IMG/VR virus record: IMGVR_UViG_3300037804_000252
Span: 24,700 to 88,699 of that record
Direction: 5' to 3' (one strand)
From: a virus
DNA length: 64,000 bases
The position numbers and the translations under genes were made by a program. How positions within the stretch are numbered: the stretch's first letter is position 1; every line of letters starts with the position of its first letter. This document shows, one piece after another, positions 1 through 64,000 of this stretch. The notes below the pieces were generated by a model, which ran no database searches, had not been told where the DNA came from, and saw only the letters and a list, made by a program, of their open reading frames with translations.

Positions 1-421
1 CATATTTTTGTTTACCTATTTCTAAATCAATAGAACCACTGTTTACATCAGTTGCACCACCAACACCCGCCAGAGTCCCATATGCGTCTGATATACCTAT
101 AACTGTTGGTAAAAATGAACCTTGTACCAACTTTCCACTATAATTTGTACCGGTTGGGTTTCCTTTTAATGTATCTAAGTTATTTCTAATATTAAACTGA
201 TTTACTTGTGAAGCATATTCTGAAGTTGCTTCTTCAAAACAAGCAAATAAACTTTCATCAACCAATTCTACGTTTTGTACCGGATATCCTAATCTTTTTG
301 CACACCAATTAGCTATCTTAGGTGCATCGGTTTGGAACTCATAATCACTATCATAAGTACCAAAAGGAGTTGAACCCGTAGCAAATGATGATGAACCAGG
401 GTATATGTATTCTACTGCCAT
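1..421 (-). CDS. Neck protein, T4 gp13-like (C-terminal part runs off the window start)
   Basis: Hand translation from ATG at 421: MAVEYIYPGSSSFATGSTPFG...WCAKRLGYPVQNVEL...; the RLGxPxxNVEL motif is typical of gp13-like neck proteins; lies directly downstream of the capsid gene; not in the ORF track. Confidence 0.7.
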   Translation of the reverse strand, partial: MAVEYIYPGSSSFATGSTPFGTYDSDYEFQTDAPKIANWCAKRLGYPVQNVELVDESLFACFEEATSEYASQVNQFNIRNNLDTLKGNPTGTNYSGKLVQGSFLPTVIGISDAYGTLAGVGGATDVNSGSIDLEIGKQKY

Positions 422-449
422 AAATTATTCCTCTCTTTAGTATAGTATC

Positions 450-457
450 TATAAATA
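450..457 (-). promoter_or_regulatory. Putative late promoter box (TATTTATA on coding strand)
   Basis: TATAAATA on + strand about 30 nt upstream of the neck gene; same box recurs in many intergenic gaps. Confidence 0.6.
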
Positions 458-492
458 TAAAAAAATATAAGAATAGTGTTTTTCAAAAAGGC

Positions 493-523
493 AAAAAAAA
501 GAGGGGAACTTTCGAACCCCTCT
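493..523 (-). terminator. Rho-independent terminator after major capsid gene
   Basis: Minus strand AGAGGGG-ttcgaaagtt-CCCCTCT followed by a T-tract. Confidence 0.85.
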
Positions 524-548
524 AATTTAATTTAAGAACTAACTAAGA

Positions 549-2144
549 TTAGATAGATGCTAAATCTTTAACATAAATCTTACCATAGAATTCTGGTCTA
601 ACCATCTTCTTAGCGTATCTTGTCATAACTCCTCTTCTTGGAGTGAAGTTAGTTGGGTCATACACTAATGGAGTCATGATTAATGGTACATAAGGTGCGT
701 AAACTGCTCCTGTTTCTAGGAAGTTTGAACCTCTAAATCCTAACAAGATTTCATTTGAATTCATGTAAGGGTTTTTGTACACAGTATATCTATTTGCTAG
801 AGAACCAACAGTAGTTACACCAGCTGCGAAAGACATTGCATCTTTATCAGCAGAAACTGTAAATCCTGGGATTGATTCTAGAATAGTACACACATCAGGA
901 GAAGCTACTACAAAGTTAGCACCACCTCTTAATGTTAATTGGTGAATCTTATTAGAAACTTTGTTAATCTTAGTTCCTAAAGTTTGGAACCAAGTATTTT
1001 TCTGATAAGCTTGTCCTGCAGTTGCAGCAGTCCATGCAGAGTTTACATACTCTTCACCAATTGTTGCTGACCAGTACTCAGTAGTCAATGCGTTAGAAGC
1101 TAACATATCTAAGATTTCTAAGTCAATCTCTAATGAGATGTAATCAGATAACATAGAAGTTAATTCAGCTTCAGCATCGATTGAGTGGTAAGCGTTAAGG
1201 TCTTGTGCCAACTCAGGAGTCCACACAGCCTTTAGTTTTCTAGTCTTAGCAACGATTGCTTCAGACTTCAATTCTAAGTCTACTTCTGGAATTGCGATAT
1301 CAGCATCGATAGTAGCACCTTTTTGAGGTTTACCAGCTTCGAAGTCACCTCTATCGTAATCAGCAGGTACTCTTGAATAGTTTACTGAAATAGCGTTTTG
1401 GTCAACAGCTACTTGAGAGAATACAAACGCAGTAATGTTTGTTCCATCTTGAGAGTTGAATTGACTAAAGTTTACATCATTAGTAATGTCAGTACCAGAA
1501 ATTCTGAAACTTCTTACTGCATCTAAATCAGCGTTGTCTAATTCAGTTTTAGCGAAAGTTACTTTTTGAACATCACCTGCAGCAACTGAAGCAGAAAGTA
1601 CTGCGTCAAATCCTACATCAGCCCAAGAAGCAGAAGCCCAAGTCTGAGCACCAGTTGCAACTGAAGCAGTGTACTCATTTACAGAGTATCCATAAGAACC
1701 TGACCCGTAAAGACCACCTTGTGCAACATCAGTTGAACCTAAGTCAGCACCAGAACCACCAAATAGTGAACCACCTGATGATTTTCCACCATTAGCAGAA
1801 CCATACTTAAAGTCTAAGTAAAAAATTAGACCTGAAGGTAAGTTCATTGGTTGTACTGAAACGAATTCTTTAGAAGCAATCTCACCAAAGATTCTTCTTA
1901 CTAAAGGTAGAGCAACACCGCTCCACTCTTCAGAGTTACTTGCGACACCAGTTTGTGATGCCTCATCAAGCAATTGTTTTGCTTGGTTTTCTAAAAGAAC
2001 GGCCATTGAGCCTTGTTCTTTTTGTCCTAAACCTTCTAAAAGACCAGTGTTTTCCCACTTAGATTTCAGTTGTCTTGTTTCATTCAACATTACCGACTGC
2101 GGGGTCTTGCCTTCCATTAGTTTAGATAAATCAAAATTTGCCAT
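549..2144 (-). CDS. Major capsid protein, T4 gp23-like
   Basis: VQPMNLPSGLIFYL, AKTRKLKAVWTPELAQDL, YAPYVPL and FTPRRGVMTRY motifs characteristic of the gp23 family. Confidence 0.95.
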   Translation of the reverse strand: MANFDLSKLMEGKTPQSVMLNETRQLKSKWENTGLLEGLGQKEQGSMAVLLENQAKQLLDEASQTGVASNSEEWSGVALPLVRRIFGEIASKEFVSVQPMNLPSGLIFYLDFKYGSANGGKSSGGSLFGGSGADLGSTDVAQGGLYGSGSYGYSVNEYTASVATGAQTWASASWADVGFDAVLSASVAAGDVQKVTFAKTELDNADLDAVRSFRISGTDITNDVNFSQFNSQDGTNITAFVFSQVAVDQNAISVNYSRVPADYDRGDFEAGKPQKGATIDADIAIPEVDLELKSEAIVAKTRKLKAVWTPELAQDLNAYHSIDAEAELTSMLSDYISLEIDLEILDMLASNALTTEYWSATIGEEYVNSAWTAATAGQAYQKNTWFQTLGTKINKVSNKIHQLTLRGGANFVVASPDVCTILESIPGFTVSADKDAMSFAAGVTTVGSLANRYTVYKNPYMNSNEILLGFRGSNFLETGAVYAPYVPLIMTPLVYDPTNFTPRRGVMTRYAKKMVRPEFYGKIYVKDLASI

Positions 2145-2172
2145 TTTATTTTTCCTTTTTAATGTTAGTTAA

Positions 2173-3324
2173 TTATTTGATATTAGCTAATTGTTTGAAT
2201 CTTTCAGCTAATGCATTTGTGTTCTCAGAAATAATGTTTTTTACTGGAGCAGTTGAAGCAACTGGTTTAGAAGCACCTTCCGATACTACTTTCTTAGTTC
2301 TTTTCTCAGTTCCTGTAAAATTCATAGATTCTGCTAACGTAGCGTAAACTAATTTTACTTCTCTAACAGATGTTGTTCTGTCTAAGTTTTCTACAACTTT
2401 AGATTTTTGCTCGTTTGTTAACGAGTATCCTCTAAACAACTTGTTAGCGTATAATAATTTTGCGTTGAGAAGGTTTACTTCATTGATAGTACCTTGTAGA
2501 GTCTTAATAGTAGCATATGCTTCTTCTAAGTCTTTTCCAAGTTCTTCGTACTTTTCTTCCATGTCTTCTTCTTCAGAGTGAATTTCTTCTTCTTCAGATT
2601 CTTCATTTACATCATTTCCGTATCCCATTTCTCTAAGGATTTCATCTAAGTCGATTTCATCATCCATGTCTTCTTCTTCTTCTTCACCTTCGTGAGAATC
2701 TTCAGAATGCACTTCTTCTTCTTCTTCTTCTTTAACTTCTTCCTCACTAGGTACTTCTTCTTCAGATTCTTCTTCAGAGTGAATTTCTTCTTCTTCTTCA
2801 GAAACTTCTTCATCATCTTCCATACCCATTTCAAGTTCTCTAATGATAGACTCTAAATCTAACTCATCATCTTCTTCAATTTCTTCTTCTTCAGAGTGAA
2901 TTTCTTCTTCTCCTTCTTCTTCAGAAATTTCAGCGTCATCAGCGTTAGTTGGGTCATCATATCCAACTCCATCCACTTCTTCTTCAGATACTTCTTCTTC
3001 AGAGTGGTCACCTTCTTCCAACTCATCACCTACTTCTGCAGTTTCTTCTTCAGATTCAGGTCCAAGTTCGGTGTGTGCGTCTGAAGCGTCTGCTGATGGT
3101 TCAACTGGAGTCTCTTCATCACCATCACCAATATCACTTGAATCTAATTCCTCTTCGATTTCTTCATCATCACCTTCCATTTCAGCTTGTAGCTTCTTTG
3201 ATAGGATTGATTGTAATCTTGGAGTAAATGCTTCCTCAAGTGCAATCTTAGCGTTAGCGATTGCAGTTTCTCTTACAGCTTTAGCATCGGCAATTGCTTC
3301 TTTTAACAATTTTGAATTTGCCAT
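2173..3324 (-). CDS. Prohead core/scaffold protein (highly acidic, coiled-coil C-terminus)
   Basis: Immediately upstream of the capsid gene; E/D-rich middle; C-terminal EVNLLNAKLLY...ERFKQLANI. Confidence 0.7.
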   Translation of the reverse strand: MANSKLLKEAIADAKAVRETAIANAKIALEEAFTPRLQSILSKKLQAEMEGDDEEIEEELDSSDIGDGDEETPVEPSADASDAHTELGPESEEETAEVGDELEEGDHSEEEVSEEEVDGVGYDDPTNADDAEISEEEGEEEIHSEEEEIEEDDELDLESIIRELEMGMEDDEEVSEEEEEIHSEEESEEEVPSEEEVKEEEEEEVHSEDSHEGEEEEEDMDDEIDLDEILREMGYGNDVNEESEEEEIHSEEEDMEEKYEELGKDLEEAYATIKTLQGTINEVNLLNAKLLYANKLFRGYSLTNEQKSKVVENLDRTTSVREVKLVYATLAESMNFTGTEKRTKKVVSEGASKPVASTAPVKNIISENTNALAERFKQLANIK

Positions 3325-3358
3325 TTTACTTTTACTTTTTTTAATTTGCTGAAGTTAT

Positions 3359-3475
3359 TTGAGGAACCTCAATATAGAATAGTGTAATTTGGTTGTTCGG
3401 TCACTTCACATTATACGCGAGTATTCATTAACCAACAGAACCCACATAGATTGTGGGTTATTATAGGAATAAATA
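3359..3475 (-). promoter_or_regulatory. Late-box variant plus structured leader of the scaffold-capsid operon
   Basis: AATAAATA at 3468-3475; hairpin AACCCACA-N5-TGTGGGTT at 3439-3459; TTGGTT/AACCAA pair at 3389-3394 and 3430-3435; palindrome TTGAGG-AA-CCTCAA at 3359-3372. Confidence 0.45.
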
Positions 3476-3524
3476 TATAAAAATTTATAAAAACATAAAA
3501 AACTAAAGAAAATATAAGTTTTTA

Positions 3525-4055
3525 TTATCCTTTTTTAATAACAGAATGAGTTTTTGTTGCAATCCACTGACCATCTTTAACACCAGCCATCTTAGCAGCC
3601 TTCTTTATTGCTTCAACAGTGTTTCTTGCTTTAATAGTGTATTTATTTTTTTTAGATAGTTTTACACCACTTAGATTCATATTATCAAATATTACTTCCC
3701 ATGTAGAAAATCCTTCTTTGATGATTGATTCTTTAATTTTGAAATATTTCTTAAATTCTTGTCTAACTATTTCGCCTTGGTCATTTTTAGTTTTGTTTTG
3801 TTTCAAAATAGTCTCCAATCCCTTTTCCATTTTTGGAATATTATTGTTGTATTTTTGTTTTAACATTCTGAAAATGTTTTTTGATTGTATTCTGGTATTT
3901 TCCCATTGGTCTTCGTTTACTGATTCTTTTTCATCATCAGTAGATTCATCCTTACCATCTTTTTTCTCTATTGCTTTTTGAAGTGCTGGTGGTAATTTTT
4001 TCTGAGCATCTGTTAATTCAGAAACTTGTTCTTTCATTATGTCTTTTAGTTTCAT
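3525..4055 (-). CDS. Hypothetical modular head-associated protein
   Basis: Leader MKLKDIMKE; internal ESVNE and IIKE junctions; located in head operon. Confidence 0.55.
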   Translation of the reverse strand: MKLKDIMKEQVSELTDAQKKLPPALQKAIEKKDGKDESTDDEKESVNEDQWENTRIQSKNIFRMLKQKYNNNIPKMEKGLETILKQNKTKNDQGEIVRQEFKKYFKIKESIIKEGFSTWEVIFDNMNLSGVKLSKKNKYTIKARNTVEAIKKAAKMAGVKDGQWIATKTHSVIKKG

Positions 4056-4067
4056 ATTGTTTTTTCC

Positions 4068-4724
4068 TTATTTATTATTTTTTTGAACATGCTGAACAAT
4101 CTTCTTAGCAAATGCAGGAGAAGTGATTTTAGCTATCTGAATAATAGTTTCTCTTCCATTAGGTCTTACCGATTTTGAACTTGCATGACCTTTCATATCA
4201 GGAAACTTACCATCGAGTGAATATCCATAATCACGAATATCAATTAGGTTGGAATCTTTATCAAAAATAAATCCATATGCACTTATTCTTGAATTGTAAG
4301 TTTTTCTTACGTTAAGTTCGTATCCATTGTTACCTTGTTTATCAGAACCGATAACCATTCCAAATGATTCACCAGTTTTGTTGTTTCTACCTTTGATTAC
4401 TTCGGTTATTGATTTACCACCACATCCACCTGGAGTAGTTCCAGCACACCCACAACCACAATCAGTAGATTCATTTACTGATTCTTCATTCATTTCAGAA
4501 ATAACTTTTTCTCTCATTATCTCTCTTACGATTTTTCTAAGTTGTTCTTTCATCTTTGGTAATCCTTTATGTTTCGTTGCTGCAAAATCTTCAATCTCCT
4601 TTTCACTCATTCTATCAGCTATTCCTTTTATTTCATCTGAAACCTCTGAGGCTGGTATTTCACCTCGTTTGAATGCTAATGCCAATCCAAATAACTTTTG
4701 TTGTTGTTGTGATTGTGCGGGCAT
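4068..4724 (-). CDS. Modular head-associated protein with DUF3008-like N-terminus
   Basis: MPAQSQQQQKLFGLALAFKRGE...EKEIEDFAATKHKGLP resembles DUF3008; followed by ESVNE, a CGCGC motif and another module. Confidence 0.55.
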   Translation of the reverse strand: MPAQSQQQQKLFGLALAFKRGEIPASEVSDEIKGIADRMSEKEIEDFAATKHKGLPKMKEQLRKIVREIMREKVISEMNEESVNESTDCGCGCAGTTPGGCGGKSITEVIKGRNNKTGESFGMVIGSDKQGNNGYELNVRKTYNSRISAYGFIFDKDSNLIDIRDYGYSLDGKFPDMKGHASSKSVRPNGRETIIQIAKITSPAFAKKIVQHVQKNNK

Positions 4725-4728
4725 AGTC

Positions 4729-5193
4729 TTATAACAATTTTAATTCTTTATCTTTGTAGGTATCTGCGAAATACCATTTTTTATCTTTTTCATTGTAAAG
4801 GTAAACATATTCAGCACCAGATTGATTACCAGCATTTTTAATATAGTCAGAAACTTTATCAAATTTACCTTTCGTAAATTTTCCACCCTTTTCACCTCTA
4901 TCTCTACCATAGAAAATAGTTTGGTCTTTGCCTGGGGTTTGGAATGTGTGGTCTTCACCACCATCCATTTTTTTATTTAATGAAGAAATACCACCACCTT
5001 TATCAACTTTAAGTAGTTGTTTGATTTTACCACCACCATAATAATTTTTTGCAATTTTACCTACCCCATCAGGATAACCATCGTAATGTACATAAGTAGA
5101 AACAATATTTCCGCTTCTATCAATTACACCAATCTGTGAACGAGTTCCTTCGGTAATTAAATCTTCCGATAATAAGTTTTTTAATTTAATCAT
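4729..5193 (-). CDS. Conserved phage protein (GTRS...YxHxDGYP family) with an N-terminal leader; start likely ATG 5193
   Basis: MIKLKNLLSEDLITE then GTRSQIG...YVHYDGYPDGVG...EYVYLY; starting at 5193 avoids overlap with the upstream gene. Confidence 0.6.
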   Translation of the reverse strand: MIKLKNLLSEDLITEGTRSQIGVIDRSGNIVSTYVHYDGYPDGVGKIAKNYYGGGKIKQLLKVDKGGGISSLNKKMDGGEDHTFQTPGKDQTIFYGRDRGEKGGKFTKGKFDKVSDYIKNAGNQSGAEYVYLYNEKDKKWYFADTYKDKELKLL

Positions 5194-5197
5194 AATA

Positions 5198-5749
5198 TTA
5201 CCTTTTTTCTCCAAGTCTTTTTTTCATAGTATCTGGGTCAATATCAGATATTTCATAATATCTACCTAAAATATGTCCCATATCTTCATACAATGAATGT
5301 AACCTTTCATCTAATGCTCTTGCCTCAGATGCAACTTTATCAAATGACTTATCTAATTTATCTAACTCACTCATATTTCTTTTGATGGTTACGGTATCAA
5401 ACCAATCACCAGCTTCAGAAAGAGTCAAAGTTTTTGCTGCCTCAACAACACCACCTAAAGTTTCTGCAACTTGAACAATATCAGATTGTATATTCATTTG
5501 TTCTTGGAATGTTTTATAAGTAGAAATGATTTCTAAGAAATGTTTCTTAACTTCATTCGTTAGAGGTTTATTAGCTTCAATGGATTCTGATAATGAAAAC
5601 TTACCATCAACAATTTTTACTTCGTTAATGTTAGTTTTTCTAATATCATTATATCCTTTAAATACATTAGTTTCTTTTTTGTTCTCAACCTTTAATTCAA
5701 ATTTATTGTTGTGAACGTAATCGTATATGTCAAAGTTTTTCTTACTCAT
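5198..5749 (-). CDS. Hypothetical head-cluster protein (helical)
   Basis: 183-aa ORF abutting the gp21 gene. Confidence 0.55.
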   Translation of the reverse strand: MSKKNFDIYDYVHNNKFELKVENKKETNVFKGYNDIRKTNINEVKIVDGKFSLSESIEANKPLTNEVKKHFLEIISTYKTFQEQMNIQSDIVQVAETLGGVVEAAKTLTLSEAGDWFDTVTIKRNMSELDKLDKSFDKVASEARALDERLHSLYEDMGHILGRYYEISDIDPDTMKKRLGEKR

Positions 5750-6336
5750 TATGCTAGTTCCGTTATAATTTCTCTCATTAAGTTTTGTGCTTTACAAAAA
5801 TCTCCACAAACATCAGTACCAATATTCTTTACTACTGATTCGTTCATTGGAGTCATAAATGCACCATGTGTAGATGGATTGGAAACAAAGTCCCAACCTA
5901 TTAGTTCAAAATCTTCACCAACTAAAAGTTTGTTATCTTTTATTGGTTGAGTAGAACCCATACCTCTTGATGAGATACCTAAAAGGATTCCTGCTCTTAA
6001 TAATTCTTTTAGAATATTACCAGAAGGAGTAGGTAAGATTTCCACTGTACCTACCACATCATCACCTTCCCAATGTATTTCTTTAATATTATGTGATACA
6101 TTCTTTAGGTTGATAACCGAAGAGTCTGGGTGGTCTAATTCACCTAATGCTCTTCTTTCTTTAATAAGTGTTTCGTACTTTTTTATTTCTCTTTGTAATA
6201 TTTCTTTTGGGTACACTCTACCATTTTGGTTTTCTGCACTTGCTCTTTGAAGGATACCTTTAACCATAGTTCTCCCTGATGAATCTTCGTTCACCTTTCC
6301 TTCAAATAAGTTTGTTTCTATTAATAGGTTCTTCAT
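5749..6336 (-). CDS. Prohead core protease, T4 gp21-like
   Basis: NQNGRVYP, ALGELDHP, VSH, GISSRGMGS and DFVSNPSTHGA motifs. Confidence 0.93.
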   Translation of the reverse strand: MKNLLIETNLFEGKVNEDSSGRTMVKGILQRASAENQNGRVYPKEILQREIKKYETLIKERRALGELDHPDSSVINLKNVSHNIKEIHWEGDDVVGTVEILPTPSGNILKELLRAGILLGISSRGMGSTQPIKDNKLLVGEDFELIGWDFVSNPSTHGAFMTPMNESVVKNIGTDVCGDFCKAQNLMREIITELA

Positions 6337-6347
6337 ATTGGTTATCC

Positions 6348-7427
6348 TTATTTATATTTTTTTAGTAAATCTGCAAATTCCTTCTTCACTCCAGAAGATA
6401 ATCTTTTATGTACACCAACTTTTGCTAACATAGAAATTGCATCTTTCATTTGTGCATTATCAATAGCAATACCAGTTCTTGTTCTTGCTAAAAGAGGTCT
6501 TTGTAAAAACATTCTTAATTCAAATGCTAAATCTTTTGAAATTTTAACTCCTTCAACTCTTGAGGTTTCACCATCTTCAACACTTCTCAATAAATCAACT
6601 TTTCCCAATCTTCTTTCAGAAATTGTTGTTTCTTTAAGAGTTACAGGATAAGTTTTACCATTAAACTCAAATTCGGTTTTACCTTCTTCTTTTGCTTTTC
6701 TTGCAGCTTGCACAAATGCTCTACCTTCGTTTACTGATTCTGCTTTAACTTTTCCAAACTTTTTTTCCATCTCTTCATAGATATCATATAAAGCACTGAA
6801 CCAATTGTTAAATTTTTTGAAATTCTTATTTCCATTCAATCCACTACCACCATCGTTCAAGTAATCTATAATAGAAACATTAGTTGGTAATCCAATCATT
6901 TTTGCAATCTTTGAGTCAAGATATCCCTTTCCATCTATATTATCTCGTATAAATCCTTTGAATATATCAGCTCCTGCGTTTTTTCCATATCCATCTATGA
7001 TTTCAGGATGTGTGTTCCATTGAGACGGTGGTATATTATCGTATAGGTTATATCCTCCTCCAAATAATTTTTTTGATGGAGTATTCCAATACTTTTTGGC
7101 AGATGATGAAAGTTTAAGATTACCTTCGTTTACTGATTCAACTTTATATGTTTTACCATCAACTTCAAATTCATCTTCACCTTTTTCTTTTGCTTTAGTA
7201 ACAGCAGCACCAAAGGCATTACCTTCGTTTTTCTTTTCACCCTTTCCACTCCATGCCTTATCAATTTTATTGAAGAACTCTTTCTTTTCTTCATCTGACA
7301 TTGATGGAATAGATTTACCTGCTTTTTCTAAAGTTTTTCTAAAAAATTTTTGATAGTCAGATTCTTCTGACATAATCTGTCTAAGTGTTTCTTTGATGTC
7401 TTCTCTGGTAATATTCATAATTGCCAA
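6348..7427 (-). CDS. Modular head-associated protein with a duplicated about 29-aa unit
   Basis: EGNAFGAAVTKAKEKGEDEFEVDGKTYKV and EGRAFVQAARKAKEEGKTEFEFNGKTYPV; two ESVNEG junctions. Confidence 0.55.
   Translation of the reverse strand: MAIMNITREDIKETLRQIMSEESDYQKFFRKTLEKAGKSIPSMSDEEKKEFFNKIDKAWSGKGEKKNEGNAFGAAVTKAKEKGEDEFEVDGKTYKVESVNEGNLKLSSSAKKYWNTPSKKLFGGGYNLYDNIPPSQWNTHPEIIDGYGKNAGADIFKGFIRDNIDGKGYLDSKIAKMIGLPTNVSIIDYLNDGGSGLNGNKNFKKFNNWFSALYDIYEEMEKKFGKVKAESVNEGRAFVQAARKAKEEGKTEFEFNGKTYPVTLKETTISERRLGKVDLLRSVEDGETSRVEGVKISKDLAFELRMFLQRPLLARTRTGIAIDNAQMKDAISMLAKVGVHKRLSSGVKKEFADLLKKYK
6722..7139. repeat. 19-bp direct repeat TACCTTCGTTTACTGATTC (6722-6740 and 7121-7139) encoding ESVNEG
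   Basis: Exact match read in the sequence; a 16-bp copy at 3911-3926 and a shorter variant at 4471-4484. Confidence 0.8.
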
Positions 7428-7434
7428 TCTTGTT

Positions 7435-7872
7435 TTATAGTTCCGATATCGATTTTGATATTCTATTTAACCTTTCTCTTATCTTAAAGAGATGACTTTG
7501 TGTTCGTTTCCATTGGTCTTCGGATTTTAATCCACTTTCTTGTTTAATCTTACCATACCACTTTAGAAATGATTCCATTTCTGAAAGTTGTTTGTTGATT
7601 CCTCTAATCCCTAAACCAATTTTTTGTTTTGGAGTTCCATCAGATTTTCTAAGTTCATTCCAACGATTCTCATTAACTTTAGTATAACCACCACTTACTT
7701 TAATAATATGGTCTACATCAGACTCTGCTTCATCATCAGTCCCATCGGTATCTGTAAATGCATTTGGGGTATTATAACCTGCTACATTACCAGTAGTGGT
7801 TGCCTCATCAACATCTAAGTTTTCTTGCTCTATTTCTGCAATTAAATCTTCAATTAATTCTTTCAGATTCAT
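7435..7872 (-). CDS. Hypothetical head-cluster protein
   Basis: Leader MNLKELIEDLIAE; VDEATTTGNVAGYNTPNAF; helical C-terminus. Confidence 0.55.
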   Translation of the reverse strand: MNLKELIEDLIAEIEQENLDVDEATTTGNVAGYNTPNAFTDTDGTDDEAESDVDHIIKVSGGYTKVNENRWNELRKSDGTPKQKIGLGIRGINKQLSEMESFLKWYGKIKQESGLKSEDQWKRTQSHLFKIRERLNRISKSISEL

Positions 7873-8732
7873 AGTTTACTCTTCAATTCTTTTATTAATT
7901 CATATGACATCATTATTGATGAAACATGATTATCCGAAACATTTTTACCAATCTTAACTTTAGATAAAACAGAAATAGTTTCCTTTAACTTAATTTTAGT
8001 TACTTTATCGGTAACCTTAGATTCAATTGAGTTTAATTCTTTTATAATAGTTGGAATCTGTTTTGTTACATACGATTTGAATCCAGTTGTATTAGTTAAA
8101 TTATTGATGTACTCTTTTAATAAAGATTTTTGCGATTCATTTAAGTTAGAATATTTTTTATTGAAAGTTTCTACTAAAATTTTATAAGTAAGTAATCTTA
8201 AATCTTTTTCTTGTTTTTTATAAGATTCAACTAATTTATCTTTTTTTAATTGAGTTTTAGTTGCTGTATTAGATGTAATACTTTCAATAAGGGTAATTTT
8301 TGAATTGAATACATCCTTAACATCGTAGTTATTCATCTGTTTAGATTCAAAAATCTTATAGATAGATGCCATCAAACGATAATTAGATATAGGAGAAGAT
8401 AAGAATTCATCCATATTGAATGATTCGTTAATCTTTTTAATTAGATTATACTTCTCTTTATGTAATTGTTTCTGGTCAATACGATTATGAGCTTCGTTAA
8501 CAGTATCAATGAACTTTTCAGCTCTGGATTCTGAACTATACTTTTCCTTCATAAGAAGTTCGTATAATCTCAACTCTTTGTTTAACTCTGTTTTTGGACT
8601 AAAAAACTCACTTACGATTTTTTTAGCTTTTTCCGTGGTATCACCATTAAGAACTTCTAACGTAATTTGTCTTACGAGAAGTTCAAACAGTATACCTGTA
8701 TTCTTAAATTTTGAATGTTTTACCCTCTTCAT
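7869..8732 (-). CDS. Hypothetical head-cluster protein
   Basis: 287 aa, KHSKFKNTGILFELL N-terminus; preceded by late box at 8783-8790. Confidence 0.55.
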   Translation of the reverse strand: MKRVKHSKFKNTGILFELLVRQITLEVLNGDTTEKAKKIVSEFFSPKTELNKELRLYELLMKEKYSSESRAEKFIDTVNEAHNRIDQKQLHKEKYNLIKKINESFNMDEFLSSPISNYRLMASIYKIFESKQMNNYDVKDVFNSKITLIESITSNTATKTQLKKDKLVESYKKQEKDLRLLTYKILVETFNKKYSNLNESQKSLLKEYINNLTNTTGFKSYVTKQIPTIIKELNSIESKVTDKVTKIKLKETISVLSKVKIGKNVSDNHVSSIMMSYELIKELKSKL

Positions 8733-8816
8733 TGTGTTTTTATCCTATAATAATATATGAATATACGATAGCATACATCGTATATAAATATAAGTTAATT
8801 TTGATTTCCTAAATTT

Positions 8817-10577
8817 TTATTCATCAATCAAATTTGCGTCATCTAAGAAGTCTCCGTTTTCACTCATCAACCTTCTTTTTGCTGAAACTCCGTTAACGTA
8901 TTCTTTCGCAACTTTTTGCGTAGTTTTACTAACTTTACTTTCAGTTTTCTTTAACGCTTTTTGATTTTCTTTTTTACCAAGTGGGTCTCTCCCAAGTGGA
9001 TGTTTATCTTTTCCATAGGTGTTTCCCTCTCTTGGTCTACCACCTTTGTTTTTTAACTCAGTCTTTAATTCTTCCAATTCATCTTCAATATCAGTAGGTT
9101 CTGCTTCCATTGCAGGGTCGTTACCTTCATCCTCAATTGAACGATATCTGAACCTATCTTTTAGGTCATCAATAAGTTGTTCTTTTTGGGAATCAACTTC
9201 ATCTTCACTAAAGTTAAATATATTTTTATATGTCCAATCTTTAGATACCATATTTAGTTGTTGAATATCAGAAACCAATCTAACCTTTTCACTCCAAAGA
9301 TTTACTTTTTCTTGCTCATAGATTGTAGATGGATTAACTAAGTCTAATTCAAAATCTACCATATCAGTTCCCTCAATACCTTGAGCAGCTAAATGAGTTA
9401 CTGCAATCTTAGTTAATTCTGATATTAAAGTTCTTTGTATTCTTTCGATTGTTCTTGCGAATCTTACATCTTCTGCAGCAAGAGTTGCTTTACCATTTAC
9501 ATTCTCATCATATCCCAAATATGCTTTTGGAATCTTTAGAGCTGCGAATAGTTTATTCTTTAAGTAATCGATATCATCAATAGCAGTATATTCTAAACCA
9601 CCTAATGAATCTATTTGAGTTCCACTATCACCACCCCTAACAGGTAAAAAGAAATCTTCAGTTAGGTTTTGGATATTATATTTTAAGTTGTAATCTCCAG
9701 TTCTTTTATCTACGAATGGAGTTTTTTTCATTTTACTAATAATTTTTTGCATATAGTTATCAACCTCTTGTGGAGGAATGTTACCAATATCAATTTTGAA
9801 AACTCTCTTGTCTGGTGCTCTCATGATTCTATGAATTAACATAGCATCTTCCATAAGAGAAACTTGTTTCCAAATTCTTCTACCATTTTCAATCATTGCT
9901 TTTCCATATGGTAAGAAGTTAGTATCTGATAATAATCTAAAGTGTACTACCTCATAGTTTTCATATTCACCTTTACCTGCGGGGTCATGGTTTAATTTGA
10001 ACTTTACATAGTTTGGATTATTTGGGTCAGTATTTTCCATTCTTTCAAGTTCATAAACAGGAAGTGGTTTTACATTAAGAATACCAACACCTGGTTGAAT
10101 TTCTTGTAGTAAAAAGAAATCACCATACTTTACCATATTTCGTGTCCATGACCATAGGTTAAATTCTATATTCAAAACATCATAGAAAAGGTTTTCTAGT
10201 ATTTCTTTTATTTTTTCGTTTTTTGATTTTATTTGTACAACTTCTCCAAATTCATTTTTAAGTGTACATTCATCTGCGTAGATATCTAATGCTGATGAGA
10301 TAATTGGGTCATTATCCATTGCATCATAATCTCTAAAAAGTTCTCTACGAACTTGATGGTATGCCATTGATTGAGCTGCCATCTGGTCTCCATAAAAAGA
10401 CCTTTGTAGTTTAGTGTACCTATCTCTTATATTCATAAGATTAGTACCACCTTGTTGTCTATCATCAGTATCAACAACTCTCCTTTTTCCATCTTTATCA
10501 ACCTTTACGATTGCTTGAGTAGAAAAAAGTTTTGTTAATCTTTGAAAGAATGAACTATTGTTTTGTGCTTCTGCCAT
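8817..10577 (-). CDS. Portal vertex protein, T4 gp20-like
   Basis: LMEDAMLIHRIMRAPDKRVFKIDIGN, EDFFLPVRG, DIDYLKNKLFAALKIP motifs. Confidence 0.93.
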   Translation of the reverse strand: MAEAQNNSSFFQRLTKLFSTQAIVKVDKDGKRRVVDTDDRQQGGTNLMNIRDRYTKLQRSFYGDQMAAQSMAYHQVRRELFRDYDAMDNDPIISSALDIYADECTLKNEFGEVVQIKSKNEKIKEILENLFYDVLNIEFNLWSWTRNMVKYGDFFLLQEIQPGVGILNVKPLPVYELERMENTDPNNPNYVKFKLNHDPAGKGEYENYEVVHFRLLSDTNFLPYGKAMIENGRRIWKQVSLMEDAMLIHRIMRAPDKRVFKIDIGNIPPQEVDNYMQKIISKMKKTPFVDKRTGDYNLKYNIQNLTEDFFLPVRGGDSGTQIDSLGGLEYTAIDDIDYLKNKLFAALKIPKAYLGYDENVNGKATLAAEDVRFARTIERIQRTLISELTKIAVTHLAAQGIEGTDMVDFELDLVNPSTIYEQEKVNLWSEKVRLVSDIQQLNMVSKDWTYKNIFNFSEDEVDSQKEQLIDDLKDRFRYRSIEDEGNDPAMEAEPTDIEDELEELKTELKNKGGRPREGNTYGKDKHPLGRDPLGKKENQKALKKTESKVSKTTQKVAKEYVNGVSAKRRLMSENGDFLDDANLIDE

Positions 10578-10608
10578 TTTATTTTCTTATTTTATAACCT
10601 TTATTTAT

Positions 10609-11016
10609 TTACCATGCTTTACAACTCCAATACCTAGCCTTATGTCTTGGTCCTGGTGTATCACAATTATGTCTTGCTCTAAATGCTTTTTTTCGGTCTG
10701 GATTATCTTTCTTAATCCTCATAGTTTTCTCACCTGCTTTTTTTGCAGATGTTCCACCATGTCCAAAGTTAACCTTCACAACATTTCCTTTTGGATTTTT
10801 AACATACACTTTGAACTTCTTTACATCACCAGCCATCGGTTTGTTTAACTTAATATCTCTACCTTGATATTCTGCTTCAGTAATGTCCTCTTTTATGTTT
10901 TTTAGAAAGTGAACAAACTCTTTCAAATCTTGATAGTTTTCAACATCGTATTCTTCGATAGTTTCATCTATTGATAATTTGAATTCATTATAAAGTTCTT
11001 TAGAATAATTTTTCAT
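10609..11016 (-). CDS. Conserved phage protein, DUF6321-like basic domain after an acidic leader
   Basis: ITE then AEYQG...KKFKVYVKNP...VNFG...AFRARHNC...ARYWSCKAW. Confidence 0.5.
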   Translation of the reverse strand: MKNYSKELYNEFKLSIDETIEEYDVENYQDLKEFVHFLKNIKEDITEAEYQGRDIKLNKPMAGDVKKFKVYVKNPKGNVVKVNFGHGGTSAKKAGEKTMRIKKDNPDRKKAFRARHNCDTPGPRHKARYWSCKAW

Positions 11017-11063
11017 ACTTAATCCCTATTTAACCTATACTATATAAATATAAAACTTTTATT

Positions 11064-12647
11064 TTATAACCATTTAGTTAAGTCCTCTACATTATCCTCA
11101 CCAATTTTCATCTGCCATGGATTTTCATCAACATCAGTTGAACCATATACTCCACTATAAGTATAAGATGAAATACTGTTGATTGCTTGTTTAGTTAAAT
11201 CAATTCCTTCTTGTCTTAATCTAAGTGCGGTATCACGAACCCATAGTGATATTGCTAATGACATTGTTAAGTCATCATTATATCCACGCATTGCTTCTGC
11301 TCTACCATTCATCCATATAAATGTGAATAATTCATCAATAGTTCTAACTGAACGTATTATAATTGATTTCTCTCTTATATACTCCTCTAACTTTGAAATA
11401 ATCAAAGGTCGAGTTCTTGATGTAGTTGAGAATCCTGCAATCATTCCTTTATCTTGTGACCTGTATCTATTCGAATGTTGGTGTTCAACATCTACATATT
11501 TCAAGTCCTTACTCATGTAATATAAGTTAGGATAGTTTCTATCAATCACTTGTTGAATAGTTGCCCAACCAATATTTGCGTTTTCAATTACAAGTAATGC
11601 TTGATTATATTCAGTTGCTAATGCAACTAAAAAATTACCAAAATCTTTTGTATCTAGTTTGCCCCTATACTCAGCAACTTGTTCAGAATCTTCAACATCA
11701 ATTACATGAGCAGCTGAATAATCCGATGAATCTCCTCTAGAAACATCGGCAACAACCATATATGATTTATTGTAATCTGGGAATTGCCATTTCCATAAGT
11801 TTCCATCAAAACCAGTTTTTTCTAAAGGTTCTTGTACATAAGTTTCCTTATAAAATTGAAGTACTTGTGGGTCAATTACCGAATCACCAGAAGATACAAA
11901 ATCACAATCACATTCTTGTGCTGCTCCTTTTGGTCCTAATAGAGTTTCTTGTTCATCTCTCCAATCTTGGTTTCTTTCTGGATGAACTGACCAATGTAGT
12001 CTAATATTATTAAATCCATTAGTACCATCTTCAGAACCTACCCAAGTTTTGTGAAAGAAGTTACCTACACCATTTGGAGTAGATAAAATAATTGCGTTAC
12101 CACCAGTAGATAATGTAGATTGTGCCGATACCCATATCTCTTCAATCTTATCAATGAATGCTGCCTCATCGAATACTAAAAGGGATAGTGCTTCAGAACG
12201 ACCTGCATCTCCTGCTGCTGATGTTGCTTTTATCTGAGACCCATTTGAGTATCTAAGGGATAGTTTATTATCTTCAATAGTTGTTAACTTTAACCAAGAA
12301 GGAAGATAACTATTCATTACTCTAACCTTTGTTACCAAGTTTTTGGCAACTTCTTGTTTTGTTGCAATTACTAAACAATTAAAGTCATCGTTAAACAACA
12401 TTTTCCATAAAGAGAATCCTGCCGTTAAAGTCGATATACCAGTTTGTCTGGATTTAAGAATGATATTATATCTATGGTCTTTGAACTCATTTAGAGTTTC
12501 TTCTTGGAAAGGATATAGGTGAAAAGGAATTTTACCCCTAACAGGATGTTGAATCATACAATATTTACGCATGAAATAGGTTGGGTCAGAAGCACACTTC
12601 TGATACTCAATCTTAATTATTTCTTTTAATGATGATTTCTTAGCCAA
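11064..12647 (-). CDS. Terminase large subunit, T4 gp17-like
   Basis: Walker A KSRQTGIST, Walker B LLVFDEAAF, coupling motif STPNG, nuclease VADVSRGDSSDYS and DDL. Confidence 0.93.
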   Translation of the reverse strand: MAKKSSLKEIIKIEYQKCASDPTYFMRKYCMIQHPVRGKIPFHLYPFQEETLNEFKDHRYNIILKSRQTGISTLTAGFSLWKMLFNDDFNCLVIATKQEVAKNLVTKVRVMNSYLPSWLKLTTIEDNKLSLRYSNGSQIKATSAAGDAGRSEALSLLVFDEAAFIDKIEEIWVSAQSTLSTGGNAIILSTPNGVGNFFHKTWVGSEDGTNGFNNIRLHWSVHPERNQDWRDEQETLLGPKGAAQECDCDFVSSGDSVIDPQVLQFYKETYVQEPLEKTGFDGNLWKWQFPDYNKSYMVVADVSRGDSSDYSAAHVIDVEDSEQVAEYRGKLDTKDFGNFLVALATEYNQALLVIENANIGWATIQQVIDRNYPNLYYMSKDLKYVDVEHQHSNRYRSQDKGMIAGFSTTSRTRPLIISKLEEYIREKSIIIRSVRTIDELFTFIWMNGRAEAMRGYNDDLTMSLAISLWVRDTALRLRQEGIDLTKQAINSISSYTYSGVYGSTDVDENPWQMKIGEDNVEDLTKWL

Positions 12648-12654
12648 ACTAAAT

Positions 12655-13344
12655 TTATTTTTTTCCTATTTTCCAATACATACCACCAGTAATAAATGGT
12701 GCTAATTGTGAGGTATTAGAATTATTCTGAATACCTATACCCAATTGATATAAATTATTCTTTTTATTTTTTAGGATTAACCCAGCTCCAACATTACTGA
12801 TTATATCTTCTTTGTTGAAACCACCATTCAATCCCCAATAAAATTCATTCTTTGGTAATTCTTTTACAATTGTTGTGTTATACACAGTTGGGATTTGGAA
12901 GAACCAATCCACATCTCTTGATTGGATTTGGTTTTGTGAAATGATATCAGTTAGGATACCATATCCTAAAGTTGGATTTGGTTTCTTTCCTAATGAATCA
13001 GTAACACCTTTTGGAAAATCATATGTAAGATTAAGTGTATCCTTTACTTCGTACTTTGCGAAATAATCTTCTACAATTTTCAATGTATCAATATCGATAG
13101 GAACTTCAACTTCAACAGTTTCAGTTACTACTTTAGTAATGTACTTTGGTACATATGTTGGAACTTTAACTGTTTTCTCTACAACAATAGTATCAACTTT
13201 TTGTTCTAACAATTCATAATCTTTACCATCTACATTTACTATTTCTTTTTCCCCTTCTTCACCACCACAACTTCTTAATAACAATACCACACATAGTGCC
13301 ATTATCATTATTGTTTTCAAATCAAATTTCTTTAACCAACTCAT
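12655..13344 (-). CDS. Membrane-anchored or lipoprotein-like hypothetical
   Basis: Hydrophobic N-terminus IMIMALCVVLLLRSC; beta-strand-rich C-terminus ending GGMYWKIGKK. Confidence 0.5.
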   Translation of the reverse strand: MSWLKKFDLKTIMIMALCVVLLLRSCGGEEGEKEIVNVDGKDYELLEQKVDTIVVEKTVKVPTYVPKYITKVVTETVEVEVPIDIDTLKIVEDYFAKYEVKDTLNLTYDFPKGVTDSLGKKPNPTLGYGILTDIISQNQIQSRDVDWFFQIPTVYNTTIVKELPKNEFYWGLNGGFNKEDIISNVGAGLILKNKKNNLYQLGIGIQNNSNTSQLAPFITGGMYWKIGKK

Positions 13345-13993
13345 AATTCATAGGTTTTAATTTCTCGTAGGCAGCGTTTCTTTTTTCTATAACTTCGATA
13401 AGTTCTTTTTTACCATTTTCTATATCAGACTCTATTTGTTCTCTTAATACTTTAACATCTTCATTAGATGTCCACTTCTCAATAGAACCATCATCATTTA
13501 CATATTCATGAATATTTTTAACTTCATTCAATGCTTGATTCCACTTTTCTAAAACTTCAGTACCGTGTGCTGCCATATTAGAATATATCTTATACTCATT
13601 ATAAAATTCCCACATACCATCAAGTTTTATTTGTGTTTCTCTACTTGATAAACAAGCTCCACAAAAACCAGTTTTCTTTATTAGTTTTTTATCGGCATCT
13701 GAATATTTTGTGTTTTCACAATTATCCCCCTTACCTTTGGTTTGTTCTTCTAAATATTTTCTAACCTTTGATAACTCCGAAGATGCTTTAGACTGTTTTA
13801 CTCTACCATATGATTTTTGTTCCCAAACTACACCATTTTCTTCCCATATATCACCAACATTTCTTTTTGTTGTTTCTTTGATATTGGATAATGATATTTG
13901 AGTATCTTTATCATACTCACCAGTTTGAATCATGTTAACCAACTTTCTACGAGTTGGGTGCATATATTTTTTATTGAATTTTTTCTCAGTCAT
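13322..13993 (-). CDS. Hypothetical protein
   Basis: 223 aa with VGDIWEENG and a CGAC motif; late-box variant TATAAGTA at 14020-14027 upstream. Confidence 0.55.
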   Translation of the reverse strand: MTEKKFNKKYMHPTRRKLVNMIQTGEYDKDTQISLSNIKETTKRNVGDIWEENGVVWEQKSYGRVKQSKASSELSKVRKYLEEQTKGKGDNCENTKYSDADKKLIKKTGFCGACLSSRETQIKLDGMWEFYNEYKIYSNMAAHGTEVLEKWNQALNEVKNIHEYVNDDGSIEKWTSNEDVKVLREQIESDIENGKKELIEVIEKRNAAYEKLKPMNYELVKEI

Positions 13994-14039
13994 AAAATCG
14001 TAACTTATATATCTGTATATATAAGTATTAAGTTTTTTA

Positions 14040-17000
14040 CTATTCGTAAAATAAACCGAGAATCTGATTGAGAGGTGCGAATGTTCCTGTTAGTTTGAAT
14101 GTCTTACCACCATATACAAATACGATTCCCTCATTAGGAACTATCTTATCAGTACCACCAATAGCGTTCAACCTTTGTAGTTCTAATTTAAGTTTATTAA
14201 TTTTCTTAACATCACCTGATTTCTTAACATCTTGGATTGTTTTATCCAATCTCTTTTTCATATCCCTAACTGCTTTATCAGGGTTAGCAGCCAATACTGA
14301 ACTCATAAATGAAAGTATATCTGCTCCGATACCTAAGAAGATATCTTCGAATGGTCTAATATTATCTTTAGCCATTTTAGCATGGTCATTCTTATCAATT
14401 CCTTTTGCCCATTCCAAAGTTTTCTCATCACTAAAATTCTTCTTATCTAATCTAAATGATTTATCATAGAATGCCCATCTCTTAACTAATCCCATTAAAG
14501 TTCTATTATCTAACTTAGTTGGAGATTTTTTATTTACAAAATCCATCCAAAATGCTTGATGATAATCAGCAATTCCATCGGTATCTTTTAATTTGAATTT
14601 AGATTGTAATTTTGAAATTTTAGAATTGTAAGGACCTTTTAGTTTTCTTAAATCTTTTGATTTAGGTAATTGATTAATTGGAGGACCAGAAATAGTATAT
14701 GCTGATTGTACATCTGCATTTACTTGTTTAATCATTCCTGCTAACATTCTTGCTGCGTCTTGGTTCTCACCAATAGCAACACCATCTTCATTATACTCCA
14801 TTGTTCCATGGAATACTAATAGTGCTTGTCCATATGGTATTACATTAACAGAAGTTGGATAGATTACTTCCAAATTCATAAAACATGCTCCTCCTTTGAA
14901 AATCTTATCTTTTTGTTTTTCACTCAACTTAGATATTGCTTTCGTTAAATCTTTCATTGCGAAGTTGTATGCCTTTTCCAATTCTCCTCTACCAGCAAAC
15001 TTCATTGCCACACCATTAATATCTAATGCACCTTCTCCTTTGTTTTTCAAATGTCCTTTGTTTCTTGCCGCAACTAATCTTCCATCTCTCCAACTAACTG
15101 CTAATGCTTGACCATCTGTCTTTTCTCTAGCTAAATCTAAGTTTCCTTCTAATGCTTTATTTACAATATCTTTAAGTTGTCCAAAAGTTAAATTTATTTC
15201 GGTATCGAATGGGTGATTCATATGTCCATAAGCACCTCCTTCCAAAATCAATGATTCAGTAATACCACCACCTAATGCGTATGGTACGAGTTCATCCAAT
15301 TCACTATCTCCTAAACCTTTTCTACTTGGAGTTGATTGTATGTTACTCTTAAACATTACATATTCTTTGAGTGAACTATATTTTATAATTAATTCACCCA
15401 AAACCTCAAGTCTACCCATTTCTTCTTGAAAATCAATATCTTTCATATTGAAATTAATTTTTTCATGAGTTTCTTTGAATTCTTCTTTAGCTTGTTCTAA
15501 GTCAAATTTACCATTTGATGCTTTTTCATAGTAAGGAAGTTTTACATCAAAATGATGGTGTGTTAATAGTGAATCGCCACCTTTTTCTTTTGCATTACTA
15601 GAAATTGTTCCAGCTCCATTTCCTCTACCTTTAGCAAAGTCATTAAAGGGACTGTCAGTATCTTTGTTTTCTTTTATATAAAAGAAATCATTCACACCTT
15701 CGAATTTATATTTTGGGTCTGGTGTTTTGAAATCATCTTTTCTCATTATGGTTTTAGCAATCACTTTGTTTGCTTGTTTCATAAATGGAATGTTAAGGTT
15801 TGTTCTATTATCTTTTGCTACAATCTGTCCATACAAATTAAGAAAGTTTAAGAAATCTTTTTTCTTTTTTCCTAACCTCTTAAAGAATCCGATTAATTCG
15901 GCTTGGGATATTTCTTTTTTATTTCTTGGGTCAGTTAATCTATCGAAGAAATGTTTATCAGTCAGAACCACATCTACTGGATTAAGTTGTTTGTCAGCAT
16001 ACTGGTCAATCTTTTGTAAATCAGCCATAGGGATTTCATCTAACTGAACTTGTATACCTTCTTTTAAGATTCTGAAGTTTACAACTTTTCTACCATTGAT
16101 TGTTGGCATTCCATGTTCATCCTTACCAATAGTTTTAACAACTGTCTTTTTATTCTTAAATCTACCTGTTAGAATAGTATCACCAACATTTACTGGAAGT
16201 TTAATGTCTTCATTAATATTGTTTGATTTTTTCCATGCTTCAAATTTTTCCAAATCATACTCTTTTGATTGATTGTCAAATCCACAATTGTGGCATAAAT
16301 ATTTCTGAGTATCATTTGTTTCTATTTCCCACTGATGGTCGCATTTTTCACAGTTAATTGAAGTATCATTATTTTCTGTTTTTTCATAAGACTCTCCCAC
16401 TACATTAGTTACTTCTTCTTTTTCTTTATCTAAATCTCGTAATGACTCATCTCTTTCATCTGCCAATTCAATAAAGTCAACTAATGAATATCCAACTAAC
16501 CCAGATATTCTTGTCACATGCTTGAACCATTTATCATATGCATCTGAACCGTAAAAATCTTTTTGGTTGGTTGCGGTTGTTTTACCAGCAACACCTGCTG
16601 GGAATGGAGTTACTGCTTTTACAGGTCCATCGGGATAAATTGGATGTGGGTCTATATCGGTAAGGTCATCACTCATAATTTGTGATAAAACAGTGTATCC
16701 TATTTCTTCTGCTCGTTTTTGAGAAACTCTATCGAATGTTGTATAAGATGGAAATAAAAAGTTTGGACCATCATCAACTTCAGATGAACCTAAAACTTGT
16801 GAGGCTTCTTTAATTAAATCACTACCCTCAATTATTAACCAATTTTGTAATAGTTCTTCCGAAATACTAAATTCTTCGTTTAATGTATTTGTTATAAAAT
16901 CAAATATCTTTTTATCAAATTTTGGATATGCTCTTTTTGAAAAGAAATCTTTCTTATCTTCATCTGAACCTGCTGATAATCCATTACGAACTTCAGTTCC

Positions 17001-17477
17001 ACTTATAGGATTAGATTGTTGGGGAGCGATGTAAACATATCCCTTATCTTCATATCCTTCGAAATCTAAGTTATCTTTATAAGGTGTAAAGAACTTACCC
17101 CCACTACCTAATCTACCAGCGTCTTTCTTACCTACAACAGTAATAAACGCAGTTGTATCTTTATCAAACTTCGTTAGTACCTCAGTTGGTACATAAGGAT
17201 TTTTTACTTGAAAAATTTTGTTTTTTGGAATCCCAAACATTTTGGTAATAATCATTACCTTTTCTTTGAAGTTGAATGGGGATTTATCATTATCGGTTTT
17301 ATTGGATGTACCGATATACACATTATTCTTTCCGAACTTTTTTACTAAGTGGGAATAGGTTGCGTAATGACCTTTATGAAAAGGTTGAAAACGACCAGCA
17401 TAGACTACAACTTTGTTGTCTACACTGCTCGTTTCTCCTAAAATACTTTCTATTAAGAATTGAGATAATTCGTTCAT
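14040..17477 (-). CDS. Multidomain protein: HIGH-type cytidyltransferase-like N-terminus, Zn-ribbon, several small modules, C-terminal ligase-like nucleotidyltransferase
   Basis: YAGRFQPFHKGH and SGTEVR; CEKC...CHNC; EKTDG, NLEVI, EGIVF and FKL resemble ligase motifs I, III, IV and V. Confidence 0.6.
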   Translation of the reverse strand: MNELSQFLIESILGETSSVDNKVVVYAGRFQPFHKGHYATYSHLVKKFGKNNVYIGTSNKTDNDKSPFNFKEKVMIITKMFGIPKNKIFQVKNPYVPTEVLTKFDKDTTAFITVVGKKDAGRLGSGGKFFTPYKDNLDFEGYEDKGYVYIAPQQSNPISGTEVRNGLSAGSDEDKKDFFSKRAYPKFDKKIFDFITNTLNEEFSISEELLQNWLIIEGSDLIKEASQVLGSSEVDDGPNFLFPSYTTFDRVSQKRAEEIGYTVLSQIMSDDLTDIDPHPIYPDGPVKAVTPFPAGVAGKTTATNQKDFYGSDAYDKWFKHVTRISGLVGYSLVDFIELADERDESLRDLDKEKEEVTNVVGESYEKTENNDTSINCEKCDHQWEIETNDTQKYLCHNCGFDNQSKEYDLEKFEAWKKSNNINEDIKLPVNVGDTILTGRFKNKKTVVKTIGKDEHGMPTINGRKVVNFRILKEGIQVQLDEIPMADLQKIDQYADKQLNPVDVVLTDKHFFDRLTDPRNKKEISQAELIGFFKRLGKKKKDFLNFLNLYGQIVAKDNRTNLNIPFMKQANKVIAKTIMRKDDFKTPDPKYKFEGVNDFFYIKENKDTDSPFNDFAKGRGNGAGTISSNAKEKGGDSLLTHHHFDVKLPYYEKASNGKFDLEQAKEEFKETHEKINFNMKDIDFQEEMGRLEVLGELIIKYSSLKEYVMFKSNIQSTPSRKGLGDSELDELVPYALGGGITESLILEGGAYGHMNHPFDTEINLTFGQLKDIVNKALEGNLDLAREKTDGQALAVSWRDGRLVAARNKGHLKNKGEGALDINGVAMKFAGRGELEKAYNFAMKDLTKAISKLSEKQKDKIFKGGACFMNLEVIYPTSVNVIPYGQALLVFHGTMEYNEDGVAIGENQDAARMLAGMIKQVNADVQSAYTISGPPINQLPKSKDLRKLKGPYNSKISKLQSKFKLKDTDGIADYHQAFWMDFVNKKSPTKLDNRTLMGLVKRWAFYDKSFRLDKKNFSDEKTLEWAKGIDKNDHAKMAKDNIRPFEDIFLGIGADILSFMSSVLAANPDKAVRDMKKRLDKTIQDVKKSGDVKKINKLKLELQRLNAIGGTDKIVPNEGIVFVYGGKTFKLTGTFAPLNQILGLFYE

Positions 17478-17520
17478 CTGATATAGTACTATTTCCTTTG
17501 TACTATATAAATATAGAGTT

Positions 17521-17892
17521 TTATTCTTTTGGTAATTCAGTTGCTGGAATATCTTGATTCTTTAGTTGTTCCTTCATTTGTTCCAACACTGCAGGGTTAT
17601 ATGTAATAGTGCCCTTTTGTAAATCTAATTGTCCTCTTGGATATTCTTTCTCAAGTGCTGCAATCATCTTTCTCATTTCTTGATTGTCAGATTTGAAGTC
17701 ATTTTCAAGTTTATCTCTGTCAGAGTGTAATAATTCCAATTCTTCACCTAACTCCTTTTCACGGATGTATAATTGACCGAAACTATTTACTGCTTGATTT
17801 AGTTTATTATTTTGGTCTACAATCGGTTTAATAACACCTTCATCTAAGGTAACTGTTACTAATTCAATTTGTTGTTTTTCTTCGTTTGCCAT
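17521..17892 (-). CDS. Coiled-coil hypothetical, paralog of 22474-22746
   Basis: LEKEYPRGQLDLQKG versus IDKKYPNGQIDLEKG; own late box at 17934-17941. Confidence 0.55.
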   Translation of the reverse strand: MANEEKQQIELVTVTLDEGVIKPIVDQNNKLNQAVNSFGQLYIREKELGEELELLHSDRDKLENDFKSDNQEMRKMIAALEKEYPRGQLDLQKGTITYNPAVLEQMKEQLKNQDIPATELPKE

Positions 17893-17947
17893 ATTACTAT
17901 AAATTAATTAATTTTTGTTTTTGAATATTCGTATATAAATATATAAA

Positions 17948-18703
17948 TTATAAGTTTTCGTAATCTATTGTTGTAACACCTCGTTTTTGTACAACTTGTG
18001 CTGAACATCGATTTCCGAATTGTATTGATTTTGGAATATCGTTAGTATCTAAGAACTCTTTCACAAATCCTGCTACAAATGTATCACCAGCCCCTGAGAT
18101 ATCCATAATCTCTACTTGTTCGGTTGGATATACTATATCATGATACATACATCCATCTTTATCTAATGTAACTATTAATTTTTCTACCAACCACCCATTG
18201 TCATTAATATATTCTATACTATTTTGAAATTCTGAACGGTTCTGTTTTATAAATCGTAAATTTTCACACCAATCCCCTAATTGTTTTTTCGTATCACAAA
18301 TTACATTTGGGTGTCTGAATGAGATAAAACTAATAACTTCTTCCGTTAAAAACCCTTTATTATAATCAGAGATTACAACCATATCATAATCAGAATAATT
18401 AATAGAAAGAAGTTGTGCATCGGTTATTCTATCTATTCGTTCTTCCTCATCTATTCTTAGTAGTAAACTGTTTGATGCTTCATGAATGTGTCTTGTCTTT
18501 TTTATAGTAGATTCATGTGTAATAAAGTCAACTTCTAATTTTAGTGATGTAAGATTACTCAATACATTCAATCCCATTCCACCATTACTAACTGTCCTTA
18601 AAGGAATAAATACAGGAGCAGGTCCTTCTGGTGATAACCTTGGTGTATCTCCATAAATGAAGATATCATCACATTGTTCTCCTATTAATAAAACCTTATT
18701 CAT
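17948..18703 (-). CDS. Heptose-7-phosphate kinase-like (RfaE/HldE domain I, PfkB family)
   Basis: RLSPEGPAPV, VVISDYNKG and DISGAGDTF signatures. Confidence 0.85.
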   Translation of the reverse strand: MNKVLLIGEQCDDIFIYGDTPRLSPEGPAPVFIPLRTVSNGGMGLNVLSNLTSLKLEVDFITHESTIKKTRHIHEASNSLLLRIDEEERIDRITDAQLLSINYSDYDMVVISDYNKGFLTEEVISFISFRHPNVICDTKKQLGDWCENLRFIKQNRSEFQNSIEYINDNGWLVEKLIVTLDKDGCMYHDIVYPTEQVEIMDISGAGDTFVAGFVKEFLDTNDIPKSIQFGNRCSAQVVQKRGVTTIDYENL

Positions 18704-19085
18704 TGTTTAATATTTTTGTTGTACTAAAATTATCTATTCTATTAAAATAAACAATTGATTTTGCGTATTGTCCACCTATTATAGATTTATTTTTATAATC
18801 AGAACCAATTACAAAGACATCTGGTTCAAATGTTTTTATTAATTGTTCTAGCATTTCAGATGAATCAAATATCACAACTCGTTTAACACCCTTTATTCTT
18901 TCTAAGTTGTACTTTCTTTCCTCTTGTGAGTGAAAGGGTCTATCATCACCTTTAAGTTCTTTAACTCGTTTATCAGAGTCTATTCCTACTACCAATAGTT
19001 CACCAAAACTAGCTGCGTGTTCTAATAATCTAAAATGAGCATGATGTAAGACATCAAAACAACCATTCACCCAAACTTTTTTCAT
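18696..19085 (-). CDS. Heptose-1-phosphate adenylyltransferase-like (RfaE/HldE domain II)
   Basis: NGCFDVLHHAH, VGIDSDKRVKELKGDDRP, GSDY, C-terminal STT. Confidence 0.82.
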   Translation of the reverse strand: MKKVWVNGCFDVLHHAHFRLLEHAASFGELLVVGIDSDKRVKELKGDDRPFHSQEERKYNLERIKGVKRVVIFDSSEMLEQLIKTFEPDVFVIGSDYKNKSIIGGQYAKSIVYFNRIDNFSTTKILNNE

Positions 19086-32200: not shown

Positions 32201-32699
32201 TGTTTATCTCATCAATAGTAACTTCGGGTCTTCTATAAAACCTAACTCTATCTTCATTCGATATATTTTTATTTACTTGAAAAGTTCTTTCCCACTTAAC
32301 ATTATAAACACCCTCCCATTGGTCTGGTACAACTCTTTTAACTCCCTCATCATCATACTCCTTTAGTTCACCTAAAACAGTAATCTTACCCAATCCAATT
32401 GGAGTATCATTATAAATGTAAACAGCTATTAGTTTAGATATACCTTCGTAGTATTCCGGAATACCATTACCTGGTTCAAAGTAGATTGGGTCTCCATTAA
32501 CATCTAAAAGTTCAATCTTTATTTCGGTTGATTCTTTTAGATATTCTGAACCCTCTATAAGAAATCCATTCTTACCACCAGTAAACGTATCCTTAAATTC
32601 GGTTATTCTAAAGTAATCTGAATTTGGATTTTCATCATTTATAAATGTTTGAAATGATGATAAATTTTGAAGTGGTGAATATTTTTTAATTCTTGCCAT
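23211..32699 (-). CDS. Giant tail/baseplate fibre-like structural protein with collagen-like segment, Hint domain and gp53-like C-terminal fibre domain
   Basis: 3162 aa, beta-rich; GxxGxx run at about 26466-26546; C-terminal YVKLPGGVIIQWG...FPTEFP...WIAIGH; followed by a chaperone gene. Confidence 0.72.
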   Translation of the reverse strand: MARIKKYSPLQNLSSFQTFINDENPNSDYFRITEFKDTFTGGKNGFLIEGSEYLKESTEIKIELLDVNGDPIYFEPGNGIPEYYEGISKLIAVYIYNDTPIGLGKITVLGELKEYDDEGVKRVVPDQWEGVYNVKWERTFQVNKNISNEDRVRFYRRPEVTIDEINKPIFSNNSRLVTQTGTVDGIPLVPIENTNLSNFSLPTSYRLKIKTGNNWTGSIEGDPINFDNINYNPIVEEVVNETELIVTPPYSENGLVKSLTNENYSVTFPYLEGINDLATALTGSFAKIKITDMKTFVGDAARVKIFRRSQSNVTDFEFVQEIQLESNELLRDIETFSAPEELYGFFTEPIIEEYWVTSSNDLSVSLNQNFLYNSARLNSTGDNLFFTTKSLDIENDIEYSLDFNTRLSGSLVAGEKLTVFLSGSLNNVAKSQTIIEIPSSNGLFQKTNFNENFIADEFDSAQLYFDVNGSNWYINNLSLKASQETSFSPDVITFIQNVPKTLAVETFDYRFEFYDINNNYIPVLVEATKRFDGGNLNLFDKELEITPSNLYFTFDSASLPANPMPPTSIIFDIETSLLTGSISFTSGAYDEFGNFLSASEYAGGQYPGLLRNIDTRTPVLNVADFTGSRSDIVVQYIRFTGFAEGISDEVVITRVQDGKGGVNFEITPFRGTSIKNNSDKDLEIQAYRIDGINRIELKDGLPQTGFSDAKLRVLSSSIDPITSDVSSSYFLLSEVQTSGFIRGLTAGTTGSGEIDYNATFNRDSIDKELTVYLMDGPTSESILTSIILNDLQDGLASGFISFDAEQFGIKPRDERVFTPEIGRVTGSFYLRGTNSSPISGTLDIYPSMSVDPETKEPFYYMFYVTDSFDRRIDIVVTDKDNNIVDSGRPGEEVSYFVPIERKQLTTTFTYTEDITSASISVDKTFFSVPDGLPGVDSIIVDIDPRPVVLNADQRGNVFNYSNADTTITVTQGRLPLIFDDTKKPGTFTTSSITPLGIEYTTFDEILGDATMSLSGFRRMTDLTASVTYDLEIHPYFTGSFYTQSFVQQFKKTLEGADAINIELDPVSVTIDAEENGGIVDFSSANTTLRVKQGDTYMEFSTSSLVLPGTFSASLSPNQISIGTFSSSNDNSTERNLDDTLHFRDFNNFLTDSGSVDYQIKIYPFSITSGILSGSQTVNRKQLFSKNKEGIRARSVELSTTTEVANYDKDGIITSPVDASSLEPTSIFLTATPFNITSSQAYYEFFQEGFAVTFPGTNNQFEVGSGDLPAPGTTTTYRVDLRDGSISGPVFASKEVTISGVQSGANNYQVFLTNPSPTITVKVDGELDLSTTGTQIKAFKGTQELTNVQNYSSQQLDNVGDPIGTLGEFSSSIFNLDTYITQPSFPQGNPASVGPLTDWTLPQDNPTATVIYKVDIENGRATYFLSQSIASTKEGDVGPGLVFRGPWTGSIEYIYNKESKRRDSVLYSESGNEPYDTYYATKDSGSSFITPNDSSPGAGDAQAPTRDDGSGGREVNTDYWVSLGQEEFFVAAKLAIFEESFVKNTLNVGTPPTSYAVNPQITIAGGTDEPYIAVGQTGTIGFQEQGIWMGMSNSAGDAGTSILPKMSMKSNTVSGKYKSLEWNGETLTIRGALRQTPEGEVESRILAAWSTLVSGFSFIVGDTTSNNGITWECILVHDKGVGNDEPGVGSSYTTYWQESNLAAKTLRLTTDGQSFVEGTNGVLTPDFIEFTANKENIGTATSWTTSPSVTLYDASTGGSSTTTGDTVYLRKGDFGTNTAVTVTATAGGKSDEITVVRLTDGSNAITSVLSNESHTFQANSTGTITNFSDSGTEINAYEGTTPLTFKNPDQNIDINVNFEIQGPGNEGQGDAVITFSESDISSGQASMLQLMQILAELGILWVHDVNVDGGFQSEGVDVQSGFDYAKVKAINNTSGTNWEVVLSDEYEISGQGASGILFDFCAFDGDSDYQIRTSNPSALNNSEFTIEASLYKGFTGGQFPTIGGGGTTTGTIGNLTNFSTANGFINHVLKHKKANGDIVRLVKKQSFTRANAGVDGTSGTAGTAGSSGATGAPGAPGAGVVFRGVYDSTKLYFQSTERTDVVEGSDGNYYIVDNSNKNGLDTWDNPVGGSDWTSFGAQFSSVATDILLAQEVYVDQTINIGADNTGTPTIALNADASNNNENPFISIGQVVQDFGEDGIYLGYTGSLPVLSMSTGSRFLRYKDGAITLSDASFTGTGSAIIGPSLFIGETGPNTNEYRFTVDILGIVSASDANIAGTVQASSGKIGEWIIDETTNTLRDDGNEIILNPGDADIGIPPSIKIFSQSYEEVDTSAPRSMSVFVENNAFAIGLSSDVTESKASLNLIMSEFLPFTPTQTRLEQQAPATDNGGSYYFDLSHPSMLNQLFSFSVREDGIGTYGGRYNRPTTLDTSNIENQPFLIQTSSALPGNAGAYLTIFPSESFDLFGNSPVLGASRPSTNFYYYNENATGYGAPVQLYEAGSNPSELIPVSSREQIRIDSVSDFSSTAALNTSFTWSGSAATSVGGLRSNISATSTSNGKTFAKTTGTSIPSNTPITISAGVKTFKDITIPYLQLKQTGMTSPQNPTIAQPSNDPVFSGEIHGGIQAYPSPQQRRGSVYLEVINNDDVVIGETLLKTLYTYGPTNSYSNYQAEETFGGGGQLSVVGDTKITLSDGTTKLAKYITINDTILAWDDINKKWVSAKLSKIHKRDVSKVYKVTTTDGKEIEVSKNHCFWLFGTQLNSGKVKVTNLYDVYKNHTDLLEEDGYHVRIKDGDSIKAVKISKVEIIEKEEEVITFSVPHYVNYLSNGIISHNIIGGDTLEWVYQIIDGASSGGGNKSSSSETVEKSISIQESGPARLRYRWEVASASGQSFSVTSGGGFTAGPWNVHTTTFKTNTSTSNYTEEFFSNGGYSYGGWDQDITVQAENNFVEIRPAGIQVVSNNDRFVRIFRRELIDTATKLLEVGDGHLEITSRAFAVDPAASAYDDTNAQAIFAMGNILPMNPDVASTNSISATGGVYRPFALGKDGNRWKYLNGIDISGLAVSLVNSITGTTGQTTVVNNKDSYVKLPGGVIIQWGSVNQGTSYGIKNVGFPTEFPTSISAAVCSTLRNSAGGSGFNHVSNVDRNGMDIILDGTSGFWIAIGH
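24207..24662 (-). other. Hint (intein-like) domain, residues 2680-2831 of the 3162-aa protein
   Basis: Begins SVVGDTKITLSDG, block-B-like EVSKNHCF, ends NYLSNGIISHN; no homing endonuclease; next residue is Ile. Confidence 0.8.
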
Positions 32700-32761
32700 T
32701 AAGTAATAGTTCCTTTAATTCCAGTATAAATATTTCAAAAATATAATTTAGAATATTTATT

Positions 32762-32788
32762 CTAAAGAAAACTAAAGAGTTCTAAAGA
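32762..32788 (+). repeat. Three CTAAAGA boxes at 10-bp spacing (candidate operator)
   Basis: 32762-32768, 32772-32778 and 32782-32788, between a TATTTATT box (32754-32761) and the ATG at 32790. Confidence 0.65.
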
Positions 32789-32789
32789 A

Positions 32790-32957
32790 ATGAATAAAAA
32801 ATATGCAATGTTACAAATTGATGCTGAGGTTCATCAATTATTAAAGTCTTTTTGTAAAGAAAAGGGATATAAGATGAATGGATTAGTAGAGTCTCTTATA
32901 AAAGAAAAAGTATCACCGAAACAAACTCAACCACAAAACATTTTAAGGTCTAACTAA
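32790..32957 (+). CDS. Small ribbon-helix-helix-like DNA-binding protein (55 aa, below ORF track cutoff)
   Basis: Hand translation MNKKYAMLQIDAEVHQLLKSFCKEKGYKMNGLVESLIKEKVSPKQTQPQNILRSN; strand-helix-G-helix pattern; fills an otherwise empty gap. Confidence 0.68.
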   Translation: MNKKYAMLQIDAEVHQLLKSFCKEKGYKMNGLVESLIKEKVSPKQTQPQNILRSN

Positions 32958-33771
32958 CTGCTCTACCTTTCATCTGTTCCCAATCTCTATTCTTCCTAAC
33001 CGAATCATTTGTTTTTTGGGTTGCGGATAAAACATTATTTGTTGTTCCCATAATTTGAGTAATGTAAAGTAGTGCCGATAAATCTTTTGGAAAACAATGT
33101 CCACCGAATCCAAAATCACCATCATGACCAGGTACGTTCCAATGTGAGTTACCCAATCGGTCATCATGAGTTGCATATTCAACAACTTTATCATAGTCAA
33201 TATTCAAACCTTCACATAACTGATATATCTCATTCGCGAAAGAAACCTTTACCGATAAGAATGTATTAGTTAGATACTTTACCATTTCAGCATGAGTTGA
33301 ATCGGTTTTGATTATATTTGCTTTAGGAAATACTTTTGAAAATATCCTTTTTAGATTTGTTGTTGATGGTCTTGGTCCTCCTAAAATAATTCTATTTTGA
33401 TTATTATAATCTTCTATCGCATTCCTTTCAGTTAAAAACTCTGGGTTAAATACAATCTGTAAAGATGGAAACTTTTTATTTAATCTTTCGGTAGTTCCTG
33501 GTGGAATAGTTGATTTAATAACAACAGTTTTGGTTACACCAAATTCAAAACATCTTTTAACTGCATATTCTACAATTGAGGTATTACATCTACCAACCTC
33601 ATCCATTGGAGTTGGTAAACAAATAAATACAATTTCATTATCTAATGTTTTTTGTTCTGATGAATTACTTTTAGATGAGTCTAAATCATAAGTACTTATA
33701 TTGTAATACTTTTTGAATTTTTGATAAACTGCATTTCCTACAAAACCTTGACCTATTATTCCTATACCCAT
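32950..33771 (-). CDS. UDP-glucose/GDP-mannose dehydrogenase family protein (short form)
   Basis: GQGFVG, IKSTIPPG, NPEFL, AEMVKY and GFGGHCFPKD; 273 aa, so lacks the usual C-terminal domain. Confidence 0.85.
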   Translation of the reverse strand: MGIGIIGQGFVGNAVYQKFKKYYNISTYDLDSSKSNSSEQKTLDNEIVFICLPTPMDEVGRCNTSIVEYAVKRCFEFGVTKTVVIKSTIPPGTTERLNKKFPSLQIVFNPEFLTERNAIEDYNNQNRIILGGPRPSTTNLKRIFSKVFPKANIIKTDSTHAEMVKYLTNTFLSVKVSFANEIYQLCEGLNIDYDKVVEYATHDDRLGNSHWNVPGHDGDFGFGGHCFPKDLSALLYITQIMGTTNNVLSATQKTNDSVRKNRDWEQMKGRAVS

Positions 33772-33774
33772 TTA

Positions 33775-36700
33775 TTAAAATTTAATGTTACTGAATCCAT
33801 TTACTTTTTTAATTTCCATAAGAGAGTCTACCACATCTCTCATTGAATCAATATGTGATATAATCATTACAAAATCAAATTGTGTTTTTAGATATGCAAA
33901 CAACATATACAAAGATGTTAGGTTCTCATTATCTAATGTTCCAAATCCTTCATCAATTACTAAGAAGTTTGGTCTTGGTAAGTTACATACGTTGATTAGA
34001 GCGATTCTAATTGCCAATCCACTAATAAACTTCTCCATACCACTACACATCTCTAAACTCCACTTCTGGTCATCATAGACAATGTTAGCATTAATATTCT
34101 TACCATCCATTTCTAATTGTAAACCAAACTCTACGATTTGACCCAAGATGTTATTTACTTCACCCTCAATCATTGGTAGTGCTTTAGAAATTAATTCATA
34201 AGATACACCATCTTTTCCTAATGAGTTTAGGTAGTATTCAAACAAACCATGTTGTTCTTCCAACTGAGATACCTCCTCAATTCTATCTTCTATTGTTTTC
34301 TTTTGATTCTTCAAAGAAGATACTGAACCATTTAGAACTAAGATGTCTGATTCACTATTTAACAAGATTTGTTTTGATTTGCCCAAGTCATGTCTTACAT
34401 CTACAATCTCATCTCTAAGTTCTTTATTAATTTTTATTTGCTTCTCATTCTCTAAATAATCATCTATAATTTGTGTAACTTGAATAAGTTCACTATTTAG
34501 TTTGATTTCTTGAGTTTCGAATGTTGATAACTTGTTGATAAGTATGTTAATATCTCTACTTACTTTGTTTTCATCTTCTTTAAGTTTTTTCAACTTTTCA
34601 TACTCTGCTTGAAATGGTGCTAACTCGTTTCGTTTAGATACCAACTCCGATTGTTTGTTTTCTAAATCACTTAGTTCTGATTTGATGGTTTCTAATTCAC
34701 TCTCTACCTTTTCTTTTTGTTCTAAGATAGTTTGTGAGTTCTCCATACAAATATCACACTCTTCATTGTATTTATGGGAATCCAAATGTTGTTTTCTCTC
34801 ATTAAAGGATTCACTCTTTATAAGATGTTTCTCAATATTGTTTTCAACCAATGTAAGGTCATATCCCAACTCAGTATATTCGGTTAGACCCTTATCGATT
34901 TTATCCTCATCATATGAATCAATTTTTTCCTCTAATTCAATTTGAGTTTCTTCTAACTTACCAATCTTAGATTGTGTCTTATCTCTTTGAGATAGCAATT
35001 CGGTTAATGAAGTTTCCGAAGTCGATTTTTTATTTTCTAGGTCGGTCAAAGAATAATTGTCGGATTTAACTTTTACAATCTTTTCGTTGAGGGAGATTAA
35101 TTTCTGATTGTGCTTCTCCACCTTTTCTTTAGCAGTTTTTAGATGTACCTCCTCCAACTTATACTCTGCTTCTGCTCTTTTTAAGTCAGTTTGAATATCT
35201 GCCAACTTTTGAGTAAAGTCATCTTGTTTGAACTTTCGTATTAAAGAAGCATTATCTCTATTTTCTTCTTGAGCATGTGAATACAATTTATCAAAGATGT
35301 CCACACCCATAAATTGTGCTAAGATTTCTTTTCTTTCACTTTGTGATTTATCAATAAAGAGAGTGTTGTTTCCTTGTAAAGAAAGAGTAGTTAAAACAAA
35401 ATCTTCATACGTTCCTAAGTATTGTTGAATGATGGAGTTGGTATCCCTTCTCTGCTCTCCGTTCAGTGAATGAATACCACTCTCATCTTCTTTCCAGAAG
35501 GATACATCTACTTTTAGATTTTTCCCCCTATTAATTAATTTAGCCCTTCTCTCAATAAAGTAATCTACATCTTGTATTTGAAAGTGTAGTTTACAATAAA
35601 AGTTAGACTTTCTATTATTAAGAATATTCTTTGCTATATAGGTTCTACTTGTTTTATCAAATATACAAAAGGATAGTGCATCGAATAAAGATGATTTACC
35701 TGAAGCATTTGGTGCGAATATACCCACTATACCATTTGCATTATTAAATCGTATCTTATTGTTCTCACCATATGAAAACATATTAGAGAATTCGAATTGT
35801 TTAGGAACCCACTGTATATTAGGTGTTACATCATCATCAACCAACTTTGTGTTGATTTGTCTATTGATTTGTTTTATCTTATCAATAGTTACATCATCTG
35901 CAAGATATTGTCTTTCCAAATAATCTTTAATCAATTCGTTTTGGAATTCAATATCTTTAACGTTTCCAATTGCTAATCTATCATCGAAGTTACCAGTCTT
36001 TTGTTTAGATAAGGTATCCATTCGAGTAACAGTGAACTCTTGTACTTTATATTGTTTTTTAATTTTTGTTAATGCCTTTTTAATCTGAGAAGGGTCAGTA
36101 TTCGAAACTCTAACTCTTAATCTAGGTTTCTTTGGCATATTAGTAACTGTTGGAACTATACCATCGTTTACATCTAAAGTATAGAAACCATAATCATTAG
36201 GAATATCAACTTCCTCAAAAGTTCTACTTTCAACATCCCATAATAGATAACCATGCTTCTCTAATGATTCTCCGTGGTTTTGTTGAATCATAGAACCAGC
36301 ATATGCTATTGTTGGAGTTCCTAATGTTTGTCTTTTGTGTATATCACCTAACATCACCATATCAAATCCATCGAACATATCAGTTGTGAATGAATTAGAT
36401 GATACAGTATATCCTATATCGGTTTGTGCTAAGTTAACAGGTCCGTGGAATAAACAAATAGTATTCTCACCTTCTACCAATTCTCCCTTTGGCCAATTCT
36501 CTTGGTTATCGAGTATCGAATATACCACAAAAGTAAGATTATGGAAGGGATACACACCAGTGTCTTTAAGATAATGGATTCTATCATTTTCTAAGTTTTC
36601 TACAATTGGAGTAAGTACATCCAATCTATAATTATTGTTTAAGTTACAATCGTGATTACCTGTAATTAAGAATGTGTGTTTTCTATTTGCACATTCAGTT

Positions 36701-36906
36701 AAGAACCAACTGATTTCTCTGATTAACTCAGGACTCATTTCAGTTTTTGCGTGTGCGATATCACCAGCTAAATAGATAACTGAATTCTCAATGTTATCTT
36801 TATCTACGTTGTTTAAGAATTTTTGGAATACTTCTCTATATTCCTTATGTCTTTTTAGATTACGAATATGTAAATCTGCTAAATGGTAGATTTTTTCTAC
36901 TATCAT
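33775..36906 (-). CDS. SbcD/Mre11-SbcC/Rad50 (gp47-gp46-like) fusion recombination nuclease
   Basis: ADLH, AGD, GNHD and GDIH metallophosphoesterase motifs; Walker A NASGKSS; Zn hook CDIC; CSGME signature; IDEGFGTLD; ISH. Confidence 0.88.
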   Translation of the reverse strand: MIVEKIYHLADLHIRNLKRHKEYREVFQKFLNNVDKDNIENSVIYLAGDIAHAKTEMSPELIREISWFLTECANRKHTFLITGNHDCNLNNNYRLDVLTPIVENLENDRIHYLKDTGVYPFHNLTFVVYSILDNQENWPKGELVEGENTICLFHGPVNLAQTDIGYTVSSNSFTTDMFDGFDMVMLGDIHKRQTLGTPTIAYAGSMIQQNHGESLEKHGYLLWDVESRTFEEVDIPNDYGFYTLDVNDGIVPTVTNMPKKPRLRVRVSNTDPSQIKKALTKIKKQYKVQEFTVTRMDTLSKQKTGNFDDRLAIGNVKDIEFQNELIKDYLERQYLADDVTIDKIKQINRQINTKLVDDDVTPNIQWVPKQFEFSNMFSYGENNKIRFNNANGIVGIFAPNASGKSSLFDALSFCIFDKTSRTYIAKNILNNRKSNFYCKLHFQIQDVDYFIERRAKLINRGKNLKVDVSFWKEDESGIHSLNGEQRRDTNSIIQQYLGTYEDFVLTTLSLQGNNTLFIDKSQSERKEILAQFMGVDIFDKLYSHAQEENRDNASLIRKFKQDDFTQKLADIQTDLKRAEAEYKLEEVHLKTAKEKVEKHNQKLISLNEKIVKVKSDNYSLTDLENKKSTSETSLTELLSQRDKTQSKIGKLEETQIELEEKIDSYDEDKIDKGLTEYTELGYDLTLVENNIEKHLIKSESFNERKQHLDSHKYNEECDICMENSQTILEQKEKVESELETIKSELSDLENKQSELVSKRNELAPFQAEYEKLKKLKEDENKVSRDINILINKLSTFETQEIKLNSELIQVTQIIDDYLENEKQIKINKELRDEIVDVRHDLGKSKQILLNSESDILVLNGSVSSLKNQKKTIEDRIEEVSQLEEQHGLFEYYLNSLGKDGVSYELISKALPMIEGEVNNILGQIVEFGLQLEMDGKNINANIVYDDQKWSLEMCSGMEKFISGLAIRIALINVCNLPRPNFLVIDEGFGTLDNENLTSLYMLFAYLKTQFDFVMIISHIDSMRDVVDSLMEIKKVNGFSNIKF

Positions 36907-37841
36907 ATATTATTTAGTTTTGAAAGGATTAAATCATCCCAACCGGTTTCTTCGGTTTCTTTTAACAAGTTATTTATTTTATCAAATCCCAATTCACCAG
37001 CATCACCACCTTCAGGTATAACATTCTTTACCTTTATACCATTTTTGATAAAATAGTTTGCATGCTTAGTAGAATCATCTATTGCATCGGAATCTAACAA
37101 TATGTTGATTTCCTTTACACCCTTCTCTTTAATTTTGTTTTGTAAACTTCGAGGTATAAACTTTCCTAAAATAGGAATAACATTTCTCTTAACTGAGAAT
37201 GAATCAAAAACACCTTCTACTAATGTAATAGGTTCTTTCCAATCAATTTGATTATCAAATACAATTACATTCCTACTGACAGGTGGATTCTTATATTTCA
37301 TCTTTTCATCTTCATAAAAAGAACGAGCAATGAAATAATTTAATTCACCATCTTCATTATAAGATGGAATAATTATTCTACCACTATATAATCCTTCCTC
37401 ACAATAACCAATGTTATATTTCAAAACCTCATCCATAGAAATACTTCTTTGTTTGAGATAATGAATTGCTTGATTATAACTTGGATTAATTGATTTTGGT
37501 TTTTTAGAAAGTGTTTTGAATTCCTTTGGAAGTCTGAGAACTATCTTCTCAACTTCTACTTCGTTTCGTTTTGGTTTATACTCACCATATATAGAATGAA
37601 TTCTTGCTAATTCACTCTTATCAAGATTTAGTTTATAAAGTAAGGATTGAATACTCCTACCCTTAGAGTCACATACCCAACAATGCCAATATTGAGATTC
37701 TAAATTTATTTGGAGTTTTTTCTTATGGTGATGGCAAAAAGGACAATGATGTGCTTGTTCATTTCCTTTCATTGATGTACCAACACCTAATGCAGAATCC
37801 AATACGTTTATAACAACTAACTTATTTCTTGCGGAGAGCAT
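36903..37841 (-). CDS. DNA primase (Zn finger + TOPRIM)
   Basis: CPFCHH...CWVC, RIIIP, KYKNP, VEGVFD and LDSD motifs. Confidence 0.85.
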   Translation of the reverse strand: MLSARNKLVVINVLDSALGVGTSMKGNEQAHHCPFCHHHKKKLQINLESQYWHCWVCDSKGRSIQSLLYKLNLDKSELARIHSIYGEYKPKRNEVEVEKIVLRLPKEFKTLSKKPKSINPSYNQAIHYLKQRSISMDEVLKYNIGYCEEGLYSGRIIIPSYNEDGELNYFIARSFYEDEKMKYKNPPVSRNVIVFDNQIDWKEPITLVEGVFDSFSVKRNVIPILGKFIPRSLQNKIKEKGVKEINILLDSDAIDDSTKHANYFIKNGIKVKNVIPEGGDAGELGFDKINNLLKETEETGWDDLILSKLNNI

Positions 37842-37856
37842 AAATTAAATTTTATA

Positions 37857-37888
37857 CAAATATACGAAAAATATTTGGATTTACCAAA
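37857..37888 (-). promoter_or_regulatory. Bacteroidota sigmaA-type promoter upstream of primase
   Basis: TTTG (37885-37888), 20 nt, TATATTTG (37857-37864). Confidence 0.75.
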
Positions 37889-37892
37889 TTAT

Positions 37893-38096
37893 TTATGTAA
37901 GACTTGAATCAGATACATCAAATAGGAATTCTCCTAGTTTTTTTATATCATTTATGGTTTGGGGGTCAGTTTTTCTTTTTTCAAGAATAGGAATCAACTG
38001 TTGAATTGATTTTACTGCTATTTTTAATCCATCATCCTTTGCATTCAAAGAATTTGGATTTATACCATGTTTTTTTGCTATTTGGTCTAAAGTCAT
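37893..38096 (-). CDS. Hypothetical protein (start likely ATG 38096, MTLDQIAKK)
   Basis: The track's upstream start falls inside the promoter -7 box; ATG at 38094-38096. Confidence 0.55.
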   Translation of the reverse strand: MTLDQIAKKHGINPNSLNAKDDGLKIAVKSIQQLIPILEKRKTDPQTINDIKKLGEFLFDVSDSSLT

Positions 38097-38129
38097 AATA
38101 TTATTTTTTGTGTATATACAATTAATAAA

Positions 38130-38161
38130 CAAATATACGAATAATATTTTAATTATCCAAA
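38130..38161 (-). promoter_or_regulatory. Bacteroidota sigmaA-type promoter
   Basis: TTTG (38158-38161), 20 nt, TATATTTG (38130-38137). Confidence 0.75.
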
Positions 38162-38613
38162 TCTTTTTTATAAAATTTTCCTAATATATTACCATTTAGA
38201 CAATTATCATCTGAAAGTACATCATATTTGAATTGATAATGTACTTCATAATAAGATAATGATTTTTTTGAATAGCAGAATTGTAATACACTTCGTTTGA
38301 ACTCTTCTTCTTTACCTTCTGAGATTTGTTCTTTAATCCAATCGTTTGATGAGTAGTATTTCTGCCAGTCAGAAGATTTTCTAACTTTTTTCTTTTTGGG
38401 TAGTGAACCTCGTACACCTTTTAACTTTCGTTCTTCTTTGATACGTTGTAATTCTCTAACTCCGATTTTTACATTACGAACACTTTGTAATGATTTTTTA
38501 CCAATGTAGTATTTACCAGAAGGAATATGTTCTATTTTGTAAACAAATCCTACGGCATTTTCAGGTATAACATCTTCGGTAACATCGTTACCATTCCATA
38601 ACCAATTGACCAT
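38149..38613 (-). CDS. GIY-YIG family endonuclease-like protein
   Basis: GFVYKI...KYYIGKK, YYSS, YYE and NGNI motifs. Confidence 0.7.
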   Translation of the reverse strand: MVNWLWNGNDVTEDVIPENAVGFVYKIEHIPSGKYYIGKKSLQSVRNVKIGVRELQRIKEERKLKGVRGSLPKKKKVRKSSDWQKYYSSNDWIKEQISEGKEEEFKRSVLQFCYSKKSLSYYEVHYQFKYDVLSDDNCLNGNILGKFYKKDLDN

Positions 38614-38621
38614 AAATTATT

Positions 38622-38804
38622 TTATTTGTGAGAATCTGTATAAGGTTTGGTATTTAATTTACCACCCCTTGCTTGTTTTAGTGCACTTTCATTTTTAGAA
38701 AGGTCTAAACCACCATCTGCTTCTAATTTAGTTTTGTCCCCACCTTTAAGGTTTGCTTTTGATACTGCTGGAGGAGTTTGTGCTAATCTTTCTTCTAAAG
38801 TCAT
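38622..38804 (-). CDS. Small hypothetical protein
   Basis: 60 aa with AGGA upstream and late box at 38825-38832. Confidence 0.5.
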   Translation of the reverse strand: MTLEERLAQTPPAVSKANLKGGDKTKLEADGGLDLSKNESALKQARGGKLNTKPYTDSHK

Positions 38805-38837
38805 AATTGTTTTCCTTTATATATTATAAATATAACC

Positions 38838-39881
38838 TTATGTATCGAAACGAACAATGAAATTTACAGGATAATCTGGTAATGATTTGATTGCTTTTGG
38901 TAGTTTTGCTACTGCAACCATATTATTATCATTATCATATAAACCTATTGTTGTAATAAATGGTGCTATGTAAGAACCTGTTGGGTCTACCGAAGATGAT
39001 ATCATATAGTCATCAAAACTACCAACACTTGAATTCAAAGATGATACAAATGGATGTGATGAGTTTTTAATATATCTTGCACCAGGTTGATAAAATGATG
39101 CGGTGTAAAATTCATTTGATGAAAGTGGTCTATCTCTTCTATTTGCTAAGATACTTAATTTCTGTCCTCCAACTTCATGTATTGCTGTTGGATTTTGTGA
39201 TACATTAAATTCGTTTTCTAATACCGAAAGAAATATTTCATTTTCGTAAATAGTCATTGTAGAACGATATGTAACTGTATATTGTGTTAATTCAGAATTA
39301 TCTTCATCAACATCATGCATTACAATTAAACCCCTATCGTAAAATATGTTACCATAAATTTCATTACCATCAATAGTATTATCAACATCAGTTCTAATTA
39401 AGTTAGAGTTACCATCATCAGTATAAGTAATATTGTTAACATTATCTACTAATGTCACTGAACCTATTTTTACTCCTTCACCATAATATTCTTGAGGAAT
39501 TGCTAAAACCCAAATAGTATCATATGGGTTTGTGGTTTGTAAATAATTTCCATCGGAGTCTGTTAAGTTATTACCACTATCATCTGTTAGGTAAATATCT
39601 GGAAACAATTGTCTTTCGTATCGTGAAGTATAGTTTTCTCGATTACCAACTTCAGTTAAAACCGATGCTGTCATTGGACTTGTATAGAATTGTGCTTTGA
39701 TTGAATCAAATACCAATCTTTTATAAAGTCCATTACTCTTGGGGTCAGTATCTACATCAAATAAAGAGTTCTCTATTCTTTGACCAATTACAGGTGTAAC
39801 ATCAGTTTCATCCAAAGTCCACTCTTTGTAAACTTTGAACGGTCTAACTACTACATCAGATTTTGGAATTTCTTTAATCAT
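38838..39881 (-). CDS. Virion structural protein (baseplate/fibre-attachment-like), paralog of 43597-44802
   Basis: GNIFYDRGLIV, NEFNVSQNPT, ITTIGLYDN...VAVAKLPKAIK...FIVRFD; late box 39901-39908. Confidence 0.62.
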   Translation of the reverse strand: MIKEIPKSDVVVRPFKVYKEWTLDETDVTPVIGQRIENSLFDVDTDPKSNGLYKRLVFDSIKAQFYTSPMTASVLTEVGNRENYTSRYERQLFPDIYLTDDSGNNLTDSDGNYLQTTNPYDTIWVLAIPQEYYGEGVKIGSVTLVDNVNNITYTDDGNSNLIRTDVDNTIDGNEIYGNIFYDRGLIVMHDVDEDNSELTQYTVTYRSTMTIYENEIFLSVLENEFNVSQNPTAIHEVGGQKLSILANRRDRPLSSNEFYTASFYQPGARYIKNSSHPFVSSLNSSVGSFDDYMISSSVDPTGSYIAPFITTIGLYDNDNNMVAVAKLPKAIKSLPDYPVNFIVRFDT

Positions 39882-39912
39882 TCTTTGTGATACACTTTTG
39901 TATAAATATTAG

Positions 39913-39943
39913 AAAAGAAAAAACCTCCTATTTTAGAGGTTTT
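39913..39943 (-). terminator. Rho-independent terminator after tail fibre gene
   Basis: Minus strand AAAACCTC-N8-GAGGTTTT followed by TTCTTTT. Confidence 0.7.
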
Positions 39944-39950
39944 GTTAATA

Positions 39951-42900
39951 TTATGAATTCTCCAAAGTTTCTATTCGAGACTTCAAATCATCAATGATAC
40001 TTTGTTGTTCTTTTATAGCAGAAACAAGAACTGGTATCATTTCAGTATATCTAATACCTTTATATCCAAACTTATCTTCAGAAATCATTTCTGGATAGTG
40101 TTGTTCTACATCTTGTGCAATAAGACCTATGAAGTTTTTATCAGTTGAACCAGATACCCAAGAATAGTTTACTGCTCTGATATCTTCTAAATTTTCTAAA
40201 CTACCTGTTAGTTCGTAATTAATAGTTTTTAACCTTTCATCAGAAGTACCCGTCCAAGAAGTTGCTGCATCATCTATATAAACACCATCATCGTTATCGT
40301 TGATTATACTTAATCTATTATTTGAATTTACATCAAAGTTCCAATACTCACCTGTATTTGCAGAAGTTGCTCGTAAGAATATATGATTACCAGTTTTCTC
40401 AATACTTAATCCATTAGCATTAACAGTATATTCATTACCAATTCTAACTTCTCCTGCTGCTGTTATTTTCATTCTCGCATCAGTATCTGCTAAACTAGCG
40501 TTATTACCATTAACCTCATTATTATTTAGAAAAACTAAATCTCCTCTACCCTGAGTGGAGGTTCTTTCGAAATATAGTCCTCCTTTTACAAAAGTATTAT
40601 TATCTAACATACTAAATGCAATACCAGCTGCATCCCCATCAGTATCATTTAGGTTAGATAATAGTAAGTTTTGTTGTAAACCAGCTGCATCTTTAGAAAT
40701 TTTAACTGTTCCCGAAAACTTATTATCTCCTGTTCCTGTTTGTGTAAGTTTACCACCTAAATCAACATCATCTATAAAGGTAGCAGAACCACCATTTGAC
40801 ATATCTAAGGTTAAAGCAGTAATATCAGTAGCATCATCTTTTCCTACAAATGATATATCTTTATCAGATGTAATATTTTTTATAATTAGATTTTGACTAT
40901 CATTTGATAATCTACCATATTCATCACCATTGTTTCCTTTTAATACTATATCATTTCCACCAGCTGTTAATCTTAAATCATCAACTGAAATAATATCAAA
41001 ATCACCATTTCCACTTTCTGTAAGTGTTGCTCCATTTGAACCATCACCAGAAATCCCTAATGAACCTGTTATGTGTATTCCTTCTGCACTTACTCTAGCT
41101 CTTTCAGAATTTGCTTTGGTAGGTGATGTCCCAATACCAAATATTATGCTCCCATCATTGTTGGTACTCTGTATAGTCATACCATCTAGGGTATTATTAG
41201 CTAAAACTAGTGCTCTACTTTTGTATAAATCAAAAGCATAAGTTGAACCACCAAAGCCAAATGCTGCAAGTTCATCATCAACACCCACAACATCCATTAA
41301 TGTAAGTTGGTCTTGAGTCGTACCTTCCTCTAGTCGTATTCTATTTGTTAGTCCTGTTCCTTTGGCGTGAATAATATAATCTGCCGAACCCGTTCCAATT
41401 GATAAATTACCTTTTAATTCGGTACTTGTAATATCATCATTGCCAATAACAACAGTATTTGAACCATTACCAATAGAACCACTACCTATTACTATTGAGT
41501 TATAATCATCGGAGTTTTGAAATCCTGAATAAGAACCTAATATAGTGTTACCAGAACCGTCAATTAATGCAGTGCCGGAACCAAGGACACCATTACCAGA
41601 TTGGTTACCTATAATTATGTTCTTGTTACCGGTGGTTAGGGATGACGCTGCCTGTGTTCCTACAACGGTGTTGTCTGAGCCATTTGTAAGTTCGGTTGCT
41701 GAAGCCTTTCCTATTCCGATATTGTCATGGCCATTTACAATCTTTTGAAGGGCCCAACTACCAACTGCGGTGTTACTGTAGCCAATTCCTGCATTAATGG
41801 TTCCTGCACCACCCAATGCTTGATATCCTAAACCTGTGTTTGCAGCAGCTGTATTAACTACTCCATATCCTACTCTATACCCAATACCTACAAATCTATG
41901 CGTATTTGGCAGGCCTGCGGTAATTACTATACCACCAGCCCCATCGTTAAGTTCTAACTTGCTACCAGTGATTGTATTAAAAGTTACATCATCAGATGAA
42001 CCTAATCCTACATGGGCTGCGGTTACACCACCTACTGTACCTGTAAAGGTTGGTGAAGTAAACATTGTTGCTTTACTTTCGTTTGTTACGTTTCCTAAAC
42101 TTAAATCGGTTGCGGTTAGTGTTCTTGTTGCAACAGTACCATTGGCATCTGTTACTAAACCACTTGTATTTGTTGTTATGTTAATATCTAAATCAGATAT
42201 TACAGTTGCTCCAGTTAATGGAGTTGTATCTATATCTATATCATCACCAGCTAAGTTAGTTGGTAATACATAGTTTACTGTTCCTGCTGCATCAACACCT
42301 AAGTTTGTTCTAGCAGTTGCGGCATCTTGTAAATCCGATAAGTTACTTGCTTTTGCTAATTTTGTTCCTACTGTTGTTGTTAGTGTTGAAAGTGAACCAG
42401 AATCTTCGGCTAATGAAGCAGATAGTTCTCCTAATGTATCTAATGTTGAACCAGCATTACCAATTATATTAGTAATTCTAGCTTGTACGAATTCAGTTGT
42501 TGCTAATTTAGTAGAATCATCAGTACCAGTTTGTGTTGGTGCAGTTGGATTAGTTGTAAACGCAGGAGAAGTAAACATTGTTGCTTTACTCTCATTTGTT
42601 ACATTACCTAAACCTACATGAGTAGAAGTTACACCAGCAACTGTTCCTGTAAATGTAGGAGAAGCAAACATTGTTGCTTTACTCTCATTTGTTACATTAC
42701 CTAAACCTACATCAGCAGCAGTTGTTGATTGTGCTCTTAAACCAGAATAAGTTCCACTTTGTGAGAATGCCTCAACATCAGAAATATCTGATGCAGAAAT
42801 TCCTAAGAATGTTTTTACTTGTGAATTAGAACCACTAACTACATCTTCTGCAGTTAATTTGGTTTTAACTCTTACATCAGTATAATACTTGTTTGAAGAA

Positions 42901-43577
42901 TCTTCAGTAACATCAGCAGTAGTTAAACTATTGATTGTAGAATCAAACGCAGATGATACTGCCGTTAATTCAGAATCCGATGCAAATGTATTATCTAATG
43001 AAGATGAAAATGATTCTATTGCAGTTACTCTAGTAGCAATAGCATTATCAGTAGATTGTAATGAAGAACTAAGTGTTGTAAACCCAGTTGTATCTGTAAT
43101 TGTTATTTGTGATGAACCAGAAACAACTTGTTCTATATTCATCTTAGTTAAAACACCACCACTAAATGTAGATGAGTCTGTGTCTAATTCTATTTGGTCT
43201 GCGTTTACAACAATACCATTATTATCAGATACAATATTAATTGTTCTATCAGAAGAAATATCACCACCACCAGTTAAACCTGCTCCTGCTATAATAGAAA
43301 CCGATGTGTGGTCTATATGTTCGTTGGCAACAAAGTTGGTTGTAGAATCATGGTCTACTTGAGCAGAACCACTAAAGGTTCCCTCACCAAATTGGTCTAA
43401 GAAATCATCTTGGAGTTCACCAACAAGGTAATCTAAATCTACCAAGTCAGATTTTAATATTGTCTTTATAGCATTACCGTCAGAAGAATCTAATATTGTT
43501 AATTTATCAGAATCTCCTGCTGCACCGCCTTTAGAACTTAGAGCTAATAAATAATCTCTTAGTTTTATTGTTGCCAT
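39951..43577 (-). CDS. Tail fibre protein with C-terminal peptidase S74 intramolecular chaperone
   Basis: SDERLK...GLIAQDV...RYTEMIPVLVSAIKEQ; PTAPT...STKLATTEFV fibre motif; NTxxG beta-helix repeats. Confidence 0.85.
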   Translation of the reverse strand: MATIKLRDYLLALSSKGGAAGDSDKLTILDSSDGNAIKTILKSDLVDLDYLVGELQDDFLDQFGEGTFSGSAQVDHDSTTNFVANEHIDHTSVSIIAGAGLTGGGDISSDRTINIVSDNNGIVVNADQIELDTDSSTFSGGVLTKMNIEQVVSGSSQITITDTTGFTTLSSSLQSTDNAIATRVTAIESFSSSLDNTFASDSELTAVSSAFDSTINSLTTADVTEDSSNKYYTDVRVKTKLTAEDVVSGSNSQVKTFLGISASDISDVEAFSQSGTYSGLRAQSTTAADVGLGNVTNESKATMFASPTFTGTVAGVTSTHVGLGNVTNESKATMFTSPAFTTNPTAPTQTGTDDSTKLATTEFVQARITNIIGNAGSTLDTLGELSASLAEDSGSLSTLTTTVGTKLAKASNLSDLQDAATARTNLGVDAAGTVNYVLPTNLAGDDIDIDTTPLTGATVISDLDINITTNTSGLVTDANGTVATRTLTATDLSLGNVTNESKATMFTSPTFTGTVGGVTAAHVGLGSSDDVTFNTITGSKLELNDGAGGIVITAGLPNTHRFVGIGYRVGYGVVNTAAANTGLGYQALGGAGTINAGIGYSNTAVGSWALQKIVNGHDNIGIGKASATELTNGSDNTVVGTQAASSLTTGNKNIIIGNQSGNGVLGSGTALIDGSGNTILGSYSGFQNSDDYNSIVIGSGSIGNGSNTVVIGNDDITSTELKGNLSIGTGSADYIIHAKGTGLTNRIRLEEGTTQDQLTLMDVVGVDDELAAFGFGGSTYAFDLYKSRALVLANNTLDGMTIQSTNNDGSIIFGIGTSPTKANSERARVSAEGIHITGSLGISGDGSNGATLTESGNGDFDIISVDDLRLTAGGNDIVLKGNNGDEYGRLSNDSQNLIIKNITSDKDISFVGKDDATDITALTLDMSNGGSATFIDDVDLGGKLTQTGTGDNKFSGTVKISKDAAGLQQNLLLSNLNDTDGDAAGIAFSMLDNNTFVKGGLYFERTSTQGRGDLVFLNNNEVNGNNASLADTDARMKITAAGEVRIGNEYTVNANGLSIEKTGNHIFLRATSANTGEYWNFDVNSNNRLSIINDNDDGVYIDDAATSWTGTSDERLKTINYELTGSLENLEDIRAVNYSWVSGSTDKNFIGLIAQDVEQHYPEMISEDKFGYKGIRYTEMIPVLVSAIKEQQSIIDDLKSRIETLENS
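42564..42712. repeat. 56-bp direct repeat at 93-bp period (GLGNVTNESKATMFxSP), third diverged copy near 42055-42100
   Basis: 42564-42619 and 42657-42712 differ at one base. Confidence 0.8.
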
Positions 43578-43596
43578 AATTTGTTAAGAGTTAAAG

Positions 43597-44802
43597 TTAA
43601 AATGAAAGTTTAACTTTAATCAAAACTTCTCTATCAAATGACTTTTCAATTGGTTGTGATGTTTTTGCAACAGCAATCAATTCGTTAGAGTCATTGTATA
43701 GTCCAACAGTTGTAATATATGTTTTAGGGTCAGTTTCGAATGATGATTCGACAAATTTACCAGAACCAGTTACATATGTTGGGTTATTTGAATAGTTAAA
43801 CTCTCTGTTTGTTGCTCTAACAAAGAAATGTTGTGTTGAAACATTTTCTGTTCTTCTTGCTTCAAAGTCTCCACCATTTTCAATTGCTTGAACGAGTAAC
43901 TTATGATTTTGTTGTTCTACTGATACTGATAACGAACCACTAACCGATTGAGCTGCTCCGCCCCATGGTTTTACATCACCAATAGTATCTGCAATTGCAG
44001 TTGGGTTTAGAACAATAATACCTCTATCAGGATAGAATAGTCCATATCCCTCATCATTAGATGCAACCGTTGTTTTTATTGTTGCTTCATTTTCAGTTCC
44101 TAAGTTTAGTGAACCAGAAACTACTTTGAATACTCTACCTGCTTTTCCAAGTGTGTCTCCAAACTTTTTACCACTATCATCTATAAAATGGAATACACCA
44201 TTAGAACCAGATAAAGTTAGTTTCCAGTTTCCTGCATCCATTTTCTCTCTATATCTTGCTCTATTTAGATTGATAGCATAAATATCATTTGAATCGTTTG
44301 CTACCCCACTTCCATTTTCAAAAGAAAATTTAGTATCAGTTGGTTCTAAAAGAACTGACTTATATTGAGCATAAGTTGCTTTAGAAGCAAGTAGTGCGTC
44401 ATCTGAATTTGATAATGATACTGAACCACTTCCATTTACATGACCATATGCAACTGCGTATTGTGCTTCTGCTGATGAATCTGTTAGTGGGTTAGTTGAA
44501 TATACATTGTAGTAGTAATCTCCACTATTACCTACTTGGGTTGAAGAGGTAAAGAATGTAGTTAAAGAACCAGCATCTCCAGTCCAAAGACCAGTTGTTA
44601 CTACTTCTACTTTTGCATTTACTTTATCAAATGTTCCAAATGGTTTGTAAATACCACTTGCAATACCTACACCTGCTTGTAATTGTTGTCCAGCGGGTAG
44701 TGCTGCGTTCAAAAGGGCTACAACATCATTACTGTCGATTACTCCTCCTCCTGCTAAATCTTGCAGTTGGGAGGTTATATTTGGGTCGTTTATAATTGCC
44801 AT
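43597..44802 (-). CDS. Virion structural protein, paralog of 38838-39881
   Basis: YGLFYPDRGIIVL, NREFNYSNNPT, ITTVGLYNDSNELIAVAK. Confidence 0.62.
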   Translation of the reverse strand: MAIINDPNITSQLQDLAGGGVIDSNDVVALLNAALPAGQQLQAGVGIASGIYKPFGTFDKVNAKVEVVTTGLWTGDAGSLTTFFTSSTQVGNSGDYYYNVYSTNPLTDSSAEAQYAVAYGHVNGSGSVSLSNSDDALLASKATYAQYKSVLLEPTDTKFSFENGSGVANDSNDIYAINLNRARYREKMDAGNWKLTLSGSNGVFHFIDDSGKKFGDTLGKAGRVFKVVSGSLNLGTENEATIKTTVASNDEGYGLFYPDRGIIVLNPTAIADTIGDVKPWGGAAQSVSGSLSVSVEQQNHKLLVQAIENGGDFEARRTENVSTQHFFVRATNREFNYSNNPTYVTGSGKFVESSFETDPKTYITTVGLYNDSNELIAVAKTSQPIEKSFDREVLIKVKLSF

Positions 44803-44817
44803 ATCTAATATCCTTTA

Positions 44818-45447
44818 TTAATTGTTACTTCTATAAGTTACAGTTACAGGAATGGTTTGTGAACCACCCGTCTCGTTTCCATATACAGTTATAGTAGTAG
44901 AAATGTTTGTAGTTAACGAAGGATTAGGAGTAAATGAGAATCCTAAACCACTAACAACTTGTGCCGTAGTTGTAATTTCCTCTCCTAAGAATACTGGTAT
45001 TGTACCAGTTGCCGAAGCTCCTTGTGTTACCGATAACGTTCCTGCTCTCTGGTCTGCTAATACAACAGTGTATCCTGCACCAGTATTTCCTTGTGGTGAA
45101 GTTGTAGGTGAAAGTGCTACTTGACCCTCATCTTGATTAACTCCGATTGAAGAAATACCCAATGCCACTACTGGAATTTGAGTTGTACCTTTTGGTAATG
45201 TAACTAACTTGTATCTTAATACTTGTGTTTCATCTGGACTTGCTTCCAGAATTGGTATCGCCTTAATTGCCGAATCATAATAAGCACTTCCCTTCGGATG
45301 TGCTGGTTCGTACAATGTATAATCAATCTCATCATCACCCAATGCGAACTTGGAAATGTTGAGGGACTGACCAGATGCCAACTTCTGTCTACCTTTTTTG
45401 GTTAGGATGGCATCGACTGTTATTGATGTGTTGTCTAAATATCCCAT
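44818..45447 (-). CDS. Virion structural protein
   Basis: DAILTKKGRQKLASG...ISKFALGDDEIDY; late-box variant AATAAATA at 45484-45491. Confidence 0.58.
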   Translation of the reverse strand: MGYLDNTSITVDAILTKKGRQKLASGQSLNISKFALGDDEIDYTLYEPAHPKGSAYYDSAIKAIPILEASPDETQVLRYKLVTLPKGTTQIPVVALGISSIGVNQDEGQVALSPTTSPQGNTGAGYTVVLADQRAGTLSVTQGASATGTIPVFLGEEITTTAQVVSGLGFSFTPNPSLTTNISTTITVYGNETGGSQTIPVTVTYRSNN

Positions 45448-45510
45448 AATTTTTTTTAATTTGCCCTTTTTGTATTATGTACTAATAAATATAACTATTT
45501 TGAAATTTAA

Positions 45511-48500
45511 TTAATCTACCTCTAAGATTGGTTCCCCACTTCCTCTACCAGTATCCGCAACTCTAAGAATATTTGGATTAGTAGTAAATGTTTCAACTGG
45601 GTCTAACCCATCAGGGGTAGTTGTTGCAGTTTGTTGTGAACCATTAAAGAATGAATTTTTCAATCCTTGTGATAAATTATTTTTATATCTGTAATGTGTT
45701 GGGAAGTAACCATTCAATGGTGTAACTTCTACAATATCATTACCTATCAATGGTGGTGTATTACCAACCGGTATTCTTGATACTTTGTATCTATATTTTA
45801 TAACATCTTGCAATTCATATTCAACTTGTTCGTTATTTGAAGTTGCAGGATATCCTTTTGTTTGAATTTGAACCTTTTCAATGTATTGTTCTTTTATTAA
45901 ATATATTTGTTCTCTTGTTCTAAATAAGTTTCCAAAAATATCTAACTTGGTTACCGAACCAGTTGCAGGTAAGGATGCGTATAAACCATATCCAGCATTT
46001 GAAAGAGAATCTCTTTCCATACCGATTTGTTCAAACTCAAAACCTTGTATTGTTGCTCCTAAAGTAGGTTCACTAACACCACTATCAATAGATACTTCAT
46101 ATGTTGGATAATTACTTTCTAAAGAAATATCTTCATTTACATATATACTAGATTCATATTGAGGATTTGTTGATATTAATACCACATTAGAATCTCCATC
46201 AATATTGACCTCATAGTTATCATATTGATGTGATAGATTTACATCTGCTTCAGCATCTATGTTTACATCAAACTGATTATTATCACCAACTAATTTTGTA
46301 TCATCATTAACATCTATATTAGTTTCGTAATCTCCTTTTTCTGATGTTGCTTTTTTCCATCTAGTTTTACTTCTTTCTAAGTAATGTGGTTCAATCAATA
46401 AACCTTTAGAAACCTTTGCTCTAGCAGGTACTAAATCTTCTAATACATCGAATAGAGATTTGTCAATGTATCTAACTAATCTGATGTATTCATAAATATC
46501 TCTATTTAATCTTTGGAAATAATATTCTCTTAAATTAGATAGTTCTCTGTATTCATCTTTGTATTCATCGGATGGGTCACCAATGTAATTATCTATATTA
46601 AAGTTACCAAATGATTTGATAATATCCATATTCAACTCTTTGATTGGTGAGAAGAATAATCCTAATCTAGATGAATCAACAGGTGCTTGGTCTAGTGATT
46701 TTTTAGTTGCTCTAACTTTATGAGATAAATCACTAACTAAAGTTTGTGTTTCAAATCTAATTTTATCTGCTTGATTAAATCCTAATGAAGGAACTTTTGC
46801 AGTTATTCTTCTTTCATATGGAGTATATTGATATGGGTATGCCGATGAAGAAGGAAACCCTACGGTAGTTCCGTATGTTAATGTATATTCTTCACTAAGA
46901 GCAACATTTAATAAATTATTATCATTTGTTCTGTCTTTTGGATATTCAAAATCAAATCTAACCCAAAGGTCTTCTGATGATGCGGTGTGGTTGTTTCCTG
47001 CTATTGAATCTGGTTGTAATGTGTGTATTTCAACTATACCATCTTCAAGTGGAGTTTTCCACAATCTAAATTCATCTACTGACCCAGTTAGTCCATAACC
47101 CAAATAAAGTAAACTACCACTATCCCATTTTGTTTGTCCACTTACTTGTAATTCTGTTGAAGATACATCATTTCTGATTCTACCATCAAATGCTTCTTTA
47201 GCAATTACTTGGAATGATGAAGTTGAATTTGTTTCAGTTCTATTTACAACAATTTGTGTATACTCATCATTAAATACTTTGAATTGAGGTGTTGATGCTG
47301 AATATATTTGGTTAACCTCACTACCACTAACATATAAGTGAACTTTACCAAAAGAACCTTGTGTTTGTTCTACCGATAGTCTCCAGTTTTCATCTTGTCC
47401 ATTATTTGAGTCTAGTGTAAATCCACCAACTTTTACTAAGTTATAATCACCAGGATTTTGTAAATTAACTGTTAGTTCAACCGAGTTTGGTTTTGTACCA
47501 TCGATTGTTTGCCAATCCATTGAAACATATTCACTATTATTAGTAAAGTTTATTGCTGCCGTTCTATCTTCGAAGGTAAATGGTTGACTACCACCATCAG
47601 TTGGGTCAGTTGGTCCACCAAACTCCATAATTGTAAGGAGTGAATTTGGAATACCATATGATGCCATTACTGCTTTTAATGAACGAGCAGTACCTTTGTG
47701 TTTTAATAAGTAAGGTAGGTTGTTAAGAAGTCTTCTCCAAACCTCTTCGTTTGCAGATTTAAGTGATTGTTGATTCTTAGTAGTACCATCTTTGTATTGA
47801 CCAAATGCGTATTCCCATAAGAATTGAGAATCAAATGCTTTTCTACCATCCCATCCTAAAGATTCTAATAAGTTGTACACAAGGTCATTTGCAAATCCAC
47901 GAGTTGCGTGTTGGTTTAAGTTTTTAACTTTTGTTAATGCATTAATATGTACCCAAAGAATATCAAAGTGTTGTCCTATCATGTCCATAAACAACATGAA
48001 GTCTTCATTTTGAAAATCTTCTTTTATAAATTCTGGAAGATTATTATTTAAGTAGTTTGTATTGTTTTTGTCAAAAGTTGATGCTTTGTTAATTGTAGAA
48101 TTATACCAAGATATTGCTTCAGAGTCACTAGTTGCAACTATTGTATTCCCACTCTTTGGATATGATAATGAAGAACTATATTCCGTATCAGTATATAACC
48201 AATACTCAAATCCATCAAACGAACCAATTACTTCATTTATTTTATCTAATTGTTTTTTACCCTCTACTGTTCCTGCTGCTGTTTGGAATACTGCTTCTAA
48301 AGCTATTGATTCTGATGCTTCTGTTACAATTATGAAATCATCATATGAACCACCCTCTGCTAAAACATATCCTAGTTGAACATCAGTTGTACTTGATAGT
48401 GAGTTATACTTTGCTTGATAACCCTCTATTAATTGAATTTTATACCAAAAGTTTTTAAGTCGTTCTTCTGCTGAACCAAAGTGTGAGAAATTATCAAAGT

Positions 48501-49683
48501 TAAAAACTGGTACACTTGTTGAACCAGAGGCATAATCTATATTAAGTTTTCTTGTATCAATATCACTTCTTGTTACATACTCTTGTATTAAAGAAGTTGT
48601 AGTTACAGAACCACTACCTAATAAATCATCATATACTTGAAATCCAATTCCATTGTCTGGTTCTAGTGTGAAATTAGGACCTAGTAATGGTGGACAATAA
48701 TCAACACCATCACCAACCAAAGTTACCGTTTCAATTAATGGGTCTGTTTGTAGTTTTGATATGAATACCTTATCGTTTGTTCCAACCGACACTGGTAGAG
48801 GTTCGTATAATTTAAGAATTAATGATGATGCATCTGCTCCACTATCGGTTGATTCTTTAAGTCCTCTCCAAGTTGTAATTATTTTATTTTCACCATCACC
48901 TAAATGAAGTAGGTGTGTTAAGAAATTTGTATCATCAAATGCACATCTTTCAAATTGAGAAATAAAGCCTTCTGCTATTCTATTAATCGCAACTGAACGA
49001 GGTATGTCTATATCTCCTTTATCAAATATGATTGGGATTTGTTCAATAGGACCTTCTACTACTTCTCTATACTCTTCATTAACTGGTATTAGTTTTAGTG
49101 GGATTTTTATTTTATCTCCCTCATCATAAGTTTCTAAACCATATTTCTCTAGTATTTCTTTTACATTAAAAGATTGTTTTCCTTTTGGTGATAGTCTTAC
49201 AAAATCAGTTGAGTTACCAATAAACAACTTAACAAAAGTTGTGTTTACCGAATTCCACTGTATATTGAAGTCAGTATCGTACCCAACAAAATCTGCACCC
49301 CTTACTATCTTTGGATATGTTATTTCAACAACATCTGGTACAGGAATACTTACTTTATCAACTACATTAATTAATAAGTCAATTGACCTTGATTCTACAT
49401 CTATTGTTTCTACATCAGAAACACCTTCATCTATTTTTTCAAATAAAGTTTTATCAGGTATATCAGATAAAGATACCTTTGGTAAATTGGTTTTTAATCC
49501 CAATTTATTTTTTTTGTTTTTAGGAAAGTTAATGGGGTTTACTGGTTTTTTTATTGAACCACCCCCTCCACCGAATTGAAATCCTGACAAGTCTCCAAAT
49601 CGAGCATTAGAATTTTTGTTTGAAATATCGTTTGATATATCAAATGGTAAAAATCCTGGTATGTCGTTGTATTTATATGCCAT
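45511..49683 (-). CDS. Large baseplate wedge-like protein with a LamG-like domain
   Basis: F..MIGQHFD and YLLKHKGT..SLKAVMASYG (P2 gpI/gp7-like); GSVDEFRLWK (LamG-like); baseplate cluster. Confidence 0.58.
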   Translation of the reverse strand: MAYKYNDIPGFLPFDISNDISNKNSNARFGDLSGFQFGGGGGSIKKPVNPINFPKNKKNKLGLKTNLPKVSLSDIPDKTLFEKIDEGVSDVETIDVESRSIDLLINVVDKVSIPVPDVVEITYPKIVRGADFVGYDTDFNIQWNSVNTTFVKLFIGNSTDFVRLSPKGKQSFNVKEILEKYGLETYDEGDKIKIPLKLIPVNEEYREVVEGPIEQIPIIFDKGDIDIPRSVAINRIAEGFISQFERCAFDDTNFLTHLLHLGDGENKIITTWRGLKESTDSGADASSLILKLYEPLPVSVGTNDKVFISKLQTDPLIETVTLVGDGVDYCPPLLGPNFTLEPDNGIGFQVYDDLLGSGSVTTTSLIQEYVTRSDIDTRKLNIDYASGSTSVPVFNFDNFSHFGSAEERLKNFWYKIQLIEGYQAKYNSLSSTTDVQLGYVLAEGGSYDDFIIVTEASESIALEAVFQTAAGTVEGKKQLDKINEVIGSFDGFEYWLYTDTEYSSSLSYPKSGNTIVATSDSEAISWYNSTINKASTFDKNNTNYLNNNLPEFIKEDFQNEDFMLFMDMIGQHFDILWVHINALTKVKNLNQHATRGFANDLVYNLLESLGWDGRKAFDSQFLWEYAFGQYKDGTTKNQQSLKSANEEVWRRLLNNLPYLLKHKGTARSLKAVMASYGIPNSLLTIMEFGGPTDPTDGGSQPFTFEDRTAAINFTNNSEYVSMDWQTIDGTKPNSVELTVNLQNPGDYNLVKVGGFTLDSNNGQDENWRLSVEQTQGSFGKVHLYVSGSEVNQIYSASTPQFKVFNDEYTQIVVNRTETNSTSSFQVIAKEAFDGRIRNDVSSTELQVSGQTKWDSGSLLYLGYGLTGSVDEFRLWKTPLEDGIVEIHTLQPDSIAGNNHTASSEDLWVRFDFEYPKDRTNDNNLLNVALSEEYTLTYGTTVGFPSSSAYPYQYTPYERRITAKVPSLGFNQADKIRFETQTLVSDLSHKVRATKKSLDQAPVDSSRLGLFFSPIKELNMDIIKSFGNFNIDNYIGDPSDEYKDEYRELSNLREYYFQRLNRDIYEYIRLVRYIDKSLFDVLEDLVPARAKVSKGLLIEPHYLERSKTRWKKATSEKGDYETNIDVNDDTKLVGDNNQFDVNIDAEADVNLSHQYDNYEVNIDGDSNVVLISTNPQYESSIYVNEDISLESNYPTYEVSIDSGVSEPTLGATIQGFEFEQIGMERDSLSNAGYGLYASLPATGSVTKLDIFGNLFRTREQIYLIKEQYIEKVQIQTKGYPATSNNEQVEYELQDVIKYRYKVSRIPVGNTPPLIGNDIVEVTPLNGYFPTHYRYKNNLSQGLKNSFFNGSQQTATTTPDGLDPVETFTTNPNILRVADTGRGSGEPILEVD

Positions 49684-49686
49684 TAC

Positions 49687-51069
49687 TTATAGGAACTCTT
49701 GTCTGTTATTATCATTAATTTGTTGAGATTCAAAATCTATTCTATTTTGAAAATTAGTAAATCTTCCAAATGGGTTTGGTATTCCCCTATAACCACCACT
49801 TGATTTTAATGAAATGGGTTTGTATTTGTTATACTTATCATCAAACTTAATTTGTGGTAATTCTAATTTTTCCTTAATCTTTGTTTTTGGTACAACTTCT
49901 TTTGGTATAACAACCTCTGCTTCTTCTGGAGGTCTTACTTGGTTTTCATAATCTTCAAATGAGAAAGGATATAATTTAACATTATATTTTCCAATCTTAG
50001 AAAATGATTCATGTGGTATTGTTATACCTATAACATCTGCGTCATCTAAATTATCAAACTCATGTATATCATCACCAACGATAACTGTTATTGTTTGTAC
50101 ATCACTATTTTTTCTAATCATAATAGGAACACCAACTTTATCGTTTATATTATATTCTCTTGGGTCTGTTTTTACTAAAGATATTTGTGGGTCTAAACCA
50201 TCATTACCTTGAAATATTTCTTCTGTAATAAGGTCAATAGTATAATTTTGAGTTAACTCTAATTGTATATCTAAACTTTCACCATCTTCTGCATTAAGTT
50301 CTTTTGGTTGATTATTATTAGTTGATATTACAGCAGTTTTAAGTCTATATAGTGATAAATCAGATGACCTAATTTTATAAAACGTACCTTCAGTATCTTC
50401 ATATAAACTTTTTCCAACTTCAGGAAAAAATTCTGCTTTTTGATTTCCATTTTTGACAACACTAACAGGTGAACCTGTACCAGATATTAAAAATCTAACC
50501 GAGTAAGATTTAGGTTCTTCATATTCATCACCACCACTTTTGGTTAATGTAAAAATTAAATCATTTGAGGATTTTTGTAATATAGATATCGGTAACCCCT
50601 CTACTTCATTAAAATTATATTTTGTTAATACAATATCTTTTGTATCGATTCCTAGAATTCTTTCACTTATTAAATTATTTTTAATAAGAGGTATTCCATC
50701 ATCTACCATTTCAACTATGAAATATTCTGAACCCTTATACCCATTTTTTGATATTGTTATTTTTTTATTTTCCGTTAATAGAGATTCTTTTGTAATTGTA
50801 ATTCTTTTACTATCAGCAGCAGTTTTACCATTTACTGAAGTTGAGAAATTAGGTACATTACATTTTATATTAAAGATAAACAAATTAGGTGTAGTGTTAA
50901 CACTAACTGTACTACTTCCACCAGAGGATGAACCACTTCCACCTCCACTACCTCCAGCGTCAATGAAGTCATCTCCACCACCAGTAATACCACCACCACC
51001 AAAATTTTCATTTTGATTTTGGTCACCATAACCTTGTTGTTCATCAAATTCTTTTATTCTTACTGGCAT
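49687..51069 (-). CDS. Hypothetical baseplate-cluster protein
   Basis: 460 aa, Gly-rich N-terminus, beta-rich body. Confidence 0.5.
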   Translation of the reverse strand: MPVRIKEFDEQQGYGDQNQNENFGGGGITGGGDDFIDAGGSGGGSGSSSGGSSTVSVNTTPNLFIFNIKCNVPNFSTSVNGKTAADSKRITITKESLLTENKKITISKNGYKGSEYFIVEMVDDGIPLIKNNLISERILGIDTKDIVLTKYNFNEVEGLPISILQKSSNDLIFTLTKSGGDEYEEPKSYSVRFLISGTGSPVSVVKNGNQKAEFFPEVGKSLYEDTEGTFYKIRSSDLSLYRLKTAVISTNNNQPKELNAEDGESLDIQLELTQNYTIDLITEEIFQGNDGLDPQISLVKTDPREYNINDKVGVPIMIRKNSDVQTITVIVGDDIHEFDNLDDADVIGITIPHESFSKIGKYNVKLYPFSFEDYENQVRPPEEAEVVIPKEVVPKTKIKEKLELPQIKFDDKYNKYKPISLKSSGGYRGIPNPFGRFTNFQNRIDFESQQINDNNRQEFL

Positions 51070-52229
51070 TATAATCCTGTTTTAATTCTTGATGCTCTTT
51101 GTTTTCTTGCTCTAAACCTTGATAAAACCCCTCGTTTTTTTGTTTTCTTAGGATTTGGTTTTTTGAAAGTTGGAATAACTTCTTCTCTTGGAACTTCACC
51201 TTTTATTTTAATATCTAAAATAACTTCTTCTGGTTTTGTTTCTTTTGTTTTTGTTACCATTACTTCACCTCGTTTAGGGTTAATAGTAACATCACTTGTT
51301 CTATTACTTATTACACTACCAACTTTGTCAAAACTTTCATCAAACACATTGTCTACCTCTGTTTGAGTTTGTATTGTTCGTGTAGGTAAATATCTTTCAA
51401 TACACTCTATTAATATTTTTTGTGCTATTTTGAATACATCTTGTTTGTTATATCCAGTAGATGCAGGTGTTTGTTTTGGTTTTCCAAAGTTAACATCATT
51501 TATAGAAGAGACTCTATTTGAAAATTCATTTTTCATCGCTTCAGAAAATTTACTATAAAGTTGTGACATCAATCTATCGAATTCAGATATTCCAAATTCT
51601 GCTGTCATCTTGTTATACCACTTTTCACTATATGTATTTTTAATAAATAGGTCTATTTCCGAGGGTTTTATACTTTCGATGAATCTACCAATGGTTGAGA
51701 CAACATCATCTCTAAAACCTCTCCCATTTACAAATATATTAAATCGTTCTAATAAGTCTGTTTGTTTTGATGCTTTATTTTGAATTGGTAATAACTTTAC
51801 CTCAAGTCTTGATGGTGATATTTCTTTAATCCAAAGTTTTTCAGATTGACTATCATAACCAACTCTTTTATTTAACAAAGTTATTTGAGTTTTGAAAATA
51901 CCATTATTATATCCAGATTCTTTTATAAGTCTTTCAATATCAATAAAATACTCTTTTGGAAATTCTAATGCTTGAAATAGAGTTCCTTCGGGTATTAAAA
52001 TATAATCTCTAATATTATCGGATGATAGTTTTATATATCTTACCAACTTACCATCATTTCCTTGTGGTAGTTGATTATCATTTACATCATATAATATAAA
52101 CTCTATCATGTCAGAATCAGAAAACCCAAAAAATGATTGTAAGTTTCCCTTCTGAAAGATGTCTCTGTCTTTCGAGTTGATACGATATCCTTTATTATCT
52201 ATTATTTCCTTAAATGTTTTAATTGCCAT
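51069..52229 (-). CDS. Hypothetical baseplate-cluster protein
   Basis: 386 aa, LWIKEISPSRLEV motif, basic C-terminus. Confidence 0.5.
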   Translation of the reverse strand: MAIKTFKEIIDNKGYRINSKDRDIFQKGNLQSFFGFSDSDMIEFILYDVNDNQLPQGNDGKLVRYIKLSSDNIRDYILIPEGTLFQALEFPKEYFIDIERLIKESGYNNGIFKTQITLLNKRVGYDSQSEKLWIKEISPSRLEVKLLPIQNKASKQTDLLERFNIFVNGRGFRDDVVSTIGRFIESIKPSEIDLFIKNTYSEKWYNKMTAEFGISEFDRLMSQLYSKFSEAMKNEFSNRVSSINDVNFGKPKQTPASTGYNKQDVFKIAQKILIECIERYLPTRTIQTQTEVDNVFDESFDKVGSVISNRTSDVTINPKRGEVMVTKTKETKPEEVILDIKIKGEVPREEVIPTFKKPNPKKTKKRGVLSRFRARKQRASRIKTGL

Positions 52230-53308
52230 TATCCACCAGTTTTATCTTCACCTACAAATGCTTTAGCTACACCTTTACTACCCCACTTGTCTTTTCTTTT
52301 AACTTCTTTTCTATAATATGCTTTAAGTGATAACTTATCACCAGATGATGTGTTAATTGTAACAGTACCTTCCATTACTTTCTTTCTTGGTTTTGTTTTA
52401 CCAACAGCACTTACTTTATAAGTTACAGTTGTTACACCTGCACTTTGTTCAGTCCTTGCTGGTACTTTGAAAGAAGATGGAAATTCAATCCAATCTATAC
52501 CTTCCGATATTGTAAAAGTTTGTTCTTCGGTTGAGAAGTTAAAGAACGCAACACCCTTTTCACCATTCTTCCACTCAAAGTCATCATCGTTTTCAACATT
52601 AAAATAAATACCCTTTCTACCTTCATCTTTTACATCATTTGCTGATATCTTCCAACCACTATTTTCAGTTTGTTGAAAGAATCCATTTAATCCTTCTAAT
52701 GCGTTTTGTGCAGCGTTTTGTTTTTCTCTTTCTTCAGTTAATTCTTTTTGTACTCTGAACGATTCTTGTAATGCTTCAATTCTAGCAGTTAAAGAAACTC
52801 TTTCGATTGCTTCATTGATTGAGTTTTGTACTGCGTTTTGTAAATCAATTGTTGTTGTTGCAACTTGAGCATTAGCAATAGTTGCTTGTTCATCTGCAAC
52901 ATTTGCTTTTAATTTTTCATTATCTGCTTCTATTTTCAAAGATTCACTAACTATTTCTAATTCTGATACTTTAGCAGACAAATCATTGACCTCTACATTT
53001 AATTTTTGAACTTCTGCTGTTAAATCTTGAACCGATTGAGTTACTACATTATAAACTGAACGTAGTACTGTGTCTGGTCCTTGTACTGGTGTATTCGGTA
53101 TTAATTCAAATATACTTGTATCAATTGATTTTTTTAATTCTGATATGTCGTAGTTTGGTCTTGTCAGTTTTCCACTAATAACACCGTCACTCATATCTGA
53201 TTCTTTGAACAGACGCACTCCAGCAGAGTTTTTCTCGGTAATCACCAGAGAACCACTCTTCAAAATATCACCTACAAGGGCTTCATTTTTTAGACCAGTG
53301 TTTTTCAT
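52229..53308 (-). CDS. Hypothetical coiled-coil structural protein
   Basis: Long heptad region followed by an Ig-like beta domain. Confidence 0.5.
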   Translation of the reverse strand: MKNTGLKNEALVGDILKSGSLVITEKNSAGVRLFKESDMSDGVISGKLTRPNYDISELKKSIDTSIFELIPNTPVQGPDTVLRSVYNVVTQSVQDLTAEVQKLNVEVNDLSAKVSELEIVSESLKIEADNEKLKANVADEQATIANAQVATTTIDLQNAVQNSINEAIERVSLTARIEALQESFRVQKELTEEREKQNAAQNALEGLNGFFQQTENSGWKISANDVKDEGRKGIYFNVENDDDFEWKNGEKGVAFFNFSTEEQTFTISEGIDWIEFPSSFKVPARTEQSAGVTTVTYKVSAVGKTKPRKKVMEGTVTINTSSGDKLSLKAYYRKEVKRKDKWGSKGVAKAFVGEDKTGG

Positions 53309-53309
53309 A

Positions 53310-54377
53310 TTAACTTACTATCATAAAGGTGTAGTCATCATCAAAATAGTGCGATACACCACTAACAACGACCTTAAACATAATTTTGTATACTCTATCT
53401 ACCTCCCAATTACTAAGGTTCAAATTAAAATAGTTCCCATTGGAGTCACAACTAATTTTAGTGTAATCACTAAATGGAACTATAACATCATCACTATGAT
53501 AATCTGAAATTTGGTAGTATGTTGTTTCTGGTAGTACATTACTTAATGTGTATTGTGCTGTTGAACTAAATGTTTTTATTGGATATAATTCTCTACCAAC
53601 TACTCTTATTTTAGGGGTTGTGTTTACCTTGTATTCTTTCTTAAAATTTTTAATTCCTACTTTTAGTTCTTCGGTATCTAATACAGACAAAGAACCTGTT
53701 GAGAAACTTGCATCATCCCAACCTACTCTTATCTTTGGTTGGTGAATTGTATTTGTTTCTTTACTGAATAATCTTAATATACCGTAATCATTTGTGTCAG
53801 TTTCTTTATCAAACGGAAACTTCAATATTATTCCATCGTTTGGAATAGAACCACTAATCCAATCATCCATTATATCTTTTATATCCATGTGTACATCATT
53901 CGTTTTGTATTCGAATAATTGAGTTGAATATACATTAGAATAAAATGTTCCACCCTTTCCTTCGTAAGAACCAGTTGAATTAGATTCAAATGAATTGTTA
54001 GGTAACCATCTTAGTGTTGAGTCACCCTCTCTATTGTTCCAAGTTACACCAGATGTTGTAATATCATCAAACCGAGTACCATTACCCATTTCCCAACTTT
54101 GTGAAATTGGATATGCTTGTAATGTAAATTCTAATGGTAGTTCTTCTGATTCAGTTTCCTTTAATATAAGGGTTGCGTCTGACATTGATACTGCTCCATT
54201 AGAGATACTCTCAGATAATGGTTCTATATCGAATTTAAGGAGTGTTCTCGACACATCCTTAACATTACCATAGTAAACCTTACTAACCTCTAATACCTCA
54301 TCTAAACCACAATTTTGGTTGGGTTGTTGTAAGTACACCGATGCATCTTTTGATGCTGTTAAAAAATAGTATGCCAT
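53310..54377 (-). CDS. Structural protein with DNRLRE-like domain
   Basis: KDASVY...NCGLDE, SRTLLKFD, SWEMG...VTW and FSKET...PKI pattern. Confidence 0.55.
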   Translation of the reverse strand: MAYYFLTASKDASVYLQQPNQNCGLDEVLEVSKVYYGNVKDVSRTLLKFDIEPLSESISNGAVSMSDATLILKETESEELPLEFTLQAYPISQSWEMGNGTRFDDITTSGVTWNNREGDSTLRWLPNNSFESNSTGSYEGKGGTFYSNVYSTQLFEYKTNDVHMDIKDIMDDWISGSIPNDGIILKFPFDKETDTNDYGILRLFSKETNTIHQPKIRVGWDDASFSTGSLSVLDTEELKVGIKNFKKEYKVNTTPKIRVVGRELYPIKTFSSTAQYTLSNVLPETTYYQISDYHSDDVIVPFSDYTKISCDSNGNYFNLNLSNWEVDRVYKIMFKVVVSGVSHYFDDDYTFMIVS

Positions 54378-56410
54378 TATCTTGCCCTCCCTTTTATATC
54401 CACATCTGGAAATTTAACTTCAAAAACTGATGGGTCTAAAGATGGATATACAATCTTATCTTTAGTTGCCGATTCTATGTTGTATGAATTTGGTGCGTAT
54501 CTACCACCACACTTATTTACAATCTTTAATTTTGGTACTGAACTAACTCCCTCTACATTTGCTACTACAAGTTCTAGTTCAGAAATATTAATAGTATTAT
54601 TAAAAGTCCAATCATCTATTTGAAAGTAATTTTTTAATTCAGAAATACAATCAGATAATACCTCACTTTTATTGTAGTCTTTGTAAGTAATAATTTCAAA
54701 CTCAACTCCTACGTTTATAACGAACCCATCTAAAATGTTTATTCCATCGGTTAGGATTTTATATTCATTCAAATATGTTTTAAGATTTTCTTTAACTGCT
54801 CTATTAAGAGAGGTAAGTCTTTTTGAATCATCATATCCTAGTAAATATAAGTTAATAGCAAATGGATTATTTTTTTCATTATCGTTTGATGTCTTACCAA
54901 TTAAAAATTGTCTAATTTCTTCTTGTATACTTTCTCTGTTTGGTTCTTCCTCATCTGGTTTGTCTACAAATGATTGTACTAAATCGGTAAATTCATTTAA
55001 TGCGTTTGGTGATGCAAGAATTGATGATGGTGAATTATTATCTAAACTACCATCAGATGTTGCATATGCTTTTGTAATCGAACCATACTTGACCGGCATA
55101 GATAATGTTCTAATTTGATAATCTTTAGCAGTTACTGCTCTATTTTGTGAACCAAAGTTTGCTAATGCGTTTTGTCTTATTTCTTCAACCGTTTCTCCGT
55201 CTCTACCACCACTACCAGGAATTTCATTATCAACTGCGATAGAAGTTTTTGCACTATTATAAATTGACAATTCAACAGGACTAAATAATTGAGTATCTTC
55301 TTCAAACTCAACCGAAGAAATGTTTGTTAGTACTCCTTTTTTAACATTTGACTCTACACCCCCTCCAACTAAATACTTTACGGTAATAGTTGTATTAGAT
55401 GGTGATGTTCCATATGTTTTAGTTTTTAAGAAGTTAGTTGAATCAAATGATGCTTCTAATTTAGAAATAGAATTGGGTAATCCTAATCCAACATTTTTTA
55501 AGGTTGGTATTAATGTTTCATCACTTGCTGATGGGTCACCACTACCAAACTGAATTGTTGTTGTACTATCACCATTTATTTTTTTAACAAATCGTTTTGG
55601 TGTCTTCAATGTAGTTAAGACATAAGGTACAGTTGTTTTGAATTGATATAAGTCAGGGTCATTGTTTTCTGTATTTGGATAATCGGTAAATATCATTTCT
55701 TGTCCAAGGTAAGGAACTTCATACCATTTATTTCCATTAGAATCTCTAACATCATATATGTCAATTACATCTGTATCAGAAATTTCTATTGTTCTAAATG
55801 GAGAATATCCACCAAACGAAAATTCTGCTGTTCTTACTTCTGCGGAAATTGCTTCAACATATTTTTTAACTAAATAAAAAGAAACTTCACCAGTCGTATT
55901 GTCAGTAGAATAAATTGTTACTTCTCTATCCGATGGGTCTGAAAAATCCACAACATCTTGTGTTATAAAATTATTTTCATTTTCATCTCTAACCTGCATT
56001 CCTTCTTTTATTTTTAGTAAATAATTTGAATCCACTGTGTTATCCACACCAGTTCCAATAGATGGAACTAATTGATAAACAGAAAGAGTTGTTACCGAAG
56101 GAGATGTTACTTTTGGTTTGTATCCTAAATATTGTGAAAGTGATATTACATTTTCAATATCTTCTGCGTGAACCATTAATGATTCTTTCAGTGTATCATC
56201 AATGTAGTAAGATAGTGAGTCACCAATATAAGATGCCATTTCTATGAACATCATACCTGGTGATGATTCATTAAAGTCAGAATAGGTAGTTGGGAAATAA
56301 GTTTTAGCAAACTCAATTAGATTTCCTCTAAATTGAGCAAAATCTTTATTAAGATACTTAATATCTTTACCCCTATTCTTAAAGTTTTTTGTTGATTTTG
56401 TTATTGCCAT
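54377..56410 (-). CDS. Baseplate wedge subunit, T4 gp6/baseplate J-like
   Basis: DFNESSPGMMFIEMASY, LGYKP, IQFGSG and QNRAVTAKDY motifs. Confidence 0.88.
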   Translation of the reverse strand: MAITKSTKNFKNRGKDIKYLNKDFAQFRGNLIEFAKTYFPTTYSDFNESSPGMMFIEMASYIGDSLSYYIDDTLKESLMVHAEDIENVISLSQYLGYKPKVTSPSVTTLSVYQLVPSIGTGVDNTVDSNYLLKIKEGMQVRDENENNFITQDVVDFSDPSDREVTIYSTDNTTGEVSFYLVKKYVEAISAEVRTAEFSFGGYSPFRTIEISDTDVIDIYDVRDSNGNKWYEVPYLGQEMIFTDYPNTENNDPDLYQFKTTVPYVLTTLKTPKRFVKKINGDSTTTIQFGSGDPSASDETLIPTLKNVGLGLPNSISKLEASFDSTNFLKTKTYGTSPSNTTITVKYLVGGGVESNVKKGVLTNISSVEFEEDTQLFSPVELSIYNSAKTSIAVDNEIPGSGGRDGETVEEIRQNALANFGSQNRAVTAKDYQIRTLSMPVKYGSITKAYATSDGSLDNNSPSSILASPNALNEFTDLVQSFVDKPDEEEPNRESIQEEIRQFLIGKTSNDNEKNNPFAINLYLLGYDDSKRLTSLNRAVKENLKTYLNEYKILTDGINILDGFVINVGVEFEIITYKDYNKSEVLSDCISELKNYFQIDDWTFNNTINISELELVVANVEGVSSVPKLKIVNKCGGRYAPNSYNIESATKDKIVYPSLDPSVFEVKFPDVDIKGRAR

Positions 56411-56415
56411 AATTA

Positions 56416-56844
56416 TTACCCCTGTGTAGTGAATGTTACTTCATTCAAATCTATTGAGTTTCCTACTCTAAATTTTATTGAAACATTTACTTTATTACTA
56501 TCTTTAAGTTCATCCGTTTGTTCAATGTCTATTTCATCTATATTAACAAATGGTAACCATTGAGAAATACTATCTTCTATTGTTGATTGTATCTTTTCTT
56601 CTAAGTCATCTACATTTTGTTCAAATAATAATTCTTGCAGTCCACTTCCAAATTGAGGTTGCATAATTCGTTCACCTCGTTTAGTAAGAAGTAAATTTTT
56701 TATATTAGATTTAACTTGCTCAAATGTTGTAAAGGTTTGTTGAAAAGCAGTATTACCAATTTGTATTGGTAATGATATACCAATAGCATAATTACTATAC
56801 TCTTTAGTATCTTTTACTATTTTTGAACCTAACTCTATTGCCAT
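56416..56844 (-). CDS. Baseplate protein, gp25/GPW-like
   Basis: NLLLTKRGERIMQPQFGSGL...WLPFV. Confidence 0.9.
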   Translation of the reverse strand: MAIELGSKIVKDTKEYSNYAIGISLPIQIGNTAFQQTFTTFEQVKSNIKNLLLTKRGERIMQPQFGSGLQELLFEQNVDDLEEKIQSTIEDSISQWLPFVNIDEIDIEQTDELKDSNKVNVSIKFRVGNSIDLNEVTFTTQG

Positions 56845-56850
56845 GATATA

Positions 56851-57384
56851 TTACATTCCTGGTCTCCATGGACCTTTCTTTTTTTCCATTGCTTTAATAA
56901 GTTCTGAATTATCTCTATTCAAAACTCTATCCAAACCTGCTAATCCAGTTGTAACTCCTAAACCTTGCTTTTTAGGTCCTCCTGGTTGCATATCCCCATA
57001 TCCCATTTTTTGTGCTATACTTTGAGCACCTAATGTGTGTGTTGATGATGTGTCAAACTTCATTGTACCAGATGATACTTCAGTTGGTGCACCAGTATAT
57101 GTTTGTGCGTCTGAAGTACTAAATGGTTTTGTTTGTTGTAACACTTCATTCAATACAGGATTGTTGCTTAACTTTTTATTTGTATGAATTGGTTGTTCTG
57201 AAACTTCCTCTTCCATAAATGTTGGTTGTTTTGGTGTTGAAATTGCTTGTTTAAGTTGTTTGTTTTCTTTTAACAACTTTGCCATTTCTTTCTTTACACC
57301 TTCCTTAACCAGTTTAGGAATAATCGTTTTGATTTCTTCCTTAACTATAATTTGTATTGCTTTAACTAATTTATCAGTATCCAT
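56851..57384 (-). CDS. Hypothetical protein
   Basis: 177 aa; NPVLNEVL and RDNSELIKAM; late box 57408-57415. Confidence 0.55.
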   Translation of the reverse strand: MDTDKLVKAIQIIVKEEIKTIIPKLVKEGVKKEMAKLLKENKQLKQAISTPKQPTFMEEEVSEQPIHTNKKLSNNPVLNEVLQQTKPFSTSDAQTYTGAPTEVSSGTMKFDTSSTHTLGAQSIAQKMGYGDMQPGGPKKQGLGVTTGLAGLDRVLNRDNSELIKAMEKKKGPWRPGM

Positions 57385-57437
57385 CGTATAAAATGTTTTC
57401 CTTTCTATATAAATATTTGTTTTAGGTTTTTTCGTTT

Positions 57438-58292
57438 TTAATCACAATGTACATCTTCTGCTATTAGTTGTCTTCTAAAGTCATTGATGTACTGGTCTAC
57501 ATTAAATGCATAAAGTTCATCATCTGGTAGTGATGCTTTTACTACATTTTGTAATGAGGTATCTCCACTGAGTAAATCGGTTACACTATCATCTTCTACA
57601 TATTCAGTTTGTGTATTTGATAATTGATTCAATTCAGAAACAACATCACTATCCGATTGTTGGATTACAGGTGGTTCACTTCCATCTTGAGATGGAAAGT
57701 TTATATTTGGAATAGGAATAGATGGTGGTACTATATACCCACTCCACACTATAACACCAGGTGATGGTATTGGTGATGGTACTGATGGGTATAATGATGT
57801 TGTTTGTATAATTCCACTAATTGAAAACAAGTGTACAATTGCTGCTAATACAAACATATTAACCATTATAATTTGTTTACTAGCAGGTTTAATTGGTGGA
57901 TATATAGGCCAAACACCTGGTGATGTTACGATATTAGAGTTTACTTGTAAATTTTGTATCGAACCTGGAGCAGGTATTAGTGGTATTGGGAATGGTCTCA
58001 TTTGTGCTCCTGACCAATATGCTTTGACCCCATTACCAAATTCGTTTACCAAAGAAAACGGGGCACCAGGTGGAGAGGTTACTCCCTTTAACAATGCTGC
58101 TCTAAAAAGAGTTTTCATTATTTCTAAATTACCTGTTTGAATTGATTCTAAATTAATAAAATCCTTTCCTCGTTTTACTGCGGCATCATATTCAGTTGCC
58201 CAAACAGTTGCAACCTCATTTATATCCAATGAGGGGTTTCTGTTTGGATTAGTTTTTCGTAGTACATTCCGTGTGAATAAAGACCAAGACAT
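57438..58292 (-). CDS. Hypothetical Pro-rich baseplate-cluster protein
   Basis: 284 aa ORF in operon downstream of the gp5-like gene. Confidence 0.5.
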   Translation of the reverse strand: MSWSLFTRNVLRKTNPNRNPSLDINEVATVWATEYDAAVKRGKDFINLESIQTGNLEIMKTLFRAALLKGVTSPPGAPFSLVNEFGNGVKAYWSGAQMRPFPIPLIPAPGSIQNLQVNSNIVTSPGVWPIYPPIKPASKQIIMVNMFVLAAIVHLFSISGIIQTTSLYPSVPSPIPSPGVIVWSGYIVPPSIPIPNINFPSQDGSEPPVIQQSDSDVVSELNQLSNTQTEYVEDDSVTDLLSGDTSLQNVVKASLPDDELYAFNVDQYINDFRRQLIAEDVHCD

Positions 58293-58297
58293 TTTTT

Positions 58298-58714
58298 TTA
58301 ATTTATTAAATCTGTTGGGTTTGGTACTTCAGGTATTGGAGGTAAATCTGGAATATTTGGTATACTCGGAATCTCCGGTATTGGTGGTAAGTTAGGTGGG
58401 GTTGGTGGTTTTGGTAACCCCTTTTTCTTTTTAGGATTTTCGGGTGGAGTTTCCACCTTTTGTTTTCTTCGTTTAGGAAAACTAGGTAAAGGTATTTTAG
58501 GTAACTTTGGTAACTTAGGTTTTTGTATTTTAGGTAACTCAGGAACCTCAGGTAGTGTGGTGGGTATTGAACTTACAACATCACCAACTTGTCCTGTTAC
58601 ACCAGATATATCACTAATTACATTACCTGCTGCACCAGTAGCAGCATCAGTAATACCACCAGTGGTTTCTCTTACTGAACCCAATCTTCCCTTTAAGTCA
58701 TCGTTTATTGCCAT
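58298..58714 (-). CDS. Pro-rich low-complexity protein (PxxPxxP repeats)
   Basis: 138 aa, LPEVPELPKI...IPEIPSIPNIPDLP. Confidence 0.5.
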   Translation of the reverse strand: MAINDDLKGRLGSVRETTGGITDAATGAAGNVISDISGVTGQVGDVVSSIPTTLPEVPELPKIQKPKLPKLPKIPLPSFPKRRKQKVETPPENPKKKKGLPKPPTPPNLPPIPEIPSIPNIPDLPPIPEVPNPTDLIN

Positions 58715-58715
58715 A

Positions 58716-59939
58716 CTATTTTAATTGTACTGTCTTACTTAGTGCGTTGTTTAATTCTAGAATTAGTGAATTTAATCGTGTTTTATTAGTTGCACCAGGT
58801 GCAGTTTGTCCTGCGGGAGTAATCATTATTTGTTGACCTACTATTTCCATAAACTCCCTAAGAATATCCAATAGAACATTTCCCTTTAATGCAAAATCTA
58901 ATTCACCATCAGTTCCTAAATTAATTTTACCATTACCAATGTCAATACTAAATACTCTATCTTTGGTATCAACGAATATGTTGTTATCTGTGGTTATATT
59001 AATACCATTAGTTGCGTCTAAAGAAAGTTTCCCATCGGTTATCATTCCAATGTTTCTTTTTCCAACAATAATCATATCTTCGGTTTTTGCTGAAAGTATA
59101 ACTCTATCCGAATTTAATAATATTTGATTTCCTATCAACTCAGATGGGTAATCGTAAAATGATTCAAATACGTTGGTAGTTGGTAATGTGTAATTTAACT
59201 TTTTTTCTCCACTACTTAATGCAATTATACTACCATCAGTATTGATATCTTCTTCAGTAGAACTTGAAACTGCTTTTTTAAGAGATTCTGGGTTTTCACC
59301 ATTTCTAATTATAATACTCGGAGAAAATGTATTCTTGGAATTATTAAATCCACTGAGTCTAATTGATTGACCAAAACGAGATTCCATTAAACTATCTCCT
59401 TCATACAATCTTAGTTTGTGTATTATACTCCCTTTTGGTAAAGTGGTAAAATAATCACCATAACCATCATAAGAAGTTTGATTATTAGTTCCAGATGCTC
59501 TTGGGATTTTTGTCTTTTGAACGTTACTATAATTTTTAGAATTTGAAGTACCCTTAGAATCACCAGAGGGAAATTTTGTACTAATTAAATTTGGTATTGC
59601 ATTTACAAGTGGAGTTGCTTCATCAGCAAGTCTTGTATAATAGTAATCTCCAGAATTTTCGTAAATAAAAACCTGCTCGTTTCGTGTAGGAACAGTATTA
59701 ACATTTTTATTTACAGGATATGCGATTGGAAGTAGTGCATCGGGTGTTGTTTTATCAGTAAGTAATCTAAATTGAACTGCTCCGATAGCAAAAGTTCCTT
59801 GTATATGTTTAGACCTTAGTAGTTCATCCGTTTCTTCTAATATAACTTTATAAACCACACCTTGATTAGAAACTGGTTTAGGAGTTATATTGGTTGATAG
59901 TGTATTAGATGTTGATATTCTTCCAGCTGCTAACCCCAT
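58716..59939 (-). CDS. Baseplate hub/spike protein, gp5-like (no lysozyme domain seen)
   Basis: OB-fold-like N-terminus, EGD...ESRFGQSIRL, GNQILLNSDRVILSAK and beta-helix-like C-terminus. Confidence 0.62.
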   Translation of the reverse strand: MGLAAGRISTSNTLSTNITPKPVSNQGVVYKVILEETDELLRSKHIQGTFAIGAVQFRLLTDKTTPDALLPIAYPVNKNVNTVPTRNEQVFIYENSGDYYYTRLADEATPLVNAIPNLISTKFPSGDSKGTSNSKNYSNVQKTKIPRASGTNNQTSYDGYGDYFTTLPKGSIIHKLRLYEGDSLMESRFGQSIRLSGFNNSKNTFSPSIIIRNGENPESLKKAVSSSTEEDINTDGSIIALSSGEKKLNYTLPTTNVFESFYDYPSELIGNQILLNSDRVILSAKTEDMIIVGKRNIGMITDGKLSLDATNGINITTDNNIFVDTKDRVFSIDIGNGKINLGTDGELDFALKGNVLLDILREFMEIVGQQIMITPAGQTAPGATNKTRLNSLILELNNALSKTVQLK

Positions 59940-59940
59940 C

Positions 59941-60336
59941 TTAACTTTCTATTTTTTGTTTTACTTCCTCTATTTCATTTTGAATATCATCGATTTTTGC
60001 AACTTCATCTTGAACTTGTTCAATCTCTGAAAGTAATTGTTCTCTTTCGGCATCCGTAAGATATCCAGTATCTCCTTCTGATTTTTGATTGGATGCAATA
60101 ATTCTTTGTGCGATAGTTGCTAACTTAACCAACTGGTCATCGTTACGAACTGATGTATCAATTAAGTCTTTGATGACTGGACCTAAGATTCCCATATCAC
60201 CATTATGCCTAATCATTTTTCTGATTTCAAAAATTACTTCTGAAATGTGTTTCTTTTTATTTATTTGATTGTTGTAGATATCCTCAAACAACCCACTAAG
60301 GTTTTTTCCTGGGAATAATTCGAAATCTGTTGCCAT
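59941..60336 (-). CDS. Hypothetical helical protein
   Basis: 131 aa; late box 60365-60372 upstream. Confidence 0.55.
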   Translation of the reverse strand: MATDFELFPGKNLSGLFEDIYNNQINKKKHISEVIFEIRKMIRHNGDMGILGPVIKDLIDTSVRNDDQLVKLATIAQRIIASNQKSEGDTGYLTDAEREQLLSEIEQVQDEVAKIDDIQNEIEEVKQKIES

Positions 60337-60394
60337 AATTAGTTTATCAATATTGTGTTCAATATATAAATATCAATAAACAAAAAAGTGGGTT

Positions 60395-60925
60395 TTATTT
60401 GTTCTTATAGAAGTACTCAAGAATATCCTTTTCCAACATATAATCCATTACAAAGTTATCACCATACATAATACTGGTAAATGTTCCTGTACCTTCTTCG
60501 GTAATTTCAATTACATAGTCTACCTCATTATAAGTAACCTCATAACTTTCGGATTTTCTAACTCGTTTAATACTCCTATGTTCATCGGTTCTTTCAATAA
60601 CTTCCCTATCACTTAAATCGGGAACATTAATAAGTTTGGTTACACACTTAGCATAATTCGTTTTAAGAGTGTCTACGAAGAAGATATCATTCATACTACT
60701 CATTAGATACAATCGTTGTTTAGAATCCAAACCACCTGCCTTAAAATTACCTGTGAACTGAACGATGGGTAGTTTTAATAAAAAGTTTTGTGTATCTTCT
60801 CGTAGGGTATTAAAATCTACGATAGAACTGATATGATGTGGTTCTGATACTTCTCTATCAAATGGTATGGATAATACATCATAGTAAGTTTCCACACTAA
60901 CTTTATCTATGATTTGAGAACTCAT
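60395..60925 (-). CDS. Hypothetical protein, last gene of the kinase operon
   Basis: 176 aa, starts 2 nt after the previous stop. Confidence 0.55.
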   Translation of the reverse strand: MSSQIIDKVSVETYYDVLSIPFDREVSEPHHISSIVDFNTLREDTQNFLLKLPIVQFTGNFKAGGLDSKQRLYLMSSMNDIFFVDTLKTNYAKCVTKLINVPDLSDREVIERTDEHRSIKRVRKSESYEVTYNEVDYVIEITEEGTGTFTSIMYGDNFVMDYMLEKDILEYFYKNK

Positions 60926-60927
60926 CT

Positions 60928-61500
60928 TTATTCTTTTTCAGTTGCGTACTTTACACCCATAATCGTACCAACGATTGAGAATGCGTTAGTTAAGAGAATA
61001 CCGAACATATTACTCCAAGTAGAACCTATGATTTGTGTATCAGTACCAGAAATTAATGCTAAACCATACATAACAGTTGTAAGAACACCAACACCAACAA
61101 TTACATAAAGTGCAACTTTTACAATTGTACTGATTAACTCAAATTGTGTTTTCTTTTGCATTAGTTCCAAATCTTCTAATGCTTTATCCTTTCCTTCTTC
61201 GGCTTCTTCTTTCAGTTGGTTTGCTTCTTCCAATGCTACTTTGAGTTCTTCCATCAAAGCATCATTTTCTTCTTGTTTAGCAACTAACTCTTTGTTTTGT
61301 TTTTGAACTTGTTTGGTAACTTGTAATCTTTTTCTACGAGCAGTAGAATCCTTTTCTTTACATAATTTAAGGTATTCCTCAAACTCGGTATCCCCATCGG
61401 GTGCTTTTAAGAGTTTAAGGAAATTTCCTTCAACATAAACTTTCTTTTTCTTAACAACACCTAATAGGATATCTCTGGTATGTTTCGTAACCTCAATCAT
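60928..61500 (-). CDS. Coiled-coil protein with two C-terminal transmembrane helices
   Basis: Charged heptads then VALYVIVGVGVLTTVMYGLALI and MFGILLTNAFSIVGTIMGV. Confidence 0.65.
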   Translation of the reverse strand: MIEVTKHTRDILLGVVKKKKVYVEGNFLKLLKAPDGDTEFEEYLKLCKEKDSTARRKRLQVTKQVQKQNKELVAKQEENDALMEELKVALEEANQLKEEAEEGKDKALEDLELMQKKTQFELISTIVKVALYVIVGVGVLTTVMYGLALISGTDTQIIGSTWSNMFGILLTNAFSIVGTIMGVKYATEKE

Positions 61501-61508
61501 TGTAAAAC

Positions 61509-61955
61509 TTATTTATAAATTTTGAATGGAGCGGTTCGGTTTAGATATCCTTCATAATCTTTTCTGAATTCTTCTAATCGAGGTTCAATATCATCCGATT
61601 TAATAATCCAAAATTGTGCACCTGCCGATTTTGCTTTTACAATTTCTTGATTATCATCTGATGATGAGATGATACCAATTACACATCCGTTACCATATTC
61701 AAAATTGATTTTACGAATAAGTTCAATACCATCATATGAAGAACCGATAATATTCAAATCTACGAATACACATTCGGGTCTTTCATCTGCAGGGTTTTCA
61801 GGAAACCATTGTTTGAATTTTTCATCTGCTTCATCAGATGAATTTAGTGCCTCTAAAGATAGAGTGATATCCAAGATACTACAAGCATCTTCAAATACCA
61901 AGTGGAATAAGTCCTCATCATCCACTAACAAGATTGAGTTAATCATTGTGTTCAT
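61509..61955 (-). CDS. Stand-alone response regulator receiver domain
   Basis: ILLVDDE, phospho-acceptor FVDLNI, DGIELI, ISSS, conserved Lys in GAQFWIIK. Confidence 0.9.
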   Translation of the reverse strand: MNTMINSILLVDDEDLFHLVFEDACSILDITLSLEALNSSDEADEKFKQWFPENPADERPECVFVDLNIIGSSYDGIELIRKINFEYGNGCVIGIISSSDDNQEIVKAKSAGAQFWIIKSDDIEPRLEEFRKDYEGYLNRTAPFKIYK

Positions 61956-63184
61956 TTTAATTTAATTTTTAATTTTGTACCAGAGTCTAACTTCTCTGCA
62001 GTTATCTTAAAACCATGTTCTTTCAAAATTGCGATACAAATGTTTAATCCCAATCCTGAACCTCCTTCTTTTTGTCCTTCTTTTCTTGTATATGGTTTAG
62101 ATAACGTAATGAACTCTTCATTAGTAATACCTCTACCATTATCTTCCACACAAATTGTAGAATCATTTTCCATATAAATTTTAACCATCTTTGTACTACT
62201 ATCATTATACTTTAATCCATTTCTGATTAAGTTATCTATTGCTGTACAAAAGAGTGGTTCGTTTACTTCAGTAAATGGTAACCTCTCTATTTTAACTTGT
62301 GAAACATAAGATGTAGAGGATAAGTAATTTCTCAGTATTTCTGATAAGTTACATTCCTTCATATCTAATTGTGCATCTTCTTTAACTAAGTTTGTAAATT
62401 CTTTAACACCAGCGTAAACCTTTTGTGTGTGTTTCAATCCTTCTGCTAACATCCTTAGTGGAGCATCAATTTTTAATTGTTTAATTTTTTCTTCAGATAA
62501 TCTTCTTTGTAGTGATGATAATCCTCTTGGCATATATGTGTTGATACCACTATGCATATCATGTCGGAGAATCTTTGCAGCGTGTTCTAAGTAAGAGTTT
62601 TTCTGATTAACTTCTACTTCTGCTAGGTGTTGTAATGTTGTATCGGTTGCTATCTTTAGAACTTTATCGTAACCACCCTTTATACCCTTAATAGGAGTAT
62701 AGTTACCAAATAACCAACGAGATGTTCCATCCTTTGCTATTCGTTCAAATTCACCACTTATATTTTCTCCTCTTTTTAATCTCTGCCAAAACTCTCTATA
62801 TTCCAAACTTTCCCCATATTGCTTTGGAACCATATTCTTATGTGCCTTATGTTTTAATTCCTTTTCGGTAAACTTAAACGTATTACGAAACTTTGAATTG
62901 GATTCTATTATATATCCATCCATATCCAACATTACAACTAAGTTTGATTTATCAATTGCTGCTAATTGTAAATCAATATTCTTTTCTTTGAGTTTTGTAC
63001 TTTTGATGAAATTATATATGACATAAGAAAATGGTGGTATAAATAGAATTATACAACCATATCCAAATTCGGCTAAAAGATAAGAAGGTTCAAGCCATCT
63101 AAATATAATACAAGTTTGTACTATAAAAAAGATGAATATAATAGAACCTGCTATGCCTAAACATATTTTTGCGAACTTATTCAT
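61952..63184 (-). CDS. Membrane-anchored PAS/PAC sensor histidine kinase
   Basis: Two N-terminal TM segments; PAS/PAC (GEFERIAKDGTSRW...ATDTT); H-box RHDMHS; NLIRNGLKY, EDNGRGI and GSGLGL boxes. Confidence 0.9.
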   Translation of the reverse strand: MNKFAKICLGIAGSIIFIFFIVQTCIIFRWLEPSYLLAEFGYGCIILFIPPFSYVIYNFIKSTKLKEKNIDLQLAAIDKSNLVVMLDMDGYIIESNSKFRNTFKFTEKELKHKAHKNMVPKQYGESLEYREFWQRLKRGENISGEFERIAKDGTSRWLFGNYTPIKGIKGGYDKVLKIATDTTLQHLAEVEVNQKNSYLEHAAKILRHDMHSGINTYMPRGLSSLQRRLSEEKIKQLKIDAPLRMLAEGLKHTQKVYAGVKEFTNLVKEDAQLDMKECNLSEILRNYLSSTSYVSQVKIERLPFTEVNEPLFCTAIDNLIRNGLKYNDSSTKMVKIYMENDSTICVEDNGRGITNEEFITLSKPYTRKEGQKEGGSGLGLNICIAILKEHGFKITAEKLDSGTKLKIKLK

Positions 63185-63218
63185 AAATGATTTATAATTC
63201 TTTAATGATTATAAATAT

Positions 63219-63244
63219 AAAAAAAGGAGCGCTAATGCGCTCCT
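63219..63244 (-). terminator. Rho-independent terminator
   Basis: Minus strand AGGAGCGC-ATTA-GCGCTCCT followed by a T-tract; late box 63210-63217 lies just beyond it. Confidence 0.85.
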
Positions 63245-63279
63245 GTCTATATAAAATTCCCCTAAGGTGGGAGTTAAAT

Positions 63280-63492
63280 TTACTTTTTAATTGCTCCCTT
63301 AGACATGCCACTAGTTCGCGGTTTTCTTTTTTTAGGAGTAGAAACTGCTGCCTTAGAATTTCCACTTTTAGTAAAAGTTGATTTTGAAGAGCCACTTCCT
63401 TTTTTAGTCTTTGGAGTTTTCTTTACAATTTTTTCACTTACTAATTCCTTGGGTGAAAATAGGCTTTTTAACCAGTTAATAATTTTTTTCAT
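63280..63492 (-). CDS. Small basic protein with amphipathic N-terminus
   Basis: MKKIINWLKSLF then Lys-rich tail; own late box 63516-63523 and downstream terminator. Confidence 0.55.
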   Translation of the reverse strand: MKKIINWLKSLFSPKELVSEKIVKKTPKTKKGSGSSKSTFTKSGNSKAAVSTPKKRKPRTSGMSKGAIKK

Positions 63493-63523
63493 GTTAATTA
63501 ATGATTGTTATATGTTATAAATA

Positions 63524-64000
63524 TTATTGAGGAGCGTAAGATAACCAAGTAGTTACAATATACTTGTTATCTGATAAGGGAGTGTGGCCTTTATGGACAA
63601 ATGGGAATGACGCAGGGTGAATTAATAATTGACCTTTTTTAGGTTTTACTTTTAATCCTGTATATAACATTTCGGTTTCTCCACCTTCTTCAACATCATT
63701 TAGGTATAAAATAAATACAAACAACCTACGTGACATTTCAAATGTTCCGGTTTCGGCATGCCATCCATTATAATGACCCTTGTTTTTATCATACTTTTGG
63801 ATTTGCATTAATTCGTAAAAAGTAGTATTATAAAATAATTCACCTTTTCCAAATTCTTCTTGATAAGGAAGTTGACCTAAAAACTCTTCTGAGAGGATTT
63901 CATTAAATGCATTATTAATTACATCAACATATGTTCCCATTACTTCAGGGAATTCATACATATTAAGATCTGTAGTTAATTTAACATTATTATCAACACC
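63524..64000 (-). CDS. 2OG-Fe(II) oxygenase (N-terminus beyond window end)
   Basis: GWHAE, LYLNDVEEGGET, HKG and KY motifs; frame stays open to the window edge (GVDNNVKLTTDLN before the track's Met). Confidence 0.85.
   Translation of the reverse strand, partial: GVDNNVKLTTDLNMYEFPEVMGTYVDVINNAFNEILSEEFLGQLPYQEEFGKGELFYNTTFYELMQIQKYDKNKGHYNGWHAETGTFEMSRRLFVFILYLNDVEEGGETEMLYTGLKVKPKKGQLLIHPASFPFVHKGHTPLSDNKYIVTTWLSYAPQ

Follow-up and report, generated by a model that had tools for sequence, protein, structure and literature searches.

A phage-borne kinase–receiver pair with a putative membrane hairpin output as a candidate relay for lysis timing in uncultured phages

A compact cassette of four genes, encoding a sensor histidine kinase, a stand-alone receiver, a coiled-coil membrane hairpin protein and a soluble orphan protein, was analyzed within a 64,000-nt stretch of viral DNA (hereafter, the window). 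Comparison with related sequences supports the view that the cassette carries a two-component system that is intact, phage-borne and under selection. Our main reading, to which we give a probability of about 0.5, is that of a phage-owned two-component relay with a protein output, in which the hairpin protein would act as, or on, a holin-type lesion and would in this way time lysis. The features of the cassette and of its surroundings are summarized in Table 1.

Table 1. Genes and putative regulatory signals of the cassette (positions refer to the window).
Feature	Position	Strand	Remarks
Sensor histidine kinase	61952-63184	minus	410 aa ORF
Stand-alone receiver (single-domain response regulator)	61509-61955	minus	148 aa ORF
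Coiled-coil membrane hairpin protein, putative output	60928-61500	minus	190 aa ORF
Fourth gene, soluble two-domain orphan	60395-60925	minus	176 aa ORF
Terminator-like hairpin, then T-run	63225-63244	minus	8 pairs, 6 G-C, loop of 4
Recurrent intergenic motif, candidate promoter element	63210-63217	minus	26 nt upstream of kinase start
Next motif copy	60365-60372	minus	29 nt upstream of 131-aa gene 59941-60336

The window originates from an 88,699-b virus contig in IMG/VR (44% complete). Portal and baseplate genes present on the same contig point to the viral origin of this record, which encodes exactly one Response_reg and one HATPase_c domain. The ORF calls confirmed the tightly packed set described in the initial annotation and placed it on the minus strand: the kinase and receiver ORFs overlap by 4 nt, and gaps of 8 nt and 2 nt separate the receiver gene from the 190-aa gene and the latter from the 176-aa gene, respectively. 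Upstream of the cassette there is a unit with a 2OG-Fe(II) oxygenase gene and a 70-aa Lys-rich ORF, which is closed by the terminator-like hairpin that the same annotation had recognized. Downstream, the next copy of the recurrent motif marks the start of a baseplate unit and hence the right-hand limit of the cassette. As judged by a baseplate protein, the nearest cultured relatives of this virus are Microcystis phage Mel-JY01 (43%) and Flavobacterium phage immuto (38%), neither of which turned up when deposited phages were searched with the kinase or the hairpin protein.

Within the kinase, the Pfam search recognized PAS_3 at residues 93-178 (E 9.7e-10) and HATPase_c at residues 312-409 (E 9.5e-15), with no match to HisKA, and it is this missing match that indicates an atypical H-box. 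The H-box, LRHDMHSGINTY, lacks the usual Pro, as had been noticed before, and is invariant among 63 unique family members; the H, N, G1 and G2 motifs are likewise all invariant in the 63 unique kinase relatives, and in an alignment with the histidine kinase chain 8f71_A, H208 falls on the H-box His of that chain. The domain order comprises a short N-terminal membrane anchor, a cytoplasmic PAS domain (about residues 73-190), a DHp domain with H208 and an ATP-binding domain. Hydropathy analysis revealed one strong N-terminal segment (residues 2-33), and we infer a second transmembrane segment. The solved structures nearest to the PAS domain, which keeps the conserved Trp after the loop, are the aerotaxis receptor 8dik_A (E 2.5e-8) and 3ewk_A (E 2.7e-8).

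The receiver matches Response_reg alone (32.3 bits, with a cut-off of 30.2), and no output domain was found in it by the Pfam search, which bears out the suggestion that the system has no DNA-binding output; without such a domain, the output must run via protein contact. Single-domain receivers work in this manner on varied targets. Across 62 unique relatives there is no variation in the acidic pair, D65, the Ser/Thr position or the Lys, and a C-terminal tail of about 25 aa is also conserved. No relatives of the receiver were found in 185,579 species genomes, a scan that reaches close relatives only and thus does not by itself demonstrate viral origin.

In the 190-aa protein, hydropathy analysis indicated two C-terminal segments (residues 119-153 and 165-183). 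The predicted structure (pLDDT 81.8) consists of a small N-terminal domain (residue 1 to about 36), a 114-residue helix (37-150) that would run as a coiled coil into the first transmembrane segment, and a tight turn followed by a second helix (154-187), corresponding to the second transmembrane segment. This membrane hairpin is nearly invariant in the family, which numbers 6,968 protein clusters at 90% identity and 122 representatives among 1.84 billion proteins. The family was found in 4 of 185,579 species genomes, in each case on small MAG contigs, where PAS-hairpin genes lie beside endolysin-type genes, and may be regarded as essentially virus-only. No match was found in 50,697 deposited phage records, and no cultured phage with this family is present among them. 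Pfam, PHROGs and NCBIfam hold no family for this protein, and neither Pfam nor PHROGs assigns it to holins or antiholins. As a small phage membrane protein with two C-terminal hydrophobic helices it resembles them, and its length of 190 aa, 120 of them in the cytoplasmic part, exceeds that of typical holins. PADLOC gave one weak, coiled-coil-type match (LeoBC, E 0.0016), and its defence models did not match the kinase, the receiver or the 176-aa protein. The name given to some members by JGI (Fe2+ transport system protein B) and the Atlas label GLE1-like were not supported by any family search and were disregarded. Furthermore, 806 longer relatives of the hairpin protein were found, and among the 120 of them that were listed, 111 carry PAS, seven carry GAF and two carry neither.

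The claim that the cassette serves to time lysis was upheld in part. In other lineages, endolysin-type genes are found nearby: one is no more than four genes away in 59 of 66 non-redundant loci of the sensor-fused form, in 43 of 78 non-redundant loci of the kinase-receiver-hairpin trio and in 12 of the 38 trio loci with the 176-aa gene, where the counted loci are related to each other and the tallies are not of independent events. These neighbours represent five types, i.e., Peptidase_M15_3, Phage_lysozyme, GH19 with PG_binding_1, PG_binding_1 with Amidase_2, and a PG_binding_1 protein that matches PHROG endolysin families. A holin-family neighbour is also recurrent (Phage_holin_4_1, 22.3 bits; phrog_199 holin, E 1.6e-7). 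In the lineage of the window, by contrast, the cassette adjoins baseplate genes. In its complete close relative (G001), the cassette is located at about 48-50.8 kb, the sole endolysin with PG_binding_1 and Amidase_2 at about 169.8 kb, i.e., about 120 kb away, and the small membrane protein that usually accompanies the hairpin gene at about 208 kb. Phage_lysozyme, Peptidase_M15_3 and the holin-family neighbour were not found in the genomes G000-G004.

It is this distance, together with the lack of a holin or antiholin family match, that gives some weight to the least unlikely of the alternatives, according to which the relay ends at the hairpin and the latter controls another membrane process, such as superinfection exclusion, a block of DNA entry, or the tuning of membrane potential or transport. 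Small two-transmembrane phage proteins with exclusion functions are known and, since a separate protein of a holin family is already found among many of the lysis-cassette neighbours, a hole-forming role of the hairpin is not required. Nevertheless, we consider this explanation unlikely: the repeated proximity to endolysins of five types is hard to account for otherwise, and in T4-like phages scattered lysis genes are normal, so that the distance observed here weighs little. The link to lysis is a comparative one, and the hairpin protein probably helps to set lysis timing.

The designation of this protein as the output of the receiver is based on domain fusions and on a complementary distribution. 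In the fused protein P0134, two PAS domains share 35-37% identity with the PAS of the kinase (E 3e-20 and 2e-18), and the last 118 aa are 61% identical to residues 71-188 of the 190-aa protein (E 3e-47). Neither Response_reg nor HATPase_c was found in any of five genomes with the fused form (95-100% complete). One hairpin gene each was counted in five records. A direct fusion of receiver and hairpin was not found in the 55 of 122 representatives that were scanned (the longer ones, chosen by length), among which PAS was present in five, GAF in one and Response_reg in none. Single matches to FecCD, Rpb1_5, GT2, TsaD and SOUL were set aside as most likely chance coiled-coil or transmembrane matches or gene-call chimeras. 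With these data, the membrane protein proposed at the outset as the recipient of the signal appears to be the best candidate for the receiver's target. The missing fusion, as well as the variety of targets contacted by single-domain receivers, would fit a receiver that acts on host proteins (of motility, division or two-component partners) beside a membrane protein that is merely a co-transcribed neighbour. However, the lack of kinase and receiver in all five fused-form genomes, the homology of the fused sensor to the kinase PAS, and the gene order kept in all trios (see below) make such an arrangement improbable.

Signals shared with the virion genes raise another question. The motif upstream of the kinase reads TATAAATA on the plus strand and TATTTATA in the gene sense. 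Twelve of its 13 occurrences are wholly intergenic, and intergenic DNA makes up 3.5% of the window, a bias that argues for a real and recurrent element; 11 of these 12 copies precede a called gene start by 20-51 nt, and for the twelfth (450-457) there is no called ORF to measure from. We regard the motif as a candidate phage promoter element. The initial annotation called it the phage late box, and its recurrent, intergenic character was confirmed, but TATTTATA differs from the T4 form of that box; for late expression, the one line of evidence is the sharing of this intergenic motif. Within the window the motif is common to the cassette and virion genes, which are probably read together in this phage. 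Among 68 unique relatives, just four have the exact motif in the 70 nt preceding the kinase gene, so that it cannot be counted as a part of the module. In four metatranscriptome libraries, contigs (88-99% alike) match parts of each of the four genes and span the junctions from kinase through receiver to hairpin as well as the one between the hairpin and 176-aa genes; they attest to presence in RNA libraries, for which carried-over DNA is a possible source, and are a weak hint of expression, while gaps in this coverage carry no meaning. The RNA runs contained a small share of the locus (0.09-0.16).

Slightly less probable still than a host target is that the cassette serves virion assembly, such as a membrane-linked assembly of baseplate or tail, in this T4-like lineage. 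The cassette lies directly upstream of the baseplate genes and would be transcribed with them, which agrees with the shared motif and with the 14 of 78 non-redundant trio loci in which the cassette borders a baseplate block. In addition, P0122 joins an N-terminal part resembling, by eye, the 284-aa baseplate-block protein of the window to a full-length hairpin protein; it forms, however, just one cluster, and an error in gene calling may account for it. Against this explanation, the same trio is found in unrelated contexts in other lineages, baseplate genes follow it only in the closest relatives, and a mosaic junction falls exactly at the kinase start, forming the left boundary of the block, as expected for a mobile module.

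At least 595 relatives of the kinase were found, in 600 matched IMG/VR stretches. The order kinase-receiver-hairpin on one strand is kept in all 69 unique trios, the 4-nt overlap of kinase and receiver in 49 of the 69, and the adjacency of receiver and hairpin genes in 50. Median dN/dS values are 0.19 for the kinase, 0.11 for the hairpin gene and 0.16 for the 176-aa gene, with the receiver as the most conserved of the four (0.08). Taken with the invariant catalytic motifs, this range (0.08-0.19) argues against a degenerate host capture; the initial annotation had called for a check of gene order in other phages, and the genes proved to be linked and the kinase motifs intact. Thus, although the lacking HisKA match, the unusual H-box and the receiver score barely above the Pfam cut-off might suggest a decaying or functionless host-derived remnant, we find this very improbable given that the odd H-box and all other catalytic motifs are invariant, that dN/dS is low, that there are hundreds of viral relatives and that no close cellular receiver was found in the scan of species genomes, which reaches close relatives only.

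With regard to distribution, 14 sequencing runs, labelled seawater, marine, estuary or viral metagenome, contain near-identical DNA of the locus (counted as runs with half or more of its sampled words). A nucleotide search with the cassette against deposited phages found nothing, the kinase protein matched 18 deposited phage records, all through partial generic kinase or PAS similarity, and the fused form was matched there through its PAS domains alone. The statement that complete kinase-regulator pairs are uncommon in phages is hence true of deposited genomes and does not extend to uncultured ones, considering the number of kinase relatives and hairpin clusters. At the level of abstracts, literature searches yielded no account of a kinase and receiver encoded by a phage together with a membrane output, nor of a sensor-fused holin-like protein.

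The fourth gene, where present, directly follows the hairpin gene (47 of 49 tallied loci have it at position +1). Its 176-aa product has 106 close clusters, none with a Pfam family, and no Pfam, PHROG, NCBIfam or PADLOC family or Atlas match was found for the protein itself. The structure was predicted with a pLDDT of 83.7. Foldseek searches of the PDB gave no convincing fold match (best E 0.15), BFVD yielded two viral proteins without names (E 6.6e-7 and 3.4e-6), and the best Z of VIA-align wide, 5.2, is below the level that is meaningful for this tool. We propose that it is an accessory protein.

According to our main reading, lysis timing by a phosphorelay, the kinase would be anchored in the inner membrane via its short N-terminal segment, and its Aer/MmoS-like PAS domain would read a cytoplasmic signal, most likely the redox or energy state. 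The kinase would autophosphorylate at H208 and pass the phosphate to D65 of the receiver, which could then bind the small N-terminal domain of the 190-aa protein; the long coiled coil would relay the change to the two-helix membrane hairpin, and the latter, as the effector, would most likely act as, or on, a holin-type lesion and adjust the time of lysis. We are more tentative about the wider proposal of a virus-only effector wired to PAS or GAF sensors by either of two interchangeable routes, fusion or kinase and receiver, and, should the hairpin gate or delay the holin lesion, of a lysis clock set by redox or energy.

Several known systems offer partial parallels. With bacterial CheY-like single-domain systems the pair shares a class I type core (DHp His, then Asp; N, G1 and G2 boxes) and a receiver that lacks an output domain and keeps every phospho-acceptor residue. 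It differs from them in being virus-encoded, in having a kinase that is not CheA-like and in its presumed partner, a virus-only coiled-coil hairpin without family assignment, and from bacterial two-component kinases in its Pro-less H-box without a HisKA Pfam match. Cytoplasmic PAS sensors of the Aer/MmoS/NifL type bind FAD. The kinase resembles Aer in its PAS domain (8dik_A) and as a membrane-anchored yet cytoplasmic sensor; however, the Aer loop residues that we take to be important for FAD binding, including an Arg-His-x-Asp stretch, are not conserved in the alignment of the kinase PAS with 8dik_A and 3ewk_A, and the output is a kinase, or a membrane hairpin in the fused forms, instead of the MCP signalling domain of Aer.

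In Firmicutes, the LytSR two-component system controls the holin/antiholin-like CidAB/LrgAB, with LytR as a DNA-binding regulator acting on transcription. By analogy, here too a two-component system would be linked with holin-like proteins of the membrane and with the energy state of the membrane, but in the phage-borne system, which has no DNA-binding domain, the link would be post-translational. None of the six Pfam families that match the kinase/receiver set is of the LytS type, neither His_kinase PF06580 nor LytTR being found for the kinase or receiver, and the kinase, unlike LytS, combines PAS with a HisKA-like core. In T4, lysis inhibition involves the holin T and the antiholins RI and RIII, and the lysis genes are scattered around the genome, as in the T4-like genome discussed here. 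A phage-encoded signal input would, by analogy, modulate the timing of a membrane lesion in both cases. There is no sequence relation to T, RI or RIII (the hairpin protein has no PHROG match), and the T4 input is a periplasmic antiholin domain, whereas here it would be a cytoplasmic PAS/kinase/receiver relay or a fused PAS/GAF. A precedent for a histidine kinase gene in a phage genome is phiCDHM1, which carries agr genes including one for an AgrC-type histidine kinase (PMC3901668). Compared with that host-like quorum-sensing cassette, the cassette described here has a complete kinase-receiver pair and a virus-only output protein. To our knowledge, the agr set of phiCDHM1 includes no phage-encoded regulator.

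The wait before lysis sets the burst size and fitness of a phage, and the known lysis timers are holin-intrinsic or, in T4, responsive to superinfection. That a family of this size is absent from the 50,697 deposited phage genomes exemplifies what culture-based phage biology misses; the components of the cassette are small and readily expressed, which leaves the idea open to direct testing. If it is true, this would be an undescribed mode of lysis control and an undescribed class of two-component output, the membrane hairpin joining the short list of non-transcriptional ones. Abundant marine and freshwater phages would then run a redox- or energy-reading lysis clock through a post-translational phosphorelay, and many environmental phages would gauge the condition of the cell they infect and set their exit accordingly.

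The record is 88,699 b long and 44% complete (CheckV), and the window constitutes its right-hand 64 kb, in which all long ORFs, including those for portal and baseplate wedge proteins, are carried by the minus strand. Judged by a baseplate protein, the nearest cultured relatives are Microcystis phage Mel-JY01 (43%) and Flavobacterium phage immuto (38%). The ORF calls and Pfam searches confirmed the four-gene operon with a kinase and a stand-alone receiver described in the initial annotation; the genes lie head to tail and are listed with the other features below. No Pfam match was obtained for the 190-aa hairpin protein (a coiled-coil protein with a C-terminal two-helix membrane hairpin) or for the 176-aa protein, and PHROGs, NCBIfam and PADLOC added no specific family. 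Upstream, the contig ends about 40 nt past the first ATG of an oxygenase ORF.

Features of the cassette and its surroundings (window positions)
Feature	Position	Strand	Remarks	Basis
Cassette, four head-to-tail genes	60395-63184	minus		ORF calls
Kinase	61952-63184	minus	410 aa	Pfam PAS_3 + HATPase_c
Receiver	61509-61955	minus	148 aa; 4-nt overlap with kinase	Pfam Response_reg alone
Hairpin protein	60928-61500	minus	190 aa; 8-nt gap after receiver	ORF call
Fourth gene	60395-60925	minus	176 aa; 2-nt gap after hairpin gene	ORF call
Mosaic junction	63184-63197		left edge of cassette	
G+C-rich hairpin + T-run	63244-63225		upstream of kinase	sequence
"Late box"	63210-63217		gene-sense reading TATTTATA	sequence
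Motif copies, examples	8783, 11043, 17506, 32725, 39901, 57408, 60365, 63210, 63516			
Lys-rich 70-aa ORF	63280-63492		upstream of cassette; without family	
2OG-Fe(II) oxygenase	63524-63961		upstream of cassette	phrog_61, E 2e-30
Baseplate-block protein	57438-58292		284 aa	

Among 600 matched stretches listed in a kinase scan of IMG/VR, at least 595 encode a kinase relative, and the best 80 of the relatives listed are 57-93% identical. The initial annotation had named three findings that would speak against its reading, and none of the three holds up against the conserved order, the invariant motifs and the low dN/dS. Unlinked genes were not observed, as kinase, receiver and hairpin protein follow one another on one strand in 69/69 unique trios, with the 4-nt kinase/receiver overlap in 49 of them. 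An inactive kinase appears improbable, considering that the H-box LRHDMHSGINTY, which lacks the usual Pro, and the N, G1 and G2 boxes are invariant in 63 unique kinases, and that H208 aligns with the corresponding H-box His in a histidine kinase of known structure. A relic or recent degenerate host capture is contradicted by the invariant catalytic motifs, the viral relatives and median dN/dS values (against unsaturated relatives) of 0.19 for the kinase, 0.08 for the receiver, 0.11 for the hairpin protein and 0.16 for the 176-aa protein. In the receiver, the acidic pair, D65, the Ser/Thr and the Lys are invariant in 62 sequences. Receiver and hairpin genes are adjacent in 50 of the 69 unique trios, and one or two membrane-protein genes lie between them in the remaining 19; in all of these the inserted DNA encodes a multi-TM protein of 166 aa that ends in a coiled coil (locus L041:7661-8161, locus L068 and 17 others), and in four a 193-aa membrane protein as well.

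The membrane anchor of the kinase is short and leaves almost no loop on the periplasmic side, and the PAS domain must therefore be cytoplasmic. The nearest solved relatives of this domain are the PAS of an aerotaxis receptor and that of 3ewk_A (E about 2.5e-8), both of them flavin-binding redox sensors. Since the loop residues required in Aer are not conserved here, a redox or energy signal is only a reasoned guess. In distant trios (loci L208:7770-9545, L209, L211 and L215), all retrieved with a GAF-hairpin query, the kinases are far longer (592 and 707 aa) and have additional sensor regions at the N terminus; endolysin-type genes adjoin the cassette in L208 and L212.

The putative output belongs to a family that is very large and nameless, yet compact: it comprises 6,968 clusters at 90% identity (near length range only), and a profile of the C-terminal module, run against 1.84 billion proteins, found no more than 122 representatives at 50% identity. 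In the AlphaFold model (pLDDT 81.8), a small N-terminal domain leads into a helix (residues 37-150), which a turn of three residues separates from another helix (154-187). The hydrophobic stretches are at 119-153 and 165-183, and conservation within the protein is highest in the hairpin. Among 806 longer relatives, 120 were listed with their domains, i.e., PAS families in 111, GAF in seven and none in two. One of these fused forms, the database protein P0134, has two PAS domains (35-37% identity to the kinase PAS), and over its last 118 residues it shares 61% identity with hairpin-protein residues 71-188; single-PAS fused forms exist as well. The same type of sensor domain is thus wired to the coiled-coil/hairpin module in two ways, either directly or via kinase and receiver.

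The two types show a complementary distribution. Receiver and HATPase_c domains are absent from 5/5 fused-form genomes (95-100% complete), the record studied here has exactly one of each, and one hairpin gene is present in each of five trio-type records. This distribution provides the strongest evidence for the predicted receiver target, the N-terminal ~70 residues of the hairpin protein, in whose place fused forms have a sensor. No receiver-hairpin fusion was found among the 55 representatives scanned. We consider it likely (probability of about 0.8) that the relay is functional and ends at the hairpin protein. The 458-aa database protein P0122 joins a full-length hairpin protein to an N-terminal part that resembles, by eye only, the 284-aa baseplate-block protein; either a genuine fusion or an artefact of gene calling may explain it.

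As to what the hairpin protein does, ORFs were called and clustered in 215 fetched loci. Four recurring neighbour clusters carried the Pfam domains Peptidase_M15_3, Phage_lysozyme, GH19 with PG_binding_1, and PG_binding_1 with Amidase_2; a fifth matched PG_binding_1 and PHROG endolysin families, and a further recurring neighbour gave hits to Phage_holin_4_1 (22.3 bits against a cut-off of 22.2) and to phrog_199, a holin family. An endolysin-type gene lies at most four genes away from the cassette in 59/66 fused and 43/78 trio non-redundant loci, although these loci are mutually related and the counts are not independent. In 185,579 species genomes there were four hits, all of them PAS-hairpin genes adjoining endolysin-type genes on small MAG contigs, most likely phage DNA. 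That hairpin genes occur near endolysins of five different types speaks for a role in lysis. The earlier proposal that the system times lysis draws its support from these neighbourhoods and not from the window's own locus, which adjoins the baseplate block; among the single readings, a control over when lysis occurs ranks first, at roughly even odds.

The 176-aa gene, a 131-aa gene and the baseplate block come next after the cassette, both in the window and in its closest relatives. In G001, a complete close relative of 252,603 b, the cassette is located at about 48-50.8 kb and the sole PG_binding_1 + Amidase_2 endolysin at about 169.8 kb, surrounded by replication genes. In T4-like phages the lysis genes are usually scattered, so this distance does not contradict a role in lysis. 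The small membrane protein usually encoded next to the hairpin gene has a homologue (71% identity) at about 208 kb in G001. There (locus L233:1513-2732), genes for a 196-aa coiled-coil protein and a spanin-like 104-aa protein (N-terminal TM helix and coiled coil) come after the gene of this 75-aa two-TM homologue, and together they may form a small lysis cluster of their own.

At the nucleotide level, homology to the closest relatives (loci L011, L013 and L009) begins exactly at the kinase start codon, the upstream DNA being unrelated, and the left edge of the cassette is thus a mosaic junction. In 31/68 unique relatives (e.g., L041:5781-5969 and L228:11800-11988), the kinase is directly preceded by a 62-66-aa two-TM ORF with a conserved Cys-Pro-Ser-Lys stretch and no Pfam or PHROG family; in the window it is missing, and the Lys-rich ORF, the terminator and the motif stand in its place. 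Different small membrane ORFs precede the kinase in other relatives. Since homology starts at the kinase codon and the upstream content differs, the cassette behaves like a mobile module, and its uneven identity to L011 (kinase 88%, receiver and 176-aa protein 99% each) suggests recombination inside the module.

The "late box" that the initial annotation placed before the operon turned out to be a real, recurrent signal, as 12 of the 13 copies of TATTTATA (gene sense; window 450-63523) are wholly intergenic, intergenic DNA making up 3.5% of the window, and for 11 of these 12 the next called gene start is 20-51 nt downstream (for the copy at 450-457 there is no called ORF from which to measure). 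Several virion genes are among those so preceded, as is the baseplate unit next to the cassette on its downstream side. The T4 late box is the reverse complement of this motif and hence different; the 8-mer is a candidate promoter element of the phage, and its late role is inferred. Upstream of the cassette, close relatives encode a conserved protein of 239 aa (L010:4923-5642), with no Pfam hit and, in PHROG, one weak match (E 0.0072, unknown function); we wondered whether it could be a putative late sigma-like factor.

Near-identical DNA (at least half of the sampled words) was found in 14 runs labelled seawater, marine, estuary or viral metagenome. Contigs of four metatranscriptome libraries, 88-99% alike, extend over parts of all four genes, e.g., 61484-62128 (kinase end, whole receiver, hairpin start) and 60772-61194 (across the hairpin/176-aa gene junction), which fits an operon, with DNA carry-over as a possible source. 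The fourth gene is present in 38/78 trio loci and directly follows the hairpin gene in 47/49 tallied loci; its product, under purifying selection and with a confident fold (pLDDT 83.7), gave no informative relative or fold match in sequence and structure searches.

The hairpin family is absent from deposited phage genomes, and no description of such a phage system was found in titles and abstracts, the nearest precedent found there being the agr kinase of phage phiCDHM1 (PMC3901668). The initial interpretation is thus supported in part, for the relay to the membrane protein more firmly than for the timing of lysis. The system would represent a two-component system with a new, virus-only, predicted non-transcriptional output.
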